Assembly: GCA_965140785.1 (NCBI GenBank)
Contig: OZ223519.1
Location: 96,001 to 160,000 of the forward strand
DNA: 64,000 nucleotides
Reading direction: 5' to 3'
From: an uncultured Ruficoccus sp.
Lineage (GTDB): Bacteria; Verrucomicrobiota; Verrucomicrobiia; Opitutales; Cerasicoccaceae
Under the pieces are notes generated by a model, which was not told the origin of the DNA, did no database searches, and saw only the letters and a program-made list of their open reading frames with translations. Within the stretch, counting starts at the first letter, position 1; each line of letters begins with the position of its first letter. Shown here one piece after another: positions 1 to 64,000 of the stretch. The position numbers and the translations under genes were made by a program.

Positions 1-1189
1 CAGCCCGGCCAGGACAAATCACATTCTCCACTGGTTTCGGTACCATGATCCGGTAAGGGATAGGGATCAGGTAGGGGGCTCTGACCTTATCCTCGTGCAA
101 CGGTTGATGGCTAGGTTTCTGCGGGTCTGGAAGATCGAAGCTGTAGCCACTGAAACCAATGGTGTCAGGAAACTCTCGCTGCGCCATCACGTCTCCGACA
201 GTGTAATAGTAATCACCTCGAATACGGCGCGTTTCTCGGACGCCCAACGACGGTGATATCTCGATGATCCGGCTGCCCTCGAAGCCGGGAAAATGCTTTT
301 TCATGATCGCAAACAGGCGGTTCACCTGTGAGCGACCCTCCATGATTCCTCTTGAAATGGAGCGTCCGTCAGTACCATCCACCCCGCATATTCTGGTAGT
401 ATTAATCATGAAAGTCCCCGGTTCCATGCCCTGTTGACTGATAAAAATATCGAAGTCAAACGGCCATTGTCCTCGCTCTCGCAGGTCATGGATCATCTCT
501 TTCAGACGGATGGACGCATGCTCACGCATGTAATTCTCAAGCCTCGCTTGCTTTACACGGTCCACCCGGAATACCAGTGTGGCTGGCGTCATCAGACCAT
601 CCGACTCACGGCCCTTGATGAAATCGCAATCCGAGCGGGCGGCGACATCAGCATCCCCCGTAGCGTCAACTACAGTCGTAGCCTTCACTGCCTGCAGGCC
701 ACCTTTATTAAAAAAGACCACGTGACTGACACGTTGTGTCTCAACAACTACGTCTACAAAGCTAGTAAAAAAAAGAACGTCCACACCGGCCTCAATCATC
801 TTTTCATCGAGCAGACAAACCATAGACCGTGCTTCAAAGTAAAAGCCGACCGCTAGGTCACCGGAGGCCCAGCCGTAAGGCTGGTACATCTGGTTGGGGA
901 TGGAAGAGGGATCTAGGCCGCCTCCCTGGGCGATCAGATCGTCGGTAATCTCTCGAAAAATGCCTCCAATGCAGGGGCAGCCACCTCGGCGCGTTCTTCC
1001 GCCCAGCAGGCTGGTCACCCCCGCGCTGGTGCCGACCCCACCGAGTTGCCCGGTGCTTTCCAGCAGCAATACCCGCGCCCCATAACGCGCAGCGGACAGA
1101 GCTGCTGGAATGCCCGATGGTCCTCCACCACAAACGACGACGTCATATTGTTCAATGATAGGGATGGGGCCAAGCTTTTCAATATTCAT
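1..1189 (-). CDS. FAD-dependent oxidoreductase (runs off the left window edge; not in the ORF track)
   Basis: Manual translation from ATG at 1189 gives MNIEKLGPIPIIEQYDVVVCGGGPSGIPAALSAARYGARVLLLE (GxGxxG motif), and later GVRETRRIRG and IPYRIMVP in the same frame. Confidence 0.85.
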   Translation of the reverse strand, partial: MNIEKLGPIPIIEQYDVVVCGGGPSGIPAALSAARYGARVLLLESTGQLGGVGTSAGVTSLLGGRTRRGGCPCIGGIFREITDDLIAQGGGLDPSSIPNQMYQPYGWASGDLAVGFYFEARSMVCLLDEKMIEAGVDVLFFTSFVDVVVETQRVSHVVFFNKGGLQAVKATTVVDATGDADVAARSDCDFIKGRESDGLMTPATLVFRVDRVKQARLENYMREHASIRLKEMIHDLRERGQWPFDFDIFISQQGMEPGTFMINTTRICGVDGTDGRSISRGIMEGRSQVNRLFAIMKKHFPGFEGSRIIEISPSLGVRETRRIRGDYYYTVGDVMAQREFPDTIGFSGYSFDLPDPQKPSHQPLHEDKVRAPYLIPIPYRIMVPKPVENVICPGRA

Positions 1190-1241
1190 AATGATACTTC
1201 AGATGAATCTAGTTTACTTGCCATCATTAATTGAATGTTTC

Positions 1242-3764
1242 TTATTTATAAATGATTTCAAAAAACGGCGTGCAGTATTTCAGTTGGGAGGTGTTAATAT
1301 TAAGTTTCAACCCTTCCGGTAATTGCTCTGCGGGAACTTCTTGTGCACGAGTGCCATCGAGGTTCAACGCATAAACGGCTGGTGTATTGTTTCGGTTATT
1401 TGCGAGTGCCAAAGAAAACTCGCCAGTTTTCATCAACAATGGTGCTGTTCCTACTGTAAGCAGGCGATTACCATTTGAGTTGGTAGTCATTCCTGTGTTT
1501 ACGCAGTCGGTAGATATTACCAATAGCATATGATTTGTTTCTGTAAGGTCTTTTTCGGTATCAAGAGAGATAATGCTTATCGCGGCGGGCGTAGAGCAGT
1601 TTTTCACCAATAAACAGCCAATTTTAACAGGTCGGTTTTCTTTTATAACAGCGCCTTCGAGACGAGGGGTCTTTGCCTGCATGGTTCCTGTAGAAGTATT
1701 TAGGATAAGTTGTTCGGTTTCGCTCTCGAAAATATTCTTATCTAGATTCGTTTTATTATTTTCGGATAGTATGCCAAGCTTTCTTAGATCACGGACTATT
1801 TTGCGGGAAATTTCAGGAATTTGTGAATTCTCAATAGTAGTGACTGCTTCCACGCTCATTCCTGCTGCTCTGGCGAAATGGCGGGGAACAATTTCTAGAT
1901 CTGCTTGAATATTGGCAAAATTATTCCCATGGGAGCTTTGAGAATATCGCATGCCAACTTTTGTTAATAAAAAAGTTTTGGTGTATTCAATAGACAGGGC
2001 ATCTAGGCGGTTCGCGGATTCAAGAATTTTCGGTGTCACTAAAAATTCGACATTATGCTTAGCAGTTTCAACGTCGCCCCGCAAAAAACCAAACACATTA
2101 ACAACATCCGATGCGCGGTAAATGGGATCACGATAGTCTGAATAAAAATGAGGCTTTAATGGTGAGAAATGATCATTAACAATTAACATGCTTCCATGCG
2201 GCTGCAAGACGTCAATCCCGTTTAATGCAGAGTATGAGGCGACGAAAAGTCCAGCTTCATGGCGGTAAGGATTTGGTATAACGTCGGCATATTCCATGAT
2301 CATGCATGGAGCGTTAATATTTCGTTTAGACAGAATGCGGGCTAGATATTTTCCGTTGTCCGCGATGCTACTTTGAGTGCTTATAGCAATTTCACGGTTG
2401 CCGATAGTTTTGTATCCAGGAACAGAACTGCCCTTACGTGGTAAGCCGGGATGACCATGGTAAGAATGCAATGATATAACATCCATATCTGCCCATCCCG
2501 GGGCATCAATCATACGCATGTATAAATCCCAATTAGTGACAAGCCCTTTGTAGCCCACTTTGCGAATAGTATTGATGTAAAATTGGTTCATGTCCTCAAT
2601 TTTTTCGAGCATGAAATCGGCCGCTTCACAGCCATCTGCTGAGTCGCTCTTTAGCAGTTTTTCACTGAGCTTTGGTGCATTGGGGCCGTAGAACTGTTGC
2701 CAGTCAGGCTCGAACGCGCTCAAGTACGACGGCGTCACCCGAAAATCCTGCTCATTCATAAAGAGCATACAGGCAAAGACGGGGTCGTCTTTCCACTTTT
2801 TTCCATTAACGGTGTTAGTTCGATTGAGGAGATAAGTTATGCCCGCTTTCCAGTTTTGACGAAACTCCTCGTTGACATAAAGCTGAGCATTAAATTCCTT
2901 TCCTTGAAGATCTTTGCCTACCCAATGCCCTGGTTGTTGCGCATCCGTCCAGCCAGCAAAGGATGCCATGATATCAAAATAAACATAGATTCCACGTTTT
3001 CCTAATTCTTCCAATATGTAGTCGAATCTTTGCAATCTTTCTTCGTCGAAATATTCACGAAAATCTTCCTCGTTCTGAGGGATGAAAGATACATCTTCAA
3101 TGGTTACGCCATAACGATAGTATTTTGACTTTTTAAAAACCGGTCCATGGAAGCGAACCATATTATAACCTTGTAACATTAGATTATTGATGTAGTTGTC
3201 AATGAAGCCCTTGCCGATATTCGTTCTAAATGGAAAACTGCACGAACGGAAACGTACCGGTGTGCTAAGGTCATCTTCAAATGCCAGCTTTCCCTCTTTA
3301 TTGATGGTGAGTCGACCCTTCTCACCGGCTGGTACGCGCACCGGAATATTGCTGAAATCCAGTGCGCTTCCCTTTTTGATAGGAAGGAAATTACCATTAG
3401 AATTCCCCATATAGACTGGTCGCCAGTTTTTTCCGGGAAGGTATTGGACGACTTGATTTCCGTAAGGCAATATCCCGGTATCGTCCGCATACAGTTCTGG
3501 GGCTTCCAAGATTGTGTTAGGCGGAAGAGTTAGTGTGATCTCTGAAGAGTAACCCAATGAGGATGGCTCAATTACAAAGGGAAAAACTACTTTATTCCAT
3601 ACGCTACTAAGTAGAAAATCATGGCCAAATGGTTGAATGCTTGCTGGTTTGGTGTCGATTTTCACGACTGCAGGTGAAGCATTTTTGGCCCAGAAGCATA
3701 GCGAGTACACTTTACCGAGCTTAATTTTATTACCGGGTATTTTCAGCGAGATGACCGTGTCCAC
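1242..3764 (-). CDS. Glycoside hydrolase, GH5/clan GH-A-like, N-terminally truncated by an IS
   Basis: 840 aa; NMVRFH, LFMNEQ (acid/base), LHSYHGHP and IMEY (nucleophile); AT-rich; the first 13 nt lie inside the IS left end. Confidence 0.7.
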   Translation of the reverse strand: MDTVISLKIPGNKIKLGKVYSLCFWAKNASPAVVKIDTKPASIQPFGHDFLLSSVWNKVVFPFVIEPSSLGYSSEITLTLPPNTILEAPELYADDTGILPYGNQVVQYLPGKNWRPVYMGNSNGNFLPIKKGSALDFSNIPVRVPAGEKGRLTINKEGKLAFEDDLSTPVRFRSCSFPFRTNIGKGFIDNYINNLMLQGYNMVRFHGPVFKKSKYYRYGVTIEDVSFIPQNEEDFREYFDEERLQRFDYILEELGKRGIYVYFDIMASFAGWTDAQQPGHWVGKDLQGKEFNAQLYVNEEFRQNWKAGITYLLNRTNTVNGKKWKDDPVFACMLFMNEQDFRVTPSYLSAFEPDWQQFYGPNAPKLSEKLLKSDSADGCEAADFMLEKIEDMNQFYINTIRKVGYKGLVTNWDLYMRMIDAPGWADMDVISLHSYHGHPGLPRKGSSVPGYKTIGNREIAISTQSSIADNGKYLARILSKRNINAPCMIMEYADVIPNPYRHEAGLFVASYSALNGIDVLQPHGSMLIVNDHFSPLKPHFYSDYRDPIYRASDVVNVFGFLRGDVETAKHNVEFLVTPKILESANRLDALSIEYTKTFLLTKVGMRYSQSSHGNNFANIQADLEIVPRHFARAAGMSVEAVTTIENSQIPEISRKIVRDLRKLGILSENNKTNLDKNIFESETEQLILNTSTGTMQAKTPRLEGAVIKENRPVKIGCLLVKNCSTPAAISIISLDTEKDLTETNHMLLVISTDCVNTGMTTNSNGNRLLTVGTAPLLMKTGEFSLALANNRNNTPAVYALNLDGTRAQEVPAEQLPEGLKLNINTSQLKYCTPFFEIIYK

Positions 3765-3817
3765 TTAAACTGTGCCACTTGCAAAGTTAGTCTGAGTGCT
3801 TAGAAAGGACTCAGACG

Positions 3818-4084
3818 ATGAAAGGCAAGCGATACAGTACAGAGCAAAAAATCCGCATTTTACGCGCCGCTGATGCTGGCAGAGCGATCGTGGATGTCTG
3901 CCGCGAGGCAGGGATCAGCGAGCAGACGTTCCACCGCTGGAAGCGGGAGCTTGGGATGCTGGAAGTCGATCAGGCCAAGCAACTGAAGGAACTGCAAAAG
4001 GAGAACGCTCGGCTGAAGCGTATGCTGGCGGACGAGATACTTGGTAAGGAGCTGCTGAAGGAGGCGCTCGAAAAAAAATGGTAA
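3818..4084 (+). CDS. IS3-family transposase OrfA (HTH)
   Basis: MKGKRYSTEQKIRIL...VCREAGISEQTFHRWK, followed by a leucine-zipper-like segment. Confidence 0.9.
   Translation: MKGKRYSTEQKIRILRAADAGRAIVDVCREAGISEQTFHRWKRELGMLEVDQAKQLKELQKENARLKRMLADEILGKELLKEALEKKW
4071..4078 (+). other. -1 programmed frameshift slippery site (A8)
   Basis: AAAAAAAA at the orfA/orfB overlap, as expected in IS3-family elements. Confidence 0.75.
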
Positions 4085-5019
4085 GCCCTGCACACAAGCG
4101 CGAGATGGCGCAAACTCTGGTGTCGCAGGGCAGATGTTCAGCGCGGGCGGCCTGCCGTCACTTTGGGTTGCATCGCAGTACCTTCGGCTATCAGGCGAAG
4201 GAGACTACGCCCTGGTTGGCAAAGTTACGTGGGGCTTTGCGTCGCAAGAGCGAAGCGCATCCCGAGCTGGGTTACCCGAAAATCACTCATCTACTCAAGC
4301 GCGATGGTTGGGACGTAGGTAAGCGGCTGGTGCAGCGCCTGCGCCAGGAGATGGGGCTGAAGTGTCCGACTAAGAAGCCTCGTCAGCGTCGGCGCGGCCC
4401 CTCGACGGGCTTACCGACAAAGGCTACTCATCGCAACCACGTGTGGACCTGCGACTTCGTGGCCGACCGTACGGCTAAGGGCGGATCAATCCGCATGCTC
4501 ACGGTACTCGATGAGTACACCCGTGAGTGCCTGTGCATCCACGTCGATCGCCACCTCAACGCCGCCAAGGTGCGAGCCGTCATGAGCGAGTTGATCAGTG
4601 CCTACGGCAGCCCCGAGCACATCCGTAGCGACAACGGCAGCGAGTTTATCGAGAAGAGCCTGCGTAAATGGTACGCGGACGAGGAGATCAAGACGCTCTA
4701 CATTGAGCCGGGCAGTCCCTGGCAGAACGGCTACATAGAATCCTTCAACGGCAGACTCCGCGATGAGTGCCTCAACCGCGAGTGGTTTTATACGCTCACC
4801 GAGGCACGCGTGGTCATTGAGGACTGGAGGTGGAAATACAACAACATCCGCCCGCACCGTTCACTCGGACTGCTCACGCCGCTCGAGTTTGCAGCCAAAG
4901 AAACCGCACCAACCCCCTTCGACATCAACTTCCAAGGCATGGGCTACACTCGGGCTACGCCCTCCTTCCGCCCAAGCCTTGACACCCTCTACAACCTAAC
5001 CCTAGAATCACATCATTAA
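4078..5019 (+). CDS. IS3-family transposase OrfB (DDE/rve)
   Basis: WTCDF, IRSDNGSEF, PGSPWQNGYIESFNGRLRDECLN and YNNIRPHRSL. Confidence 0.93.
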   Translation: MVSPAHKREMAQTLVSQGRCSARAACRHFGLHRSTFGYQAKETTPWLAKLRGALRRKSEAHPELGYPKITHLLKRDGWDVGKRLVQRLRQEMGLKCPTKKPRQRRRGPSTGLPTKATHRNHVWTCDFVADRTAKGGSIRMLTVLDEYTRECLCIHVDRHLNAAKVRAVMSELISAYGSPEHIRSDNGSEFIEKSLRKWYADEEIKTLYIEPGSPWQNGYIESFNGRLRDECLNREWFYTLTEARVVIEDWRWKYNNIRPHRSLGLLTPLEFAAKETAPTPFDINFQGMGYTRATPSFRPSLDTLYNLTLESHH

Positions 5020-5067
5020 CCCGCTCAGACTAACTCTCAATGCGGTACAGTTTGCGTAGGCAGGTCA

Positions 5068-6240
5068 CGGGTAAACCGATCGTTGATGTCTGCCGCGAGG
5101 CAGGGATCAGTGAGCAGACGTTCCACCGCTGGAAGCGTGAGCTTGGGATGTTGGAAGTTGACCAGGCCAAGCAGTTGAAGGAACTGCTGAAGGAGGCTCT
5201 CGAAAAAAAAATGGTAAGCCCTGCACACAAGCGCGAGATGGCGCAAACTCTGGTGTCGCAGGGCAGATGTTCAGCGCGGGCGGCCTGCCGTCACTTTGGG
5301 TTGCATCGAAGCACGTTTGGCTATCAGGCGAAGGAAGCTGCCCCTTGGTTGGCAAGGTTACGTGGAGCTTTGCGTCGCAAGAGCGAAGCGCATCCCGAGC
5401 TGGGTTACCCGAAAATCACGCGCCTGCTGAAAAAGGACGGCTGGGATATCGGTAAACGGCTGGTGCAGCGCCTGCGTCAGGAGATGGGGCTGAAGTGTCC
5501 GACCAAGAAGCCACGTCAGCGTCGGCGTGGTCCCTCGACGGGCTTGCCGACAAAGGCCACGCACCAGGGCCACGTGTGGACCTGCGACTTTGTTGCGGAC
5601 CGCACGGCTAAGGGTGGCTCCATCCGCATGCTCACGGTGCTCGACGAGTTTACCCGCGTACCGAACTGAGGCGAAGCCTCGGTGACAAAGCGCAGCGCCC
5701 ATGCCTGTGCATCCATGTGGATCGCCACCTCAACGCCGCCAAGGTGCGGGCCGTCATGAGTGAGTTGATCAGTGCCTACGGCAGCCCCGAGCACATTCGC
5801 TCCGACAACGGTTCGGAGTTTATCGAGAAGAGTCTGCGGGGTTGGTATGCCGACGAGGGCATCAAGACACTCTACATCGAACCGGGCAGCCCCTGGCAAA
5901 ACGGCTACATCTAGTCCTTCAACGGACGACTACGCGACGAGTGTCTCAACCGCGAGTGGTTTTACACGCTCACCGAGGCACGCGTTGTCATCGAAGATTG
6001 GCGCTGGAAGTATAACAACATCCGCCCGCATCGTTCTCTCGGACTGCTCACGCCACTTGAGTTTGCAGCAAAAGAAACAGCACCAGAACTCTTCGAAACC
6101 AACCTCCAAGGCATGGGCTACACTCGGGCTACGCCCTCCTTCCGCCCATGCCTTGATACCCTCTACAACCGAACACTCAATCACATCATTAATCCGCTCA
6201 GACTAACTCTCAATGCGGTACAGTTTGCGTAGGCAGGTTA
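5068..6240 (+). mobile_element. IS3-family copy 2, 5'-truncated pseudo-element
   Basis: Starts mid-orfA right after the copy 1 IRR; 60-nt deletion in orfA, A9 tract, 42-nt insert at 5659-5700, TAG at 5912-5914; IRR ends TA rather than CA. Confidence 0.9.
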
Positions 6241-6404
6241 GGTGTTTTTTCTAAAACATATTGTTCGATTTCTTTGCCGAAATAATTCTGACACTTGTCA
6301 CAAACCTTTCCTTTGAGCACTAAATCATCGTTTCCGAGTGACTCAGGAATAATATGCTCAATCGTTGAGAAAGGGCCATCGGCTTTGCAAAAAACGCATT
6401 TCAT
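6241..6404 (-). pseudogene. HNH endonuclease fragment truncated by IS copy 2
   Basis: MKCVFC...EHIIPESLG...VCDKCQNYFG; the frame runs into the IRR at 6240. Confidence 0.7.
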
Positions 6405-6706
6405 GCTTGGACCTAATCTTTAAGAGCGATTCCCATCCAGTGCTTCGCGTAGCATGTTCAGATGATGTATGGTGGTCAAGTTTGGTGTTGAATTGTTACC
6501 GTTTGTTTGAACAGCGGAGACTCTGCATACCCCATACCTCCAAGACTGTTGATTTAGCTGGGCCGATTCTGAGGTGGTTTTCAGAAAAAGGGCCGGGATT
6601 TTTGGCGGGGGCATTGGGGCTGTGGAAGGGGGCGATTCTGGCGGTTGAAACTCAGAATACGGCTTTTGGAAGCGGGGTTGCGTAAGCTTTTGCTGGCAGC
6701 CACTTA

Positions 6707-6744
6707 CAAAAAATCCCGCTCGGTGTGCGAGGCGGGATTTTTTG
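6707..6744. terminator. Bidirectional terminator-like hairpin
   Basis: CAAAAAATCCCGC-N12-GCGGGATTTTTTG. Confidence 0.65.
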
Positions 6745-7053
6745 TGGCAGGGGTGGTCGGTGTGCCCGCGACAGGAAAAAGATGGGGTGGCAAGCGGGAC
6801 CGTCTTCGGAGGAATTCACGCAGTTCGGCGCCCCTTTCCGAACTCTCTTCAGACCTTTTATCGTTTCAGGGCCATAAAAGCGTGTCGTATTGACTCAATT
6901 TTGGGTTTTGTCAGACAGCGACAAGCGTCTCCTTTCCATTTCTGGGTTGGGCCTCGCGATAATAGTAGTTCAGCAAGTCTCCCAGCTGTGCGTGCTGGCT
7001 GACGCACTGCCTGTCACTTTTACAAATAGCTGAGGATTTATCGACCTTAGCGG

Positions 7054-8040
7054 GAGTGTAGCCCATGTCCTGGAAGTTGATTTCGAAGAAGTCTGGTGCG
7101 GTTTCTTTTGCTGCAAACTCGAGCGGCGTGAGCAGTCCGATGGAACGGTGCGGACGGATGTTGTTGTACTGGGCGCTTCGCTAGTGTCGTCGTTACGCTC
7201 CTCGGTAGTCGGAGCGGATGTGCTCGGGGCTGCCATAGGCACTGATCAGTTCGCTCATGACGGCTCTGACTTTGGCGGTGTTGAGGTAGCGATCAACATG
7301 GATGCACAGACATGGGCGCTGCGCTTTGTCACCGAGGCTTCGCCTCAGTTCGGTACGCGGGTGTACTCGTCGAGCACAGTGAGCATGCGGATAGATTCGC
7401 CTTTGGCCGTGTGATCGGCCACTACCGAGCGCGGAGCGCGACATGACCACAAGAAAACAAGTCGCAGGTCCACACGTGGTTGCGATGAGTAGCCTTCATC
7501 GGTAAGCCCGTCGAGGGACCGTGCCGACGCTGACGAGGCTTCTTGGTCGGACACTTCAGCCCCATCTTTTGGCGCAGAGGTTGCGCCATCTCGCGCTTGT
7601 GTGCAGGGCTTATCGAGTCCGCGAGGCAGGACTCGCCATTTTCTCCGAGCGCCTCCTTCAGAAGCTTCTTGCCCAGTATCTCGTCGGCTAGCATGCGCTT
7701 CAGCCGTGCGTGTCAGGCCTTCTCGCTACGCTCGTGAACTCCTTTTGCAGTTCCTTCAGTTGCTTGGCCTGATCGACTTCCAGCATCCCAAGTGTCTTCG
7801 CTTTCGCTCGAGTGTCGCCGTGCCAATCGGCACAGGCTTGGTACGCGTTTCCAGCGGTGGAACGTCTGCTCGCTGATCCCCCGCCTCTCGGCAGACATCA
7901 ACGATCGATTGGCCCGCATCAGCGGCCCGTAATAGGCGGATCTTTTGTTCGGTACTGTATCGCTTGCCTTTCATCGTCTGAGTCCTTTCTAAGCACTCAG
8001 ACTAACTTTGCAAGCGGACCAGTTTAAGTGGACACGGTCA
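7054..8040 (-). mobile_element. IS3-family copy 3, heavily decayed and lacking its IRR
   Basis: IRL at 8040; orfA/orfB homology broken by two ~200-nt deletions and six short inserts. Confidence 0.9.
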
Positions 8041-8057
8041 ATAATCGTCTTGTTGTC

Positions 8058-9293
8058 CTAAGTGGAAGTAGCCTCAATGAGCGTCTCAACCGGCGTGAAA
8101 GCAACATCCACACGGCCTAGCACCGTTGTTGTGTAGCACAGGTAGCGGTCTGAGGCGCAGAACTGGGGGTGGGGATGGACGTGGTAATTGCGTTGCGATT
8201 TAGTCGGACGTGGCATCTGTGAGACGATGTTTACTTCGTGCCCAGTTTTGCGATTCAGAAATGCAACCCGACTTTCGGAAGGAAGCTGCGGCGGCTGGGA
8301 ATCGGCGACCAGATAACTCCCGGTGCGGTCGGAATGGGCATGGGAGGCATGCGTGAGCGGCCAGACCAATTCCGGAATCGGCGAAGACACACACGCCCGC
8401 TCCACGCCGGTGCCATAGTGGACATACCAGACTTTTCTGCCATCGGCGTCCCACCACTCATGCCCGTGCATGGCACGACAATCCGTAGGGTGCCTGCTGG
8501 AGACGCCGTGAAGATGCTCATTTGTCATGGTCGTCTCACCCTTGTAGGGGATCGGCTGCGCAAAGAGCGGAGTGGCCTTTTTTTCGCGCCGGATCAGCCA
8601 GATTCTGTTCTCATAACCTGTGACGTTTCCTGTAATGGGGTGGACGGCGTAATCCTGGGCAATCATTTGAACGTCTGGATCCGTCGGACTAAACTGTCCA
8701 TGGTTATAGCAGCGGTCGAATCGCTGCCATAGTTCGACCTGGCTGCCGTCAAGAGGGATGCTTCCCACCAGCCATTCGGCTCCGAATTCAGCGTCGAAAT
8801 TGAGCGAACGCTTGTCCGCCGAAAACGTAAGATGGGTGGCAACCCGCACTGGCTGACGGCTGCGCGCGAGCTCTTGCGGCAGTCGATTAACCAGGCGAGG
8901 CTTATCGTCTCGACCGGGGCCACGTTTCCAAACCTCAAGGTTACTGCACCAGTAGACCTCTGCAGAGTCGGTATCAACCAGCGGCGATGCGTCCAGAAAC
9001 TGTGTCTCGGGAAAGTGCTCGATGCGTCCCCTGGCAAAGTCGCAAACGCCCAGCATGCGTCCTTGGCGACTACTGCCGCCCGGAGGGCATGCGAAGTAGA
9101 ACCAGCAGAAGCGCCCGTCCGCGCTCATGCCCGGGTTGACGAAATAGAAGGACTGCTGCAACTCGGCGACACGGGAAGTGAGGATGTAGCTGACAATTCC
9201 TGACTTCGGATCTTGCCAGGGGCTAACCAATGAGGACTTGGAAATGGTTGGCCTGCTCCGTTGCTGAGTGTTCGACAAAATAGTGGTTGACAT
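8058..9293 (-). CDS. Oligogalacturonate lyase-like beta-propeller protein
   Basis: N-terminal WQDPKSG...YFVNP, NHGQFSPTDP, HEWW and C-terminal HPHPQF; start uncertain. Confidence 0.6.
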   Translation of the reverse strand: MSTTILSNTQQRSRPTISKSSLVSPWQDPKSGIVSYILTSRVAELQQSFYFVNPGMSADGRFCWFYFACPPGGSSRQGRMLGVCDFARGRIEHFPETQFLDASPLVDTDSAEVYWCSNLEVWKRGPGRDDKPRLVNRLPQELARSRQPVRVATHLTFSADKRSLNFDAEFGAEWLVGSIPLDGSQVELWQRFDRCYNHGQFSPTDPDVQMIAQDYAVHPITGNVTGYENRIWLIRREKKATPLFAQPIPYKGETTMTNEHLHGVSSRHPTDCRAMHGHEWWDADGRKVWYVHYGTGVERACVSSPIPELVWPLTHASHAHSDRTGSYLVADSQPPQLPSESRVAFLNRKTGHEVNIVSQMPRPTKSQRNYHVHPHPQFCASDRYLCYTTTVLGRVDVAFTPVETLIEATST

Positions 9294-9309
9294 ACCTGAT
9301 GAAAACAGA

Positions 9310-9327
9310 TGACTTATCGGTAAGTCA
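9310..9327. promoter_or_regulatory. Putative LacI-family operator
   Basis: TGACTTATCGGTAAGTCA, a near-perfect CG-centred palindrome directly upstream of the LacI gene. Confidence 0.55.
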
Positions 9328-9328
9328 A

Positions 9329-10390
9329 ATGGATAAATCACCGACAGCAACACCATCCTGGCGTGTCACGATCGCAGATCTGGCCGAGGCTTTGGGCCTT
9401 AGCCGGGCCTCGGTTGCGGCGGCTCTTTCCAATAGCAGTGGGAATACCCGGGTCAGTGATGAAACCCGCAAGCGCGTCAGCGAAATGGCTGAGCGGATGA
9501 ACTACCGGGTCAACACCAGCGCCCGCGCGTTGAATCAGCGTGTGTTTAAAAATATCGGATTCTTTGCGGTAAAGAAGAATTCGGACGACTATACCTTTGC
9601 TGAGATGATTCTGGATGGCATCGCAGCGGCGGCGTCACGCCACGGGCAGAATGTCGTGCTGGTACGCATTCCGGAATACGTCATGGGCTCGGACAATATC
9701 CCGAGCGCGTTGCGGGAGGCGTGCCTTGATGCGCTTATCGTCGAGAATGTCGCCAACATGGGAAAGACATTCCGGGATGCGGTAGAGGCCAGTTCGATCC
9801 CGGTTGTTTATCTCAATGACAAGCGCCCGCAAAACTCTGTTTACGTGCAGGATGATAAGGCCGGGGCCATGATGACGGGCCATCTGATCAAACAGGGATT
9901 TAGTAAGATCGCGATACTGGCCCCGAATCTGAACAACAACCACTACAGCTTCATGGATCGCATCTGCGGGTATAAATCCACGATGCGTAAGGCCGGACTG
10001 GAACCGGTTGTCTGGGATTTTCCGAGCGAGAACTGGAAAGAGGCGACGGCCCGGATGCTGAATCTCAAAGATCGCCCGGACGCGATTTTCTGCGCGGACG
10101 ATCAGATTGCCCTTTGTCTTCAACAGATACTCTACAGGCTGAACATTCGGTTCCCGGAACAGTTGGCCATCGCCGGATGTAACGGCGAAGCGTTTTCCGC
10201 GCATTCGATGGTCCCTCTGACGACGTTGAAAATCCCGTTTCGGGAGATGAGCGAGGCGGCGGTGGATATGGCCATGAGCCTTGTGCGCGACAGGGCTCGC
10301 GGCTCGCTTCCCTCACTGAAGTTTGTTCCCGAACTGATTGTCGAAGAATCCACCCGTTTCTTTTCTCCCATAGACTCATTAACCCAATAA
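9329..10390 (+). CDS. LacI-family transcriptional regulator
   Basis: VTIADLAEALGLSRASVAAAL...VSDETRKRV HTH and C-terminal PDAIFCADD...PLTTL; start uncertain. Confidence 0.9.
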   Translation: MDKSPTATPSWRVTIADLAEALGLSRASVAAALSNSSGNTRVSDETRKRVSEMAERMNYRVNTSARALNQRVFKNIGFFAVKKNSDDYTFAEMILDGIAAAASRHGQNVVLVRIPEYVMGSDNIPSALREACLDALIVENVANMGKTFRDAVEASSIPVVYLNDKRPQNSVYVQDDKAGAMMTGHLIKQGFSKIAILAPNLNNNHYSFMDRICGYKSTMRKAGLEPVVWDFPSENWKEATARMLNLKDRPDAIFCADDQIALCLQQILYRLNIRFPEQLAIAGCNGEAFSAHSMVPLTTLKIPFREMSEAAVDMAMSLVRDRARGSLPSLKFVPELIVEESTRFFSPIDSLTQ

Positions 10391-10405
10391 CTAAAATCTC
10401 TTATC

Positions 10406-11149
10406 ATGCATCCGTACACCCCAAATCATAAGCGTGCACCACTGGCATATCCGATTTCCGCAGTCGCTGTGGCGCTGCTCGGTCTGACATGCGCTCCGCT
10501 TGCCTCCGCCCAGTACACGATCACCACTAGTGTTAGCGACTTGGCCCCGACAGAAAATATCGCACTGAGCAATACCGCGACTCCCGGGGGAGTTGATCAA
10601 GACGCCACCTATGCATGGAAAGGCAAATCACCGACTGACTATCGCGACGTGACCCAGACATTTACGGTCGGGGCGGACGGTTTCTACCTCGATGCCTTTG
10701 CGATCAAGATTGGTAATGTCTATAGCTCCAGTGACGCGGGCTTTACCATGACGCTGAGTTCCTATGACAGCGCGACTGAGGAGCCGCTAGGCGAAGTTGT
10801 TTGGACTAACAGCGGTGTGCTTCCGACCGCAATGGCCACGGATCAGTACCTGACCTTTGACCTCGATGAAACATTTCTGGATGCGAATACCACCTACGGC
10901 ATAGCGATTTCGTATTCCGACTATACTCCATATCGGCAAGTCGGCTTCTACATCACCTATGGGAGCTCTCTGGATGGCGGGGCGTTATGGGGCTCCGACA
11001 ACAGCCATGACAACTGGGCCATTACGAATAACGATCTGACGCAGTTTTATCTGCTGGCAGCCGTTCCCGAGCCGTCCACCTGGGCGCTGATCTTTGCCTC
11101 CGGCGCGTTTGCTGTTGCACTGGGCGTGCGCCGCTTCCGCCGCAACTAA
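10406..11149 (+). CDS. PEP-CTERM sorting domain protein
   Basis: Signal peptide; C-terminal AVPEPSTWAL, TM helix and RRFRRN. Confidence 0.9.
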   Translation: MHPYTPNHKRAPLAYPISAVAVALLGLTCAPLASAQYTITTSVSDLAPTENIALSNTATPGGVDQDATYAWKGKSPTDYRDVTQTFTVGADGFYLDAFAIKIGNVYSSSDAGFTMTLSSYDSATEEPLGEVVWTNSGVLPTAMATDQYLTFDLDETFLDANTTYGIAISYSDYTPYRQVGFYITYGSSLDGGALWGSDNSHDNWAITNNDLTQFYLLAAVPEPSTWALIFASGAFAVALGVRRFRRN

Positions 11150-11168
11150 CCGCCTTACCTCATCAGTC

Positions 11169-12191
11169 ATGAAGACATTTACCTGCCTCGTTATGATGGC
11201 GGCAGCGACAGCTGTCGCTGCAAATCCCCTGCTGCGCAACGCGGATTTCTCTGCGGGTAAGGACGGATGGTCGCTGGAATTGCATAATTCCGCCAAGGCG
11301 ACATGGGATGTCGCCGGGAATCGCGGCTCCGCCCCATCATCTGTGCCCGCGGACGGGAATGCGCTCTGTGTATCCATGAGTACCGTCGAGGCCAAACCGT
11401 GGGATTATCAACTGATCCAGAGCGGGATCGCGCTCAAGCCGGACACTAGCTACGTGCTTTCGTTCTGGGCGAACTCGACGAAGGGGCAGGACATCGGCCT
11501 TTCAATCGGAGAAGGACAGGCTCCCTGGAATACGGCTGGCCTCAAGCAGTCTGCCGGGTTGGCTCCGGGGTGGAACTATTACAGTTATACCTTCAAAACC
11601 AATGCTCTGGCCGCGAATAACCCCCGCCTGGTTGTCAATCTAGGCTATGACGTGGGCAAACTGTGGATCACTGATTTTAAGCTCAGCCCCGAATCGGAAC
11701 CGGGCGTCAATCTGCTCAGGGACGGCAAGTTCGTCCGTGAGCAGGAGGAGTGGTCGACGCGGGGAACGCATCATCCCGGTTTTTCTGTCTCCTATCAAAG
11801 CGTGAAGTCGTTGTTGTCGGGCAGTTCCACTCCCGCGGTGACGGCAGACCAGCCTATTGCGGCCATACGCATCACCACGCCGGGCAAGAGTACGCTGGAT
11901 GTGAGCCTGAAGCAGAAGGCTATCGCCCTGAAGCCCGGTAAGCGCTATCGGCTGACCTTTCGCGCCTGCTCTTCCCAGCCGCGTGAGTTGCGTGTGCTGG
12001 CCCAGCAGGATCACAGTCCCTGGTCTTGGGCCGGACTGCGTGGAAGCGCCGAGCTGGGCGAGTCCTGGGAGACCTATCGCTACGAGTTTGTCGCGACCGA
12101 GGCGGCAAATGAGCCGTTGCAATTAAAGCTGGCGATGGGCGTGCCGAACGGAAATATCTGGATATCGGACCTGTCGCTTGAGCAGATCTAA
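11169..12191 (+). CDS. Secreted protein with two CBM4/9-like carbohydrate-binding domains
   Basis: Signal peptide; two repeats beginning LLRNADF / NLLRDGKF with YxLxFxA and WIxDxxL. Confidence 0.75.
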   Translation: MKTFTCLVMMAAATAVAANPLLRNADFSAGKDGWSLELHNSAKATWDVAGNRGSAPSSVPADGNALCVSMSTVEAKPWDYQLIQSGIALKPDTSYVLSFWANSTKGQDIGLSIGEGQAPWNTAGLKQSAGLAPGWNYYSYTFKTNALAANNPRLVVNLGYDVGKLWITDFKLSPESEPGVNLLRDGKFVREQEEWSTRGTHHPGFSVSYQSVKSLLSGSSTPAVTADQPIAAIRITTPGKSTLDVSLKQKAIALKPGKRYRLTFRACSSQPRELRVLAQQDHSPWSWAGLRGSAELGESWETYRYEFVATEAANEPLQLKLAMGVPNGNIWISDLSLEQI

Positions 12192-12203
12192 ACATAAACG
12201 GCT

Positions 12204-12839
12204 ATGATACCATGTCGATCAAGAGGGTTTTCCTTGGTAGAGATTCTGGTCTCATTGGCTGTCGTGGGGATTCTGTGTCTGATTACGGTGCCGGTCGTAG
12301 GAAACATGCGCCAACGCGCCCGGGAAGTGGAGTGCGCCTCCAACCTGCGTCAACTGCATGTGTATTTGAACATATTCATGCAGGATGAAAACGGTAAAAT
12401 CCCCGTTGCCTGGGACGGTTCGTCCGCATGGCTTGACGCCTATGCGTGGTACTTGCGCTACGCCCCGGAGAATGGGCCGGATGGTAATCTCGATATCCTG
12501 TGTTGCCCCGAGCAGGCCATGGAAGCTCCGACTGCCAGCCGTACCTACTCGATGAATTCACGGATCACCAACAGCTATTGGAATGCTTCCCCGGTCACGC
12601 TCTTCACTCTCGTGTATCCGGAGCGCACGCTTTTCTTGTCCGACGGGGTGAGCTCCGGTTCGGGTTTCGGAGGGGCGATCAGCGATAGCTCGCTGTCACG
12701 TCTGGAGCCGCCTCACAACGGGCGGGCCAATGTCCTCTTCTTCGACGGTCACGTCGAGAGCCTGAGCAAGGACGGCTACCCGACGGAGAATATCAACGAG
12801 CTCGGCAGCGCCGCTTCGATATTCTGGAACGGCCGATAG
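12204..12839 (+). CDS. Prepilin-type N-terminal cleavage/methylation protein with H-X9-DG motif
   Basis: GFSLVEILV, CASNLRQL and HNGRANVLFFDGHV. Confidence 0.9.
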   Translation: MIPCRSRGFSLVEILVSLAVVGILCLITVPVVGNMRQRAREVECASNLRQLHVYLNIFMQDENGKIPVAWDGSSAWLDAYAWYLRYAPENGPDGNLDILCCPEQAMEAPTASRTYSMNSRITNSYWNASPVTLFTLVYPERTLFLSDGVSSGSGFGGAISDSSLSRLEPPHNGRANVLFFDGHVESLSKDGYPTENINELGSAASIFWNGR

Positions 12840-12857
12840 CTCTTAATATTCAGATTA

Positions 12858-14657
12858 ATGCTCAAAAGTATTTTTATTTTATCTGCGACGGTACTCCTGT
12901 CCCCACTCGGTATGCACGCCTCGGAAGTCCCTCGCGGAACAGATATCTTTCCGCATGCGATCGAGAAGCTGGAGGTTAACTCTGCGTCTCCGCAAGAAGA
13001 TTATCTGGAAGTCCAAATGGTTGCGGTCGAAGGGCAGCCGTTCAATCAGGCGATCGAAGCCAAAACGCTGCAACAGACCGACTGGCCTTGGCACACACAG
13101 TTTCAGGCTGATGTACCGACCGCAGTCGATCACGGGGATGTCGTTTTGCTGGAGTTCTGGATGAGGACCCCCACGACTCAGGCTGAGAGCGGCGAAGGCA
13201 AAACACAGTTTACCTTCGAGCAAAAGGGTGGGGAGTTCGTCAAGTCCGTCGCGTATGATGCCAGTGCGGGTTCGAAATGGATGCACTTTCAAGTGCCCTT
13301 CCGGGTGCGCGGCGTAAAGGGCAAGGGCTTCGCGCCGGGAGAGGCGCAAATCTGCTTCCGCCTGGGGTATCGCCCGCAGACAATTCAACTGGCGGACATC
13401 CGGCTGACCAATTATGGTTCGGAGACGGAAGTGGAAAGCCTCCCCCGAACCAGCCGCAGCTATGCCGGACGCGAGGCCGATGTGCTCTGGCGTGCCCAAG
13501 CCCAGTCCCGCATTGAGGAGCTGCGTATGGCACCTCTGGTCATTCGTGTCGTGGACGCGGAGGGCAACCCGGTCAAAGGTGCGAGCGTCGATGTGCAAAT
13601 GACGCGGCATGCGTTTTTCTTCGGCAGCGCGATCAACCTTCAGTACTTCATGCGCCAGACCGTCAACGGCGAGCGTTACCGTGAGTTTGTACTCAAGCAC
13701 TACAATCAGGTTGCTCCTGAAAACGACCTGAAGTGGAACCGCTGGGAACGCGATGCGGGGGTCCGCCAAAACGTCATTGATGCGCTTTACATCCTGCGTG
13801 AACACGATATTCATGTGCGCGGTCACTGTCTGATCTGGCCGGGCTTCCGCGTGATGCCGCCTGACATCCGGAATATCATCGCGAATCGCGTGGCTTTGGA
13901 TGAACGTATCGAGCATCACTTTGAAGAGATTCTCGACCTTACGGATGGATTGGTTGACGAGTGGGACGTGGTGAACGAGCCGTATGCGGAACGTGCGATT
14001 CTGGATCGTTACGGCGACGCGTTAATCGGCGACTGGTTTCGGATGGCGCACGACATCTCACCTGAGCCGACGCTCTATCTCAACGACTATGCGGGGTTCA
14101 TCAACGGGGGCGATAACACCGCGCATAAAGACTATCTGGAGCAGTTGATCGCGGACTTGCTGGCGCAGGGCGTGCCCGTGCAGGGCTTGGGGATTCAGGG
14201 GCATTTTGGCAGCTTCGTCTGTCCGCCAGAGGCGATCCTGAAGGAGCTGGACCGGTTTGGGAAATTCGGGCTTCCCATCCAGATTACCGAGTTCGACATC
14301 GACTCAATGGACGAGAAACTGAAGGCCGATTACACCCGTGATTTTCTGACGGCCTGTTTCAGCCACCCCGGTGTCGTCGGTGTCAACACCTGGGGCTTTT
14401 GGGAGGGCGATCACTGGAAGCCGTCTGCGGCTCTGGTACGCAAGGACTGGACGCTCACTCCCTGGGGAGCCGTCTGGTTTGATTTGATTGAACGCGAGTG
14501 GTGGACGCATGAAACCGGAACGACGGACCGGGACGGACGCTTCAGCTTATCCGGCTTCTTAGGTGACTATGAGATCACGGTCGAGGGGGCAGGCAAGAAG
14601 GTATCTATTCCGGATTCGCTGGCCAAGGACCAGCCTGAACTTGTCATCGAGCTATAG
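12858..14657 (+). CDS. GH10 endo-beta-1,4-xylanase-like hydrolase
   Basis: PENDLKW, RGHCLIW, WDVVNEP, GIQGHF and ITEFD; signal peptide. Confidence 0.88.
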   Translation: MLKSIFILSATVLLSPLGMHASEVPRGTDIFPHAIEKLEVNSASPQEDYLEVQMVAVEGQPFNQAIEAKTLQQTDWPWHTQFQADVPTAVDHGDVVLLEFWMRTPTTQAESGEGKTQFTFEQKGGEFVKSVAYDASAGSKWMHFQVPFRVRGVKGKGFAPGEAQICFRLGYRPQTIQLADIRLTNYGSETEVESLPRTSRSYAGREADVLWRAQAQSRIEELRMAPLVIRVVDAEGNPVKGASVDVQMTRHAFFFGSAINLQYFMRQTVNGERYREFVLKHYNQVAPENDLKWNRWERDAGVRQNVIDALYILREHDIHVRGHCLIWPGFRVMPPDIRNIIANRVALDERIEHHFEEILDLTDGLVDEWDVVNEPYAERAILDRYGDALIGDWFRMAHDISPEPTLYLNDYAGFINGGDNTAHKDYLEQLIADLLAQGVPVQGLGIQGHFGSFVCPPEAILKELDRFGKFGLPIQITEFDIDSMDEKLKADYTRDFLTACFSHPGVVGVNTWGFWEGDHWKPSAALVRKDWTLTPWGAVWFDLIEREWWTHETGTTDRDGRFSLSGFLGDYEITVEGAGKKVSIPDSLAKDQPELVIEL

Positions 14658-14813
14658 ATAGGGGGTTGAATCCTCTCTCCTTGAATGTGATGATTTAAGT
14701 TTTATTATTAATAGTAATGTTCTTATGATTTCGTCGAAATTTGCTTTGAGGCCGCCAGCTTTCCTTTTGTTGGGCATGTTGGCGGGGTGGGGGAAGCTGC
14801 GAAGCGCTGACCT

Positions 14814-15060
14814 ATGAACCGTCAGCAGCAAGTCATCGAGTATTTGGTTGAGGAGAACCGTACTCTCCGTGAGCAACTGAATATCCACGCCAAGGGCAAA
14901 CGCATTCGCTTCAACGCGAACCAGCGCAGGCGTTTGGCCGGGAAAGACCGTTGCCTGGGACGCAAGATGCTGATGAAGATCGCGACGCTGGTGACACCGG
15001 AGACGATCTACCGCTGGCATCGTCAACTCGTCGCTATGGCCTATACTCCGAAAGGTCGGG
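14814..15060 (+). pseudogene. Transposase/integrase N-terminal remnant
   Basis: QVIEYLVEENRTLREQL...QRRRLA...VTPETIYRWHRQL; no catalytic domain follows. Confidence 0.6.
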
Positions 15061-15231
15061 ATTATTCTGCTGCCCATGCGAGGCGGTCCGCATTCCTTCA
15101 ACCTGACGCCCGCCGGCCAGGATCTGCGGCCAGCGCTGCTGGATTTCCTGAAGGAGAACCTTGGCGAGCCACATCAAAAATCCTAGTCAAAAAAACGCTC
15201 ATTCTCGTATCAATCCCTATACTGACGCCCC

Positions 15232-16179
15232 ATGAAAAGCCGATTCCTGCCTCCCTGTTTTATCGCTATCATTAGCTTGTCGTTTTGTTCTGTCTTTGCC
15301 ACCCCTGGATGGGCGCAGGACATTTCAACGGGCTTTGAAGACGGCAGCCTGTCTCCGTTCGGACTGGAGAGCCTTCCGGGAAACGTTTCCGAAGTTGTCA
15401 CGCCGACGGGTTTCTCCGCGCGCGCCGGTAATAAGGTCAACCGCATCGTCTGGTACGCGGACAATTACGAGGGCGCACGCACGGGGCGGAGCGTCGAGGG
15501 CCAATCCTACAAACTCGACCGCATCACGAGCGAAGGTTGGTACGGCTTCAGCTTTTACGCCCCAGAATCCTTTCCCGTTCCGGACAAACGGATGGTGCTG
15601 GCGCAGATTATTGCCTGGGATCCCAGCTTACCCAATACGAACATTACCATCACGGTCGGCGTGAATGCGCTCGGTGCCCTCATCCTTGAAGGGGCGTATG
15701 GCGTGGGCGACGGTGCCAAAGATGTCAGCGTGTACACCCCGATTGCGCCCGTGTTGACCAAAAACACTTGGCACGACGTGATCCTGTACTGCAACTTTTC
15801 GCGTGACAACACCGGTATCCTGCAAGCCTGGTATGACGGCGCTCCCGAGTCGTCCCCGACCATTTCGGCCACGGGTATCAACCTTGGCAATGGCGCGTGG
15901 ACGGACGACAACACACTGACGACCGGGGGCTACATCAAATGGGGCCCCTACTGCTATGACAGTGCCAACTATGTGCCGGGCGAAAGCCGCGAGATTTACT
16001 ACGATGAAATTTCGTACCTCGTGGGTAATCCCGAAGGGGCGTTCGACCTGGTCAAGGCAGAGGGCTACGGCACGATCCCGGAGGGAAGCTCGACGCCTTT
16101 GATTCTTGCGCTCGCGGCTTTGTTGGTGGCTGTTTTGCCTCGGAGGGGTAAAATAGCTCTGCGAGCGATTGTTGAATGA
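15232..16179 (+). CDS. Polysaccharide lyase-like (jelly-roll) protein with degenerate PEP-CTERM tail
   Basis: Signal peptide; WYGFSFY, LAQI, YIKWGPY and IYYDEI; tail IPEGSS, TM helix and RRGK. Confidence 0.65.
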   Translation: MKSRFLPPCFIAIISLSFCSVFATPGWAQDISTGFEDGSLSPFGLESLPGNVSEVVTPTGFSARAGNKVNRIVWYADNYEGARTGRSVEGQSYKLDRITSEGWYGFSFYAPESFPVPDKRMVLAQIIAWDPSLPNTNITITVGVNALGALILEGAYGVGDGAKDVSVYTPIAPVLTKNTWHDVILYCNFSRDNTGILQAWYDGAPESSPTISATGINLGNGAWTDDNTLTTGGYIKWGPYCYDSANYVPGESREIYYDEISYLVGNPEGAFDLVKAEGYGTIPEGSSTPLILALAALLVAVLPRRGKIALRAIVE

Positions 16180-16182
16180 TGC

Positions 16183-16260
16183 TGGGGTGGTAGACCGGAT
16201 TTGAACCGGCGACCCTCGGTACCACAAACCGATGCTCTAACCAACTGAGCTACTACCACC
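16183..16260 (-). tRNA. tRNA-His(GUG)
   Basis: G-1 GTGGTAG...CTACCAC C CCA acceptor; anticodon arm TCGGT-TTGTGGT-ACCGA; T-arm GGTTCAAATCC. Confidence 0.95.
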
Positions 16261-16449
16261 GTAACCAGAAGTCAGAAAGCAAATGAGTGAGCGTAGGCCT
16301 TGTCAATCCTTTCGAACGTTTAAATTATTTTTCTGCATTTGATGGGGTGGGGGCTGCTGCGGTCGGCTTGGAGCCCTCATCAGCCCTCCAGTTCATTCAT
16401 GCTGGGTGCTCTTGGCTACTCTGCTCCGTTGCGAAGTTTGCGTCCGGGC

Positions 16450-17133
16450 CTAGCGTATATAGGTTTCGATCCATTCGCCGGCGCGACTGCGGCAGGCCTG
16501 CATGAACTCGGGGCTGGGCGGAGCGGTTTCGCGCAGGGCGGGGGAGAGGGCGTTTTTCGGCTCGAAGCTTTGCAAGTAATAGACTTGGCCGCCGCTCAAC
16601 TCACGGGCGATTGAGACGATATCGTCCGCCGTGTGGATGGCAGGGACCACGGTGGTACGAAACTCGCAGGGCAGGCCACAGTGCTTGAGCAGGTCGATCG
16701 ACTCGCGCAGCAGGCGCATGGGGACGGGCTTGCCGGCGGCTTCGTCGTAGCGGTCGAGGGGCGACTTCACATCGAGGGCGATGTGGTCGATGAGGTTTTC
16801 GCGCAGGAGCTTGCGCAGGACGCCGGGGCGGGTGCCGTTGGTGTCGAGTTTGACGAGGAAGCCGAGCGACTTGATGGTGGCCAGGAACTCGGGCAAGTCG
16901 GTGTGCTGGGTCGGCTCGCCGCCGGTGACGGTGACCGCCGCGACTTTGCCCTTGCGGCGCAGCAGCAAGTCCCAGCACTCGGCCTCATCGACGGGGTTAC
17001 GGCAGTGGGAGCTGATCAGTTCGCCGTTGTGGCAGTAGGGGCAGCACAGGTTGCAGCCCTGGGTAAAGATGGTGCAGCAGGTTTGTCCCGGAAAATCTAC
17101 CAGGGAACAGCGCTGAAGGCCGGCGAGTAGCAT
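16450..17133 (-). CDS. nrdG: Anaerobic ribonucleotide reductase activating radical SAM protein
   Basis: CNLCCPYC, TGGEPT and KLDTNG; lies downstream of nrdD. Confidence 0.88.
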   Translation of the reverse strand: MLLAGLQRCSLVDFPGQTCCTIFTQGCNLCCPYCHNGELISSHCRNPVDEAECWDLLLRRKGKVAAVTVTGGEPTQHTDLPEFLATIKSLGFLVKLDTNGTRPGVLRKLLRENLIDHIALDVKSPLDRYDEAAGKPVPMRLLRESIDLLKHCGLPCEFRTTVVPAIHTADDIVSIARELSGGQVYYLQSFEPKNALSPALRETAPPSPEFMQACRSRAGEWIETYIR

Positions 17134-17383
17134 GGGGTGACCTTTCTCAATGGGGGAATTGGTGCGAATGGAAAAAGCAGTTGGCGATGGCTTTGCTTTT
17201 TGTGGATTATCACTTTGTGTTATGCTGTTGTCCATCCCAAAGGAGACGAGGCCGGACGATGACGATAGCCAGCTCGGCCCCACCGCCCGGAAAAATCCGA
17301 CGCGGGGTACACAATTTCCTTTGTTCCGTTCGGGCTGGATTTGCGCAAGCCCTTTTTTGGGAGAGCGGACGCACGCGTATAAC

Positions 17384-19624
17384 CTAGTCGCTCACGGGCA
17401 GGACGCATTGCTCGCTTCTTTGCGGTCGGGGGCGTTTTTTGCCGTTGGCATTGAGGCGTAGGTTCTTGCGCTTGGTGAACTCGGACTGCTTACCGTCGTT
17501 CCACTGGGAGACGGGGCGCAGGTAGCCGACGATGCGCGAGTAGATCTCGGTCTCCTCGCCGCAGTCGGGACAGTGGTGGTGCTCGCCGGAGAGGTAGCCG
17601 TGGACGGGGCAGACGGAAAAGGTCGGCGTGAGCGAGAAGTACGGGATGGTGTAGTTCTCCGCCACGCGGCGGACGAAGTCGCGCACGGTGCGGTGGTCGC
17701 TGACGCGCTCGCCTAGGAAGAGGTGGATGACGGTCCCGCCGGTGTACTTGGCCTGCGTTTCCTCTTGCAGATCGAGCACTTCGAAGGGGTCGTCGGTGTA
17801 GTTGACCGGGAGCTGGGTGCTGTTGGTGTAGTAGGGCTGGGCCCCGAGCTTGACCTCCTGCTGGTTGGCCACCACGCAGTTCGGGAACTGGGCGCGGTCC
17901 TTGAGGGCGAGGCGCATGGAGGTGCCCTCGGCGGGCGAGGCTTCGAGGTTGTAGTTGTTGCCGGTTTTTTTCTGGTACTGGACCAGGCGCTCGCGCATGA
18001 AGTCGAGCACCTCGGCGGCGAAGGCCCGCCCGTTGTCCGAGCCGACGTCTTTGCCGAAGAGGTTGATGCAGGCCTCGTTCATGCCGTTGAGCCCGATGGT
18101 GCTGAAGTGGTTTTTCCAGAAAACGCCGAAGCGTTCCTTCATGTCGCGCAGGTAGTGCTTGGTGTAGGGGTAGAGGCCGGCCGCGGTCAGCTCCTCCAGC
18201 AGCTTGCGCTTGGTCTCGAGGGAGTCGCGGGCCAGGTCCATGAGCTTGCCCAGGCGGCGCAGGAAGTCCTTCCGGGTCTTGGAAACGATGCCCAGGCGGG
18301 GCATGTTGATTGTGACCACGCCGACACTGCCGGTGAGCGGGTGCGCACCGAAGAGCCCGCCGCCGCGCTTCTCGAGCTGGGTGTTGTCGATGCGCAGGCG
18401 GCAGCACATCGAGCGGGCGTCGTCGGGGCTCATGTCCGAGTTGATGAAGTTGGAGAAGTAGGGGATGCCGTACTTGCCGGTCATTTCCCAGAGCCCGTCG
18501 AGGTTCGGGTTGGTCCAGTCGAAGTCGCGGGTCAGGTTGATGGTGGGGATGGGGAAGGTGAAGATGCGCCCGTTGGCGTCGCCGGCGCTCATGACGTCGA
18601 AGAAGGCGCGGTTGAACAGGTCCATCTCGGCCTGGAAATCGCCGTACTTCTCGTCCATGAACCCGCCGCCGCGCACGACCGGCTGGTCCCGGTAGTGAGT
18701 GGGGCAGTTGAGGTCCAGGGTGATGTTGGTAAAGGGCGACTGGAAGCCGACGCGGGTGGGGACGTTGACGTTGAAGACAAACTCCTGCACGATCTGGCGC
18801 ACCTCGGTATAGTTGAGCCCGTCGTAGCGGATGAAGGGGGCCAGCAGGGTATCGAAGTTACTGAAGGCCTGCGCCCCGGCGGCCTCGCCCTGGAGGGTGT
18901 AGAAAAAGTTGACCACCTGGCCGAGGGCGCTGCGCAGGTGCCGGGCGGGGGAGGACTCGACCTTGCCGGGGACGCCGCGGAAGCCCTCGCGCAGGAGTTG
19001 GTACAGGTCCCAGCCCACGCAATAGACGCTGATCAGGTTGGTGTCGTGGATGTGGAAGTCGCCCGTCTCGTGCGCCTGCTCGATCTGGGGCGTGTAGACC
19101 TCCTTCATCCAGAAGCTCTTGCTCACGCCGGAGGAGATGTAGTTGTTCAGTCCCTGGAGGGAGTAGGCCATGTTGCTGTTTTCGCGCACTTCCCAGTCGA
19201 GCTTGTTCAAGTACTGGCTGACGATCTCGGTGCGGGCCTTGTGCTGGATCTCGCGGCGTTTGGCCTGCTGGTCGCGGTAGATGATGAAGGCCTTGGCCGT
19301 CTGGCGGTAGGGAGAGCGCAGGAGCACGTCCTCGCACACGTCCTGAATGGCCTCGACCGAGGGGCAATCGCAGTCCACGGCCTCCTGGCACTGCTCGACG
19401 ACCTGGAGTGCGAGCTTGAGCGCCGCCTCTTCGTCGTATTCGCCGGTGGCCGTCCCGGCCTTGGTCAGAGCCGCGAGGATGCGGCCGGTGTGGAAGCCGA
19501 CCACGCGACCGTCGCGCTTGCGGACTTTCTTGATGACGGGGGTGTGCGCGCTTAGATACGCCCGGATGGAGCCGCGCTCATCCGCGTGTTCCAGGGGCAG
19601 TTCACCATTCAATGCCTTAACCAT
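17384..19624 (-). CDS. nrdD: Class III anaerobic ribonucleoside-triphosphate reductase with ATP cone
   Basis: VRKRDG ATP cone, SMCCRL, CPVH...CPDC and glycyl-radical YSRIVGYL. Confidence 0.93.
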   Translation of the reverse strand: MVKALNGELPLEHADERGSIRAYLSAHTPVIKKVRKRDGRVVGFHTGRILAALTKAGTATGEYDEEAALKLALQVVEQCQEAVDCDCPSVEAIQDVCEDVLLRSPYRQTAKAFIIYRDQQAKRREIQHKARTEIVSQYLNKLDWEVRENSNMAYSLQGLNNYISSGVSKSFWMKEVYTPQIEQAHETGDFHIHDTNLISVYCVGWDLYQLLREGFRGVPGKVESSPARHLRSALGQVVNFFYTLQGEAAGAQAFSNFDTLLAPFIRYDGLNYTEVRQIVQEFVFNVNVPTRVGFQSPFTNITLDLNCPTHYRDQPVVRGGGFMDEKYGDFQAEMDLFNRAFFDVMSAGDANGRIFTFPIPTINLTRDFDWTNPNLDGLWEMTGKYGIPYFSNFINSDMSPDDARSMCCRLRIDNTQLEKRGGGLFGAHPLTGSVGVVTINMPRLGIVSKTRKDFLRRLGKLMDLARDSLETKRKLLEELTAAGLYPYTKHYLRDMKERFGVFWKNHFSTIGLNGMNEACINLFGKDVGSDNGRAFAAEVLDFMRERLVQYQKKTGNNYNLEASPAEGTSMRLALKDRAQFPNCVVANQQEVKLGAQPYYTNSTQLPVNYTDDPFEVLDLQEETQAKYTGGTVIHLFLGERVSDHRTVRDFVRRVAENYTIPYFSLTPTFSVCPVHGYLSGEHHHCPDCGEETEIYSRIVGYLRPVSQWNDGKQSEFTKRKNLRLNANGKKRPRPQRSEQCVLPVSD

Positions 19625-19693
19625 AGGACTTCTAAAGAGTTGAGAGTTGACGGGGGGTGGGGAAGGGAAGATCGGAGCGATCTTGACTGTGTG

Positions 19694-19740
19694 GCCCTAT
19701 AATTAGGGGTATTTTTTTTAAAATCCACTAGATATAGTGA
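19694..19740. promoter_or_regulatory. Tandem NrdR boxes
   Basis: CCACTAGATATAGTGA (19725-19740) and the weaker GCCCTATAATTAGGGG (19694-19709), 31 nt apart, upstream of nrdD. Confidence 0.7.
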
Positions 19741-19859
19741 TTTTGGGCATCTAGAAGCTCTGCTGAGTGGAGTGAGAACGAATGCTTTTAGTGGGCGGAA
19801 AGGGCGCTTGACACTGAACACATTTTCAATATACATATGTGCATCTTCCGTTCCCTGCC

Positions 19860-20492
19860 ATGAAAGACCTGACCACCCGGCAACACGAAATCCTGGGGTT
19901 CATCCAGCTGCACTTCCGGCAGGAGAACTTCTGGCCGAGCATCCGCGAAATCCAGACCCATTTCGGCTTCCGCAGCACGAACGCGGTCATGGGGCACCTG
20001 CGCGCCCTCGAGCGCAAGGGCTACATCAGCCGCGTGGCCGGACAGGCGCGGGCCTTCCGCGTCACCTATGACGATGGGGAGACGCGCCCGGAGAATTCGA
20101 CCGATGTGATCGACATTCCGATCTTTGGTCACATCGCCGCCGGGTATCCGGACGGCGTGGAGACGGGCGGCGAGATTGGCCGCCTCCAGATCGATGTGGA
20201 GACCGCCGGGGTCCGGCGCAACCGCCGCGCCTTCGCCTTAAAAGTGCGGGGCGAGAGCATGATCGGGGCGGGGATTTTTGATGGCGATATCGTTATCGTC
20301 GAGCCCGGCCTGCCCAAGCACGGTGACATCGTGGCCGCCCTCATCGACGGCGAGACGACCTTGAAACGCTTTATGCAGAAGCCCGGCCACCCGCCCTATC
20401 TGAAGGCGGAAAATCCGGACTATCCGCAACTGCATCCGGTGGCCGAACTGATCATCCAGGGCCTGGCCAAGGCGGTCGTGCGCAGCCTTTGA
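19860..20492 (+). CDS. lexA: LexA repressor
   Basis: LTTRQ...PSIREI wHTH, IAAG cleavage site, GESM (Ser) and TLKR (Lys). Confidence 0.95.
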   Translation: MKDLTTRQHEILGFIQLHFRQENFWPSIREIQTHFGFRSTNAVMGHLRALERKGYISRVAGQARAFRVTYDDGETRPENSTDVIDIPIFGHIAAGYPDGVETGGEIGRLQIDVETAGVRRNRRAFALKVRGESMIGAGIFDGDIVIVEPGLPKHGDIVAALIDGETTLKRFMQKPGHPPYLKAENPDYPQLHPVAELIIQGLAKAVVRSL

Positions 20493-20625
20493 TTTCCTCA
20501 CGATGCCGATGAACTAATCGTTATCGGCGAAAGCACGTGAGTTCATCGGAACGGATTTTTTTGAGGGGTCCTTTCGTCTGGCTGCCGGGGCGACTCTCTT
20601 ACCCGGTTTAGGGGGAAGGCGTACT

Positions 20626-21009
20626 TTACTGCCTTTCCAGTTCGGCCAAACGTTTGCGCAGGGCGGCCTTTTCTTCTTCGACGGACAGCGGATGCGGAGG
20701 CAGGGGCCCGGCAGGCGGGTGAGGGCCGTCGATGATGCGGTCACGCGTCAGGTAGACCCCGCTGAACATGGAGGTTTTGACGTGGGCGCGGTGGACCATC
20801 CCGGCCCGGTCCCGATAGACGATTTCGTAGATGCGGTCATTCTTTTCGCCGAACCAGCCCGGGCCGAACGGGTCCCAACTCTTGTCCAGCAGCTCCCCGC
20901 CGCGGTCGCGCACGTATTGCTCCACGCGGTCGCCGTCGAATGAACCGGCCATCAGCCGGATGACGATGGCGAGAAGGATAAATCCGATGAAAAGAAGGCC
21001 GATGCCCAT
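20626..21009 (-). CDS. Hypothetical membrane-anchored protein
   Basis: N-terminal TM helix and C-terminal coiled coil. Confidence 0.65.
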   Translation of the reverse strand: MGIGLLFIGFILLAIVIRLMAGSFDGDRVEQYVRDRGGELLDKSWDPFGPGWFGEKNDRIYEIVYRDRAGMVHRAHVKTSMFSGVYLTRDRIIDGPHPPAGPLPPHPLSVEEEKAALRKRLAELERQ

Positions 21010-21133
21010 CGCAGGTTATTTTTCAGCGAGGCGGGGTTGCCGAGGCTGACTCTACGTTGAAATGAGGAAAATAGGTTGCAGGCTAAGCCTTTTTGACTGT
21101 CAGACCGTGCGGATCAATCGGGGGCAGGGCACC

Positions 21134-21553
21134 CTACTCGCGGGCGAGGGACCCGGCGACGGCAGCGGCGCTGAGGCGGGCGGTGGCGACAGGGGTGGGC
21201 TGGCGCTGGATGGCCGCTGAGCGCTCACGCAGTTCCTGAAAGGAGTTGAAGGTGCTGGCGAAGTACTGGCTCAGGCATTCGCGGGCGAGACGGTCGTGGA
21301 TGCGGACCATTTCGCACAGGAGCTGCCGGGGGAGGATGTCGAGCTTGTCGGGGTCGAACTCCATGATGACCTGAAGCAGGACCTTGGTGGTGATGTCTTC
21401 GCCGGTCTTGGAGTCCTCGACCTGGATGGTGTAGCCTTCGGCCACCATGTCGCGGATTTCTTCGAGGGTGACGTGTCCGCTTCGCGAGGTATCATAGAAG
21501 CGGCGGTTGGGGTAGCGGCGGATGAGGATGGTGTCGATGTCGGTAACTGGCAT
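21134..21553 (-). CDS. PhaR-like DNA-binding domain protein
   Basis: IRRYPNRRFYDT...VTLEEI...DSKTGEDIT. Confidence 0.8.
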   Translation of the reverse strand: MPVTDIDTILIRRYPNRRFYDTSRSGHVTLEEIRDMVAEGYTIQVEDSKTGEDITTKVLLQVIMEFDPDKLDILPRQLLCEMVRIHDRLARECLSQYFASTFNSFQELRERSAAIQRQPTPVATARLSAAAVAGSLARE

Positions 21554-21609
21554 AAGCGGCGTATCAGTGGGGTTGTCTGGGGGTATTGGATGGTCCGTCC
21601 TATTCAATG

Positions 21610-22656
21610 TCAAGGGATGAGTCCCATGTCGCTGGCGACGGAGAGGCAGTATTCGATATTGGTAAATACTACTTCGCCCATGGTTTCGCAGCGCAGAAAT
21701 TCTTTGTTGTCGTGATATTCGGCCAGTTCTTTGCGCAACTGGTGGATTTTTTCCTCTTCGGAGAGGTTGTCCTCGCACATGCAGACCTTGAGGTTGTTGA
21801 GCCGGTAGGGGGCAGTATTGGCACGCCGGGCGATGAGGGCGCGCTCCTCGTTCTGGTACTGGACCATGGTCTCGTAGTTGAGCAGGCCGGTGCACAGCTC
21901 GACCACGGCGAGGTTGTCCTTGAAGAACTGCGGCAGGTAGATGGTGCGGCGGCCCTCGTAGCTTTGCTGGTCGAAGTCGATGGGCCGCACGCGGTACTGC
22001 TCGTCCTCGAAGTCCGGGGTCACGCGCACCACGTAGTTGTAGGCGCGCATGTCCCCGAGCAGTCGCACGAAGCAGCGCTCGTTGAAGCGGATGAACTCCT
22101 TGGCCACACGGACTTTGTTGAGCTCGGGGCGCTTGAAGTAGTCGCGGATAAAAATGTCGCCGGGGATGCCGATGATGTGCTGCTCGATCAGCGTGTCGTG
22201 GTGGACGATAAAGTTGATCGAGTTGGGGGAGAGCAACTCCTCCAGCTCCAGGCCGTAGATGCGGGATGCGTCGGCCTTTTTAACGTAAAAGTAGTCGGCG
22301 TTGTCGTTGTACTGGTTGACAATGCGGATGCGGAAGGGGCAGGAGTTGCCAAAGACGCAGTAGTCGATCCGGTCGATGAGCAGGTGCTCCATCACGCCGG
22401 TGTTCCCGGCGGCCTTGAGCATGGCGTAGATGCGGATCAGGCCCTCGTTGATCCGGCGGAAGGTCAGCGGCTCGTAGAAGACCGTTTCCCAGAGGGTGTC
22501 CTTGCCGTTGCGGTCGGTCAGGGGGACGCCTTGGCAGAACTGCATCAGGTCGCGGTACTCGACGGGTAGCTCACTGTCGCGGTTGTACTGGCGCAAATAG
22601 GAGCGAAAATCCCGGCTAATGGGATAAGAGGGCTTTTTTCTGGAAATGACCTTCAT
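21610..22656 (-). CDS. Hypothetical protein, possible atypical kinase fold
   Basis: YFYVKKAD, LLGDMRAYN and PIDFDQ. Confidence 0.6.
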   Translation of the reverse strand: MKVISRKKPSYPISRDFRSYLRQYNRDSELPVEYRDLMQFCQGVPLTDRNGKDTLWETVFYEPLTFRRINEGLIRIYAMLKAAGNTGVMEHLLIDRIDYCVFGNSCPFRIRIVNQYNDNADYFYVKKADASRIYGLELEELLSPNSINFIVHHDTLIEQHIIGIPGDIFIRDYFKRPELNKVRVAKEFIRFNERCFVRLLGDMRAYNYVVRVTPDFEDEQYRVRPIDFDQQSYEGRRTIYLPQFFKDNLAVVELCTGLLNYETMVQYQNEERALIARRANTAPYRLNNLKVCMCEDNLSEEEKIHQLRKELAEYHDNKEFLRCETMGEVVFTNIEYCLSVASDMGLIP

Positions 22657-22939
22657 CAACGATCGCGACTTCCTGCTGTTCTCAATAGAGTACGAAGGCC
22701 CGCCCGGTGAGTCAAGGCAGGGTGAATTCAAATCGTTTGTATTCGGTACTCGCACTAATAGGGGCCATGCGGGAAGCTGCTTATTGCTCGATCAGTAGCA
22801 GGGGGAGCGGAGTTGGCGTCCTATTTGCTTTGCTAATGGTCCGATTTTGCCAAAGAATTTTGGGAAAATTACAGATGCATGTTGCATTATTTTTACTGAT
22901 TCAGTAAAACCGTTGAAATAGATTTAATAATCAAGTCAC

Positions 22940-24472
22940 ATGGAGGCAACCCTCGACAAATCCAAGTCCCATCTGCCCTTTCCCGTGCTCAGCGCGGAGG
23001 AAGCGGCGGAAATGGTAAACCATAACCAGACCATCGGTTTCAGCGGCTTCACCCCCGCCGGTGCCGCCAAGGCCGTACCGCGCGCCATCGCCGCCAAGGC
23101 CCGTACCGAGCACGAGGCCGGACGTCCCTTTCAGATCGGTGTGTTGACCGGGGCTTCGACCGGTGCCTCGCTCGACGGAGAGCTCGCCCGCGCCAACGCC
23201 ATCTCCTGGCGCACGCCGTACCAGTCGGACTCGAACCTGCGCGCACTCATCAACAAGAATGAGACCAACTACTTCGACATGCACCTCTCGGTCGTGCCGC
23301 AGTACGTGCGCTACGGCTTTTTCGGGAAGGTGGACTTCGCCATTGTCGAAGCCTGCGACGTGACCGCCGACGGCGAGATCATCCTCACCACTTCGGTGGG
23401 TGTCTCCCCGACCTACTGCCGCTACGCCGACAAGATCATCATCGAGCTCAACAGCGCGCATCCGGCAGCCCTGCGCGGCATGCACGACATTTACGAGCCG
23501 CTTGATCCGCCCGCGCGCCGGGAGATCCCGGTTTATGCGGTCAGCGACCGCATCGGCTCAGAGGCCGTCAAGGTGGACCCGAAGAAGATCGTCGGCATCG
23601 TCCACACGAACATCCCCGACGAGGCCCGGCCCTTCAAAGACCCGGACCCGACCACGATGAAGATTGGCGAGAACGTGGCCGAGTTTCTGGCCCGTGAAAT
23701 GCACGAGGGGCGCATTCCGAAGAGCTTCCTGCCGATCCAGTCCGGAGTCGGCAACATCGCCAACGCCGTTCTCGGCGCCCTGGGCGATCATCCGGGCATC
23801 CCGGCCTTCGACATGTACACCGAGGTCATTCAGGATTCGGTCATCGACCTGATGCTGCAGGACAAGATCAAGACCGTCAGCGGCACCTCCCTGAGCGTGA
23901 GCAATGAAAAGCTCCAGCAGATTTACGACAACCTCGACGAGTTCCGCAAGCGCATCATCCTGCGCCCGCAGGAGATATCCAACAACCCCGAGGTGGCCCG
24001 CCGTATCGGTGTGATCTCAATCAACACCGCGATCGAGGTCGATATCTTCGGCAATATCAACAGCACCCACATTCTCGGCAAGAGCATGATGAACGGGATC
24101 GGCGGCTCCGGGGACTTCACCCGCAGCGCCTACCTGTCGATCTTCACCTGCCCGTCCGAGGCCAAGGGGGGCAAGATCAGCGCCATCGTCCCGCAATGCT
24201 CGCACATCGACCACTCGGAGCACTCCGTGCAGGCCGTCATCACCGAGCAGGGCTTCGCCAACCTGCGCTGTAAGAACCCGAAGCTGCGCGCCGAGGCCAT
24301 TATCGAGCAGTGCGCCAGCCCCTCCTACCGGGAGATCCTCAAGGGCTACTGCGAACTGGCCAAGGACGGCTACACGCCGCAGACCTTCGGTCTGGCCTTC
24401 GGCATGCACCAGCAGTTCCTCAAGAGCGGCGACATGCATGACGTGGACTGGAAAGCCCTGATGGGCGAATAA
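22940..24472 (+). CDS. Succinate CoA-transferase (acetyl-CoA hydrolase/transferase family)
   Basis: SGFTPAG, QSGVGN, YTEVIQD and NGIGGSGDF. Confidence 0.9.
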   Translation: MEATLDKSKSHLPFPVLSAEEAAEMVNHNQTIGFSGFTPAGAAKAVPRAIAAKARTEHEAGRPFQIGVLTGASTGASLDGELARANAISWRTPYQSDSNLRALINKNETNYFDMHLSVVPQYVRYGFFGKVDFAIVEACDVTADGEIILTTSVGVSPTYCRYADKIIIELNSAHPAALRGMHDIYEPLDPPARREIPVYAVSDRIGSEAVKVDPKKIVGIVHTNIPDEARPFKDPDPTTMKIGENVAEFLAREMHEGRIPKSFLPIQSGVGNIANAVLGALGDHPGIPAFDMYTEVIQDSVIDLMLQDKIKTVSGTSLSVSNEKLQQIYDNLDEFRKRIILRPQEISNNPEVARRIGVISINTAIEVDIFGNINSTHILGKSMMNGIGGSGDFTRSAYLSIFTCPSEAKGGKISAIVPQCSHIDHSEHSVQAVITEQGFANLRCKNPKLRAEAIIEQCASPSYREILKGYCELAKDGYTPQTFGLAFGMHQQFLKSGDMHDVDWKALMGE

Positions 24473-24649
24473 GCCTTTTTCATAGGTAGATAATTAGGGC
24501 GGGGTGTGGGCTTTTCGGAGCTGGCACCCCGTTTGTTTTTACAGGGGAGGCTGCATTTATGGGCCAAGGATGTGATCTGTCGGGGAAAAGCGTGTCCGCA
24601 CGGAGTTCCCGCTTGATTTAAGGGTGGGATATTTTCATAAAAAACGGCA

Positions 24650-25165
24650 ATGGATGACAGGGACTGGAGCGGGCCACTCGGACACTCGAACTGGCATTCC
24701 CGCCTCCGGCCCCAGCCGCGCTCGGGCTGGAAGCTGGCCTTGGGAATCTTGACCGTCATCGGGATACTGGCTTCGGTGGCACACGAGCTTTTCGCCGTTG
24801 GGTTTGAGCCTTTCGGGGTGGCCTCGGTCGCTCGCCCACTGCACGCGCTGCTGGGGTTGGCTGCGCTGCTGTGGGTCCTGTTCGGCTTTCGGCTCGGCCT
24901 GGTCGCGCTGGTGCTGTGGATCGTGCTGGCGATCCCGATTCTGGGGTTCGACCCGAGCGGAGAGTGGGTGAAGCCGTACTTCTCGCTTCACCTGAGCAAA
25001 TCCCAGATGCACTGGTCGCTGGTCAATGGCGAGAAGGTGCTGACGGCGTACCGGATCGTGGGCGTGAACTTCGCCCCTTTGTTGGCCGCGCTGTGGTTTG
25101 GGATACTTGCGCGCAAGGGCGTGTTTCCGGTGGTGCGCCGCCGGGAGCTGGATGCCTGGAACTGA
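24650..25165 (+). CDS. Hypothetical membrane protein
   Basis: ORF with 3-4 hydrophobic segments. Confidence 0.5.
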   Translation: MDDRDWSGPLGHSNWHSRLRPQPRSGWKLALGILTVIGILASVAHELFAVGFEPFGVASVARPLHALLGLAALLWVLFGFRLGLVALVLWIVLAIPILGFDPSGEWVKPYFSLHLSKSQMHWSLVNGEKVLTAYRIVGVNFAPLLAALWFGILARKGVFPVVRRRELDAWN

Positions 25166-25225
25166 GGGGGCGTTCGCGGTTGCCGGAATGGGTGCGAGGT
25201 ATCCTGAAGGATGCTGGCTGCTCGA

Positions 25226-25267
25226 GCCGGGAGATTCTTCGATTCGCTGCGCTCGCTCAGGATGACA
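25226..25267 (-). repeat. TGTC-tagged REP-like palindromic unit
   Basis: Nearly identical to the right arm of the 41999-42129 element (...TTCGATTCGCTGCGCTCGCTCAGGATGACA). Confidence 0.75.
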
Positions 25268-25332
25268 GCTTATCGACAACAAGGGCCGATCGCGTGAAAG
25301 ACGTCCCGATGGTTTATGCGTGCAAGGGATCC

Positions 25333-25608
25333 TTATGAGTCCGGACGGCCGGGCTGGAAAAGGAAGAGCGCATGGGCGCTTTCCCATAAAAACCAGCCGA
25401 CGGCGGCGACGAGAGCGAGGATGAGGATCGTACGCAGCCAGTGCTTGCGCAGTTCGCCGGGGGTGTACTTGCCGGAGCCCTCGTGGGTGAAGGCCGTGTA
25501 GTTGAAGCGGCGGAAGCGCGAGGGGGGACGCCGACGGCCCGACAGGCGTTGCCGGGAGGAGCGCTGCTGCCGGTAATGATAAAGCCAGCGATAAAATCTG
25601 CGGATCAC
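25333..25608 (-). CDS. Small hypothetical membrane protein
   Basis: Arg-rich N-terminus and one TM helix. Confidence 0.45.
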   Translation of the reverse strand: MIRRFYRWLYHYRQQRSSRQRLSGRRRPPSRFRRFNYTAFTHEGSGKYTPGELRKHWLRTILILALVAAVGWFLWESAHALFLFQPGRPDS

Positions 25609-25742
25609 GAAGAGCGATTATCCGGTTCGCCTGTCCGGATGCAACCACTGGTTTACCTCAGCCGCTGGGCTGCCTTGTTCCGACCGGTGGGCTGCCCGAA
25701 TCCGCTTGCCAGCCACGCGCGCAATGATTGCGATAGCGGCGT

Positions 25743-26522
25743 ATGGGAAAAGTAAGCACCCGTGACATCCGTCAGCTCAAGGGCAAGCGCCCGGTCGTGA
25801 GTGTGACCGCCTACGATTGCGTGACCGCCGGGCTGGCCAGCGAAGCCGGCATCGATCTCATCCTGGTTGGCGACACCCTCGGGGTGATGCAACTGGGCTT
25901 CGAAACCACCGTGCCGGTGACGGTGCCTATGATGCTTCAGGCGACGGCGGCGGTCGTCCACGCCAAGCCCGACTCGCTGGTCGTGGCGGACATTCCCTTC
26001 GCCATCGTGCGGCGCAGCACGGACTTCGTGCTGGAGACCTGCGCGCGCTTCATGCAGGAGGCCGGAGCCGACGCGGTCAAGATCGAGGGCGGCGAGGACA
26101 TCGCCCCGACCATCACGACCCTGACGGCTTCGGGCATCCCCGTGCTGGGGCACATCGGGCTGCTGCCGCAGCAGTTTTACCAGCTCGGCGGCTACCGCAA
26201 GTTCGGCAAGACCGAGGCTGAAAAAGAGCAACTTTTACGCGACGCGAAGGCCTTGCAGGAGGCGGGTGTTTTCGCGATGGTGGGCGAAATGATCGCCGCC
26301 GATACCGCCGCCGCCATCAGCCAGGCCATTGACGTGCCCCTGATCGGGATCGGCAGCGGGGTGGACTGCGACGGGCAGGTGCTCGTCTCGACCGACCTGC
26401 TCGGACTGACCCCCGGGCGCGTGCCGTCTTTCGTCAAGCAGTACGCGAACCTGCGCGAGAGCGTGAAAGGCGCGTTCTCGGCCTATGCGGACGAGGTGCG
26501 GGAAAGGAAGTTCCCCTCATGA
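25743..26522 (+). CDS. panB: 3-methyl-2-oxobutanoate hydroxymethyltransferase
   Basis: TAYD, ILVGDTLG, VKIEGG, GHIGLLPQ and DGQVLV. Confidence 0.95.
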   Translation: MGKVSTRDIRQLKGKRPVVSVTAYDCVTAGLASEAGIDLILVGDTLGVMQLGFETTVPVTVPMMLQATAAVVHAKPDSLVVADIPFAIVRRSTDFVLETCARFMQEAGADAVKIEGGEDIAPTITTLTASGIPVLGHIGLLPQQFYQLGGYRKFGKTEAEKEQLLRDAKALQEAGVFAMVGEMIAADTAAAISQAIDVPLIGIGSGVDCDGQVLVSTDLLGLTPGRVPSFVKQYANLRESVKGAFSAYADEVRERKFPS

Positions 26523-27523
26523 ACATCGCCGTGCTCGGAGCCGGGGCCTGGGGAACGGCCATGGCGCTGCATCTTTCGCGTCTGAACCACCGCGTCACCC
26601 TGTGCCCGCGGCGGATGGACCACGCCCTGGAGCTGGCCAGCGCCCGCGAGAACCGCGATTACCTGCCGGGCTTTTCATGGGGGCCGGACTTGCAGATCGG
26701 GTGCGAGTTCAAGCCTGCGGTGATGGAGGCTGAGTTGGTTATTTTAGCCTGCCCGATTCGGGGGCTGCGGGAGTTTTGCCAGCGCCTGGCCGAGGCGCGC
26801 GAATCCGCCTGGCAGGCGGCCATGCTCGTGACCCTGTGCAAGGGCGTGGAAAAGGAATCTCTGCACGCCCCGAGCGAGATCGTGGCCGAACTGGTGCCGG
26901 ACATCGCGGTGGGCGCGCTCTCGGGCCCCTCCAATGCTGCCGAGGTCGCCGGGGGGAGCCCCACGGCGGTTACGCTGGCCAGCGAGGCCGAGGAGCCCCT
27001 GACCGCCCGGATGCAGGAGGCGTTCAACGGCAACGCCCTGCGCGTGTACCGGTCGGCAGACCTGCGTGGGGTCGAGTTGGGCGGGGCCTTGAAAAATATT
27101 TACGCCATCGGCGCTGGGCTGTGCGACGGGCTCAAGCTGGGCGACAACGCCAAGGCGGCCCTCCTCACGCGTTCGCTGCACGAGATGGTACGGCTTGGGA
27201 TCTCCCTCGGTGGTCAGGCCGAGACTTTCTACGGGCTCAGCGGAGTGGGGGACCTGATGGCGACCAGTTTCGGTGCCTGGAGCCGCAATCGGGGATTCGG
27301 TGAAGCTATCGGCAAGGGCCAGCGGGTGGCCGAGCTGCTCGATCATCGCAAGACCGTGGTCGAAGGATACGGTGCGACGGACGGCTACTGGCGGATTGTA
27401 AAAAAGTGCGGCGCGCGCACACCTATTCTTGATCAACTCCACGACATCCTCTATAAGGAGGTCGAACCCAGAGAGGCGCTGGGTGCCTTACTCGCCCGGA
27501 GCCTCAAACCCGAACACCTCTGA
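26519..27523 (+). CDS. gpsA: NAD(P)H-dependent glycerol-3-phosphate dehydrogenase
   Basis: GAGAWGTA, LSGPS, GALKN and GLSGVGDL. Confidence 0.95.
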   Translation: MNIAVLGAGAWGTAMALHLSRLNHRVTLCPRRMDHALELASARENRDYLPGFSWGPDLQIGCEFKPAVMEAELVILACPIRGLREFCQRLAEARESAWQAAMLVTLCKGVEKESLHAPSEIVAELVPDIAVGALSGPSNAAEVAGGSPTAVTLASEAEEPLTARMQEAFNGNALRVYRSADLRGVELGGALKNIYAIGAGLCDGLKLGDNAKAALLTRSLHEMVRLGISLGGQAETFYGLSGVGDLMATSFGAWSRNRGFGEAIGKGQRVAELLDHRKTVVEGYGATDGYWRIVKKCGARTPILDQLHDILYKEVEPREALGALLARSLKPEHL

Positions 27524-27804
27524 TGGATAACCCGGCCTCTTCCCGCTTCCTCATGGTCGAGCACCGGGATGGTCAGCGGGTGAAGGTTCTGATCCACCAC
27601 TTGGACAAACCCAGGCTCATGGTGGAGTTTGAGCCGCGCTTGGACGGCGAGGGCAAGATAACCGGTGGCGTGCTCAAGCGCGTGTGCGCGGAAAACTCCT
27701 GGAGCGGCAACTACGGCAGCTACACCCGTCTGGTCGGTCAGGCCGAGAAGTTCTTCCGCCGCTCGGTGGAGTCGGGCGTCCCCGTCAACCGCCTGTCGCT
27801 TTAG
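27523..27804 (+). CDS. Hypothetical protein
   Basis: TGATG-coupled to gpsA; codon style matches the core genes. Confidence 0.65.
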   Translation: MDNPASSRFLMVEHRDGQRVKVLIHHLDKPRLMVEFEPRLDGEGKITGGVLKRVCAENSWSGNYGSYTRLVGQAEKFFRRSVESGVPVNRLSL

Positions 27805-27824
27805 CCGGGGATGTTTTTTATTTC

Positions 27825-27952
27825 TTGGGCTTACGCAGCCCAAACCCGCAGCAGCCGCAGGCTGCACTTTCGATGCTGCGCATCGCGTCAGCGTTTGTGG
27901 AAAAGAGTCACGACTCTTTTCCACAAACGCTGAGGGAGCATCAAAAACTGAG
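27825..27952 (-). repeat. Structured intergenic repeat (family A), copy 1
   Basis: Shares CTCAGTTTT(T)GATGCT-[46-nt hairpin]-CGATGCGCAGCATCGRAAGTGCAGCCT with 45816-45946. Confidence 0.8.
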
Positions 27953-28259
27953 TCGCCACCAGAACACATACCGGCATCGAATGGTAGTGAGGGAAGAGCC
28001 GGAGCCCGTTAAGATTCGGAGTACCCAGCATGAAGAGGAAGCCCGAAGGGGCCAGGTCCATAACTTAAACGTTGGACGTTTTCGTTTGGCTGTTTCGATG
28101 AGATGTTTTTCCAGCTGGCAAGATGAGAAACCAGTAGGCAAATTGCCATTGACTGCAAGTTCCCCGACGCGGCCAGAAAGGCGCTGTCCCTGATAGCTGG
28201 TCCAGCCGGACCTTTGGGGCTTGCGCTGGCGGGCGGGGCGGACAACGTAGATGACCTTT

Positions 28260-28922
28260 ATGGCTAAGAAGACCGAAGGGCAGCTGTGGGAACTGCGCAA
28301 ATCCAGCATCCACAATCAGGGCATGTTCGCCGCCAGCGATATCGAAGCGGGCGACCGGATCATCCAGTACGTGGGCGAGAAGATTTCCAAAAAGGAATCG
28401 ACCCGCCGTGCCCTCGAGTGGGAGGAGAAGGCCCGTAAGAAGGGTGAGGGCCTGGTCTATATCTTCGACCTCAACAAGCGCTACGACCTCGACGGAAACA
28501 AGCCCAACAACCCGGCCAAGTACGTCAATCACTCCTGCGATCCGAACTGCGAGGCGGTCAACTACGACGGGGAGATCTGGATCGTCGCCCTGCGCGACAT
28601 CAAGGCCGGGGAGGAACTGGGCTTCGACTACGGCTACGACATCCAGCACTTCATGGATCACCCCTGCCGCTGCGGGTCGAAGAACTGCATCGGCTACATC
28701 GTCGCCCGCGAATACTGGCCCAAGCTGAAGAAGCTTCTGAAAAACAAGAAAAAAGCGGAGAAGGTCGGCAAAAAGGCCGCCAAGCCCGCCGACGAGGAGA
28801 AGCCCAAGCGGAAGAAAAAGGCCGTCAAGAAAACGTCCAAAAAGGCGACGTCCAAAAAGGCGACGAAGAAAGAGAGCGCTAAGAAAAAGAAAGCGGCCTC
28901 CAAAAAGGGTGCGAAGAAGTAA
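28260..28922 (+). CDS. SET-domain protein-lysine methyltransferase with post-SET and Lys-rich tail
   Basis: [29 protein letters not shown] and CRCGSKNC. Confidence 0.9.
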
Positions 28923-28962
28923 GGCTGCTTTGGCCTGTGTCCGGCCGCGATAGGGCGGGGGA

Positions 28963-29679
28963 TTACCAGACAAATGGGATCAGGCGCTTGGTCTTTTGCC
29001 GGTAGGTCCTGAATTCATCGCCGTAGCGCTGCTCCAGATACGCGTCCAGCGTGGGGACGTGGTACGCGGCAAAGCTCCAGAGCATGCCCGCGGGCACGAG
29101 CAGCGTCCAGGCGTTGCGGGTCAGCAGGGCCAGCCCGGTAAACAGGAGTACGTCACCAAAATAGTTGATGTGCATGGCGTAGCGGAAAAGTCCGCCCGTG
29201 TAGCAGTGGCCGTGGTGGGCGGGGTTGCGTTTCCAGAGCTTGCGTTGCAGCTCCGAGCCGGTGTTGAGGAAGGAGCCGAGGGCGAAGAGGGTGAGCGCGG
29301 CGGTGTCGAGCAGGCCAAAGGCGAGCGGTGTTGCGCGCCAGGCGCCGCCACCGGCCAGCACGAAGCCGATCTCGATCAGGCCGATAAACGCCGCCAGCCC
29401 GAGCGCTTCGCCCCAGCTCAGCCGACGTTGCATGAGGTAAAACAGCGTGAAAGCGTGGCGCAGGAAGTAAACCGCCCCGCAGGCCAGGATCCATCGGGCG
29501 CGCTGCGGGTCGCTCAAGCTCCAGTTCTCCTGACCCAACCAACTGCCGAGCGTGTGCACGCCCTGTCCGAAGGCGAACCAGCCGCCCAGTGCCAAAGCCA
29601 GTCCGTGCAGCAGCCAGAAGGTCCACTTCTGGGGCCAGGAGCGGGCGTGCCTGCGGTCGATGCTGGGAGCTTTTTCCAT
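28963..29679 (-). CDS. DUF1295 / steroid 5-alpha-reductase-like membrane protein
   Basis: GLFRYAMHINYFGD and YGDEFRTY...RLIPFVW; start uncertain. Confidence 0.75.
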   Translation of the reverse strand: MEKAPSIDRRHARSWPQKWTFWLLHGLALALGGWFAFGQGVHTLGSWLGQENWSLSDPQRARWILACGAVYFLRHAFTLFYLMQRRLSWGEALGLAAFIGLIEIGFVLAGGGAWRATPLAFGLLDTAALTLFALGSFLNTGSELQRKLWKRNPAHHGHCYTGGLFRYAMHINYFGDVLLFTGLALLTRNAWTLLVPAGMLWSFAAYHVPTLDAYLEQRYGDEFRTYRQKTKRLIPFVW

Positions 29680-29860
29680 CGGTCGTGTTGGTTTTGCTTT
29701 TTTGCGCATTGATAATTTAAGCCCGCGTAGGCGAGTTGGCACGGATATTCGGCGTGCGGAGGCGTTGTCGGGGCGCGAAAACAGAGGGGGTGTTCGAAAG
29801 CTTTTGCTTTGGGGAAGCAAAGTATTGTCAGCAGTAAGATTAATGCTCTATAAACATACT

Positions 29861-31423
29861 ATGAGCGAGATTGTGCCCGTTACTTTTAACAACAATGTCC
29901 TGCGCGACGGCCACCAGTCGCTGGCCGCGACTCGCATGAAGACCGAGCAGATGCTGCCGGTTTGCGAAGACCTCGACAACATCGGCTTTGGAGCCCTCGA
30001 AACCTGGGGTGGGGCGACGATCGACTCTGGCCTGCGCTTCCTCGACGAATTTCCTTTCGACCGGCTCGACGCGCTCAAGAAGGCCTGCCCGAAGACCCCG
30101 CACATGATGCTCCTGCGCGGCCAGAACATCGTGCAGTACGCGCACTTCCCCGACGATGTGGTCGAGAGCTTCATCAAGTGCTCGGCCAAGCACGGGATGA
30201 ACATCTTCCGCATCTTCGACGCCCTCAACGACCCGCGCAACATGGAGACGGCCATCCGTGCCGCCCGCGCCGCCGGAGCCGAGGCGCACGGCACGATTTG
30301 CTACACCACCAGCCCCGTCCACACGGTGGAGAAGTTCATCGAGCTGGGCTGCCGACTGGAGACGATGGGTGCGAGCGGCATTGTCATCAAGGACATGGCC
30401 GGGCTGATCCCGCCAATGCGCGCTGCCGCCATCGTTCAGGGCCTGAAGGCCAAGGTCAAGGTGCCGGTCTGGATTCACACCCACGACACCGCCGGGCTGG
30501 GCGCCTCCACTTATATGTCGGCGATTGATGCCGGGGTGGACGCCATCGACCTAGGCGTGATTCCCTTCGCCAACGGCACGGGGCAGCCCGACACCTCGCG
30601 CATGCTCGCCCTGCTCGCCGAACACCCCCGCTGTCCGGTCTGGTCGCAGGAAAACGACGAGCGCCTGGCTCGCGTGCGCGCGCATCTGATCCAAGTTTAC
30701 GCCGAGCTGAGCGACTTCACCAGCCACAAGAACGAGGTGGTCGATACCGACACGCTGTTGTACCAGGTACCCGGCGGTATGCTCAGCAACTTCCGCAACC
30801 AGCTCAAGGAGCAGAAGATGGAGGATAAGTTCGAGGCGGTCTTCGCCGAGATCCCCGTCGTGCGCGAGGCTCTGGGATGGATTCCGCTGGTGACGCCGAC
30901 TTCACAGATCGTCGGGATGCAGGCCTTCCTCAACGTCAAATTTGGCCGCTGGAAGCAGATTTCCCCGCAGGCGGCGGATATCGCACTAGGGTATTATGGT
31001 ACTACCCCGGCTCCAGTGAATCAGGAGATTCAGGCCCTGGCGGCGAAGCAATTTCAGAAGGATCCGATCACGGTTCGCCCGGTTGAGGCGCCCGGTTCCA
31101 ACCATGTCCACATGGATGAGTTGCGCAAGAAACTCCAGGAAAAAGGTCTGCCCGACGACGATGAGCACTGCGTTATCCACGCCATGTTTCCGGCTCAGTT
31201 GGAGAAGCATTACGCGGCTAAAAACGCCCCGAATCCCGCACCTGAAAAGGGCCCGGCTCCTGAGGGCACGCCTGCCAAGCCGGTCGTTCACCTGAGCCCC
31301 GCTGGTCAGCTGCCCGCGCATACGGCACCTGCCGCCTACTTGTCAGCTCCAGGAAAGGTGACGCGCCTGAACCTGAAAATTGAGGGCGAGGATCACGCGG
31401 TGACGGTTGAGGAATTGGCCTAG
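29861..31423 (+). CDS. Pyruvate/oxaloacetate carboxyltransferase (OadA or transcarboxylase 5S-like), no biotin domain
   Basis: LRDGHQSL, WGGAT, LLRGQN, IKDMAG, HTHDT and LVTPTSQIVG; no AMKM. Confidence 0.88.
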   Translation: MSEIVPVTFNNNVLRDGHQSLAATRMKTEQMLPVCEDLDNIGFGALETWGGATIDSGLRFLDEFPFDRLDALKKACPKTPHMMLLRGQNIVQYAHFPDDVVESFIKCSAKHGMNIFRIFDALNDPRNMETAIRAARAAGAEAHGTICYTTSPVHTVEKFIELGCRLETMGASGIVIKDMAGLIPPMRAAAIVQGLKAKVKVPVWIHTHDTAGLGASTYMSAIDAGVDAIDLGVIPFANGTGQPDTSRMLALLAEHPRCPVWSQENDERLARVRAHLIQVYAELSDFTSHKNEVVDTDTLLYQVPGGMLSNFRNQLKEQKMEDKFEAVFAEIPVVREALGWIPLVTPTSQIVGMQAFLNVKFGRWKQISPQAADIALGYYGTTPAPVNQEIQALAAKQFQKDPITVRPVEAPGSNHVHMDELRKKLQEKGLPDDDEHCVIHAMFPAQLEKHYAAKNAPNPAPEKGPAPEGTPAKPVVHLSPAGQLPAHTAPAAYLSAPGKVTRLNLKIEGEDHAVTVEELA

Positions 31424-31488
31424 GTCATATTTCTAGGGTGAGCAGTCTATACTTGCCTTAGGCTGGCTCACATGGTTAGCCTAACGCA

Positions 31489-32397
31489 ATGACCCTTGGG
31501 TTCTTGATTGTCTCCCGCCGTATTATCGGCATCCAAGCCCGGTGGCCAGCTGTTGCCGGGTGTGTGTGGCTGGCCTCGATAGCCGGGGTCGGTGCGCAAT
31601 CCGGTTCCCCGTCCATCCCGGAGGAGACCGGGCAGCCCTCGGCTCAAGCAGAGGCTAATACTCTGCCGACGGCAGACGCAGACGATTCGAAAGCGATCTC
31701 TACAACGCGGGCCCATGAGGTCTATGAGCAGTTGCAGAGCGCGTCGGAGAAGCCGCAGGAGGAGCCCGCGTCAACGACCGCAGCTCAACGAACTCCTGAC
31801 AAGCCCCTCCATTCTAATTTGGCGAGTGGCGCCACGCACATCTGGTGGACGTTGTGGACAGCCGGCGTGATTGCCGGAACCGCCTTGATCATTTATCTGG
31901 CTTTTCTGTGGCGCAGCATCGTGAAAGGGAAGAAGCGCACCCCCAATACGGTTGAGCGCGAACCTCTTCTCGTGAGATTACAATCACCCGCGTCGCTTAC
32001 GACGGAGGCGGAGGGGGAGACATCCCAGCAAAAATCAGATCCGGAAAAAGAGACCGCCCGCGGGAAGAAAAAACGCGGCCACAAGACCGGCCGGTCCCGT
32101 TCCTCCAAGACGGCGGATTCCGGAAGAACCCAGGTCGAATTCTTGAGGAAAGAGGGGCCGATCAGACCGGATCAAGGGATACGTCCCTGGCGGGGATCCG
32201 GTCCTCCCTTTCCCTACATGCCCCCGCCGGGGATGCCTCCCCCGTATGCGATGCCTCCGATGCCTGGCCCTCGCCCGGGACCGCCTCCGGCGCCGGTCTA
32301 TTACGGACCATTTATGCCGATGCAGCCACCTCCACAGGTTGAGCGTTCTGCTCCCGAGACGGACGAGCGTTCCACCTCCCCGGAGAAGGAGAACTGA
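31489..32397 (+). CDS. Hypothetical single-pass membrane protein, Pro-rich
   Basis: Signal-like N-terminus, central TM helix and poly-Pro C-terminus. Confidence 0.5.
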   Translation: MTLGFLIVSRRIIGIQARWPAVAGCVWLASIAGVGAQSGSPSIPEETGQPSAQAEANTLPTADADDSKAISTTRAHEVYEQLQSASEKPQEEPASTTAAQRTPDKPLHSNLASGATHIWWTLWTAGVIAGTALIIYLAFLWRSIVKGKKRTPNTVEREPLLVRLQSPASLTTEAEGETSQQKSDPEKETARGKKKRGHKTGRSRSSKTADSGRTQVEFLRKEGPIRPDQGIRPWRGSGPPFPYMPPPGMPPPYAMPPMPGPRPGPPPAPVYYGPFMPMQPPPQVERSAPETDERSTSPEKEN

Positions 32398-32775
32398 AGG
32401 CGGATAGATTGGTCAGGGGACGGAAGCTATCCGCCCGGCTTCCCGATAGGGGCTTCCCTTGGAGCCACAAGCACGCTCGGAGAAAGCGCACCCGCCCCGT
32501 TTTTCCTTTGCGCCGGGCATGTTTCTGTTGGGAGGCATTCCCCATCCCTTGGGCTTTGTCCCGGTCGGCGAGCCCTACAGCCTGCCGTCCCAGCCCAATA
32601 TCGTTTACGTGCCGGTGATGGCGGCGATGCCTTATCCGCCCCGGGACGGGGCGAAGCGCCTGGTGCGATGGGATGAGTCTTTCAAAAGTGTAAATATAAC
32701 CAAAACCACATAAGGGGAACGATTCCCCGTCCAGCATGGGCCGGCGTAGGTGTCGGCCCACTTGTGTCTGGAGGC

Positions 32776-32808
32776 AAAAAAACGGGCACCTCATGCGAGG
32801 TGCCCGTT
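32776..32808 (-). terminator. Terminator after the mutase genes
   Basis: AAAAAAACGGGCACCTC-atgc-GAGGTGCCCGTT. Confidence 0.75.
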
Positions 32809-32836
32809 GCTAAAGCGGTTGTGTGGCGCGCTCGGC

Positions 32837-35020
<2,184 letters not shown>

Positions 35021-35067
35021 GACAGGTACTGTGTCGTGTATTCAACTTTCATGACGAATCGCCGCGC

Positions 35068-37206
35068 CTACATCACGTCGATGGCTTCGAGGTACTTTTT
35101 GTTCACCTCATAGACGTTGGACTTGATGAAGATGTAGTCGTCCAGACCGGCCTCCATGTAAGCCTTTTCGTTGTCACCGGGGTAGCCGGCGAGGATGACC
35201 TTGATCCCGGGAGCCTCGGCCTTGAGCTTTTGGCAGAAGGCTGGGACGAAGTCCACGTAGGCGTCGTCGGTGCCGCAGATGACGGTGACCTTCGCGCCGG
35301 AGGCTTGGGCGCCGGCCACGGCGTCCTCGACGCTCTCATAACCGTCGGCGGCCTCGATGTCGAATCCGCCCACCTCGAAGAAGCCACGGGTGAAGTCCGC
35401 ACGGAGCTTGTGCTTGCGCAGCGGGCCGAGGGTGGTGAGGAACATCTTCGGGCCGTGGCCGTTGGCCTGGGTGTAGGCATCGGCAGCGGCGCGCATTTCC
35501 TCAAAGATCTTCGCGCCGCGTACGGAGGGCAGGGCGGTGATGGAGGGCTTGTCGCCTTCGCCGCCGTGGAGGGCGGTGAAGATGGCCCCGAGGGTCGCGC
35601 CCTGGGAAGCGGCGGCGGCGAGCCGGTCGATCAGGCCCGCGTCGCGCTCGGTCAGGGTGGAGAGGTCCACGTCCTTGGCGGTGGCCTTGAGGGCTTCGAC
35701 GCGCTTTTTCTTCACCTCGGTGAAGTCCGGGGTGGTCTTGGGCAGCGGCTTTTCCTTCAGGTTCGGGTAGAGGTTGGTCCCGACGAGGTTGGCGCGGCGC
35801 TGGGTCAGCAGCTTGATGCGCCCGTCATTGGTCTTGGCGATACGCTTCTGGATGGAGCCACTCTTGAGCGCGGCGCAGATGCAGCCTTCCTTTTCGATTT
35901 CCTGGAAGATGCCCCAGGCGCCCTTGGCCACCTGGTCGGTCAGGTTTTCGATGAACCAGGAACCACCGGCCGGGTCGATCACGGCGCGCAGCTCGCACTC
36001 CTCCTGAAGCATGATCTGTGTGTTGCGGGCGATACGGCGGGAGAAGGTGGTGGGCGTCTCGATGACCTCGTCAAAGGCCCCGACGTGCATGCTCTCGACG
36101 CCTCCGACGACGCCGGAGAGGGCTTCGGTCGTGGTGCGGAGCATGTTGACGTAGGGGTCGTGGACGGTCTTGTTCCACAGGCCGGTGCGGCCGTGAATCT
36201 TCATGCGGGCCGCTTCGCGGTCGCCGCCGAACTCGGAGACGATCTTCGACCACAGGATGCGGGCCGCACGGAGCTTGGAGACCTCCATGAAGAAATTGGC
36301 CCCGAGGCTGAACTCGAAGCGGATGGCCTTGGCCGCCGCGTTAATATCGAGTCCGCCGTCCATGAGCTTGCGCAGGTAGGCGGTGCCGGTGGCCAGGGCG
36401 CAGGCGAGCTCCTCCACCGCGCTGGCACCAGCGTTGGCGTAGGGCAGGGTGGAGACGCCGACGGCGGTGAAGCCCGGCGCGTTGTCTTTACAATAGGTGG
36501 CCAGCGTGACCATGTCGGCGAACGCCTCATCGAGCGAAACCGGCAGGCTGCCGCAGCGGGCGAGCACGCCGAGCGGGTCCAGATTCATGCCCCCTTGCAG
36601 GGCTTTGGCGTCCTTGCCCTCTTCCTTGAGCCAGGCGACTAGCAGTGCCGCCAGGGGCAGACCGCTTACTCCGGACTGGAAGCTGATGTTGACGGCCTCG
36701 GGCACGATGTCATTGAAGGCCTTGCGCAGGTCCTCCAGCGTGGCCACGGACAGGCCGCAGGCGCCGACTTCGCCGACAGCCCCCTCATCGGGGTTCTTGC
36801 CGAGCTGGGTGGCGATGTCGAGGGCGACGTTGAGGCCGTCCTGCCCGCGCTGCATATCGCTGAGCGCGGCTGCGTTAAATTCTTCCGGCAGGCCGTAGGG
36901 CAGCTCCTGGGCGATCTTCCAGGGGTTTTGCAGGTAGCCGTCGTCGGTGGAGCCCCGGGAGAAATTGAACTCGCCGGGGAAACTCTCGAGGTGCTCAAGG
37001 CCCTCCAGATCTTCCTGGCGGTAAATCGGCTGCAGCGTAATGCCTTCCGGCGTCGGCGTAAGCATTTTCTTGTCGAAAGGAGCTCCTTTGAGGAGCTTCT
37101 CCGCCGCTTCCTTCCAAGTGGCGTAATCGACAGGCGCGAACTCTTCGAGCAGGTTTAGTGCTTTCGGGTCGCCGACGGACGAGTTGGTCGTATCGGTGTT
37201 GCTCAT
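35068..37206 (-). CDS. mutA: Methylmalonyl-CoA mutase small (non-catalytic) subunit
   Basis: [20 protein letters not shown] and DPAGGS; lacks DxHxxG. Confidence 0.88.
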   Translation of the reverse strand: MSNTDTTNSSVGDPKALNLLEEFAPVDYATWKEAAEKLLKGAPFDKKMLTPTPEGITLQPIYRQEDLEGLEHLESFPGEFNFSRGSTDDGYLQNPWKIAQELPYGLPEEFNAAALSDMQRGQDGLNVALDIATQLGKNPDEGAVGEVGACGLSVATLEDLRKAFNDIVPEAVNISFQSGVSGLPLAALLVAWLKEEGKDAKALQGGMNLDPLGVLARCGSLPVSLDEAFADMVTLATYCKDNAPGFTAVGVSTLPYANAGASAVEELACALATGTAYLRKLMDGGLDINAAAKAIRFEFSLGANFFMEVSKLRAARILWSKIVSEFGGDREAARMKIHGRTGLWNKTVHDPYVNMLRTTTEALSGVVGGVESMHVGAFDEVIETPTTFSRRIARNTQIMLQEECELRAVIDPAGGSWFIENLTDQVAKGAWGIFQEIEKEGCICAALKSGSIQKRIAKTNDGRIKLLTQRRANLVGTNLYPNLKEKPLPKTTPDFTEVKKKRVEALKATAKDVDLSTLTERDAGLIDRLAAAASQGATLGAIFTALHGGEGDKPSITALPSVRGAKIFEEMRAAADAYTQANGHGPKMFLTTLGPLRKHKLRADFTRGFFEVGGFDIEAADGYESVEDAVAGAQASGAKVTVICGTDDAYVDFVPAFCQKLKAEAPGIKVILAGYPGDNEKAYMEAGLDDYIFIKSNVYEVNKKYLEAIDVM

Positions 37207-37384
37207 GGATTGACTGGTTGAGGGAATAATAAATGCTTATAATCCGCGAGGGATTTTGGTAGAGAAGATAAGCTTCTGAAGGGTAAAACTGTCAATTCGA
37301 AAAATTAATTTTGTTTATCGAGAAATTGGTTGACTTTAGATAAACTTATTCAATAACTCCAAGGCGTTAACAACTTTAAGCATC

Positions 37385-37786
37385 ATGTTACAGCAAATCG
37401 ACCACCTTGGCATCGCCGTCAGCTCCCTGGAGGACGCGATTCCCTACTATGAAAACGCCCTGGGCCTGAAATGCGAACACACTGAAGAAGTCGCGTCCCA
37501 GAAGGTTAAGACCGCTTTCTTCGAATGTGGCCAGGTGCACATCGAGCTGCTTGAGCCGACGAGCGAAGACAGCCCGATCGCGAAGTTTATCGCCAAGAAC
37601 GGCGAAGGCATCCACCACATCGCCTTCCGCACGGACAACATCGAGGGCCAGCTCAAACAGGCCGCCGACAGCGGCGTCCGGCTGATCAACGAAGTTCCGG
37701 TTGACGGCGCGGGCAACAAGCTCGTCGCCTTCCTTCACCCGAAGTCCACCCGTGGCGTGCTGACTGAGTTCTGCATGTCCAAGTAA
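37385..37786 (+). CDS. mce: Methylmalonyl-CoA epimerase
   Basis: IDHLGIAV, IELLEP, GIHHIAF and FLHPKS. Confidence 0.93.
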   Translation: MLQQIDHLGIAVSSLEDAIPYYENALGLKCEHTEEVASQKVKTAFFECGQVHIELLEPTSEDSPIAKFIAKNGEGIHHIAFRTDNIEGQLKQAADSGVRLINEVPVDGAGNKLVAFLHPKSTRGVLTEFCMSK

Positions 37787-37831
37787 CGCGGTCACGTCGG
37801 ATCGACTGACCCCTATTCACCTCTTTGCACT

Positions 37832-39385
37832 ATGGCTATCGCAAAAGAACTGCTCAATGATCTCCAAAAACGCCGGGACAAGGCTGACGCCGCCGGCGGT
37901 AAAGCCAAGATTGAGAAGCGCCACGAAAAGGGGCTTCTGACCGCCCGTGAGCGCCTGCTGGCTTTCTTTGAAGAAGGCACCTTCCAGGAGTTCGGCAAAC
38001 ACGCCCAGCACTCCTGCCACAACTTCGGCATGGAAACCAAGGACATGCCCTACGACGGCGTCGTCTGCGGCGTGGGTTACGTGGACGGTCGTCCCGTGGC
38101 CGCCTTCAGCCAGGACTTCACCGTGGGTGGGGGCGCGCTCGGTCGCATTCACGCCAAGAAGATCGTTGATCTGATGGACTACGCCCACGACATGGGCATC
38201 CCGGTGGTCGGCATCAACGACTCCGGCGGCGCCCGCATTCAGGAGGGGGTCGACTCCCTCTCGGGTTACGGCCAGGTCTTCTTTAAGAACGTGTTCCTCT
38301 CCGGCGTGGTGCCGCAGGTGGCCATCATCGCCGGTCAGTGCGCCGGTGGGGCCGCTTACTCGCCCGCGCTGACGGACTTCCTCATCATGACGAAGACCAA
38401 CGCGAACATGTTCATCTGCGGCCCGGGGGTCATCAAGGCCTCCACCGGTGAGTCTTCCACACTGGACCAGTTCGCCACCGCCGACGCGCACGCCTCGGTC
38501 AGCGGAAACATCCACCTCATCGCCGAGGACGACAAGCACGCCCTCGAACTGGCGACCAAGCTGCTTTCCTACCTGCCGTCGAACAACCTGCAGGACCCGC
38601 CGCACGCCCCGACCGACGATCTCGACCTGAGCGACGATCCCTCGATGAACGAAATCGTGCCCGAAAGCTCGAAGACTCCGATGGACGTCAAGGAGGTCAT
38701 CACCCGGATGGTGGACGAGGGCGATTTCTTCGAGATCATGCCTGATTTCGCCAAGAACCTGGTCATCGGCTACGCCCGCATCCAAGGGGTCGTGGTTGGC
38801 ATCATCGCGAACCAGCCGATGCACAAGGCCGGGACACTCGACATCGACTCTTCCGACAAGGGCGCGCGCTTCATCCGCACGTGTAACATTTACAATATCC
38901 CGATCGTCACCCTGGTGGACGTGCCCGGCTTCATGCCCGGCCTGGCCCAGGAGCGCGGCGGCATCATCCGCCACGGGGCCAAGATGCTCTTCGCCTATGC
39001 CTCGGCCACGGTGCCGAAGATCACCCTGATTCTGCGCAAGGCTTACGGAGGTGCTTACCTGGCCATGTGCAGCGCCGACATGGGTGCGGATATGGTCTTC
39101 GCCTGGCCCACGGCCGAGATCGCCGTGATGGGGGCCGAGGGCGCCGTCGGAGTTCTCTACCGCAAGGAGATCAAGGACGCCGAAGATCCCAAGGCCAAGG
39201 AAGCCGAACTGCGCGATGACTACCGCAAGAAGTTCGCCTCGCCCTATCAGGCGGCCGAAAACGCGATGATCACCGACGTGATCGAGCCGAAGCAGACGCG
39301 TGCCGTAATTTCGCTTGCCTTGCGTAATACGCTGAGCAAGCGTGATACACGCCCGCCGAAGAAACACGGTAATATTCCGCTCTAA
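37832..39385 (+). CDS. mmdA: Methylmalonyl-CoA decarboxylase alpha / acyl-CoA carboxyltransferase
   Basis: DSGGARIQEG, GGAAYSPALTD, DVPGF and KKHGNIPL. Confidence 0.85.
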   Translation: MAIAKELLNDLQKRRDKADAAGGKAKIEKRHEKGLLTARERLLAFFEEGTFQEFGKHAQHSCHNFGMETKDMPYDGVVCGVGYVDGRPVAAFSQDFTVGGGALGRIHAKKIVDLMDYAHDMGIPVVGINDSGGARIQEGVDSLSGYGQVFFKNVFLSGVVPQVAIIAGQCAGGAAYSPALTDFLIMTKTNANMFICGPGVIKASTGESSTLDQFATADAHASVSGNIHLIAEDDKHALELATKLLSYLPSNNLQDPPHAPTDDLDLSDDPSMNEIVPESSKTPMDVKEVITRMVDEGDFFEIMPDFAKNLVIGYARIQGVVVGIIANQPMHKAGTLDIDSSDKGARFIRTCNIYNIPIVTLVDVPGFMPGLAQERGGIIRHGAKMLFAYASATVPKITLILRKAYGGAYLAMCSADMGADMVFAWPTAEIAVMGAEGAVGVLYRKEIKDAEDPKAKEAELRDDYRKKFASPYQAAENAMITDVIEPKQTRAVISLALRNTLSKRDTRPPKKHGNIPL

Positions 39386-39390
39386 TCGCT

Positions 39391-39762
39391 ATGACACTTG
39401 CAGCAACTTGCTCCCTGGCCTCGGTGTTGACGCAGTTCGAAGACTCGCTTCACATCCTGCTGGGTTTCGTATTCGTAATCGTGGTGCTGGCCATTCTGGC
39501 CGGTGTGACACAGGGGATCGGTTTCCTCTTCAATATGAAGAAGCCGTCCGCTCCGAAGCCTGCGGCGGCCCCCGCTCCGGCTGCGCCGGCGGCCTCTGCG
39601 CCCGCCGGTGGGATCAGCCCCGAGGTGGTGGCCGTGATCGCCGCCGCCGTTCACACCACACTGGAGCGCCCGTACCGCATCCGGTCCATCCGCTCGGCAT
39701 CGGACCGCCACTGGGCCGCCGAAGGCCGCCGCGAGATTTTCCGTTCGCACAAGGTTAGATAA
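39391..39762 (+). CDS. Na+-pumping decarboxylase OadG/MmdD-type anchor subunit
   Basis: TM helix, Ala/Pro linker, VAVIAAAV and WAAEGR. Confidence 0.85.
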   Translation: MTLAATCSLASVLTQFEDSLHILLGFVFVIVVLAILAGVTQGIGFLFNMKKPSAPKPAAAPAPAAPAASAPAGGISPEVVAVIAAAVHTTLERPYRIRSIRSASDRHWAAEGRREIFRSHKVR

Positions 39763-39800
39763 GAGAGAGCTATCGATTTATTAAGAAAGACTTTACGCAC

Positions 39801-40190
39801 ATGAAGAAGCTACGCATTACGGTTGAGAACAAGACCTACGAGGTTGAAGTCGAAGTCATCGGCCAGGACGACGCTCCGGCCCCCGCACCCCGGCCCAGCG
39901 CCAGCTCGGTTGCTGTCAGCGCCCCGTCGGCTGCTCCGGCTCCCGCGCCTGCTCCGGCCCCCGCCGCCGCTGCGGCTGCTGGCGATGTCGTCAGTCCGCT
40001 ATCGGCCGTGGTTGTCTCGGTCGACGTCAAGCCCGGCCAGGCCGTCCAGGAAGGGGACAAGCTGATCACGCTGGAGGCGATGAAGATGAACACCTTTGTC
40101 AACGCGCCGCACGCCGGTACGGTTTCCGCCATTCACGTCAGTGCGGGCAACTCCGTCGAAGAAGGTCAACCCCTGCTGGCGCTTAACTAA
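39801..40190 (+). CDS. mmdC: Biotin carboxyl carrier subunit
   Basis: Ala/Pro linker and EAMKM. Confidence 0.88.
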   Translation: MKKLRITVENKTYEVEVEVIGQDDAPAPAPRPSASSVAVSAPSAAPAPAPAPAPAAAAAAGDVVSPLSAVVVSVDVKPGQAVQEGDKLITLEAMKMNTFVNAPHAGTVSAIHVSAGNSVEEGQPLLALN

Positions 40191-40234
40191 GCCCCGGCAG
40201 TTTCACCCAACACCCAGAGGGGGTAACTGCGCTC

Positions 40235-41755
40235 ATGAGCGAAATACTCGATCTTATCCGAAGCACTGGCTTCTTCCACCTGGACTGGCGCATGCTGGTC
40301 ATGTGGGGAGTGGTCGCGGTGCTGCTGTACTTGGCGGTACGGCACAACTTCGAACCGCTTCTGCTGGTGCCGATCGCCTTCGGCGCGCTGCTGGCCAACC
40401 TGCCGACCGAAGGCATGATCAACAAGCCCGCGGGCAAGCTGGTCTCGCCGGTCAACGGCACGGTCGTCGCCGTCAATGCCGATCTCCAGCGAAACGTGGT
40501 CATGCCACACGTGCCGATTGAGCGCGTCGGCCACCTGACCAAGTTCAAGGACGAAGACAGCCTGGTCAACCTCTTCGAAGAGGAGAACGCCATCCAGAAC
40601 CTGGACGAGCGCACCCTGCTGGCCGTCATCCGTCCCGAGCGCGGAAACGAGGAGCTGCTCCAGCAGCGCGTCGCCGTTCCCTTTAACGACAGCACGATTG
40701 AAGTCAGCCCCGAGGATTACCTGATCTGGGCCGACGCCTCCGGGAATGTCAGCCGACTCTTCGTCAAGGCCGGTCAGCCGGTTAACAAGGGCGAGCCGCT
40801 GATCGAGGTTTACAGCCCGCACACGGGCGGTCTTTACCACTACATCCAGATGGGGATCCTGCTGGAGCTGTTCCCGCCGTTGATCTTCCTCGGTGTGGGT
40901 GCGTTGACCGACTTTGGCCCGCTGATCGCCAACCCGCGCACGCTCCTGCTCGGAGCCGCTGCGCAGTTCGGGGTTTTCGCCACCTTTATCGGCGCCATCC
41001 TGCTCGGCTTCAGCAATCAGGCAGCCGGCGCCATCGGCATCATTGGCGGTGCCGACGGTCCGACCTCGATCTTCCTGGCCAATGCCCTCCTCGCTCCGGA
41101 CCTGCTGGCCCCCATCGCCGTGGCCGCCTACAGCTACATGGCGCTCGTGCCGGTCATCCAGCCGCCCATCATGAAGGCGCTGACGACCAAGAAGGAGCGC
41201 AAGATCCGCATGAAGTCGCTGCGGAAGGTTTCCAAGCTGGAGAAGCTGATTTTCGCCCTCATCGTGACGATTTTCTGCATCCTGCTGGTTCCGCCGGCCT
41301 CGCCGCTGATCGGTATGCTGCTGCTGGGTAACTTCCTGCGCGAATGTGGCGTAACCGAGCGTTTGTCCAAGGCCGCCCAGAACGAGCTGATCAACATCGT
41401 GACGATCTTCCTCGGCACCAGCGTGGGGATCACTATGACCGGTGAGCGCTTCATCCGGGCCGAGACCCTGATGATCCTCGGACTGGGTGTGATCGCCTTT
41501 GGCGTCGCCACCTCCGCCGGGGTGCTCATGGCCAAGCTCATGAACCTGTTCTCCAAGAACAAGATCAACCCGCTGATCGGTTCCGCTGGGGTCTCTGCCG
41601 TGCCGATGGCCGCCCGCGTCTCCCAGGTGGAGGGCGCCAAGGCCGACCCGAACAACTTCCTGCTCATGCACGCCATGGGCCCGAATGTGGCTGGGGTGAT
41701 CGGGACCGCGCTCGTCGCCGGTTACTTCATCAGCGTGCTGGCTGGCGCTCACTAA
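40235..41755 (+). CDS. mmdB: Na+-translocating decarboxylase beta subunit with a ~130-aa insertion
   Basis: FEPLLLVPIAFG, IIGGADGPT, AAYSYMAL and HAMGPNVAG. Confidence 0.9.
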   Translation: MSEILDLIRSTGFFHLDWRMLVMWGVVAVLLYLAVRHNFEPLLLVPIAFGALLANLPTEGMINKPAGKLVSPVNGTVVAVNADLQRNVVMPHVPIERVGHLTKFKDEDSLVNLFEEENAIQNLDERTLLAVIRPERGNEELLQQRVAVPFNDSTIEVSPEDYLIWADASGNVSRLFVKAGQPVNKGEPLIEVYSPHTGGLYHYIQMGILLELFPPLIFLGVGALTDFGPLIANPRTLLLGAAAQFGVFATFIGAILLGFSNQAAGAIGIIGGADGPTSIFLANALLAPDLLAPIAVAAYSYMALVPVIQPPIMKALTTKKERKIRMKSLRKVSKLEKLIFALIVTIFCILLVPPASPLIGMLLLGNFLRECGVTERLSKAAQNELINIVTIFLGTSVGITMTGERFIRAETLMILGLGVIAFGVATSAGVLMAKLMNLFSKNKINPLIGSAGVSAVPMAARVSQVEGAKADPNNFLLMHAMGPNVAGVIGTALVAGYFISVLAGAH

Positions 41756-41779
41756 GCCCGCGACAGGACTCTTCTTTTC

Positions 41780-41817
41780 AAAACCCGCTCAGCCGCACTG
41801 GTTGGGCGGGTTTTTTT
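41780..41817 (+). terminator. Rho-independent terminator
   Basis: AAAACCCGCTCAGCC...GGTTGGGCGGGTTTTTTT. Confidence 0.8.
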
Positions 41818-41865
41818 GTGGGCCGGATTCCGGCGGTGCCTGTTTGCCGGTAAGGAGAGGGGATT

Positions 41866-41932
41866 AACCACGGATGACACGGATATCACAGATACAGAGA
41901 AGGATACGTGCCTGCTCGTGAAAGCCGTGGTT
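41866..41932. repeat. Inverted 9-nt-periodic repeat element (CACGGAT type)
   Basis: AACCACGGATGACACGGATATCACAGAT...CGTGAAAGCCGTGGTT. Confidence 0.6.
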
Positions 41933-41998
41933 CAAGGCTGTTTGCGGATATATTTGGCTATAAATGGCACATGTTCTCAAACAAGCGCAACGTACCCT

Positions 41999-42129
41999 CG
42001 TTGTCATCCTGAGCAATCCCGATTGCGGGCGCGTCGAAGGATCTCCTCGTACGGCCTTCTGAGAGCGCCCATGGAAAATCCCGGCCGGGAGGATCCTTCG
42101 ACTCGCTGTGCTCGCTCAGGATGACAACG
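41999..42129. repeat. REPIN-like inverted pair of TGTC-tagged REPs
   Basis: CGTTGTCATCCTGAGC...GTCGAAGGATC / GATCCTTCGAC...GCTCAGGATGACAACG. Confidence 0.85.
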
Positions 42130-42294
42130 GACTTTTCCTCGCTACACTGAATACACAGCCCACGGCTCATCTTTTTAATAAAACGGTATTTATACCGCTC
42201 GGCCCAAGCCGCAGGGGTGACAACGCAGCCGGTGGCATCTTTTCAGGAAATGCCATCCCGATCCGTAGGATCGAGAGTCCTGGGCTTGCCCTGG

Positions 42295-42735
42295 CTAGTA
42301 CAGCAGGTAGGGGAGCACGAAGAGGGCGAAGAGGATGCCGAGGCAGACACCGGCCGCCACGGCGGCGCAGCCGAGCTTCTGGGCGGTGCTGAAGCTGCCC
42401 GCGCTGGAAGGTTCCGTCACCGGGGGCATGAAGTCCGTCAGGCCGCTTGAAGCGCCGCCTGGGGCCGCCGCTTGGGGCGGGGCATGCTGGAGTCGCCGGT
42501 TGGCCGCCTCAAAGTCCTGACCGGGATCGCCGTAAGCCGACGGCGTGCCGACGGAGGGCGGGGGAGTGCCGGCAGGTGCGGGTCGGGTCTCAGTCGAGGT
42601 CGCAGCCTCAGGTGGGCTGGCGGCCCCGGCGGGCTGATCCGAACCCTCGGATTCGGCCAGCATGCGGTTCACCCATTGTAACTGCTGTTCGAGGGTGGCC
42701 TTTTGCTTGAGCAGGTCTTCGCGGGAAATTTCCAT
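42295..42735 (-). CDS. Hypothetical protein with C-terminal TM helix
   Basis: N-terminal coiled coil, disordered linker and terminal hydrophobic helix. Confidence 0.6.
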   Translation of the reverse strand: MEISREDLLKQKATLEQQLQWVNRMLAESEGSDQPAGAASPPEAATSTETRPAPAGTPPPSVGTPSAYGDPGQDFEAANRRLQHAPPQAAAPGGASSGLTDFMPPVTEPSSAGSFSTAQKLGCAAVAAGVCLGILFALFVLPYLLY

Positions 42736-42786
42736 GCGGCAACGGAACTGGCCCCTAGCCTAGGGCAGATGCCGCTCCCGGCAAAG

Positions 42787-42812
42787 CAAAAAGCCCGGGA
42801 GACCCGGGCTTT
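42787..42812 (-). terminator. Terminator after rpmA
   Basis: AAAAAGCCCGGG-aga-CCCGGGCTTT. Confidence 0.75.
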
Positions 42813-42836
42813 GACAAATCCTTTATAGAAGGGAGC

Positions 42837-43097
42837 TTAGTTGCTGGCGGCGACTTGCTCGACGACGGAGACCTTGCGGTGGGCTCGGTCCCATTCGACG
42901 ACGCCGTCCTTGAGCGCGAAGAGCGTGAAGTCGCGTCCCAGGCCGACATTGGCGCCGGGGTGCATCTTCGTGCCGCGCTGGCGCATGAGGATATTACCGG
43001 CGATCACTCGCTCGCCGCTGTACTTCTTGACTCCCAGCATCTTGGGCTTGCTGTCGCGCCCGTTCTTGGAAGTTCCCTGGCCTTTTTTGTGTGCCAT
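42837..43097 (-). CDS. rpmA: 50S ribosomal protein L27
   Basis: [16 protein letters not shown]...RQRGT. Confidence 0.97.
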
Positions 43098-43112
43098 GAC
43101 AAATATTCTCCT

Positions 43113-43427
43113 TTAACCCTTAATGGATTCGATTTTAATGACGGAAAGTTCCTGGCGATGACCGCGGCGACGTTCGTAGCCGTGGCGACGCTTTTTCTTA
43201 AAGATGCGGACCTTTTCGCCGCGCTTGTTTTCCAGCACCGTAGCGGTGACGCTGGCGCCTTCGACGGTAGGGGTACCGATGCTGGCGTCTTTGCCCTCGC
43301 CCAGAGTGAGGACGCTGTCGATCGTCACGGTGTCGCCGGAATTGGTGTCAGGATAGCGGTTTACGATGAGGATGTCTCCTTCGGATACGGTAAACTGACG
43401 CCCCTGGGTTTTGATAATCGCTTTCAT
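43113..43427 (-). CDS. rplU: 50S ribosomal protein L21
   Basis: [10 protein letters not shown]...GHRQ; lies upstream of rpmA. Confidence 0.96.
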
Positions 43428-43535
43428 GGGAAAAGGGAGGAGGAAAGCGTGTTTTGAGCTAAACTCAAGCCCTTTTTTGAAAAAGTGTACAGGCTTGCCT
43501 AATTCGTGGGTATTTTCCTAAAATGGCCGGATTTT

Positions 43536-44957
43536 ATGGATGGGGTATTTAGCCGCACTCTGGCAAAGTCTGTCAGGATTCTAGTTCTGCTGTTTCTACT
43601 TCCATTATGGGTGGAGGCCGCAGATGAGCATGTCTGGGAGGTCTGGACAAACAAAGACGGGGAGCAAATCACCGCAGAACTCGTCAAGCAGGACGGCAAC
43701 TCCGTCGAACTCCTGCGCAAGCGGGACTTGGGGCGCTATACTCTCAAATTTGACGAACTGCGTAAGGAAGATCAGGAGTACCTGAAAAAGCGTTGGGCGG
43801 CCCTGGAGAAGCGCCGCGAGGGCACCGCCGCGTTGCTGGAGAAATTCCCTTCGCCCCTGACCCGTGATATTTATCGCCGGGAGGCGAACACCTTCAGCTT
43901 CTCGGCCCCGAAAAAGGGCACCCCGCCGCACAAGACCCTGGCCGTGACTGACGACGGTTTTTACGAGCGCTATGCGCGGAATTTCCGTTTCGTCACCGTT
44001 GATACCTTTGACAGCCAGCTGGACAATATCGCCAGTCGTGTTCCCAAGGACCTCAAGCGCCAGCAGGAGAAATCCGGCGGCAGCACCCAGATGGCCCTGC
44101 AGGCGCAGTTGAACGTCGAATGGCTGAAAAAAAATCTCAAGCCCTACCTGGCGGAGTGGCGGAAGCTTCAGAAGGAAACTGAGCTGCCGAAGAAACCCGC
44201 GCCACCTCCCCAAAAGAAGCCCGCCCCCAAGCCGAAACCGAAGCCGGTAAAAGACTCCAAGCCCGAGCCCAAGCCCGCCGCGGCCCCGCCTGCCAAACAG
44301 GCCCCCGATGGCAAGGACAAGGCTCAGGAAAAGCAGGAGCCCACCAAAGCCTCCCCGAAGCAGGAAGAGAAGAAGGAAACTCCGCCTGCGAAAAAGCCAG
44401 CGGAGAAATCCAGCGGCGCCAAGGAGCCTGCCAAATCGGAAAAGGCTGCTGCTCCGGAAAAATCCGCCGACCCGAAAAAGCCCGAGCCAGCCAAAGAGAA
44501 GGCCAATGCCCAGAAGCCGGCTGCGGACAAGAAACCCGCAGAGACCCAGCCGAAGGAAGACGCTACATCGAAAGTAACCGCCAAATCGAACGAGGAAGCG
44601 AAGAAAACGGACGCGAAAACGGACGCGAAAAAGGCCGAGGAAAGCAAGAAGGCTGAGGCGACGAAGACGCAGGAGGACGCCAAGCCCCGCAATGATGCCG
44701 AGAAAAGCACGGACGCAAAAACGTCCGGGCAGCCTGCGCAGGATAAAGCCTCTGACCAGAAGAAGGAGGCCCAGAAGTCTTCCTCCGAGCAAAAGGAAAA
44801 GGATAAAGCCGACTCCGATAAAAAAGAACAAAAGGCTTCGGACGCGGATAAGCCGAAAACCGAGGAAAAGACCAAGGCTGAGGATAAAAGCCAGGATAAG
44901 AAGGGCGACTCCGCCTCGGATCAAAAGGAATCGGCGGAGAAGAAGGAAGGGGCTTGA
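43536..44957 (+). CDS. Secreted SHD1-domain protein with long K/E/A/P-rich tail
   Basis: WTNKDGEQITAELV...LRKEDQEYL; start uncertain. Confidence 0.7.
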   Translation: MDGVFSRTLAKSVRILVLLFLLPLWVEAADEHVWEVWTNKDGEQITAELVKQDGNSVELLRKRDLGRYTLKFDELRKEDQEYLKKRWAALEKRREGTAALLEKFPSPLTRDIYRREANTFSFSAPKKGTPPHKTLAVTDDGFYERYARNFRFVTVDTFDSQLDNIASRVPKDLKRQQEKSGGSTQMALQAQLNVEWLKKNLKPYLAEWRKLQKETELPKKPAPPPQKKPAPKPKPKPVKDSKPEPKPAAAPPAKQAPDGKDKAQEKQEPTKASPKQEEKKETPPAKKPAEKSSGAKEPAKSEKAAAPEKSADPKKPEPAKEKANAQKPAADKKPAETQPKEDATSKVTAKSNEEAKKTDAKTDAKKAEESKKAEATKTQEDAKPRNDAEKSTDAKTSGQPAQDKASDQKKEAQKSSSEQKEKDKADSDKKEQKASDADKPKTEEKTKAEDKSQDKKGDSASDQKESAEKKEGA

Positions 44958-44989
44958 CCGCTTCCCCGGCGCAGGCACAGCTTGGCGAC

Positions 44990-45745
44990 ATGGATTCCGA
45001 TACGGCCAAAAAGTTTTTTCGCCAACCGGCGGTGGTGGACCACTATGCCCAGGCCGCCAACCGCGTCGGCCTGTGGCACTCCGAGGAGAAAATTTTTACC
45101 CGCCTCTTTAACTGGGACGACTCGCTGCTGGAGCTGGGTTGCGGCGCGGGCCGCATCGCCATCGGCCTGTGGGAGATCGGCTATCGCCGCATCACGGCCA
45201 TCGACTACTCCCGCGAGATGGTCACCGAGGCCCGCCGCATCAACCAGATGTTCGAATACGGCGTTTTCTTCCACCACGGCGACGCCACCGCGCTCAAGTA
45301 CGAGGACGAGACCTACGAGGGCGCGATCTTCGGCTTCAACGGCCTGATGCAGATCCCCGGCCGGGAGAACCGTCGCCGGGCTATGCGGGAAATTTACCGG
45401 GTGCTTGTGCCGGGCTCATGGTTCGTTTTTACCACGCACGATCGCGACTCCCACTGGCGCAAGTCCTTCTGGCGCGAACAGAAAAAGCTCTGGGAGCAGG
45501 GGCGTCAGCACCCGGACCTTAAGGAGTTCGGCGACCTTTTCGGCGAAGCCCCCGAGGGCGGCATGATGTTCATCCACACGCCCTCCTGCGAGGAGGTGCG
45601 CGAGGATCTCAAGAGCGCGGGCTTTCGCATCGAGGCGGACACCCTGCGCCACCAGCTCGCCAACGAGCCGCCCGTGGTGCGCGACTTCGCCGACGAGTGC
45701 CGCTTCTGGGTCGCCCAAAAACCCGAGCATAGCCCTGGACCCTAG
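44990..45745 (+). CDS. Class I SAM-dependent methyltransferase
   Basis: LLELGCGAGR, IDYS, GDAT and RVLVPG. Confidence 0.88.
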   Translation: MDSDTAKKFFRQPAVVDHYAQAANRVGLWHSEEKIFTRLFNWDDSLLELGCGAGRIAIGLWEIGYRRITAIDYSREMVTEARRINQMFEYGVFFHHGDATALKYEDETYEGAIFGFNGLMQIPGRENRRRAMREIYRVLVPGSWFVFTTHDRDSHWRKSFWREQKKLWEQGRQHPDLKEFGDLFGEAPEGGMMFIHTPSCEEVREDLKSAGFRIEADTLRHQLANEPPVVRDFADECRFWVAQKPEHSPGP

Positions 45746-45946
45746 ATGCTTCGCATCTGGATGGCATTTCTTGGAGAAATGCCATGGCGCATTTTTTACA
45801 CCATTAGGGTGCAAGCTCAGTTTTGATGCTTGGCTCTGCGATTACCGAAACCAGCTTTTGCTGGTTTCGGTAATCGCAGACACGATGCGCAGCATCGGAA
45901 GTGCAGCCTTTGGCTGCTGCGGGGTTTGGGGGCGCAGAGCCCCCAA
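45744..45946 (+). repeat. Structured intergenic repeat (family A), copy 2, with extra upstream hairpins
   Basis: AGATGCTTCGCATCT and ATGGCATTTCT-tgg-AGAAATGCCAT, then the family A core with a 21-bp stem at 45835-45880. Confidence 0.8.
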
Positions 45947-45952
45947 AATAAG

Positions 45953-46810
45953 CTATGCCTCGGGCAATTCCTGCGCGAGGACGGCCTCGTCCATTTCGTA
46001 GCGACCGACGTGGGTGGCGGGGCCGACCATGTTGATGGAGAAGTCCTCGCCGATGCGGATGCCGATATCGCCGCCGGGGCAGTGTACGGTGATGTCGCGG
46101 TCACAGGCGCCCATCTTGTGGGCGACGGCGGCGGCGGCGCTACTGCTGGAGCCGGAGGCGAGGGTGTAGCCCGCGCCGCGCTCCCAGATCTCGATCTTGA
46201 TGTTGTTGCGGTCGAGCACCTGGAGGAGCTGGACGTTGGTGCGGTTGGGGAAGCGGCTGGTCATGGTTTCCAGCACGGGGCCCAGTTCGCAGGCCAGCTC
46301 CTTCGTCACCTGGTCCATGGGGAGGACGACGTGCGGATTGCCGATGGTGGCGGCGTAGGTGGACCAGCTTTTGCCCTTGATCTCGACGGGCTCGTCGAGC
46401 ACTTCGCGGGGCTCGCCGGCGACGGGGATTTTCTCGCTGTGAAAGCTGACCTGCCCCATCTCGACCTCAATCGTGTCGCCGCCGTCACGGACCTGGCAGG
46501 TGACGATCCCGCCGAGCGTTTTTACGGTAAACGGCGTGCCGGCGACCCGCCCGGTATCGAAGAGATAGCGTGAAAAAATGCGCAGCCCGTTACCGCTCTT
46601 TTCGGCCTCGCTGCCGTCGGGATTGAGAATGCGCAGCCCGAAGTCCGCCTCGTCCGTCTGCTCGGGGCCGTAGAGGATGCCGTCCGAGCCGAGCCCGAAA
46701 TTGCGGTGGCAGATTTTGACGGTGTCTTCGGCGCAGGGGCACTCGGCGCTATCCTGCGGATCGAGCACCAGATAGTCGTTACCGAGGGCGTGGTATTTAG
46801 AGAAAATCAT
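45953..46810 (-). CDS. dapF: Diaminopimelate epimerase
   Basis: KYHALGNDY, NPDGSEAEKSGNG, GNPH and WERGAGYTLASGS; Ser stands at both usual catalytic Cys positions. Confidence 0.85.
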   Translation of the reverse strand: MIFSKYHALGNDYLVLDPQDSAECPCAEDTVKICHRNFGLGSDGILYGPEQTDEADFGLRILNPDGSEAEKSGNGLRIFSRYLFDTGRVAGTPFTVKTLGGIVTCQVRDGGDTIEVEMGQVSFHSEKIPVAGEPREVLDEPVEIKGKSWSTYAATIGNPHVVLPMDQVTKELACELGPVLETMTSRFPNRTNVQLLQVLDRNNIKIEIWERGAGYTLASGSSSSAAAAVAHKMGACDRDITVHCPGGDIGIRIGEDFSINMVGPATHVGRYEMDEAVLAQELPEA

Positions 46811-46974
46811 AACGGCCATTTAAGCCGCCCGGGGCCGCCCCCATCAAGCCCAATTGCGAGCCGGGCCGGTTATCGGGCCATTTATTGATAGCTCCGTATC
46901 ATTTATAGCTAATCGCGGGCACCGGGGAGCTTACGGGTTGAATTTCTCCGGGAGGCGGTCACCTTGGGGGGAGC

Positions 46975-49125
46975 ATGGCTGATTCCCCTGAAAATGCTTC
47001 CCTGTGCGGCCTGTGGGTCGATCCCGAGGGTGATATCCACCTGGCCGAGGCGGTTGCGGACGAGCCCCGGTGCGTCCGGCGTGTGCCCTTTCGACCCTTT
47101 ATGTGGACGCGGGGCGGGGCGGGGGAAGCGCTCAAGGGCGCGGGCAGCTTTGATCGGCTCCAGCGCTTCGACGAGCTGGAGGTTTACCTGGAGGCACTCA
47201 AGGAAACCCCGCGCGAGGACGTGGTGGCGATCAAGCCCTTCGAGCAGCAGTACCTGCTCGACACGCGCGCGCGGCTCTTCGGTGGGCTGCATTTCGATCA
47301 CGTGCGCCGCTGCCAGCTCGACATCGAGACGGCCTGCTCTGTGCCGGACGGCTTTCCCAGCCCCCGCCGCAAGGAGGACCGCGTGCTCGCCATCGGTCTG
47401 CGCATGAACGGCGCGGACCGCTTCCTGCAACTGGAGGAAATGACCGACAAGGCCGAGCGCGAGCTGCTCAAGTCGCTCAACACCGCCCTGGCCGAGCTCG
47501 ACCCCGACGTGATCGAGGGGCACAACATTTTCAAGTTCGACCTGGAGTACCTGCGGCGGCGCTGCCAGCGCTTCAAGGTGCCGTGCGCGTGGGGGCGCTT
47601 CGGGCAGGAGGCCGCGTGGCGCAACAGCCGCCTGCGCATCGCCGAGCGATGGATCGATTTTCCGCGCTGCGACCTGCCGGGGCGCACGGTCTTCGACACG
47701 TACCTGATGATTCAGATTTACGACGTGACCACGCGGGACCTGGCCTCGTACTCGCTCAAGGAGGTAGCCGTCCACCTGGGCATTTCCGATCCCCAGACGC
47801 GCACCTACCTGAAGGCCCGCGAGATCCAGGAGGCGTTTGCCGAAGACCGCGAAACCTTCCTCGGCTACCTGGGGGACGACCTGCGCGAGACTGCGGGCAT
47901 CGCCGCTCTGCTGCTGCCGACCTACGTGGCGCAGATCAAGAGCTTTCCCATGACCCTGCAGGAGGCCTGCCTGCGCGGCTCCGGCGGCAAGGTGGACCTG
48001 CTCTTTCTGGAAAAGTATTACCACGCCGGACAGGCCCTGCCCGAACCGCCGCCGGTGGAACGCTTCGAGGGGGCGTACTCACGCAGCTTCGTCACCGGGG
48101 TGCACCAGCACGTGCTGCACTTCGACGTGGCCTCACTCTACCCGAGCCTGCTCCTGCACATCGGGCGCAATCCCGCGGGCGACACCTTGGGTATTTTTAT
48201 CCCCATGCTGAAAACCCTGCGCGAGGAACGCCTGCGCTACAAGGCGCTTGCCCGCGAGGCCGACAGCGACGGCCTGCGCCGCGAGTACCAGGCCCGGCAG
48301 GCCAGCTATAAAATTCTCATCAACTCCTTTTACGGCTACCTGGGCTTTGGCGGGGCGCGCTTTGCCGACAGCGAACTGGCCGCCGAGGTCACCCGGCGCG
48401 GGCGCGAGCTGCTGGTCAAGCTGATCGAAGCGTTCGAACAGGAGGGCTGCACGGTGCTCGAGGCCGACACCGACGGCATCTACGTCAGCTCGGAAAAGGA
48501 CTTCGCCAACCCCGAGGGTCTGCTGGCCCGCGTGGCGGGGGACCTGCCGGTCGGTATCGATCTGGAGTACGACGGTAGCTACCCGGCCATGCTCTGCTAC
48601 AAGGCCAAGAACTACGCCCTCTACGACGGCGAAGCACTGCGCATCCGCGGCTCGGCTCTGCGCTCGCGGGGGATCGAGCCTTACCTCAAAACCCTCACCG
48701 ACCAGCTCATTCGCTACCTGCTCGGCATGGACCCGCAGCCGCCGCAGGAGCTGATCGAGACGTATCGAAAATCCATTACATCTGGCGAAATGCCGGTCGC
48801 CCAACTGGCCAAGCGCGAGTACCTCTCGATGAATCCCGAGGCGTACCAGAAGAGCGTCGAGACCTCAAAGAAGCCCCGCCGCGCCTCGCTGGAGGTAGCC
48901 CTGAAAATGGACCGGCAGCCGCGCATGGGCGAGCAGGTGGCCTACTTCCTCACCTACGGGGAGAAGAAACGCACGCCCGACTGGCAGGTGGCGCGTCCTT
49001 TGGAGGACTTCGATCCCAAGGACTGCCCCTACAACGCCGATGCTTATCTCAAGAAGCTCGACGATTGGGAGAAGCGTTACGCGGAGTTCTTGCCGAGCGC
49101 GTCCGAGCAGACGGAACTGCTTTAG
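46975..49125 (+). CDS. Family B DNA polymerase with 3'-5' exonuclease
   Basis: DIET, GHNIFKFD, DVASLYPS, KILINSFYG and ADTDG. Confidence 0.92.
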   Translation: MADSPENASLCGLWVDPEGDIHLAEAVADEPRCVRRVPFRPFMWTRGGAGEALKGAGSFDRLQRFDELEVYLEALKETPREDVVAIKPFEQQYLLDTRARLFGGLHFDHVRRCQLDIETACSVPDGFPSPRRKEDRVLAIGLRMNGADRFLQLEEMTDKAERELLKSLNTALAELDPDVIEGHNIFKFDLEYLRRRCQRFKVPCAWGRFGQEAAWRNSRLRIAERWIDFPRCDLPGRTVFDTYLMIQIYDVTTRDLASYSLKEVAVHLGISDPQTRTYLKAREIQEAFAEDRETFLGYLGDDLRETAGIAALLLPTYVAQIKSFPMTLQEACLRGSGGKVDLLFLEKYYHAGQALPEPPPVERFEGAYSRSFVTGVHQHVLHFDVASLYPSLLLHIGRNPAGDTLGIFIPMLKTLREERLRYKALAREADSDGLRREYQARQASYKILINSFYGYLGFGGARFADSELAAEVTRRGRELLVKLIEAFEQEGCTVLEADTDGIYVSSEKDFANPEGLLARVAGDLPVGIDLEYDGSYPAMLCYKAKNYALYDGEALRIRGSALRSRGIEPYLKTLTDQLIRYLLGMDPQPPQELIETYRKSITSGEMPVAQLAKREYLSMNPEAYQKSVETSKKPRRASLEVALKMDRQPRMGEQVAYFLTYGEKKRTPDWQVARPLEDFDPKDCPYNADAYLKKLDDWEKRYAEFLPSASEQTELL

Positions 49126-49127
49126 GT

Positions 49128-49241
49128 AAGTTTGAAGGTTTGAGAGTTTGAGTGTTGGGGAAATGGGCAAGGCTTCCATTGATCGGCGAGTCTGCGTAAC
49201 TCTCCAACTTTCAAACTCGAAACTATCAAACTCTTAAACTT
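49128..49241. repeat. Inverted 8-nt-periodic repeat element (GTTTGAnn)
   Basis: GTTTGAAG GTTTGAGA GTTTGAGT ... TCAAACT/GAAACT/CAAACT/TAAACT, between convergent genes. Confidence 0.7.
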
Positions 49242-49773
49242 ACGCCGATCCGCTTGAGCGGCGGCGCTTGACCCACTCGATGATGGCGGGGTCGTTGTCC
49301 TCGTGTTCGGCCACGATGCGCAAGAACTCGGCCGGGTGGATATCGTGCTCGCGGAGAAAGGCGCGGTCGCCGCCGCAGCCGTACATGGTGTCATCGTCGA
49401 GCTTGCCGTGGAGTTTGGCCTTGGCCTTCTCAATGATGCGCGGCAGCCAGCGAATGCCGTCCACCTCGGCGTCCTTGGCGGTGTAGTTTTCATTCGGGAC
49501 CGGCTCATCGCTTTCCTTGCCGTGGAGTTTTTCCAGGAAGTAATTGCGGCGCACGTCGGCGATCATCGCGAAGGTAGCGAAGTCCGGCTCGCCCGAGTTG
49601 ACGTAATCCTCGGCGAAGTCGTAAATCTCCTGCGGCTTGATGCCGTTGGCCCGCAGCCACATCTCCTCTTCGGTCTCGAAGTAGGTCTTGGCGTTGCGCT
49701 GGCCGTCTTCGTATTGCTTGACCGCCTTTTCCCACAGGCGTTGCAGGTGTTTTTGATAGTCGTAGTGTTTCAT
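49240..49773 (-). CDS. DUF5069-like protein
   Basis: GIRWLPRIIEKAKAKLHG...YGCGGDRAFL. Confidence 0.7.
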   Translation of the reverse strand: MKHYDYQKHLQRLWEKAVKQYEDGQRNAKTYFETEEEMWLRANGIKPQEIYDFAEDYVNSGEPDFATFAMIADVRRNYFLEKLHGKESDEPVPNENYTAKDAEVDGIRWLPRIIEKAKAKLHGKLDDDTMYGCGGDRAFLREHDIHPAEFLRIVAEHEDNDPAIIEWVKRRRSSGSA

Positions 49774-52244
49774 CGGTTGCGCTTGTTGCGGCGGGTTTTC
49801 TTCTCCTTGCCTTTGTCGTTGTCCTTACTTTTGTCGCTGTCCTTGTCTTTGCCTTTGCTTTTGTCCTTGTTCTTTTTCCTGGCGTTGGAAGGCTTGCGGG
49901 GGGATTTGAGCTTGGGCTCGGGTTTGTCCTTGGCGGTGAATTTTCCGCCTGGTCGGGTGAAGCCGAGTTCCGGGTCCTTCTCGACAATGTGGAAGTCGAT
50001 CTGGCGCTTGAAGCGGTCCACTCGCTCGACGGCGACCTGGATGTATTGGCCCAGTGAATACTTCTTGCGCCGGCGACGACCCTCCAGGGCGGTGCCGTCG
50101 TCGGTGAGGGTGTAGAGGTCGTCGCGCAGGGTGGAGATGTGCACCATGCCGAAGGCCAGGGACTGGGTCAGCTCGATGAACATGCCGTGGTTTTTGACGT
50201 CCGTGACGACCGCCTCGAAGACCGACTTGTCCTTCTTTTCCATCTCGCGCTCGAAGAACTCCAGCAGCTTGACCTTGACCGATTCGCGCTCGGCCTCGGT
50301 CGAGTTCTGCTCGGTCAGGGTGAGGTGGTCGGCGAGGCCGTCGAGGTCGCCCTTGGTGTACTTGAGCGAGACGCGGGCCGGGGCGGTGTCGAGCCCGTGC
50401 TTGGAGAGGTAGTAGTCGAAGAGCCGGTGGAGCACGAGGTCGGCGTACCGGCGGATGGGCGAGGTGAAGTGCCCGTAAAAGGTCTTGTAGAGCCCGTAGT
50501 GCCCGTCGGTCTGGGCGCGGTAGCAGGCCTGCTTGAGGCTGCGCAGGAACTGGATTTTGAGCGGGTGGTTCTGCGGATGCTCGTCGATTTTCTTGAGCAG
50601 GCGGGTGACCTCGGGGCGGTTGGTCAGGTCGCCCACGGCGATGCCGACCGTCATCATGTGATCGCGCAGCTCGTAGAGCTTGTCCGGGTCGGGTTCGTCG
50701 TGGACGCGGGAGATGAAGGGGATGCCGGCCTCAAAGAACGCCTTGGCCACGGCTTCGTTGGCCGCGAGCATGAACTCCTCGATGAGCTGGTGGCTCTCGT
50801 CGTTTCCGATGCTTTCGATGCGGTCGGCGTAGCCGTTTTCATCGACGAAGATTTTTACCTCGGGCATATCGAGGTTGAGGCTGCCCTTGGTCATGCGGGC
50901 GGTGCGCATCTTGGAGGCGATGTCCCAGAAGCGGCGGATCGTCTTCTGGATTTTGCGCATCTCGCCGTCGTCAAGCTCGGTCAAGGCGCGCCCGGTGGAG
51001 CCGGTCTGGTGGGCCGGGGGCAGCGGCGTGCCGCGGATCTCGTCGAGGTCGTCCTTTTTCAGGAAAGAGTAGGCCTGGCGGTAGGTGAGGCGCTTGCGGC
51101 TGCAGATGACGGTGTTAGCAAAGGAGGTGCCGGTGTGCTTGCCGTCGCCGTCGAAGTCGAGGAAGACGGCCTTGGTCAGGCGGTCCTCGTTTTCCACCAG
51201 CGAGCAGATGCCGTTGGAGAGGGCCTGTGGGAGCATCGGGATGACGCAGCCGACGAGATAGGTCGAGTTACCCCGTCGCTTGCCTTCCTTGTCCAGGGCG
51301 GAGCCGGGCTTGACGTAGGCGGAAACGTCGGCGATGTGAATGCCGATGCGGCAGCCGCCCTTGCCGGTTTCCTCGAACGAGAGCGCATCGTCGAAGTCCT
51401 TGGCGTCGTCCGGGTCGATCGTGAGGGTGAGCTTCTTGCGGCAGTCGAGGCGGCCCTTGATGTCGCGTTTGCGGACCTCGGAGGGGACGTTGGCCACTTC
51501 CTTGACCACCGAGTCCGGGAAGGTCGTGTCGAGCTTGTACTTGTGAAGGATGGCCTTGAACTCGGCGCCCGGTTCATGGGTCTTGCCTAAAATTTCGGTG
51601 ATAACGCCCTCGGGGTTGAGGTGACGCATCTTCCACTCGAGCAGGCGCACAACGACCTTGTCACCCTCCTTGGGCTTGGGGAAGACCTCGGCCTTTTCGG
51701 GCGGGGGCACCAGGATGTCGTGAATGATACGCGGGTCGTCCGGCACCACGTGGTGGTACATGCGGGACTGCTTGAGCGTGCCGGTCAGGGTGGGGTGGGC
51801 GCGCTGGAGCACACGGATAACGCGGGCCAGGGTCTCGCCTTCTTTGACCTGGGAGCGCCGCCCACGGCTGCGGCGGCGGCGGTCTTTTTCGTCGTGGAGG
51901 CGGACCAGGACCTTGTCCTCATGCAGCGCCACGCCGGTGTCCTCGGCCAGGATGGTAAGCGGCTCGATGGGGGGCTTACCGGGCTGGCGGTCAGGCAGCA
52001 GGAGCGCCCGGCCGCTTTGGCGGAACTTGATCGTGCCGCTGACCAGATCGGCGTCGCGGGGCTGGACGAAGCGGTCGCCCTTGACCTTGGCCACGAGGCC
52101 ATCGTCGAGGAGCTTGTGCAGCGTGCGGCGGAACTGCTTGCTCTCGCGTTTACTCAGGTCGAGGGCTTTGCCCAGGTCCTGTTGATTGAGCGGGACGTAA
52201 TCGTCGTGGCTCAGGGCATCGAGAATCTTGCGTTCAACCTCCAT
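49770..52244 (-). CDS. rnr: Ribonuclease R
   Basis: TIDPDDAKDFDDA, HFTSPIRRYADL, S1 domain and basic tail. Confidence 0.93.
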   Translation of the reverse strand: MEVERKILDALSHDDYVPLNQQDLGKALDLSKRESKQFRRTLHKLLDDGLVAKVKGDRFVQPRDADLVSGTIKFRQSGRALLLPDRQPGKPPIEPLTILAEDTGVALHEDKVLVRLHDEKDRRRRSRGRRSQVKEGETLARVIRVLQRAHPTLTGTLKQSRMYHHVVPDDPRIIHDILVPPPEKAEVFPKPKEGDKVVVRLLEWKMRHLNPEGVITEILGKTHEPGAEFKAILHKYKLDTTFPDSVVKEVANVPSEVRKRDIKGRLDCRKKLTLTIDPDDAKDFDDALSFEETGKGGCRIGIHIADVSAYVKPGSALDKEGKRRGNSTYLVGCVIPMLPQALSNGICSLVENEDRLTKAVFLDFDGDGKHTGTSFANTVICSRKRLTYRQAYSFLKKDDLDEIRGTPLPPAHQTGSTGRALTELDDGEMRKIQKTIRRFWDIASKMRTARMTKGSLNLDMPEVKIFVDENGYADRIESIGNDESHQLIEEFMLAANEAVAKAFFEAGIPFISRVHDEPDPDKLYELRDHMMTVGIAVGDLTNRPEVTRLLKKIDEHPQNHPLKIQFLRSLKQACYRAQTDGHYGLYKTFYGHFTSPIRRYADLVLHRLFDYYLSKHGLDTAPARVSLKYTKGDLDGLADHLTLTEQNSTEAERESVKVKLLEFFEREMEKKDKSVFEAVVTDVKNHGMFIELTQSLAFGMVHISTLRDDLYTLTDDGTALEGRRRRKKYSLGQYIQVAVERVDRFKRQIDFHIVEKDPELGFTRPGGKFTAKDKPEPKLKSPRKPSNARKKNKDKSKGKDKDSDKSKDNDKGKEKKTRRNKRNR

Positions 52245-52371
52245 AGGGGAAACATACACCCCCGCTGTCTGCGGGAGCGAGTGGAAAAGAATAACGCCCC
52301 GTTACGGTTCCTTTTCAAGTGCGCTGCGGATTTTATCCGGGAGGAGACGATGGCACTCTCAGAAAAATCTG

Positions 52372-52608
52372 TTTTTTAACCGCAAAGACGCAAAGGGCGC
52401 AAAGCGCTGCCGCTATGTGACGAAGAATCTCCTATGGCTGTACGCGTGCGTTGAAGACGTGCGCCCAATGATACCGGTTTTCGGTTAATTAATTTCCAAG
52501 CGATACCGCAGAGAAGAATGATGATTTTAGGAAATCTTACGCCGACTAGGCTGACGTTGAAAAACAGCGCCAGCGCTTTGCGCCCTTTGCGTCTTTGCGG
52601 TTAAAAAA
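52372..52608. repeat. MITE-like element with perfect 38-bp inverted arms of 9-nt periodicity
   Basis: TTTTTTAACCGCAAAGACGCAAAGGGCGCAAAGCGCTG at 52372-52409 and its exact reverse complement at 52571-52608. Confidence 0.85.
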
Positions 52609-52636
52609 ATAAAAACCGTCCGCTTGGCTTTTCCCT

Positions 52637-54319
52637 TTACGCTTCGGCGGGGACGCCGATGCCGTTGAGCAGGTTTGAGAAGTAGGGGATGACCTGCTTC
52701 TTGCGGCTGACGATCCCCGGCAGCTCGAAGATGTGATGCGAGCTACCCACCGGGGAGAAGGAAATCTGCTCGATGCAGGCCTCGTCGCCCTCGACCAGCA
52801 GGAGCGAGTTCTGGGTGTTGATGTCGGTCACCAGCAGGCAGGAAAAGGAGAGGCCCTCCTTTTGCTGATACTCGGAGAGAGCCCGCTGGATGTCGGCGGA
52901 CTTTTCCCAGAAATTGTTAAAGCCCAGCTCCTCGACCTGCGAGACGGAGTAGCGGATGTCGCCCTGCTCGTACTGCTTGCAGTCGGAGGTGATGACCTTT
53001 TCCGGCACCTCGGTCACGACGATGGAACCGGCGGTGAAAATCAGGTTGGCCAACTCGTCGGCCTCGACCCCGGCGATCTGCGAGAGCCAGGGCAGGAGGT
53101 TGGCGTCGCGCTCGGTCGTGGTCGGGCTCTGGAGGTTGAGCGTGTCGGAAATGATCCCGCCCATGAGCACCCCGGCGATCTGCGGCGAGGGGTCCATGCC
53201 ACGCCCGCGGTACAGCTCAGCCACGATGCTGCACGTCGAGCCGATGATTTCGTTGCGGAAAAGGATGGGCTGGGCGGTCGGCGGGTTCCCGAGGCGGTGG
53301 TGGTCCACGATCTCGACGATGTTGACCTCGCCGGCGCCGTTGACGGCCTGGCCCAACTCGTTGTGGTCCACCAGCACGAGGCGGGTGGTGACGGGCTTGA
53401 GCAGGTCGGTCTTGGTAAAGATGCCCTCCAGGCGGCCCGAGCCGTCCACCACGCAGTAGATGGGGGCGTTGCTCTGGGCGATACGGCGGCGCACGGTGCT
53501 GAGCTTTTCCTCCCGGTCAAAGGTAGTGACGTTCTTGCTGTTGACGAGCGGTCCCAGCTCGGTCGCGGTGCGGATGATCCAGGCGGTGGTGGCGGAGTCG
53601 AAGCGGCTGACGATCAGGCAGATGTTCTTTTCCTTGGCCATCTGGATGACGTCCTCCTCGATCTCAAGGCCTCCGGTGACGACGAGCAGGCGGACGCCGA
53701 ACTGGATCGAGCGCTGCTGGATGTCGTAGCGGTCGCCCACGACGATGATGCTCTGCTCGGGCGCGATTTCCTCGGTCTTGGTGAACTTGCCGAAGGAGCG
53801 CAGGTCCATCGCGCCAATGCGCACGTACAGATCCTCGACCCGTTCGGGTTCGATCATGTTGATCACGTCGGCCTCCAGCGCCTTGACGATATTGTCGATG
53901 CTGGTGTGGACGTGGCGCATCTTGCGCGGTTCGGTCGGCTTGGGGATGAAGAACTCGCCCAGGTCGAAGACCGAGACCACCCCGGCGACATGCTCGTTGT
54001 CATCGACCACGGGCAGGGCGCGGATGTCGTAGCGGTCGATCAGGTCAAGGGCTTCGGCGCAGGTAGCGTCCCGATGGGTCTTGCGGATCTCGCGGCGCAT
54101 GATGTCCTCCACGCGCGGGATGACGTCGCCCACATAGGTGGGCAGGGAGACGTTGAACTTCTTCAGGACGGCGTCAATGCGGGCGTTACTGTTACCGCAA
54201 CGGGCAGCCACGTAGCCGGTTTCACCGACCGCCTCCTTGAACGCCGCGTAGGCGATGGCGGAACAGATCGCGTCCGCGTCGGGGTTTTTGTGGCCGATGA
54301 TATAAGTGGTCGCTGACAT
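52637..54319 (-). CDS. ppaC: Mn-dependent inorganic pyrophosphatase (CBS-DRTGG type)
   Basis: GHKNPDAD, LVDHNE, VDHH, SDT and SRKKQ; internal CBS/DRTGG region. Confidence 0.92.
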   Translation of the reverse strand: MSATTYIIGHKNPDADAICSAIAYAAFKEAVGETGYVAARCGNSNARIDAVLKKFNVSLPTYVGDVIPRVEDIMRREIRKTHRDATCAEALDLIDRYDIRALPVVDDNEHVAGVVSVFDLGEFFIPKPTEPRKMRHVHTSIDNIVKALEADVINMIEPERVEDLYVRIGAMDLRSFGKFTKTEEIAPEQSIIVVGDRYDIQQRSIQFGVRLLVVTGGLEIEEDVIQMAKEKNICLIVSRFDSATTAWIIRTATELGPLVNSKNVTTFDREEKLSTVRRRIAQSNAPIYCVVDGSGRLEGIFTKTDLLKPVTTRLVLVDHNELGQAVNGAGEVNIVEIVDHHRLGNPPTAQPILFRNEIIGSTCSIVAELYRGRGMDPSPQIAGVLMGGIISDTLNLQSPTTTERDANLLPWLSQIAGVEADELANLIFTAGSIVVTEVPEKVITSDCKQYEQGDIRYSVSQVEELGFNNFWEKSADIQRALSEYQQKEGLSFSCLLVTDINTQNSLLLVEGDEACIEQISFSPVGSSHHIFELPGIVSRKKQVIPYFSNLLNGIGVPAEA

Positions 54320-54386
54320 GTGTATTAGAAAGTAACGATTCGGACAGTGTCCCGCATTTGGCCCGTTTCGTCAATGCCCGGAAAAC

Positions 54387-54416
54387 AAAAAGAGGCCCGG
54401 TCGAAACCGGGCCTCT
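54387..54416 (-). terminator. Terminator after the pilin-like gene
   Basis: AAAAAGAGGCCCGGT-cgaa-ACCGGGCCTCT. Confidence 0.8.
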
Positions 54417-54440
54417 GGGAAAGAATGTTGTTCCAGGCTC

Positions 54441-55202
54441 TTAGTTGGCGCTGGTCAGCGTCGCACCTTCGTAGTAGCCGGAGTTGCTGGAGGTGTTGAT
54501 GGCTGTGGCGATGTCGCTGGTGGACTGGTTTTCGCCGCTGGCCGAGCCCGGTGTCAGCTTGTATTCACCTTCAGTCAGGTTCGGGAACCATTCGACGTGG
54601 CCGTCCATGAAGGCGATGTGACCGCCGTCACCCTGCCAGGGGGAGGTCATTGTCCAGGTGCCGTTGTCCTGAAGGCCCTTGGTCCAGAGCAGCGGGGTGG
54701 TGGAGGTGGGGGCATTCGGGCTCATGCCGACCACAACGGCGTAGCTAATGACAGCCGGTTCAATTGCGTCCCATTCCGTCGAGGTCGTCCAATTTGTACC
54801 ATTCTTGATACCGATGCTGCGGGGCAGCACCGCGACAGTGGCGACGTCTTCGTCCGAGTCGATGAACCACAGGGAGGCGTCGGTCAGCTCCACATTATAG
54901 CCTAAGACTTCGGCCCAATCCTTGGAACTAGCAGCACTGTTAGTGGAGGGGTCTGTGCCCCCGACGCTGAAGGCGGTCCCACCCGTGATGACCTTCGTAC
55001 GACCGCCAGCATTCGAGTAATTGCTGTAGCCCATGGCGATCTGGCGCATATTACTGGAAGACTTGGTCTGGGCAGCCTTGGTCTGCACGGCGCCCACAGT
55101 CGGGATGATGATAGCTGCCAGAATACCGATAATGGCGATAACGGTCAGCAACTCGATGAGGGTGAAGCCTTTACGGGGCAGGGTATGAGTTTTATATGTC
55201 AT
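54441..55202 (-). CDS. Prepilin-type N-terminal cleavage/methylation protein
   Basis: KGFTLIELLTVIAIIGILAAI, SNMRQI and AFMDGHV. Confidence 0.9.
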   Translation of the reverse strand: MTYKTHTLPRKGFTLIELLTVIAIIGILAAIIIPTVGAVQTKAAQTKSSSNMRQIAMGYSNYSNAGGRTKVITGGTAFSVGGTDPSTNSAASSKDWAEVLGYNVELTDASLWFIDSDEDVATVAVLPRSIGIKNGTNWTTSTEWDAIEPAVISYAVVVGMSPNAPTSTTPLLWTKGLQDNGTWTMTSPWQGDGGHIAFMDGHVEWFPNLTEGEYKLTPGSASGENQSTSDIATAINTSSNSGYYEGATLTSAN

Positions 55203-55345
55203 GATGATTCGGGAGAGTTTCTTTTGGGTTAAAGCGACGTCCGCGGGGCGGAACGAGGGATAACGGTCTTCTACAGAGTACTATATCACCTCGGAGCGCC
55301 CGGTGGGTCAATTCTCTTTCTTCAGGGTGAATTATCGGTGTTTTC

Positions 55346-56626
55346 CTAACTTTTATAAGGCAGGGGAAAGCGTTCGGCCAGCGCGAGCATCTTGTCACGA
55401 GCGGCGGTGATCTGGGCCTCGTCTTCCAAGTTGTTGAGAACCAATGCGATGGCGTCGGCAATGACGGCCATATCCGCCTCCGTCATGCCGCGGCTGGTGA
55501 CGGCGGGCGAACCCAGGCGCAGGCCGGAGGTGTAGTAGGGCTTGCGGGTGTCGCCGGGGACGGAGCTGCGGCTGGTGGTGATGTTGGCCTGGTCGAGCGC
55601 GCGCTGGGCCTTGAGGCCGGAGAGCTCTGGGTGGCTATTGCGGAAGTCGAGCACCATCAGGTGGTTGTCCGTGCCGTTGCTGCAAAGCTCGAAGCCCTTG
55701 TCCATCAGCCCCTTGGCCAGCGCCCGGGCGTTGAGGACGATCTGGTGCTGGTACTTCTTGAAGCCCTCGGTAGCGGCATCCTTGAAGCAGACGGCCTTGG
55801 CCGCAATGATGTGCATGAGCGGGCCGCCCTGGTTCATCGGGAACACGGCCATGTCGATGGCTTTGGCGTGCTCGGCCTTGCACATAATGAGGCCGCCGCG
55901 AGGGCCGCGCAGGGTCTTGTGCGTGGTCGTGGTGACGAAGTCGGCGTGCGGCACCGGGTTCGGGTGCTCGCCGGCGGCGACGAGGCCCGCGATGTGGGCG
56001 ATGTCGGCCATGAGCAGGGCGCCCACGGAGCGGGCGATTTCGCCCATTTTCGCAAAGTCGATGGTGCGCGGATAAGCCGAGGCACCGACGGTGATCATCT
56101 TCGGCTTTTCCTTTTCGGCCATGGCGGCGAGCTCGTCGTAGTCGATCTGGCCGTTCTCGGGGCTGACGCCGTAGTGGACGACTTCGTAGTTGATGCCGGA
56201 GAAGTTGACCGGGCTGCCGTGGGTGAGGTGGCCGCCGTCGGAGAGGCGCATGGTCAGGATCTTGTCGCCGTGGTTGAGCATGGCGGTATAGACGGCGATA
56301 TTGGCCTGGCTACCGGCGTGCGGCTGCACGTTGGCGTGCTCGGCGCCGAAGAGCGCCTTGGCGCGGTCGATGGCGTGCTGCTCGACGATATCGACGAAGC
56401 CGCAGCCGCCGTAGTAGCGCTTACCGGGGTAGCCCTCGGCGTATTTGTTGGTCAGCACGCTGCCGGCGGCTTCCATTACGGCGGGCAGGGTGAAGTTTTC
56501 CGAGGCGATCAGCTCGATGTGCGTTTGCTGGCGGTGGCACTCCTGGCTGATGGCGTTGTAGATCTCGGGATCGAACTCGGCCAGGGACGCGGGATTGAGG
56601 GTCAAGGACTTGTCTTCGGTAGGCAT
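55346..56626 (-). CDS. glyA: Serine hydroxymethyltransferase
   Basis: [22 protein letters not shown] and [13 protein letters not shown]. Confidence 0.97.
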
Positions 56627-56703
56627 GGTAAAGGATTCATCTAAGGCGCAGAACGGCGCCGGAGTCAAGATGAGTTGATCAAACCGGGTTTGATCAAATG
56701 CAA

Positions 56704-56779
56704 GTTTACGAGTTTGAATGTTTGAGAGTTTGAGCGTCGATCAGAAATTCCGCATTCGCGGATTCTCCAACGTTCAAAA
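56704..56779. repeat. 8-nt-periodic repeat element, degenerate second copy
   Basis: GTTTACGA GTTTGAAT GTTTGAGA GTTTGAGC...TCTCCAACGTTCAAAAC; resembles 49128-49241. Confidence 0.6.
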
Positions 56780-56795
56780 CCGGGGCTGCTCGCCT

Positions 56796-57245
56796 TCAGC
56801 GGTCGTATTCCTGCTCGATGGCGGCGATTTTGTCGAGGCGGGCCTGGTGGCGGCCCCCGTCGTAGGGGGTTTCCAGGAAAATTCTCGTAAACTTGGCCGC
56901 CTCGTAGGCCGTCTGGTATTTCTGGCCGAAGCAGATGATGTTGGCGTTGTTGTGGCGGCGGGAGAACTCCGCCCCGTCCTCGTTGGAGACGACGGCGGCG
57001 CGGACGCCGCGGACCTTGTTGGCGCTGATGGAGATGCCAATCCCGGTCGTGCACACGAGCACACCGAAGTCGGCCCGTCCGGCGGCGACGTCCTCGGCCA
57101 CGGCCTTGCCGTAGTCCGGATAGTCCACCCGCTGGTGGTCGTAGGTGCCGCGGTCGAGGGCTTCGTGGCCCATTTCCTTCAGCACTTGGATGACGGCGTT
57201 TTTCAGGTCAACGCCGCCGTGATCGGCTCCGAGAGAGATTTTCAT
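56796..57245 (-). CDS. rpiB: Ribose 5-phosphate isomerase B
   Basis: GADHGG, VDYPD, CTTGIG, HNNAN and GGRH. Confidence 0.93.
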   Translation of the reverse strand: MKISLGADHGGVDLKNAVIQVLKEMGHEALDRGTYDHQRVDYPDYGKAVAEDVAAGRADFGVLVCTTGIGISISANKVRGVRAAVVSNEDGAEFSRRHNNANIICFGQKYQTAYEAAKFTRIFLETPYDGGRHQARLDKIAAIEQEYDR

Positions 57246-57247
57246 GG

Positions 57248-57751
57248 TCAGACAGAGGTCGGGTTCTTCAGCTCGTCGTAACGCTCCTTGAGGAATGCCA
57301 CGATGGACGGCACGGCTTCGACCATGCTGTCGCGGGCGGCCTCATAGGCGGGCAGGCTGCTGCCGAAGGGGTCGGGGATTTCGACATCGGCTCCGCCGCC
57401 CATCAGCTCCCGGAAAAGATAGATGTGGGGGGTGGTTTTTGCAAACTGCATCTCAATCATCTGGCGGTGCGACTGCGTCATGCAGAAAATCGCCAGCGAC
57501 TGGTCGATCAGTTCTTGGGTCAGGATCTGGCTGCGGTGAGAGGTCAGGTCCAGACTGACTTTTTTCAGCGCCCGTTCGGAATTGACCGAGGCCGGTTCGC
57601 CGGAAAAGGCGGAGACGCCGGCGGATCTGACCACGATCGACGAGAGGGGGCTGCCCTCGGCTTCCAAGGCATGGGCCAGGAGCTTCTCACCCATGGGGCT
57701 GCGGCAGATATTCGCCGTGCAGACGACGGTCACGGTGTTTCGGTCGGGCAT
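57248..57751 (-). CDS. Low-molecular-weight protein phosphatase
   Basis: VCTANICRSPM and IPDPF. Confidence 0.9.
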   Translation of the reverse strand: MPDRNTVTVVCTANICRSPMGEKLLAHALEAEGSPLSSIVVRSAGVSAFSGEPASVNSERALKKVSLDLTSHRSQILTQELIDQSLAIFCMTQSHRQMIEMQFAKTTPHIYLFRELMGGGADVEIPDPFGSSLPAYEAARDSMVEAVPSIVAFLKERYDELKNPTSV

Positions 57752-57758
57752 GCGTTGT

Positions 57759-58658
57759 TCAGGAAGGTGGCAGCAGACCCATCACTTGTAAAGCGACAAT
57801 CACATCCACCCCGCGTTGGAGGATCGCGTCCATGGGGGTATCTTCGGCGGCTGGGGCAGCTTCGCCGTCTGTCTCGGGAGGGGCATGAAGCTGCATTTGC
57901 AGCACGGCTTCGACCGGGGTGCCGCGTTCGACCAGGTGGTAGGCCAGGTAATCGGTTTGCGGGTCGGTCTCGACAGTCACGGACGGGGTCAGCCCTTGGC
58001 CGAGCAGGGACTGGCCGTCGGCGGTCAACAGCTCGCTCGTGAGCACATAAAAACCGTCCAGGCCGGGGATGGGCATGTAGGTTCCCGTCTGCCCGGCGGT
58101 GGGCGTGCCCACGGTGAGAATCTTCTTATCGGCCTGCAGGTTCGCCAACTGGACTTCGAGTTGCCCGGCGGTGCGGGCGTTGACGAGGACGATGAGCGGC
58201 TGGTCCGCGCCCAGCTCTTCCATTAGGGTGAGCAGGCTCAGGGGGGCGGGGGTGGCGCAGAAACGCAGGTCGAGGATGAGTTTCTGGGGGTTCTCGACCG
58301 CTTCGAGTTCATTGACGGCCTGGGCCGGGTCGTAAATGCGCAGGTAGGTGACGCCCCGGGGCAGGTCGGCCTCCAGCGGCGGGGCCGGGGAGTGCCCGGT
58401 GAATGTCGGCGGCGGCGCGGTCAGGACCTTTGCCGGGTAAAGCGAGGCCAGTCCGCGCCAGATCAACTCCTGCTCGGAGTGCCCGGCCAGCTCGTCGATC
58501 ACGAACACCGAGGCGGAACTGCCGGCGACCGCTTCCGGCGCGCGGCTGAGGGAGAGCGTTTCGGCTTCCCGCGCCCCGGTCCCGGCGGGCTGCGTAGCCG
58601 TCGAGATACCCGGCAGGCAGAGGGCGGCGGCCCCCAGGGCTGTCAGCAGCAAGCTCAT
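57759..58658 (-). CDS. Secreted S41 peptidase-like protein, degenerate active site
   Basis: YLRI, LILDLR, VLVNARTAG, VGTPTAG and GQGLTP. Confidence 0.6.
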   Translation of the reverse strand: MSLLLTALGAAALCLPGISTATQPAGTGAREAETLSLSRAPEAVAGSSASVFVIDELAGHSEQELIWRGLASLYPAKVLTAPPPTFTGHSPAPPLEADLPRGVTYLRIYDPAQAVNELEAVENPQKLILDLRFCATPAPLSLLTLMEELGADQPLIVLVNARTAGQLEVQLANLQADKKILTVGTPTAGQTGTYMPIPGLDGFYVLTSELLTADGQSLLGQGLTPSVTVETDPQTDYLAYHLVERGTPVEAVLQMQLHAPPETDGEAAPAAEDTPMDAILQRGVDVIVALQVMGLLPPS

Positions 58659-59926
58659 TCGCGGGCGAGTTGGCGGTGGCCGATATCGCGGCGCAGTTGC
58701 GCGCCCTCAAAGCTGACCTGATCGCACAGGGCGTAGGTCCGGTCGGCAGCCTCCTGAAGGGTTTTTCCGGTGCCGGTGATCCCGAGTACGCGCCCGCCGC
58801 TGGTCACGATGGTGCCGTCTTCGAGCTGCTTGGTTCCCGCGTGGATGATGGCCGTGCCCGGCTCGGCCGTGGCGGGGAAGGAGATCGGCTTGCCCTTGTC
58901 GTAGCCGCCGGGGTAACCGGCGGCGGCCATGACCACGACCATGGCGAACTCGTCGCTGATCTTGACCTCGGCGGGCTTGAGTTCGCCCTTGGCGCAGGCG
59001 AGCATGAGCTTGACCGGGTCGTCCTTGAGCAGGGGCAGGAGCACCTGCGTCTCGGGGTCGCCGAAGCGTACGTTGAACTCGACCACCTTGGGCTGGCCGC
59101 TGACGATCATGATACCGATGTAAAGGGTGCCGCGAAAGGTGATGCCGTCGGCTTCCAGCCCCGTCAGGGTCGGCTCGATGATTTCCTTGATCACCTTGTC
59201 GTTGACCGCGGAGGTGACGACGGCAGCCGGGGCGTAGGCACCCATCCCGCCGGTGTTCGGGCCGGAGTCGCCCTCGCCGATGCGCTTGTGGTCCTGGCTG
59301 GGGGGCAGCATGACGTAGTCGCGCCCGCTGACCATGAGCGTGATGGAGGCCTCCTCTCCGTCCATGAACTCCTCGATCAGGATCTCGTGGCCGCTTTCGC
59401 CGAAGCTGTTGCGGATGAGCATGTCGTGGGCGGTGTGTTCGGCTTCCTCGAAGCTTTTGGCAATGATCACGCCCTTGCCCGCGGCGAGGCCGTCGGCCTT
59501 GATCACGACGGGGTAGGACTGGTCTTTTAAATAGGCCAGCGCCTCGTTGAGATCGGTGCAGCGCTTGCCCGCAGCGGTGGGGATCTGGTGGCGCAGCAGA
59601 AAATCCTTGGTAAAGGTCTTGCTCGCCTCCAGGCGGGCGGCGGCTTTGTTCGGCCCGTAGGCGGGGATGCCGACGGCCTCCAGCGCGTCCACCACGCCCA
59701 GGCTCAGCGGTACCTCCGGCCCGACGATGACGAAGTCCGCCTTTTCGGACTGGGCCAGCTTAACCGTGGCCGGGACGTCCTCGACTTTGAGGGGCACGCA
59801 GCGGGCCTCGGCCTGCATCCCGCCGTTACCGGGGGCGGCGAAGACCTCGTCCACCAGGTCGCTGGCGAGGCAGGATTTGAGCAGGGTGTGTTCGCGCCCG
59901 CCCGAACCGATGATCATCACTTTCAT
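58655..59926 (-). CDS. purD: Phosphoribosylamine--glycine ligase
   Basis: GSGGREH, KADGLAAGKG, GPNTGGMG and EFNVRFGDPE. Confidence 0.97.
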   Translation of the reverse strand: MKVMIIGSGGREHTLLKSCLASDLVDEVFAAPGNGGMQAEARCVPLKVEDVPATVKLAQSEKADFVIVGPEVPLSLGVVDALEAVGIPAYGPNKAAARLEASKTFTKDFLLRHQIPTAAGKRCTDLNEALAYLKDQSYPVVIKADGLAAGKGVIIAKSFEEAEHTAHDMLIRNSFGESGHEILIEEFMDGEEASITLMVSGRDYVMLPPSQDHKRIGEGDSGPNTGGMGAYAPAAVVTSAVNDKVIKEIIEPTLTGLEADGITFRGTLYIGIMIVSGQPKVVEFNVRFGDPETQVLLPLLKDDPVKLMLACAKGELKPAEVKISDEFAMVVVMAAAGYPGGYDKGKPISFPATAEPGTAIIHAGTKQLEDGTIVTSGGRVLGITGTGKTLQEAADRTYALCDQVSFEGAQLRRDIGHRQLARE

Positions 59927-60042
59927 ATCAACAAAATGGCTGTGGGGTTATTTATGCTTCCCGCCATCGTGGTTATCGGCTTATCCCTTGTCTAGGCCGT
60001 TTCTCGAAAAACTCGGGACGCGGCGGATAGACTTTTGTTAAT

Positions 60043-60115
60043 CTCACACGGAGGCACAGAGGATTTGAACTAGATATAAATTACAAAACTCCGTGCCCCG
60101 GTGCCTCCGTGTGAG
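60043..60115. repeat. Inverted 9-nt-periodic repeat element (CACGGAG type)
   Basis: CTCACACGGAGGCAC...GTGCCTCCGTGTGAG with perfect 15-bp arms. Confidence 0.75.
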
Positions 60116-60140
60116 CATCTCTTCTTTAACATTACTCACT

Positions 60141-61571
<1,431 letters not shown>

Positions 61572-61652
61572 GTGGGGATGGAAAGACAGTCGATTATGAC
61601 TTCTTTTCAGTGTTATGGTCGCATCCGAAATGAAACTCATTATCCGGAAAAA

Positions 61653-62111
61653 ATGAAAACGCTGATTCTTACCGTAATATTGTGTTCGATTGTGTCCATT
61701 GGCTCAGCGCAATACTGGGTCGAAGGAGAGAAACTCGAAACGTCGCATCCGATTGATCTGAAGTACGACGGGAAGCTGGACTTCATGGGGTCTAATGCGG
61801 AGATGGAAGAAAATATCGCCAGCGCTGAGGCCGATTGGAGGGCGTTGATGGAGAAGAAACTGGCGCTTCTGCTCGAATACCTTCCGCAAGAACGAAAAAA
61901 CAAGCTGATCAAGAGCCAAAAACTATGGCAAGAGGCTTGGGAAGCGGACCGGGATTTCTTTTTTAATGATGGTTCTGAGATAAGATATTTGGTGGGGCGC
62001 GAGGGAGAAATCTTATCTGAAATGGAGTTTATGCATCGGGTAAGGAAACGTGCTCTGGACTTGAGCGCTTACGTTAAGATTTTTATCCCAGAGGGAGTCT
62101 CCGGCCAATAG
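61653..62111 (+). CDS. Secreted LprI/DUF1311-like protein
   Basis: Signal peptide; LIKSQKLWQEAWEAD motif; AT-rich. Confidence 0.55.
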   Translation: MKTLILTVILCSIVSIGSAQYWVEGEKLETSHPIDLKYDGKLDFMGSNAEMEENIASAEADWRALMEKKLALLLEYLPQERKNKLIKSQKLWQEAWEADRDFFFNDGSEIRYLVGREGEILSEMEFMHRVRKRALDLSAYVKIFIPEGVSGQ

Positions 62112-62153
62112 AAACACGGTTCCCAGCTCAGCCACCAGCTTCTTCATGGTGCA

Positions 62154-62230
62154 ATGCGCAGCATCGAAAGTGCAGACTAGGCCGCTGGTCCAGCCGGACC
62201 TGCCGCGGGTCTGGGCTGCGTAGGTCCAGA
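62154..62230 (+). repeat. Structured intergenic repeat (family A), partial copy 3
   Basis: ATGCGCAGCATCGAAAGTGCAG...GCGGGTCTGGGCTGCGTAG matches copy 1. Confidence 0.7.
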
Positions 62231-62248
62231 TCTCCTCTCCTGGCTTAC

Positions 62249-63580
62249 TTACCCCTTGCGTGCTCGTTTTTTGCGGGCGGGGGTGAGGCGTTTGACGTAA
62301 ACCTTGGAGTTGCGGGCGTTGGCGAGGTAGTCGTCGCGGCGGGCCTTGGGCAGGTCGGCGTCGGTGCCCTCGGCGAACCCGGCCACGTCGCGGAAGAAAT
62401 TCCCCGCCTGCGTGCTCAGGGCGACGACTTGGGCGGCCTTCATGCGGCGGGCTTCCAGGCTGGCGAACTCGACCAGTTTCTGGCCCACGCCCCGGCCCTG
62501 GTAAAAGGGCTGCACGAGTACCGCGCCCAGCTCGACCGTCTTGGCGTCGAGCGGGGTCAGGCTGAAGCAGCCCACGATGCTCTCGTCGATTTCGTACACG
62601 TAAAAGTGCCCGATGGCGGCCTCGATGGACTGGCGGGTGCGGGTGCGCAGGGTTTCGCTTTTAGAGGCGTTACGCGTGATGGAGAAAATGCTCGGGACGT
62701 CCTTTTTCCGGGCCGGACGGATCTGCTGGTAGTCGTTGGCGTGGATCATCGTGCCCAGCCCGACCTTGTCGAAAATCTCCGTCAGCAGCCCGCCGAAGAT
62801 GCGCCCGTCGAGGATGTGGGCGCGCGGCGTGCCCGCCTCCAGCGTGCGCGCGGCGTAGGAAGCCTTGGAGAGCAGACGCTCGTCGAGGCTTTTTTTGTGC
62901 TTGGTGATGAGGGCCTGGAGCTCGTCCAGGGGGATATTCATCAGGGGTGAGCCCTCGACCACGAGGCCGGGGAAGGGCGTCAGGTAAATCAGTTTGGAGG
63001 CTTTTAGGCGGATGGCCAGTTCGCTGGCCAGTTGGTCGGAGTTGAGCCGGTAGGGCTGCCCGTCGCGGTCGCAGGCCAGGGGCGAGAAGACCGGGACGAC
63101 CCCCTCGGCCAGCAGGAGCCGGACGAGTCGTTCGTCGAGCTTGTCGATCTTGCCGGTGAAGCCCAGGTCCTTGCCCTTGAGCACGCCCGCCTCGGTGGCG
63201 CGGACGGCGTTGGTTACGACATAGCGCAATCCGTTCTGGGTGAGGGCGCGGGTGAGGGTGTCGAGCGCCTCGGAGCAGGCGGCGGTGGCCATCTCCAGGG
63301 TGGGCTCGTCGGTCGGGCCGCTGCCGTGGGCATCGCTGATGGCGATGCCGCTGTCCTCGGACAGGCGCTTGATCTGCCGCCCGATGCCGTGCACGAGCAC
63401 GATGTCGATGTTCAGGCTGCGCAGGACCGCGATGTCCGTCATCACGTTGGCGAAGTTCTCGTCGTCGATGATGGAGCCGTCCAGCGCGATGACGAAAACG
63501 TGATCGCGGAACTGCGGCACGTATTCGAGAATGCCGCGCAGGTCGGTCGGCTTGAGCGTGGTCTTCGTGTCCGCAGGCAT
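62249..63580 (-). CDS. argA: Amino-acid N-acetyltransferase (N-acetylglutamate synthase)
   Basis: Kinase-like domain (VLVHG, LLTEIF..GLGTMI) plus GNAT domain (QGRGVG). Confidence 0.9.
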   Translation of the reverse strand: MPADTKTTLKPTDLRGILEYVPQFRDHVFVIALDGSIIDDENFANVMTDIAVLRSLNIDIVLVHGIGRQIKRLSEDSGIAISDAHGSGPTDEPTLEMATAACSEALDTLTRALTQNGLRYVVTNAVRATEAGVLKGKDLGFTGKIDKLDERLVRLLLAEGVVPVFSPLACDRDGQPYRLNSDQLASELAIRLKASKLIYLTPFPGLVVEGSPLMNIPLDELQALITKHKKSLDERLLSKASYAARTLEAGTPRAHILDGRIFGGLLTEIFDKVGLGTMIHANDYQQIRPARKKDVPSIFSITRNASKSETLRTRTRQSIEAAIGHFYVYEIDESIVGCFSLTPLDAKTVELGAVLVQPFYQGRGVGQKLVEFASLEARRMKAAQVVALSTQAGNFFRDVAGFAEGTDADLPKARRDDYLANARNSKVYVKRLTPARKKRARKG

Positions 63581-63638
63581 GTTCGTTCTTTTCTAACTGC
63601 TTGAGTCCCCGGGGGTAAATCCTAAAAAGCAAAGGTCG

Positions 63639-63845
63639 CTACGGCTGGGGTGGCTTTTGCTGCTGATGGCGCTGCAGCGTTACCTGCATGTCGATCAGTC
63701 CGTGGAGCTTTTGGATGTTCTTGTCCATGCGATCCACTGATTGCGCGATACGGTACACATAATAAGGCATGAGGATGGTGAGAACCACGAGGATGAAGCC
63801 GATGATGGCCAGCAGCAGGATGGGGATGAGGGATAAGCTTTCCAT
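63639..63845 (-). CDS. Small membrane protein
   Basis: TM helix and short coiled coil. Confidence 0.5.
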   Translation of the reverse strand: MESLSLIPILLLAIIGFILVVLTILMPYYVYRIAQSVDRMDKNIQKLHGLIDMQVTLQRHQQQKPPQP

Positions 63846-64000
63846 GCCTGGATTTTATCTTTTGTCGGTGTTTTTAATCAAGTCCGTACACGATTGCCTC
63901 GCTGAGGCATACGCCGATTGTCGTTGCGGCCACTATCGGGGCCTCTTTTAATACCCGCCTCATGCCGTCCGACTCCCCTGTGCCCTCGCCGAGCGACCCC

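Follow-up and report, generated by a model that had tools for sequence, protein, structure and literature searches.

The window analysed here is a 64,000-nt stretch of contig OZ223519.1 (positions 96,001 to 160,000) from an uncultured Ruficoccus sp. Three IS3-type copies lie close together near its start. Copy 1, an intact IS3-A, is one of 11 genomic copies with 98–100% mutual identity and provides the empty reference, and copies 2 and 3 are degenerate relics, denoted IS3-A'. The features of the locus are as follows.

3752–5067, plus strand: IS3-family element IS3-A, copy 1, intact (empty reference); Pfam rve, rve_3 and HTH_21 on orfB
5070–6245, plus strand: IS3-A' relic, copy 2, degenerate and 5'-truncated, about 88% identical to copy 1
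5659–5701, plus strand: unit T1 in copy 2, at TRE|CL codons
7000–8040, minus strand: degenerate IS3-A' relic, copy 3, with six inserts and two internal deletions
7170–7207, minus strand: insert 1, unit T2 (core plus GCGNAGCGCCCA tail), adjoining a deletion of about 190 nt
7313–7355, minus strand: insert 2, unit T1 (hairpin core plus tail), replacing AG of CGTG|AG|TGCCTG (RECL codons)
7423–7459, plus strand: insert 3, unit T4, the sole copy 3 insert in the opposite orientation
7613–7635, minus strand: insert 4 (i4), a 23-nt perfect hairpin with a 7-bp stem, a pure insertion with no second genomic copy
7711–7738, minus strand: insert 5, unit i5 (28 nt, ending TGACA), replacing AA
7793–7843, minus strand: insert 6, unit T3 (hairpin core plus GCGAAAGC/GAAGACA tail), replacing AG of GCGGG|AG|CTTGG

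Global alignment of copy 1 (3746–5075, plus strand) to the reverse complement of copy 3 (6981–8050) placed insert blocks at 7171–7207, 7314–7355, 7423–7458, 7613–7635, 7712–7738 and 7793–7843, where the original prediction had put them. Five of these are clean net gains (+41, +35, +23, +26 and +49 nt). The sixth, 7171–7207, substitutes for some 190 nt of the IS and corresponds to the insert said to sit in a deletion of some 200 nt; a second deletion, of 212 nt at 7576/7577, carries no insert. Block 7613–7635, claimed to lie next to the frameshift signal, does start 4 nt past the A-run of that site. The public runs are contigs, broken up over repeats, and the filled form recurs in those of two studies: run X2 covers 7201–7362 and 7333–7423 with 0 differences, and run X3, from the other study, covers 7385–7577 and 7763–8006 with 10 and 21 other letters differing. 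Run X1 leaves parts uncovered and X4 has no match.

Five of the six inserts were found again in the genome with other flanks, 7613–7635 being unique. T2 appears in three other relics as a simple insertion at W|K|YNN, and its core is found at both WKYNN and DNGSEF sites. The T1 units of copies 2 and 3 are identical over 42/42 positions in flanks that are 88% identical; T1 also occurs in an IS3-C relative and at site s1 (VEEN) of a further family, IS-B, in addition to the RECL codons of IS3-A'. T3 is present at WKR|E and, in four further IS3-type relics, at codons of the RDE|CLN type. T4 and i5 are common to IS3-A' and IS3-C: T4 is present in the three IS3-C copies, at C48:54830 and at G003:C5, and i5 is identical in the IS3-C copies despite far diverged flanks. 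Forty instances of about nine unit types, 23–51 nt long, were counted in the genome; the proposed repertoire is a small one.

The units are discrete, measure about 21–51 nt and, in the commonest class, start with T(A/T)CC and end with CA. Their layout would consist of a T(A/T)CCGA 5' end, a variable small palindrome or GCGNAGC mini-hairpin, and a 3' end in GACA, in many cases extended by another mini-hairpin as a tail that finishes in CCCA or GACA. The motif GCGNAGC occurs five times in 216 nt of inserts, against 0.23 expected (Poisson P ~5e-6), and is absent from the remaining 825 nt of copy 3; together with GCGNNAGC it is described as forming exceptionally stable, nuclease-resistant DNA mini-hairpins (PMC13037366). 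T1, T3, T4, i4 and s2 fold as hairpins, and in nearest-neighbour DNA folding T1, T3, i4 and s2 beat their shuffles (z -1.6 to -3.9), while T1b, T2 and i5, all of which contain GCGNAGC, were no more structured than shuffles. No inverted unit pairs were seen, which sets the units apart from REPIN doublets; they stand singly or head to tail (core plus tail). The proposed picture of separate units, alike at their ends and different in their hairpin interiors, was borne out.

The shared ends hold as part of whole units and fail as a bare motif. The proposed genome-wide search for TGTC..GGTA by itself gave no enrichment: read on the other strand, TACCGA..GACA was found 121 times against 119 for the reversed motif, and 65 against 52 once a hairpin of at least 5 bp was required, which we counted as not enriched. 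Looser or altered forms behaved alike (1006 against 1104 for TACC..GACA; 142 against 116 for TTCCGA..GACA). Only the whole units are real; the generic motif alone is not. Nor did the units appear to be templated from their flanks (summed longest common substrings 88, against 90.5 in shuffles, p 0.78) or derived from IS ends, since unit cores matched the ends of IS3-A and IS3-C at chance level (24 comparisons, lowest p 0.08). The latter result, together with the lack of target duplication, rejects a MITE moved by a DDE transposase. Group I/II introns, ribozymes and other catalogued RNAs were likewise rejected, as Rfam 15 (E up to 1, positions 3600–8200) returned three weak matches, all at 6666–6780 and none in a unit. 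Unit s2 copies 8 nt of its own right flank.

The comparison of filled and empty sites that had been called for yielded base-exact junctions. Each of the 11 contexts of the T(A/T)CC..CA class that have an empty relative shows replacement of two purines (AG in 8, AA in 2, GA in 1), and target duplication is seen in 0/11, in line with the original claim of its absence and of repeated precise insertion. The base before the unit is G in 10 of the 11 contexts, GAGT is the target in 6, and the full pattern G|A..G|(T/A) fails in 4. In other genomes, 13/15 core copies have G-T-(T/A) immediately 5' of the core. GAGT is common in any genome and the same few sites are used all the same, so recognition must exceed 4 nt or have the help of homology. 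We know of no transposition chemistry that predicts these junctions, and the filled and empty paralogs that define them offer a concrete handle for finding the enzyme.

All 40 instances in this genome lie within 30 nt of rve/orfA-like DNA, which makes up 0.82% of it; the units are thus not spread evenly over the neutral DNA of this genome, and no donor array or master copy was found in it outside IS DNA. None of the IS3-A, IS3-C or IS-B copies is split by an insert of 150–25000 nt. This rejects large integrase-borne elements with unit ends at IS3 sites; the genome has 14 integrase-family matches, some a few kb from IS copies.

The IS-B family provides the clearest view of how the units are shared. 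Two of its copies are empty (C26:80632 and C4:131355), three full copies carry inserts of 41, 24/25 and 36 nt at the same three bases, and copies are filled at all three sites or at none. The filled copies differ from one another at dS 0.42–0.53 (dN/dS 0.06–0.19), as they do from the empty ones, and yet their T1 units show 0–2 differences in 43 nt, with flank differences starting 4 nt from the unit. They do not form one clade (3 changes on the tree, AU p 0.036), on a tree that is star-like with no starred branch. Identical placement of near-identical, sharp-edged units in such diverged paralogs points to repeated recent insertion rather than descent. The loop variants of T1 follow the IS family: three IS-B copies have (T,T), and the two IS3-A' relics share (A,C).

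The damage to the host elements is also visible. IS-B copy C26:132541 minus its three inserts has an intact 357-codon frame, T1 contributes an in-frame TGA, and extra lesions are present in 3/4 filled IS-B copies versus 0/2 empty ones. Unit-bridged deletions, with one unit each, were found at C26:99297, C26:178767 and C10:469905. The three IS3-C copies carrying three units are 99.7–99.85% identical in three different flanks, and IS3-C has a further G7-run frameshift. The 11 intact IS3-A copies hold the target codons yet carry no unit; with no new insertion in copies this young, the activity may be extinct in this genome.

Beyond this genome, the T2 core CCGAGGAGCGNAGCGACGACA (at most one mismatch) is spread across the order, in 26/161 genomes and 21/91 genera, with 1 to 73 copies per positive genome, while the reversed-pattern control gave 0 in every genome. 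Nine of 13 fetched loci in other genomes lack rve homology, and some of these are in tandem repeats or intergenic-looking DNA. One copy, L105, sits within gtgaagg-type tandem repeats. In G456, where filled/empty pairs in non-IS DNA were sought, all 11 fetched exact-core copies were at G|AG|T of DNGSEF codons in IS3 genes, and the 9/9 copies examined in G436 were also at DNGSEF codons of IS3 genes. G436 and G472, from another family of the order, share a 33-nt T2-core unit that is 97–100% identical between IS3 copies whose 150-nt flanks have an identity of 0.48–0.67; empty copies in G436 read GGCAGTG|AG|TTCATT, and left and right flanks there are mosaic.

Other units have a narrower range. Within the genus, T1, T3 and T4 are absent from G001, G002 and G004, and G003 holds one T1 and one T4. 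The latter differs from the T4 of copy 3 at 4/37 nt, about as much as the flanks, which argues against strong selection on the unit sequence; it belongs to a relic at another locus, and no orthologous empty site for copy 3 was found in G003. Searches beyond the genus recovered neither T1 nor T4. The T1/T1b tail junction had three matches in 185,579 species genomes, in unrelated taxa and at about chance level; metagenome contigs gave 0 matches for T1 and three for the T4 core, in unrelated contexts and lacking the T4 tail; and the GACA-N2-3-GCGNAGCGCCCA tail junction had 8 single matches (5 with the reversed control) across 400 further genomes of the phylum. Our literature searches found no paper describing the units, none containing the T2 core on either strand, none on Opitutus palindromic repeats with a transposase, and no relevant one on interrupted transposase genes; the supplements of PMC3733652 on intragenic REPs may bear on the cataloguing of such units.

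Taken globally, it is likely that mobile units were put in repeatedly by some dedicated activity, and on balance we lean towards the six inserts being members of an order-wide family of ultra-short, non-autonomous mobile DNA units, of which REP/SDR-like micro-mobile units are the best reading. Mechanistically, an activity supplied in trans would paste a unit into one strand, after a G and over two purines, mostly at G|AG|T, yielding no target duplication, and each unit type would favour a few longer sequences. In IS elements, these favoured sequences would coincide with the codons for conserved Glu residues in rve transposases (RECL, RDECLN, DNGSEF and VEEN). Insertion would shift the frame or add a stop, so that the IS copy dies and decays, and recombination of two units in one IS would delete the stretch between them. 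Inactivation of IS copies by repeated precise insertion implies an activity acting in trans, and to this extent the proposed trans-acting writer is supported, although no candidate gene was tied to the units. Several observations sit less easily with this proposal: simple per-site insertion does not predict the all-or-none pattern of IS-B, the IS-B tree is star-like, T1b, T2 and i5 show no excess structure, and the young IS3-A copies have gained nothing.

A more specific version, which we consider rather unlikely, has a conserved enzyme, kept vertically throughout the order, that would nick one strand twice, two bases apart (G|RR|N), and paste a mini-hairpin of 21–51 nt, each type homing to a target of about 8–15 nt. 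If true, with conserved Glu codons of DDE transposases as the favoured targets, the units would in effect kill IS elements, as a parasite of them or as a host-recruited defence, and would be the smallest mobile DNA with defined junction chemistry. In any case, the units sit below the size range of transposon finders and annotators and yet decide the fate of IS elements here.

The main competitor to dedicated insertion, unlikely in our view, is that rare chance inserts were copied between paralogs by homologous or homeologous recombination, for instance by gene conversion, or by homing once some endonuclease had broken both strands of the empty site. The sorting of T1 loop variants by IS family and the all-or-none filling of IS-B would fit such copying, and the unit-bridged deletions and the mosaic flanks of G436 show that units do take part in recombination; however, polymorphisms only 4 nt from a unit were not co-converted, its edges are sharp, and flanks as dissimilar as those of G436 and G472 make poor recombination substrates. 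Moreover, the same units occupy non-homologous sites (T1 at VEEN and RECL, T3 at WKRE and RDECLN, the T2 core at WKYNN and DNGSEF), different unit types obey one junction rule with the same ends, and the core extends over 21 genera, partly in non-IS DNA. An assembly artefact, or untemplated or flank-templated filler from break repair with no unit identity, has almost no probability left. The region does consist of nested repeats over which the public contigs are fragmented, s2 repeats part of its flank and insert 4 is unique in the genome, but filled forms in the contigs of two studies, the 40 loci here and the occurrence in other species refute this explanation for five of the six inserts, and the flank comparison excludes flank-built units.

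It is improbable, if somewhat less so, that the units serve a host defence in which hairpins bearing stops or frameshifts are written into catalytic-core codons to silence IS elements. Their confinement to rve-type DNA in this genome, the DNGSEF codons hit at all examined loci of G436 (9) and G456 (11), the coincidence of target sites with conserved DDE core motifs and the filling of IS-B copies at every site or none would all suit a defence. Against it are the T2-core loci elsewhere with no rve homology, the unfilled codons of the intact IS3-A copies, the near-identical IS3-C copies that lie in three flanks with their three units, and the lack of a candidate gene. In addition, insertion into an essential gene would be lethal, and selfish units would survive only in dispensable DNA anyway. 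Given the 9/13 loci without rve homology, the data can be accounted for with no dedicated anti-IS function, and the anti-IS reading is weakened. A still more remote reading would make the units old, conserved parts of the IS that are tolerated, bypassed or excised like introns. It draws on the frame restored in C26:132541, on the IS3-C copies found with their units in different flanks and on units far more conserved than host synonymous sites; it is contradicted by net lengths that are mostly non-multiples of three, the in-frame TGA of T1, the additional lesions of filled IS-B copies, the G7-run frameshift of IS3-C, the lack of Rfam matches (introns and ribozymes included), a T4 divergence close to that of its flanks, and, in every other genome examined, an empty state that corresponds to the canonical protein motif.

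With mobile units as the preferred reading, several known systems come close. REP and REPIN sequences associated with RAYT proteins are short palindromic units with a conserved 5' tag, tandem stacking and vertical persistence (PMC3116915, PMC8266576), and REPs occur inside genes of the verrucomicrobium O. terrae (PMC3733652). The units resemble them in tandem stacking, lineage persistence and intragenic copies, and may do so in their palindromes (in T1, T3, T4, i4 and s2, not in T1b, T2 and i5) and in T(A/T)CC after the target G as a 5' tag. They differ in forming no REP doublets, in losing two target bases, in a tag that reads GTAC or GTTC rather than GTAG, and in lacking the high-copy extragenic profile: the 40 copies here are few and none is intergenic, and elsewhere loci are largely non-IS with 1 to 73 copies. 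The units also start with TGTC on the other strand, which recalls the CGTC-tagged repeats, whose tag is often TGTC and for which PMC3733652 gives no dedicated transposase and no report from Verrucomicrobia. Their tails fit CCA as well, but those repeats have 8–9-bp stems starting A-T and 4–5-nt loops (PMC3733652), unlike the 3–8-bp stems or GNA mini-hairpins found here, a comparison made with their description. Elements of the IS200/IS605 group transpose as single strands through HUH enzymes, have hairpins near their ends and neither target duplication nor terminal inverted repeats (PMC8266576), and insert 3' of a fixed 4–5-nt target with no base loss (PMC8266576; 10.1101/279083). The units share the hairpins, the orientation-specific insertion by a short target and, in 11/11 contexts, the lack of duplication and terminal inverted repeats; they depart from the fixed tetra- or pentanucleotide, as only the preceding G is near-constant and two purines are lost in 11/11. 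They are also shorter, at 21–51 nt, than the smallest known miniature IS200/IS605 derivatives, which measure about 100 nt or more.

Rickettsia palindromic elements and other intragenic REPs (summarised in PMC3733652) are likewise small palindromic selfish DNA within protein-coding genes, at recurrent gene positions; the Rickettsia elements span 100–150 nt and keep the reading frame, so that the protein still works, in contrast to the short, frame-breaking units described here. The small dispersed repeats of Nostoc and its relatives (SDR1–8), which Elhai and co-workers reportedly described in 2008 (Genome Res 18:1484), are said to be clade-restricted, dispersed units of about 20–30 nt for which mobility has been argued; they often have a hairpin and can be nested within other repeats or tandem short repeats. 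Size, dispersal, nesting in IS elements or tandem repeats and clade restriction would match; the phylum and the sequences are different, and the present units add a base-defined junction from many filled/empty pairs, the habit of rve codons and one core over 21 genera.

Two Y1_Tnp genes, for proteins of 309 aa, are present in the genome (C10:480126–481055 and C43:224705–225634), so candidate HUH enzymes do exist in spite of the earlier concern over the lack of one. Both are flanked by their own inverted repeats, AAGGGGTCA..CAATAAT, with no unit within 400 nt of either, which rejects a REPtron, that is, a RAYT gene flanked by its REPs. Y1 genes were found in 5/5 unit-rich and 5/5 unit-free genomes tested; nothing therefore ties them to the units, and no enzyme was tied to the units in our searches. 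By analogy, the units might travel as folded single strands, cut and joined by a Y1, RAYT-like enzyme of the HUH kind, an assignment that we put forward as doubtful. For RAYTs, the accessible part of PMC8266576 reports only in vitro cleavage and strand transfer, and no integration of single REPs. An enzyme of that type would make the units the first natural record of integrated single REP-like units, a long-open point for REPs, and any other enzyme would represent a new means of writing short DNA at selected genomic positions. In both cases, the IS relics of these bacteria contain a class of 'unexplainable' frameshifts and internal deletions for which the units account. For TnpAREP, the 5' tetranucleotide sets the dinucleotide, on the 5' or 3' side of the hairpin, where a single-stranded REP is cut, and a change from GTAG to GTAC shifts cleavage to GA and GT (PMC8266576). 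Here the tag in place is G|TAC, with G|T as left junction and G|A..G|T as the usual target; for the GTTC tag of other genomes, a G|T junction would not follow from the same guide rule.

The source genome (4.36 Mb, 59% G+C) is a draft of 50 contigs, and the window corresponds to C48:96001-160000. Between positions 3700 and 8100 of the window, three copies of the same IS3-family element are clustered:

3752-5067, + strand: copy 1, intact IS3-family element
5070-6245, + strand: copy 2, relic, 5'-truncated
7000-8040, - strand: copy 3, relic

In the genome, 11 copies are 98-100% identical to copy 1 (family IS3-A), and several relics, here IS3-A', match it at about 88%. When copy 1 was aligned globally to copy 3 in reverse complement, the six inserts of the original prediction were borne out:

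7170-7207: 37-38 nt, substituting for about 190 nt of IS
7314-7355: net +41 nt
7423-7458: net +35 nt
7613-7635: net +23 nt (unit i4)
7712-7738: net +26 nt
7793-7843: net +49 nt

A second deletion in copy 3, of 212 nt at 7576/7577, is without an insert. The motif GCGNAGC occurs five times in the 216 inserted bases (0.23 expected) and never in the other 825 bases of the copy. Contigs of two public runs support the filled state: those of run X2 cover 7201-7362 and 7333-7423 with 0 differences, and those of run X3, from a separate study, are filled at inserts 3 and 6 with 5-9% other letters. High-depth 'joints' that skip the inserts in public-run contigs correspond to the intact IS copies.

Short-query BLAST located five of the six inserts elsewhere in the genome, in different flanks. 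The bare end motif showed no enrichment in the genome, so it is the units as wholes, and not TGTC..GGTA by itself, that carry the evidence. Nine reference units, searched at E <= 1e-3, yielded 40 instances (T1 9, T1b 5, T2 5, T3 5, T4 5, i5 5, s2 2, s2-like 3, i4 1), a count that omits a small number of truncated or diverged copies. Each of the 40 is no more than 30 nt from rve- or orfA-like DNA by tblastn, which makes up 0.82% of the genome. As the genome's only other repeated mobile family comprises two Y1_Tnp genes, this placement need not mean a preference for rve-type over other IS elements. Units also account for 23 of the 53 small indels (15-90 nt) between paralogous repeats of the genome. 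The hosts belong to three rve-type families, IS3-A' and the following two:

IS3-C: second IS3 element, 1370 nt, ends TGTCTGAG..CTCAGACA
IS-B: IS481-like element, 357 codons, Pfam rve_3 and rve

An IS-B fragment at 14814-15090 of the window is empty at unit site s1. A different IS3-type element, with 68% identity to IS3-A, is present in at least 20 copies in the congener G003, for the most part at the ends of contigs (C10-C19).

On the host coding strand, the main unit class runs from TACCGA through a small palindrome or GNA mini-hairpin to (C/T)GACA, often adding 2-5 nt and a second mini-hairpin, GCGNAGCG, that terminates in CCCA or AAGACA. The central palindrome is where T1, T1b, T2, T3 and T4 mainly differ; T1b resembles a T1 in which each arm of the stem is shorter, and a mini-T3 is present at C4:241638. 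Copies of a unit vary mostly at the middle position of their GNA loops. Nearest-neighbour folding as DNA makes hairpins of T1, T3, i4 and s2 (z -1.6 to -3.9) but not of T1b, T2 and i5, in a model that takes no account of how unusually stable GCGNAGC and GCGNNAGC mini-hairpins are (excerpt of PMC13037366).

A junction rule emerges from 11 site contexts with filled and empty relatives, that is, IS copies with and without a unit at the site.

Site contexts (unit; host or site; sequence, with the two replaced bases between slashes)
1; T1; IS-B site s1; GAGG/AG/AACC
2; T1b; IS-B site s3; GCGTG/AG/TGCC
3; T1; IS3-A'; CCGTG/AG/TGCC
4; T1; IS3-C relative; GCGTG/AG/TGTC
5; T3; WKR/E codons; GCGGG/AG/CTTG
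6; T3; RDE/CLN codons; GATG/AG/TGCC
7; T3; C26 relative; GCAGG/AG/TGCC
8; T2; W/K/YNN codons; GGTGG/AA/ATAC
9; i5; IS3-A' and IS3-C; GGAG/AA/CG
10; T4; IS3-A' and IS3-C, T4's own strand; GAC/GA/AGTC
11; 33-nt unit; G436 (another genome of the order), DNGSEF codons; CAGTG/AG/TTCA

Two purines are replaced in all 11 contexts by a unit that starts with T(A/T)C and finishes with CA; the preceding base is G in 10, and the following base is T in six, A in three and C in two. The predicted lack of target duplication holds in every context, and the predicted replacement of 0-2 nt becomes exactly two purines there, but i4, s2 and s2-like, which are hairpin-only, are pure insertions and may constitute a class separate from the main units. 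In the s2 hairpin insert at C26:164767-164790, the loop repeats 8 nt of the sequence on the right of the insert (GCTACGCC; p 0.01 against shuffles), a hint that this particular unit was templated.

Comparison of filled and empty copies argues for repeated insertion of units rather than descent. In IS-B, two copies are intact and empty, and three full copies are filled at the same three bases; its copies are all-or-none for units. Taking the inserts out leaves an intact frame of 357 codons in one of the filled copies, the others having extra lesions. Over codons 0-320 (0-185 for a truncated copy), the filled copies have a mutual dS of 0.42-0.53 (dN/dS 0.06-0.19) and are no closer to each other than to empty copies. 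By our arithmetic, about 14 differences would be expected at this dS in a neutral 43-nt ancestral stretch; T1 is identical in three IS-B copies and differs by 2 in the fourth, with flank polymorphisms beginning 4 nt away from the unit. The IS-B tree (nine copies, 559 columns, unit columns removed, six recombinant or very short copies excluded) is star-like, needs 3 state changes and rejects a single filled clade (AU p 0.036), a result that is no more than suggestive, as no branch is starred.

The IS3 families point the same way. T1 of copy 2 matches that of copy 3 at 42/42 bases, with flanks at 88%. Units in IS3-C form a mosaic, with i5 in four copies, T1 in one only and s2-like in three only; T4 is in four copies and missing from the C10 copy. 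Units do drift in old lineages: between G003 and copy 3, T4 differs at 4/37 bases, which argues that unit identity elsewhere reflects youth rather than selection. The restriction of units to few sites implies that recognition spans more than four bases or is aided by homology, and conversion among paralogs may therefore be a second route of spread. The 11 young IS3-A copies are without units, so whatever inserts them may have died out in this genome.

Three near-identical IS3-C copies (99.7-99.85%) each carry three units plus a frameshift in a G7 run. The flanks of the three differ, and no duplication of the target is visible there:

C25:51330-52699
C25:73206-74575
C49:932-2304

The IS3-C orfA contains a coding hairpin, CCTTCGC-GCGA-GCGAAGG (element positions 108-127; C25:51437-51456, C25:73313-73332 and the matching place in C49). 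It is flipped in one of three otherwise 99.85% identical copies, the loop being the reverse complement TCGC, and in a third copy the loop is longer by one A.

In G436 left and right unit flanks are likewise mosaic, and several relics show internal deletions bridged by exactly one unit, for example:

C26:99297 and C26:178767: T1 start joined to T1b flank
C10:469905: orfA joined to RDECLN region

Recombination between two units of the same IS should leave just such deletions, with the stretch between the units lost and one unit kept, and this accounts for the 190-nt loss beside insert 1.

Regarding the origin of the units, comparison with shuffles indicates that they are not made from their own flanks; they show no resemblance to IS ends and, in this genome, are not ends of larger elements. 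Rfam gave no match in the units, and nothing in the data requires RNA. Their best analogy is the REP/RAYT and IS200/IS605 world of folded single strands, a 5' tag, no duplication and tag-chosen dinucleotide cleavage. In the REPtron Mb, changing the tag GTAG to GTAC shifted cleavage to GA and GT (excerpt of PMC8266576). Units in place have the tag G/TAC, the left junction G/T and, as commonest target, G/A-G/T; cleavage at both kinds of predicted step, which lie two bases apart, would remove the AG. The analogy fails for 4 of the 11 contexts and for GTTC-tagged copies, and known HUH elements lose no bases. The genome does encode HUH genes, of the kind sought as partners, in two near-identical Y1_Tnp genes of 309 codons, but these have no link to the units:

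C10:480126-481055
C43:224705-225634

Y1 genes occur in every genome tested, unit-bearing or unit-free. Both copies here are framed by inverted repeats AAGGGGTCA..CAATAAT, also found solitary elsewhere in the genome, and after the C10 copy comes the 3' portion of a gene for a tyrosine recombinase.

Matches to T1, T3 and T4 were found in one of four congeners and not outside the genus, genome and metagenome collections giving nothing above chance; the same was true of the tail junction in 400 genomes of the phylum. The T2 core (CCGAGGAGCGNAGCGACGACA, at most one mismatch) occurs in 26 of 161 genomes and 21 of 91 genera of the order, reaching 73 copies per genome, with zero for the reversed control in every genome; G-T-(T/A) stands immediately 5' of it in 13 of 15 copies from other genomes. 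In two genomes of another family, G436 (9 loci read) and G456 (11 loci), a 33-nt unit built on it sits at DNGSEF codons in many diverged IS3 copies. This unit keeps 97-100% identity between copies whose flanks have an identity of 0.48-0.67, and empty copies exist in the same genome. The single T2-core locus fetched from each of nine other genomes has no rve homology, so across the order units are not confined to IS DNA. One core copy lies within tandem short repeats, and three in another genome of the order (G463:C22:35951-36217, locus L109) are exactly 123 nt apart, the unit there being part of a 123-nt tandem repeat.

The units are best read as very small REP/SDR-like mobile repeats. Their nearest described counterparts are the small dispersed repeats (SDR) of Nostoc, REP/BIME/REPIN elements, Rickettsia palindromic elements, and GTAG- and CGTC/TGTC-tagged repeats, including the intragenic REPs of O. 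terrae (excerpt of PMC3733652). The descriptions of all these, as excerpted, include neither this junction rule nor homing to conserved transposase codons. Our literature search returned no paper with the T2 core sequence and none on the topic, and a new insertion chemistry is a real possibility.

Outside IS DNA, the source genome has another dispersed repeat, GTTGTCATCCTGAGCGAGCG[N]AGCGAGTCGAAGGATCTCC, with a GCGNAGC mini-hairpin at its centre. In its intergenic DNA, GTAG-tagged hairpin repeats that have GNA loops are also stacked in dense families, a single locus giving up to 34 short matches, and heptamer arrays occur as well:

C10:44413-44461, C10:85169-85209, C13:29083-29126, C43:104316: GTTGTCATCCTGAGCGAGCG[N]AGCGAGTCGAAGGATCTCC repeat
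C10:86002-86070, C10:138964-139032, C18:65900-65973: GTAG-tagged hairpin repeats, examples
C18:108002-108101, C10:695987-696063: heptamer arrays, examples
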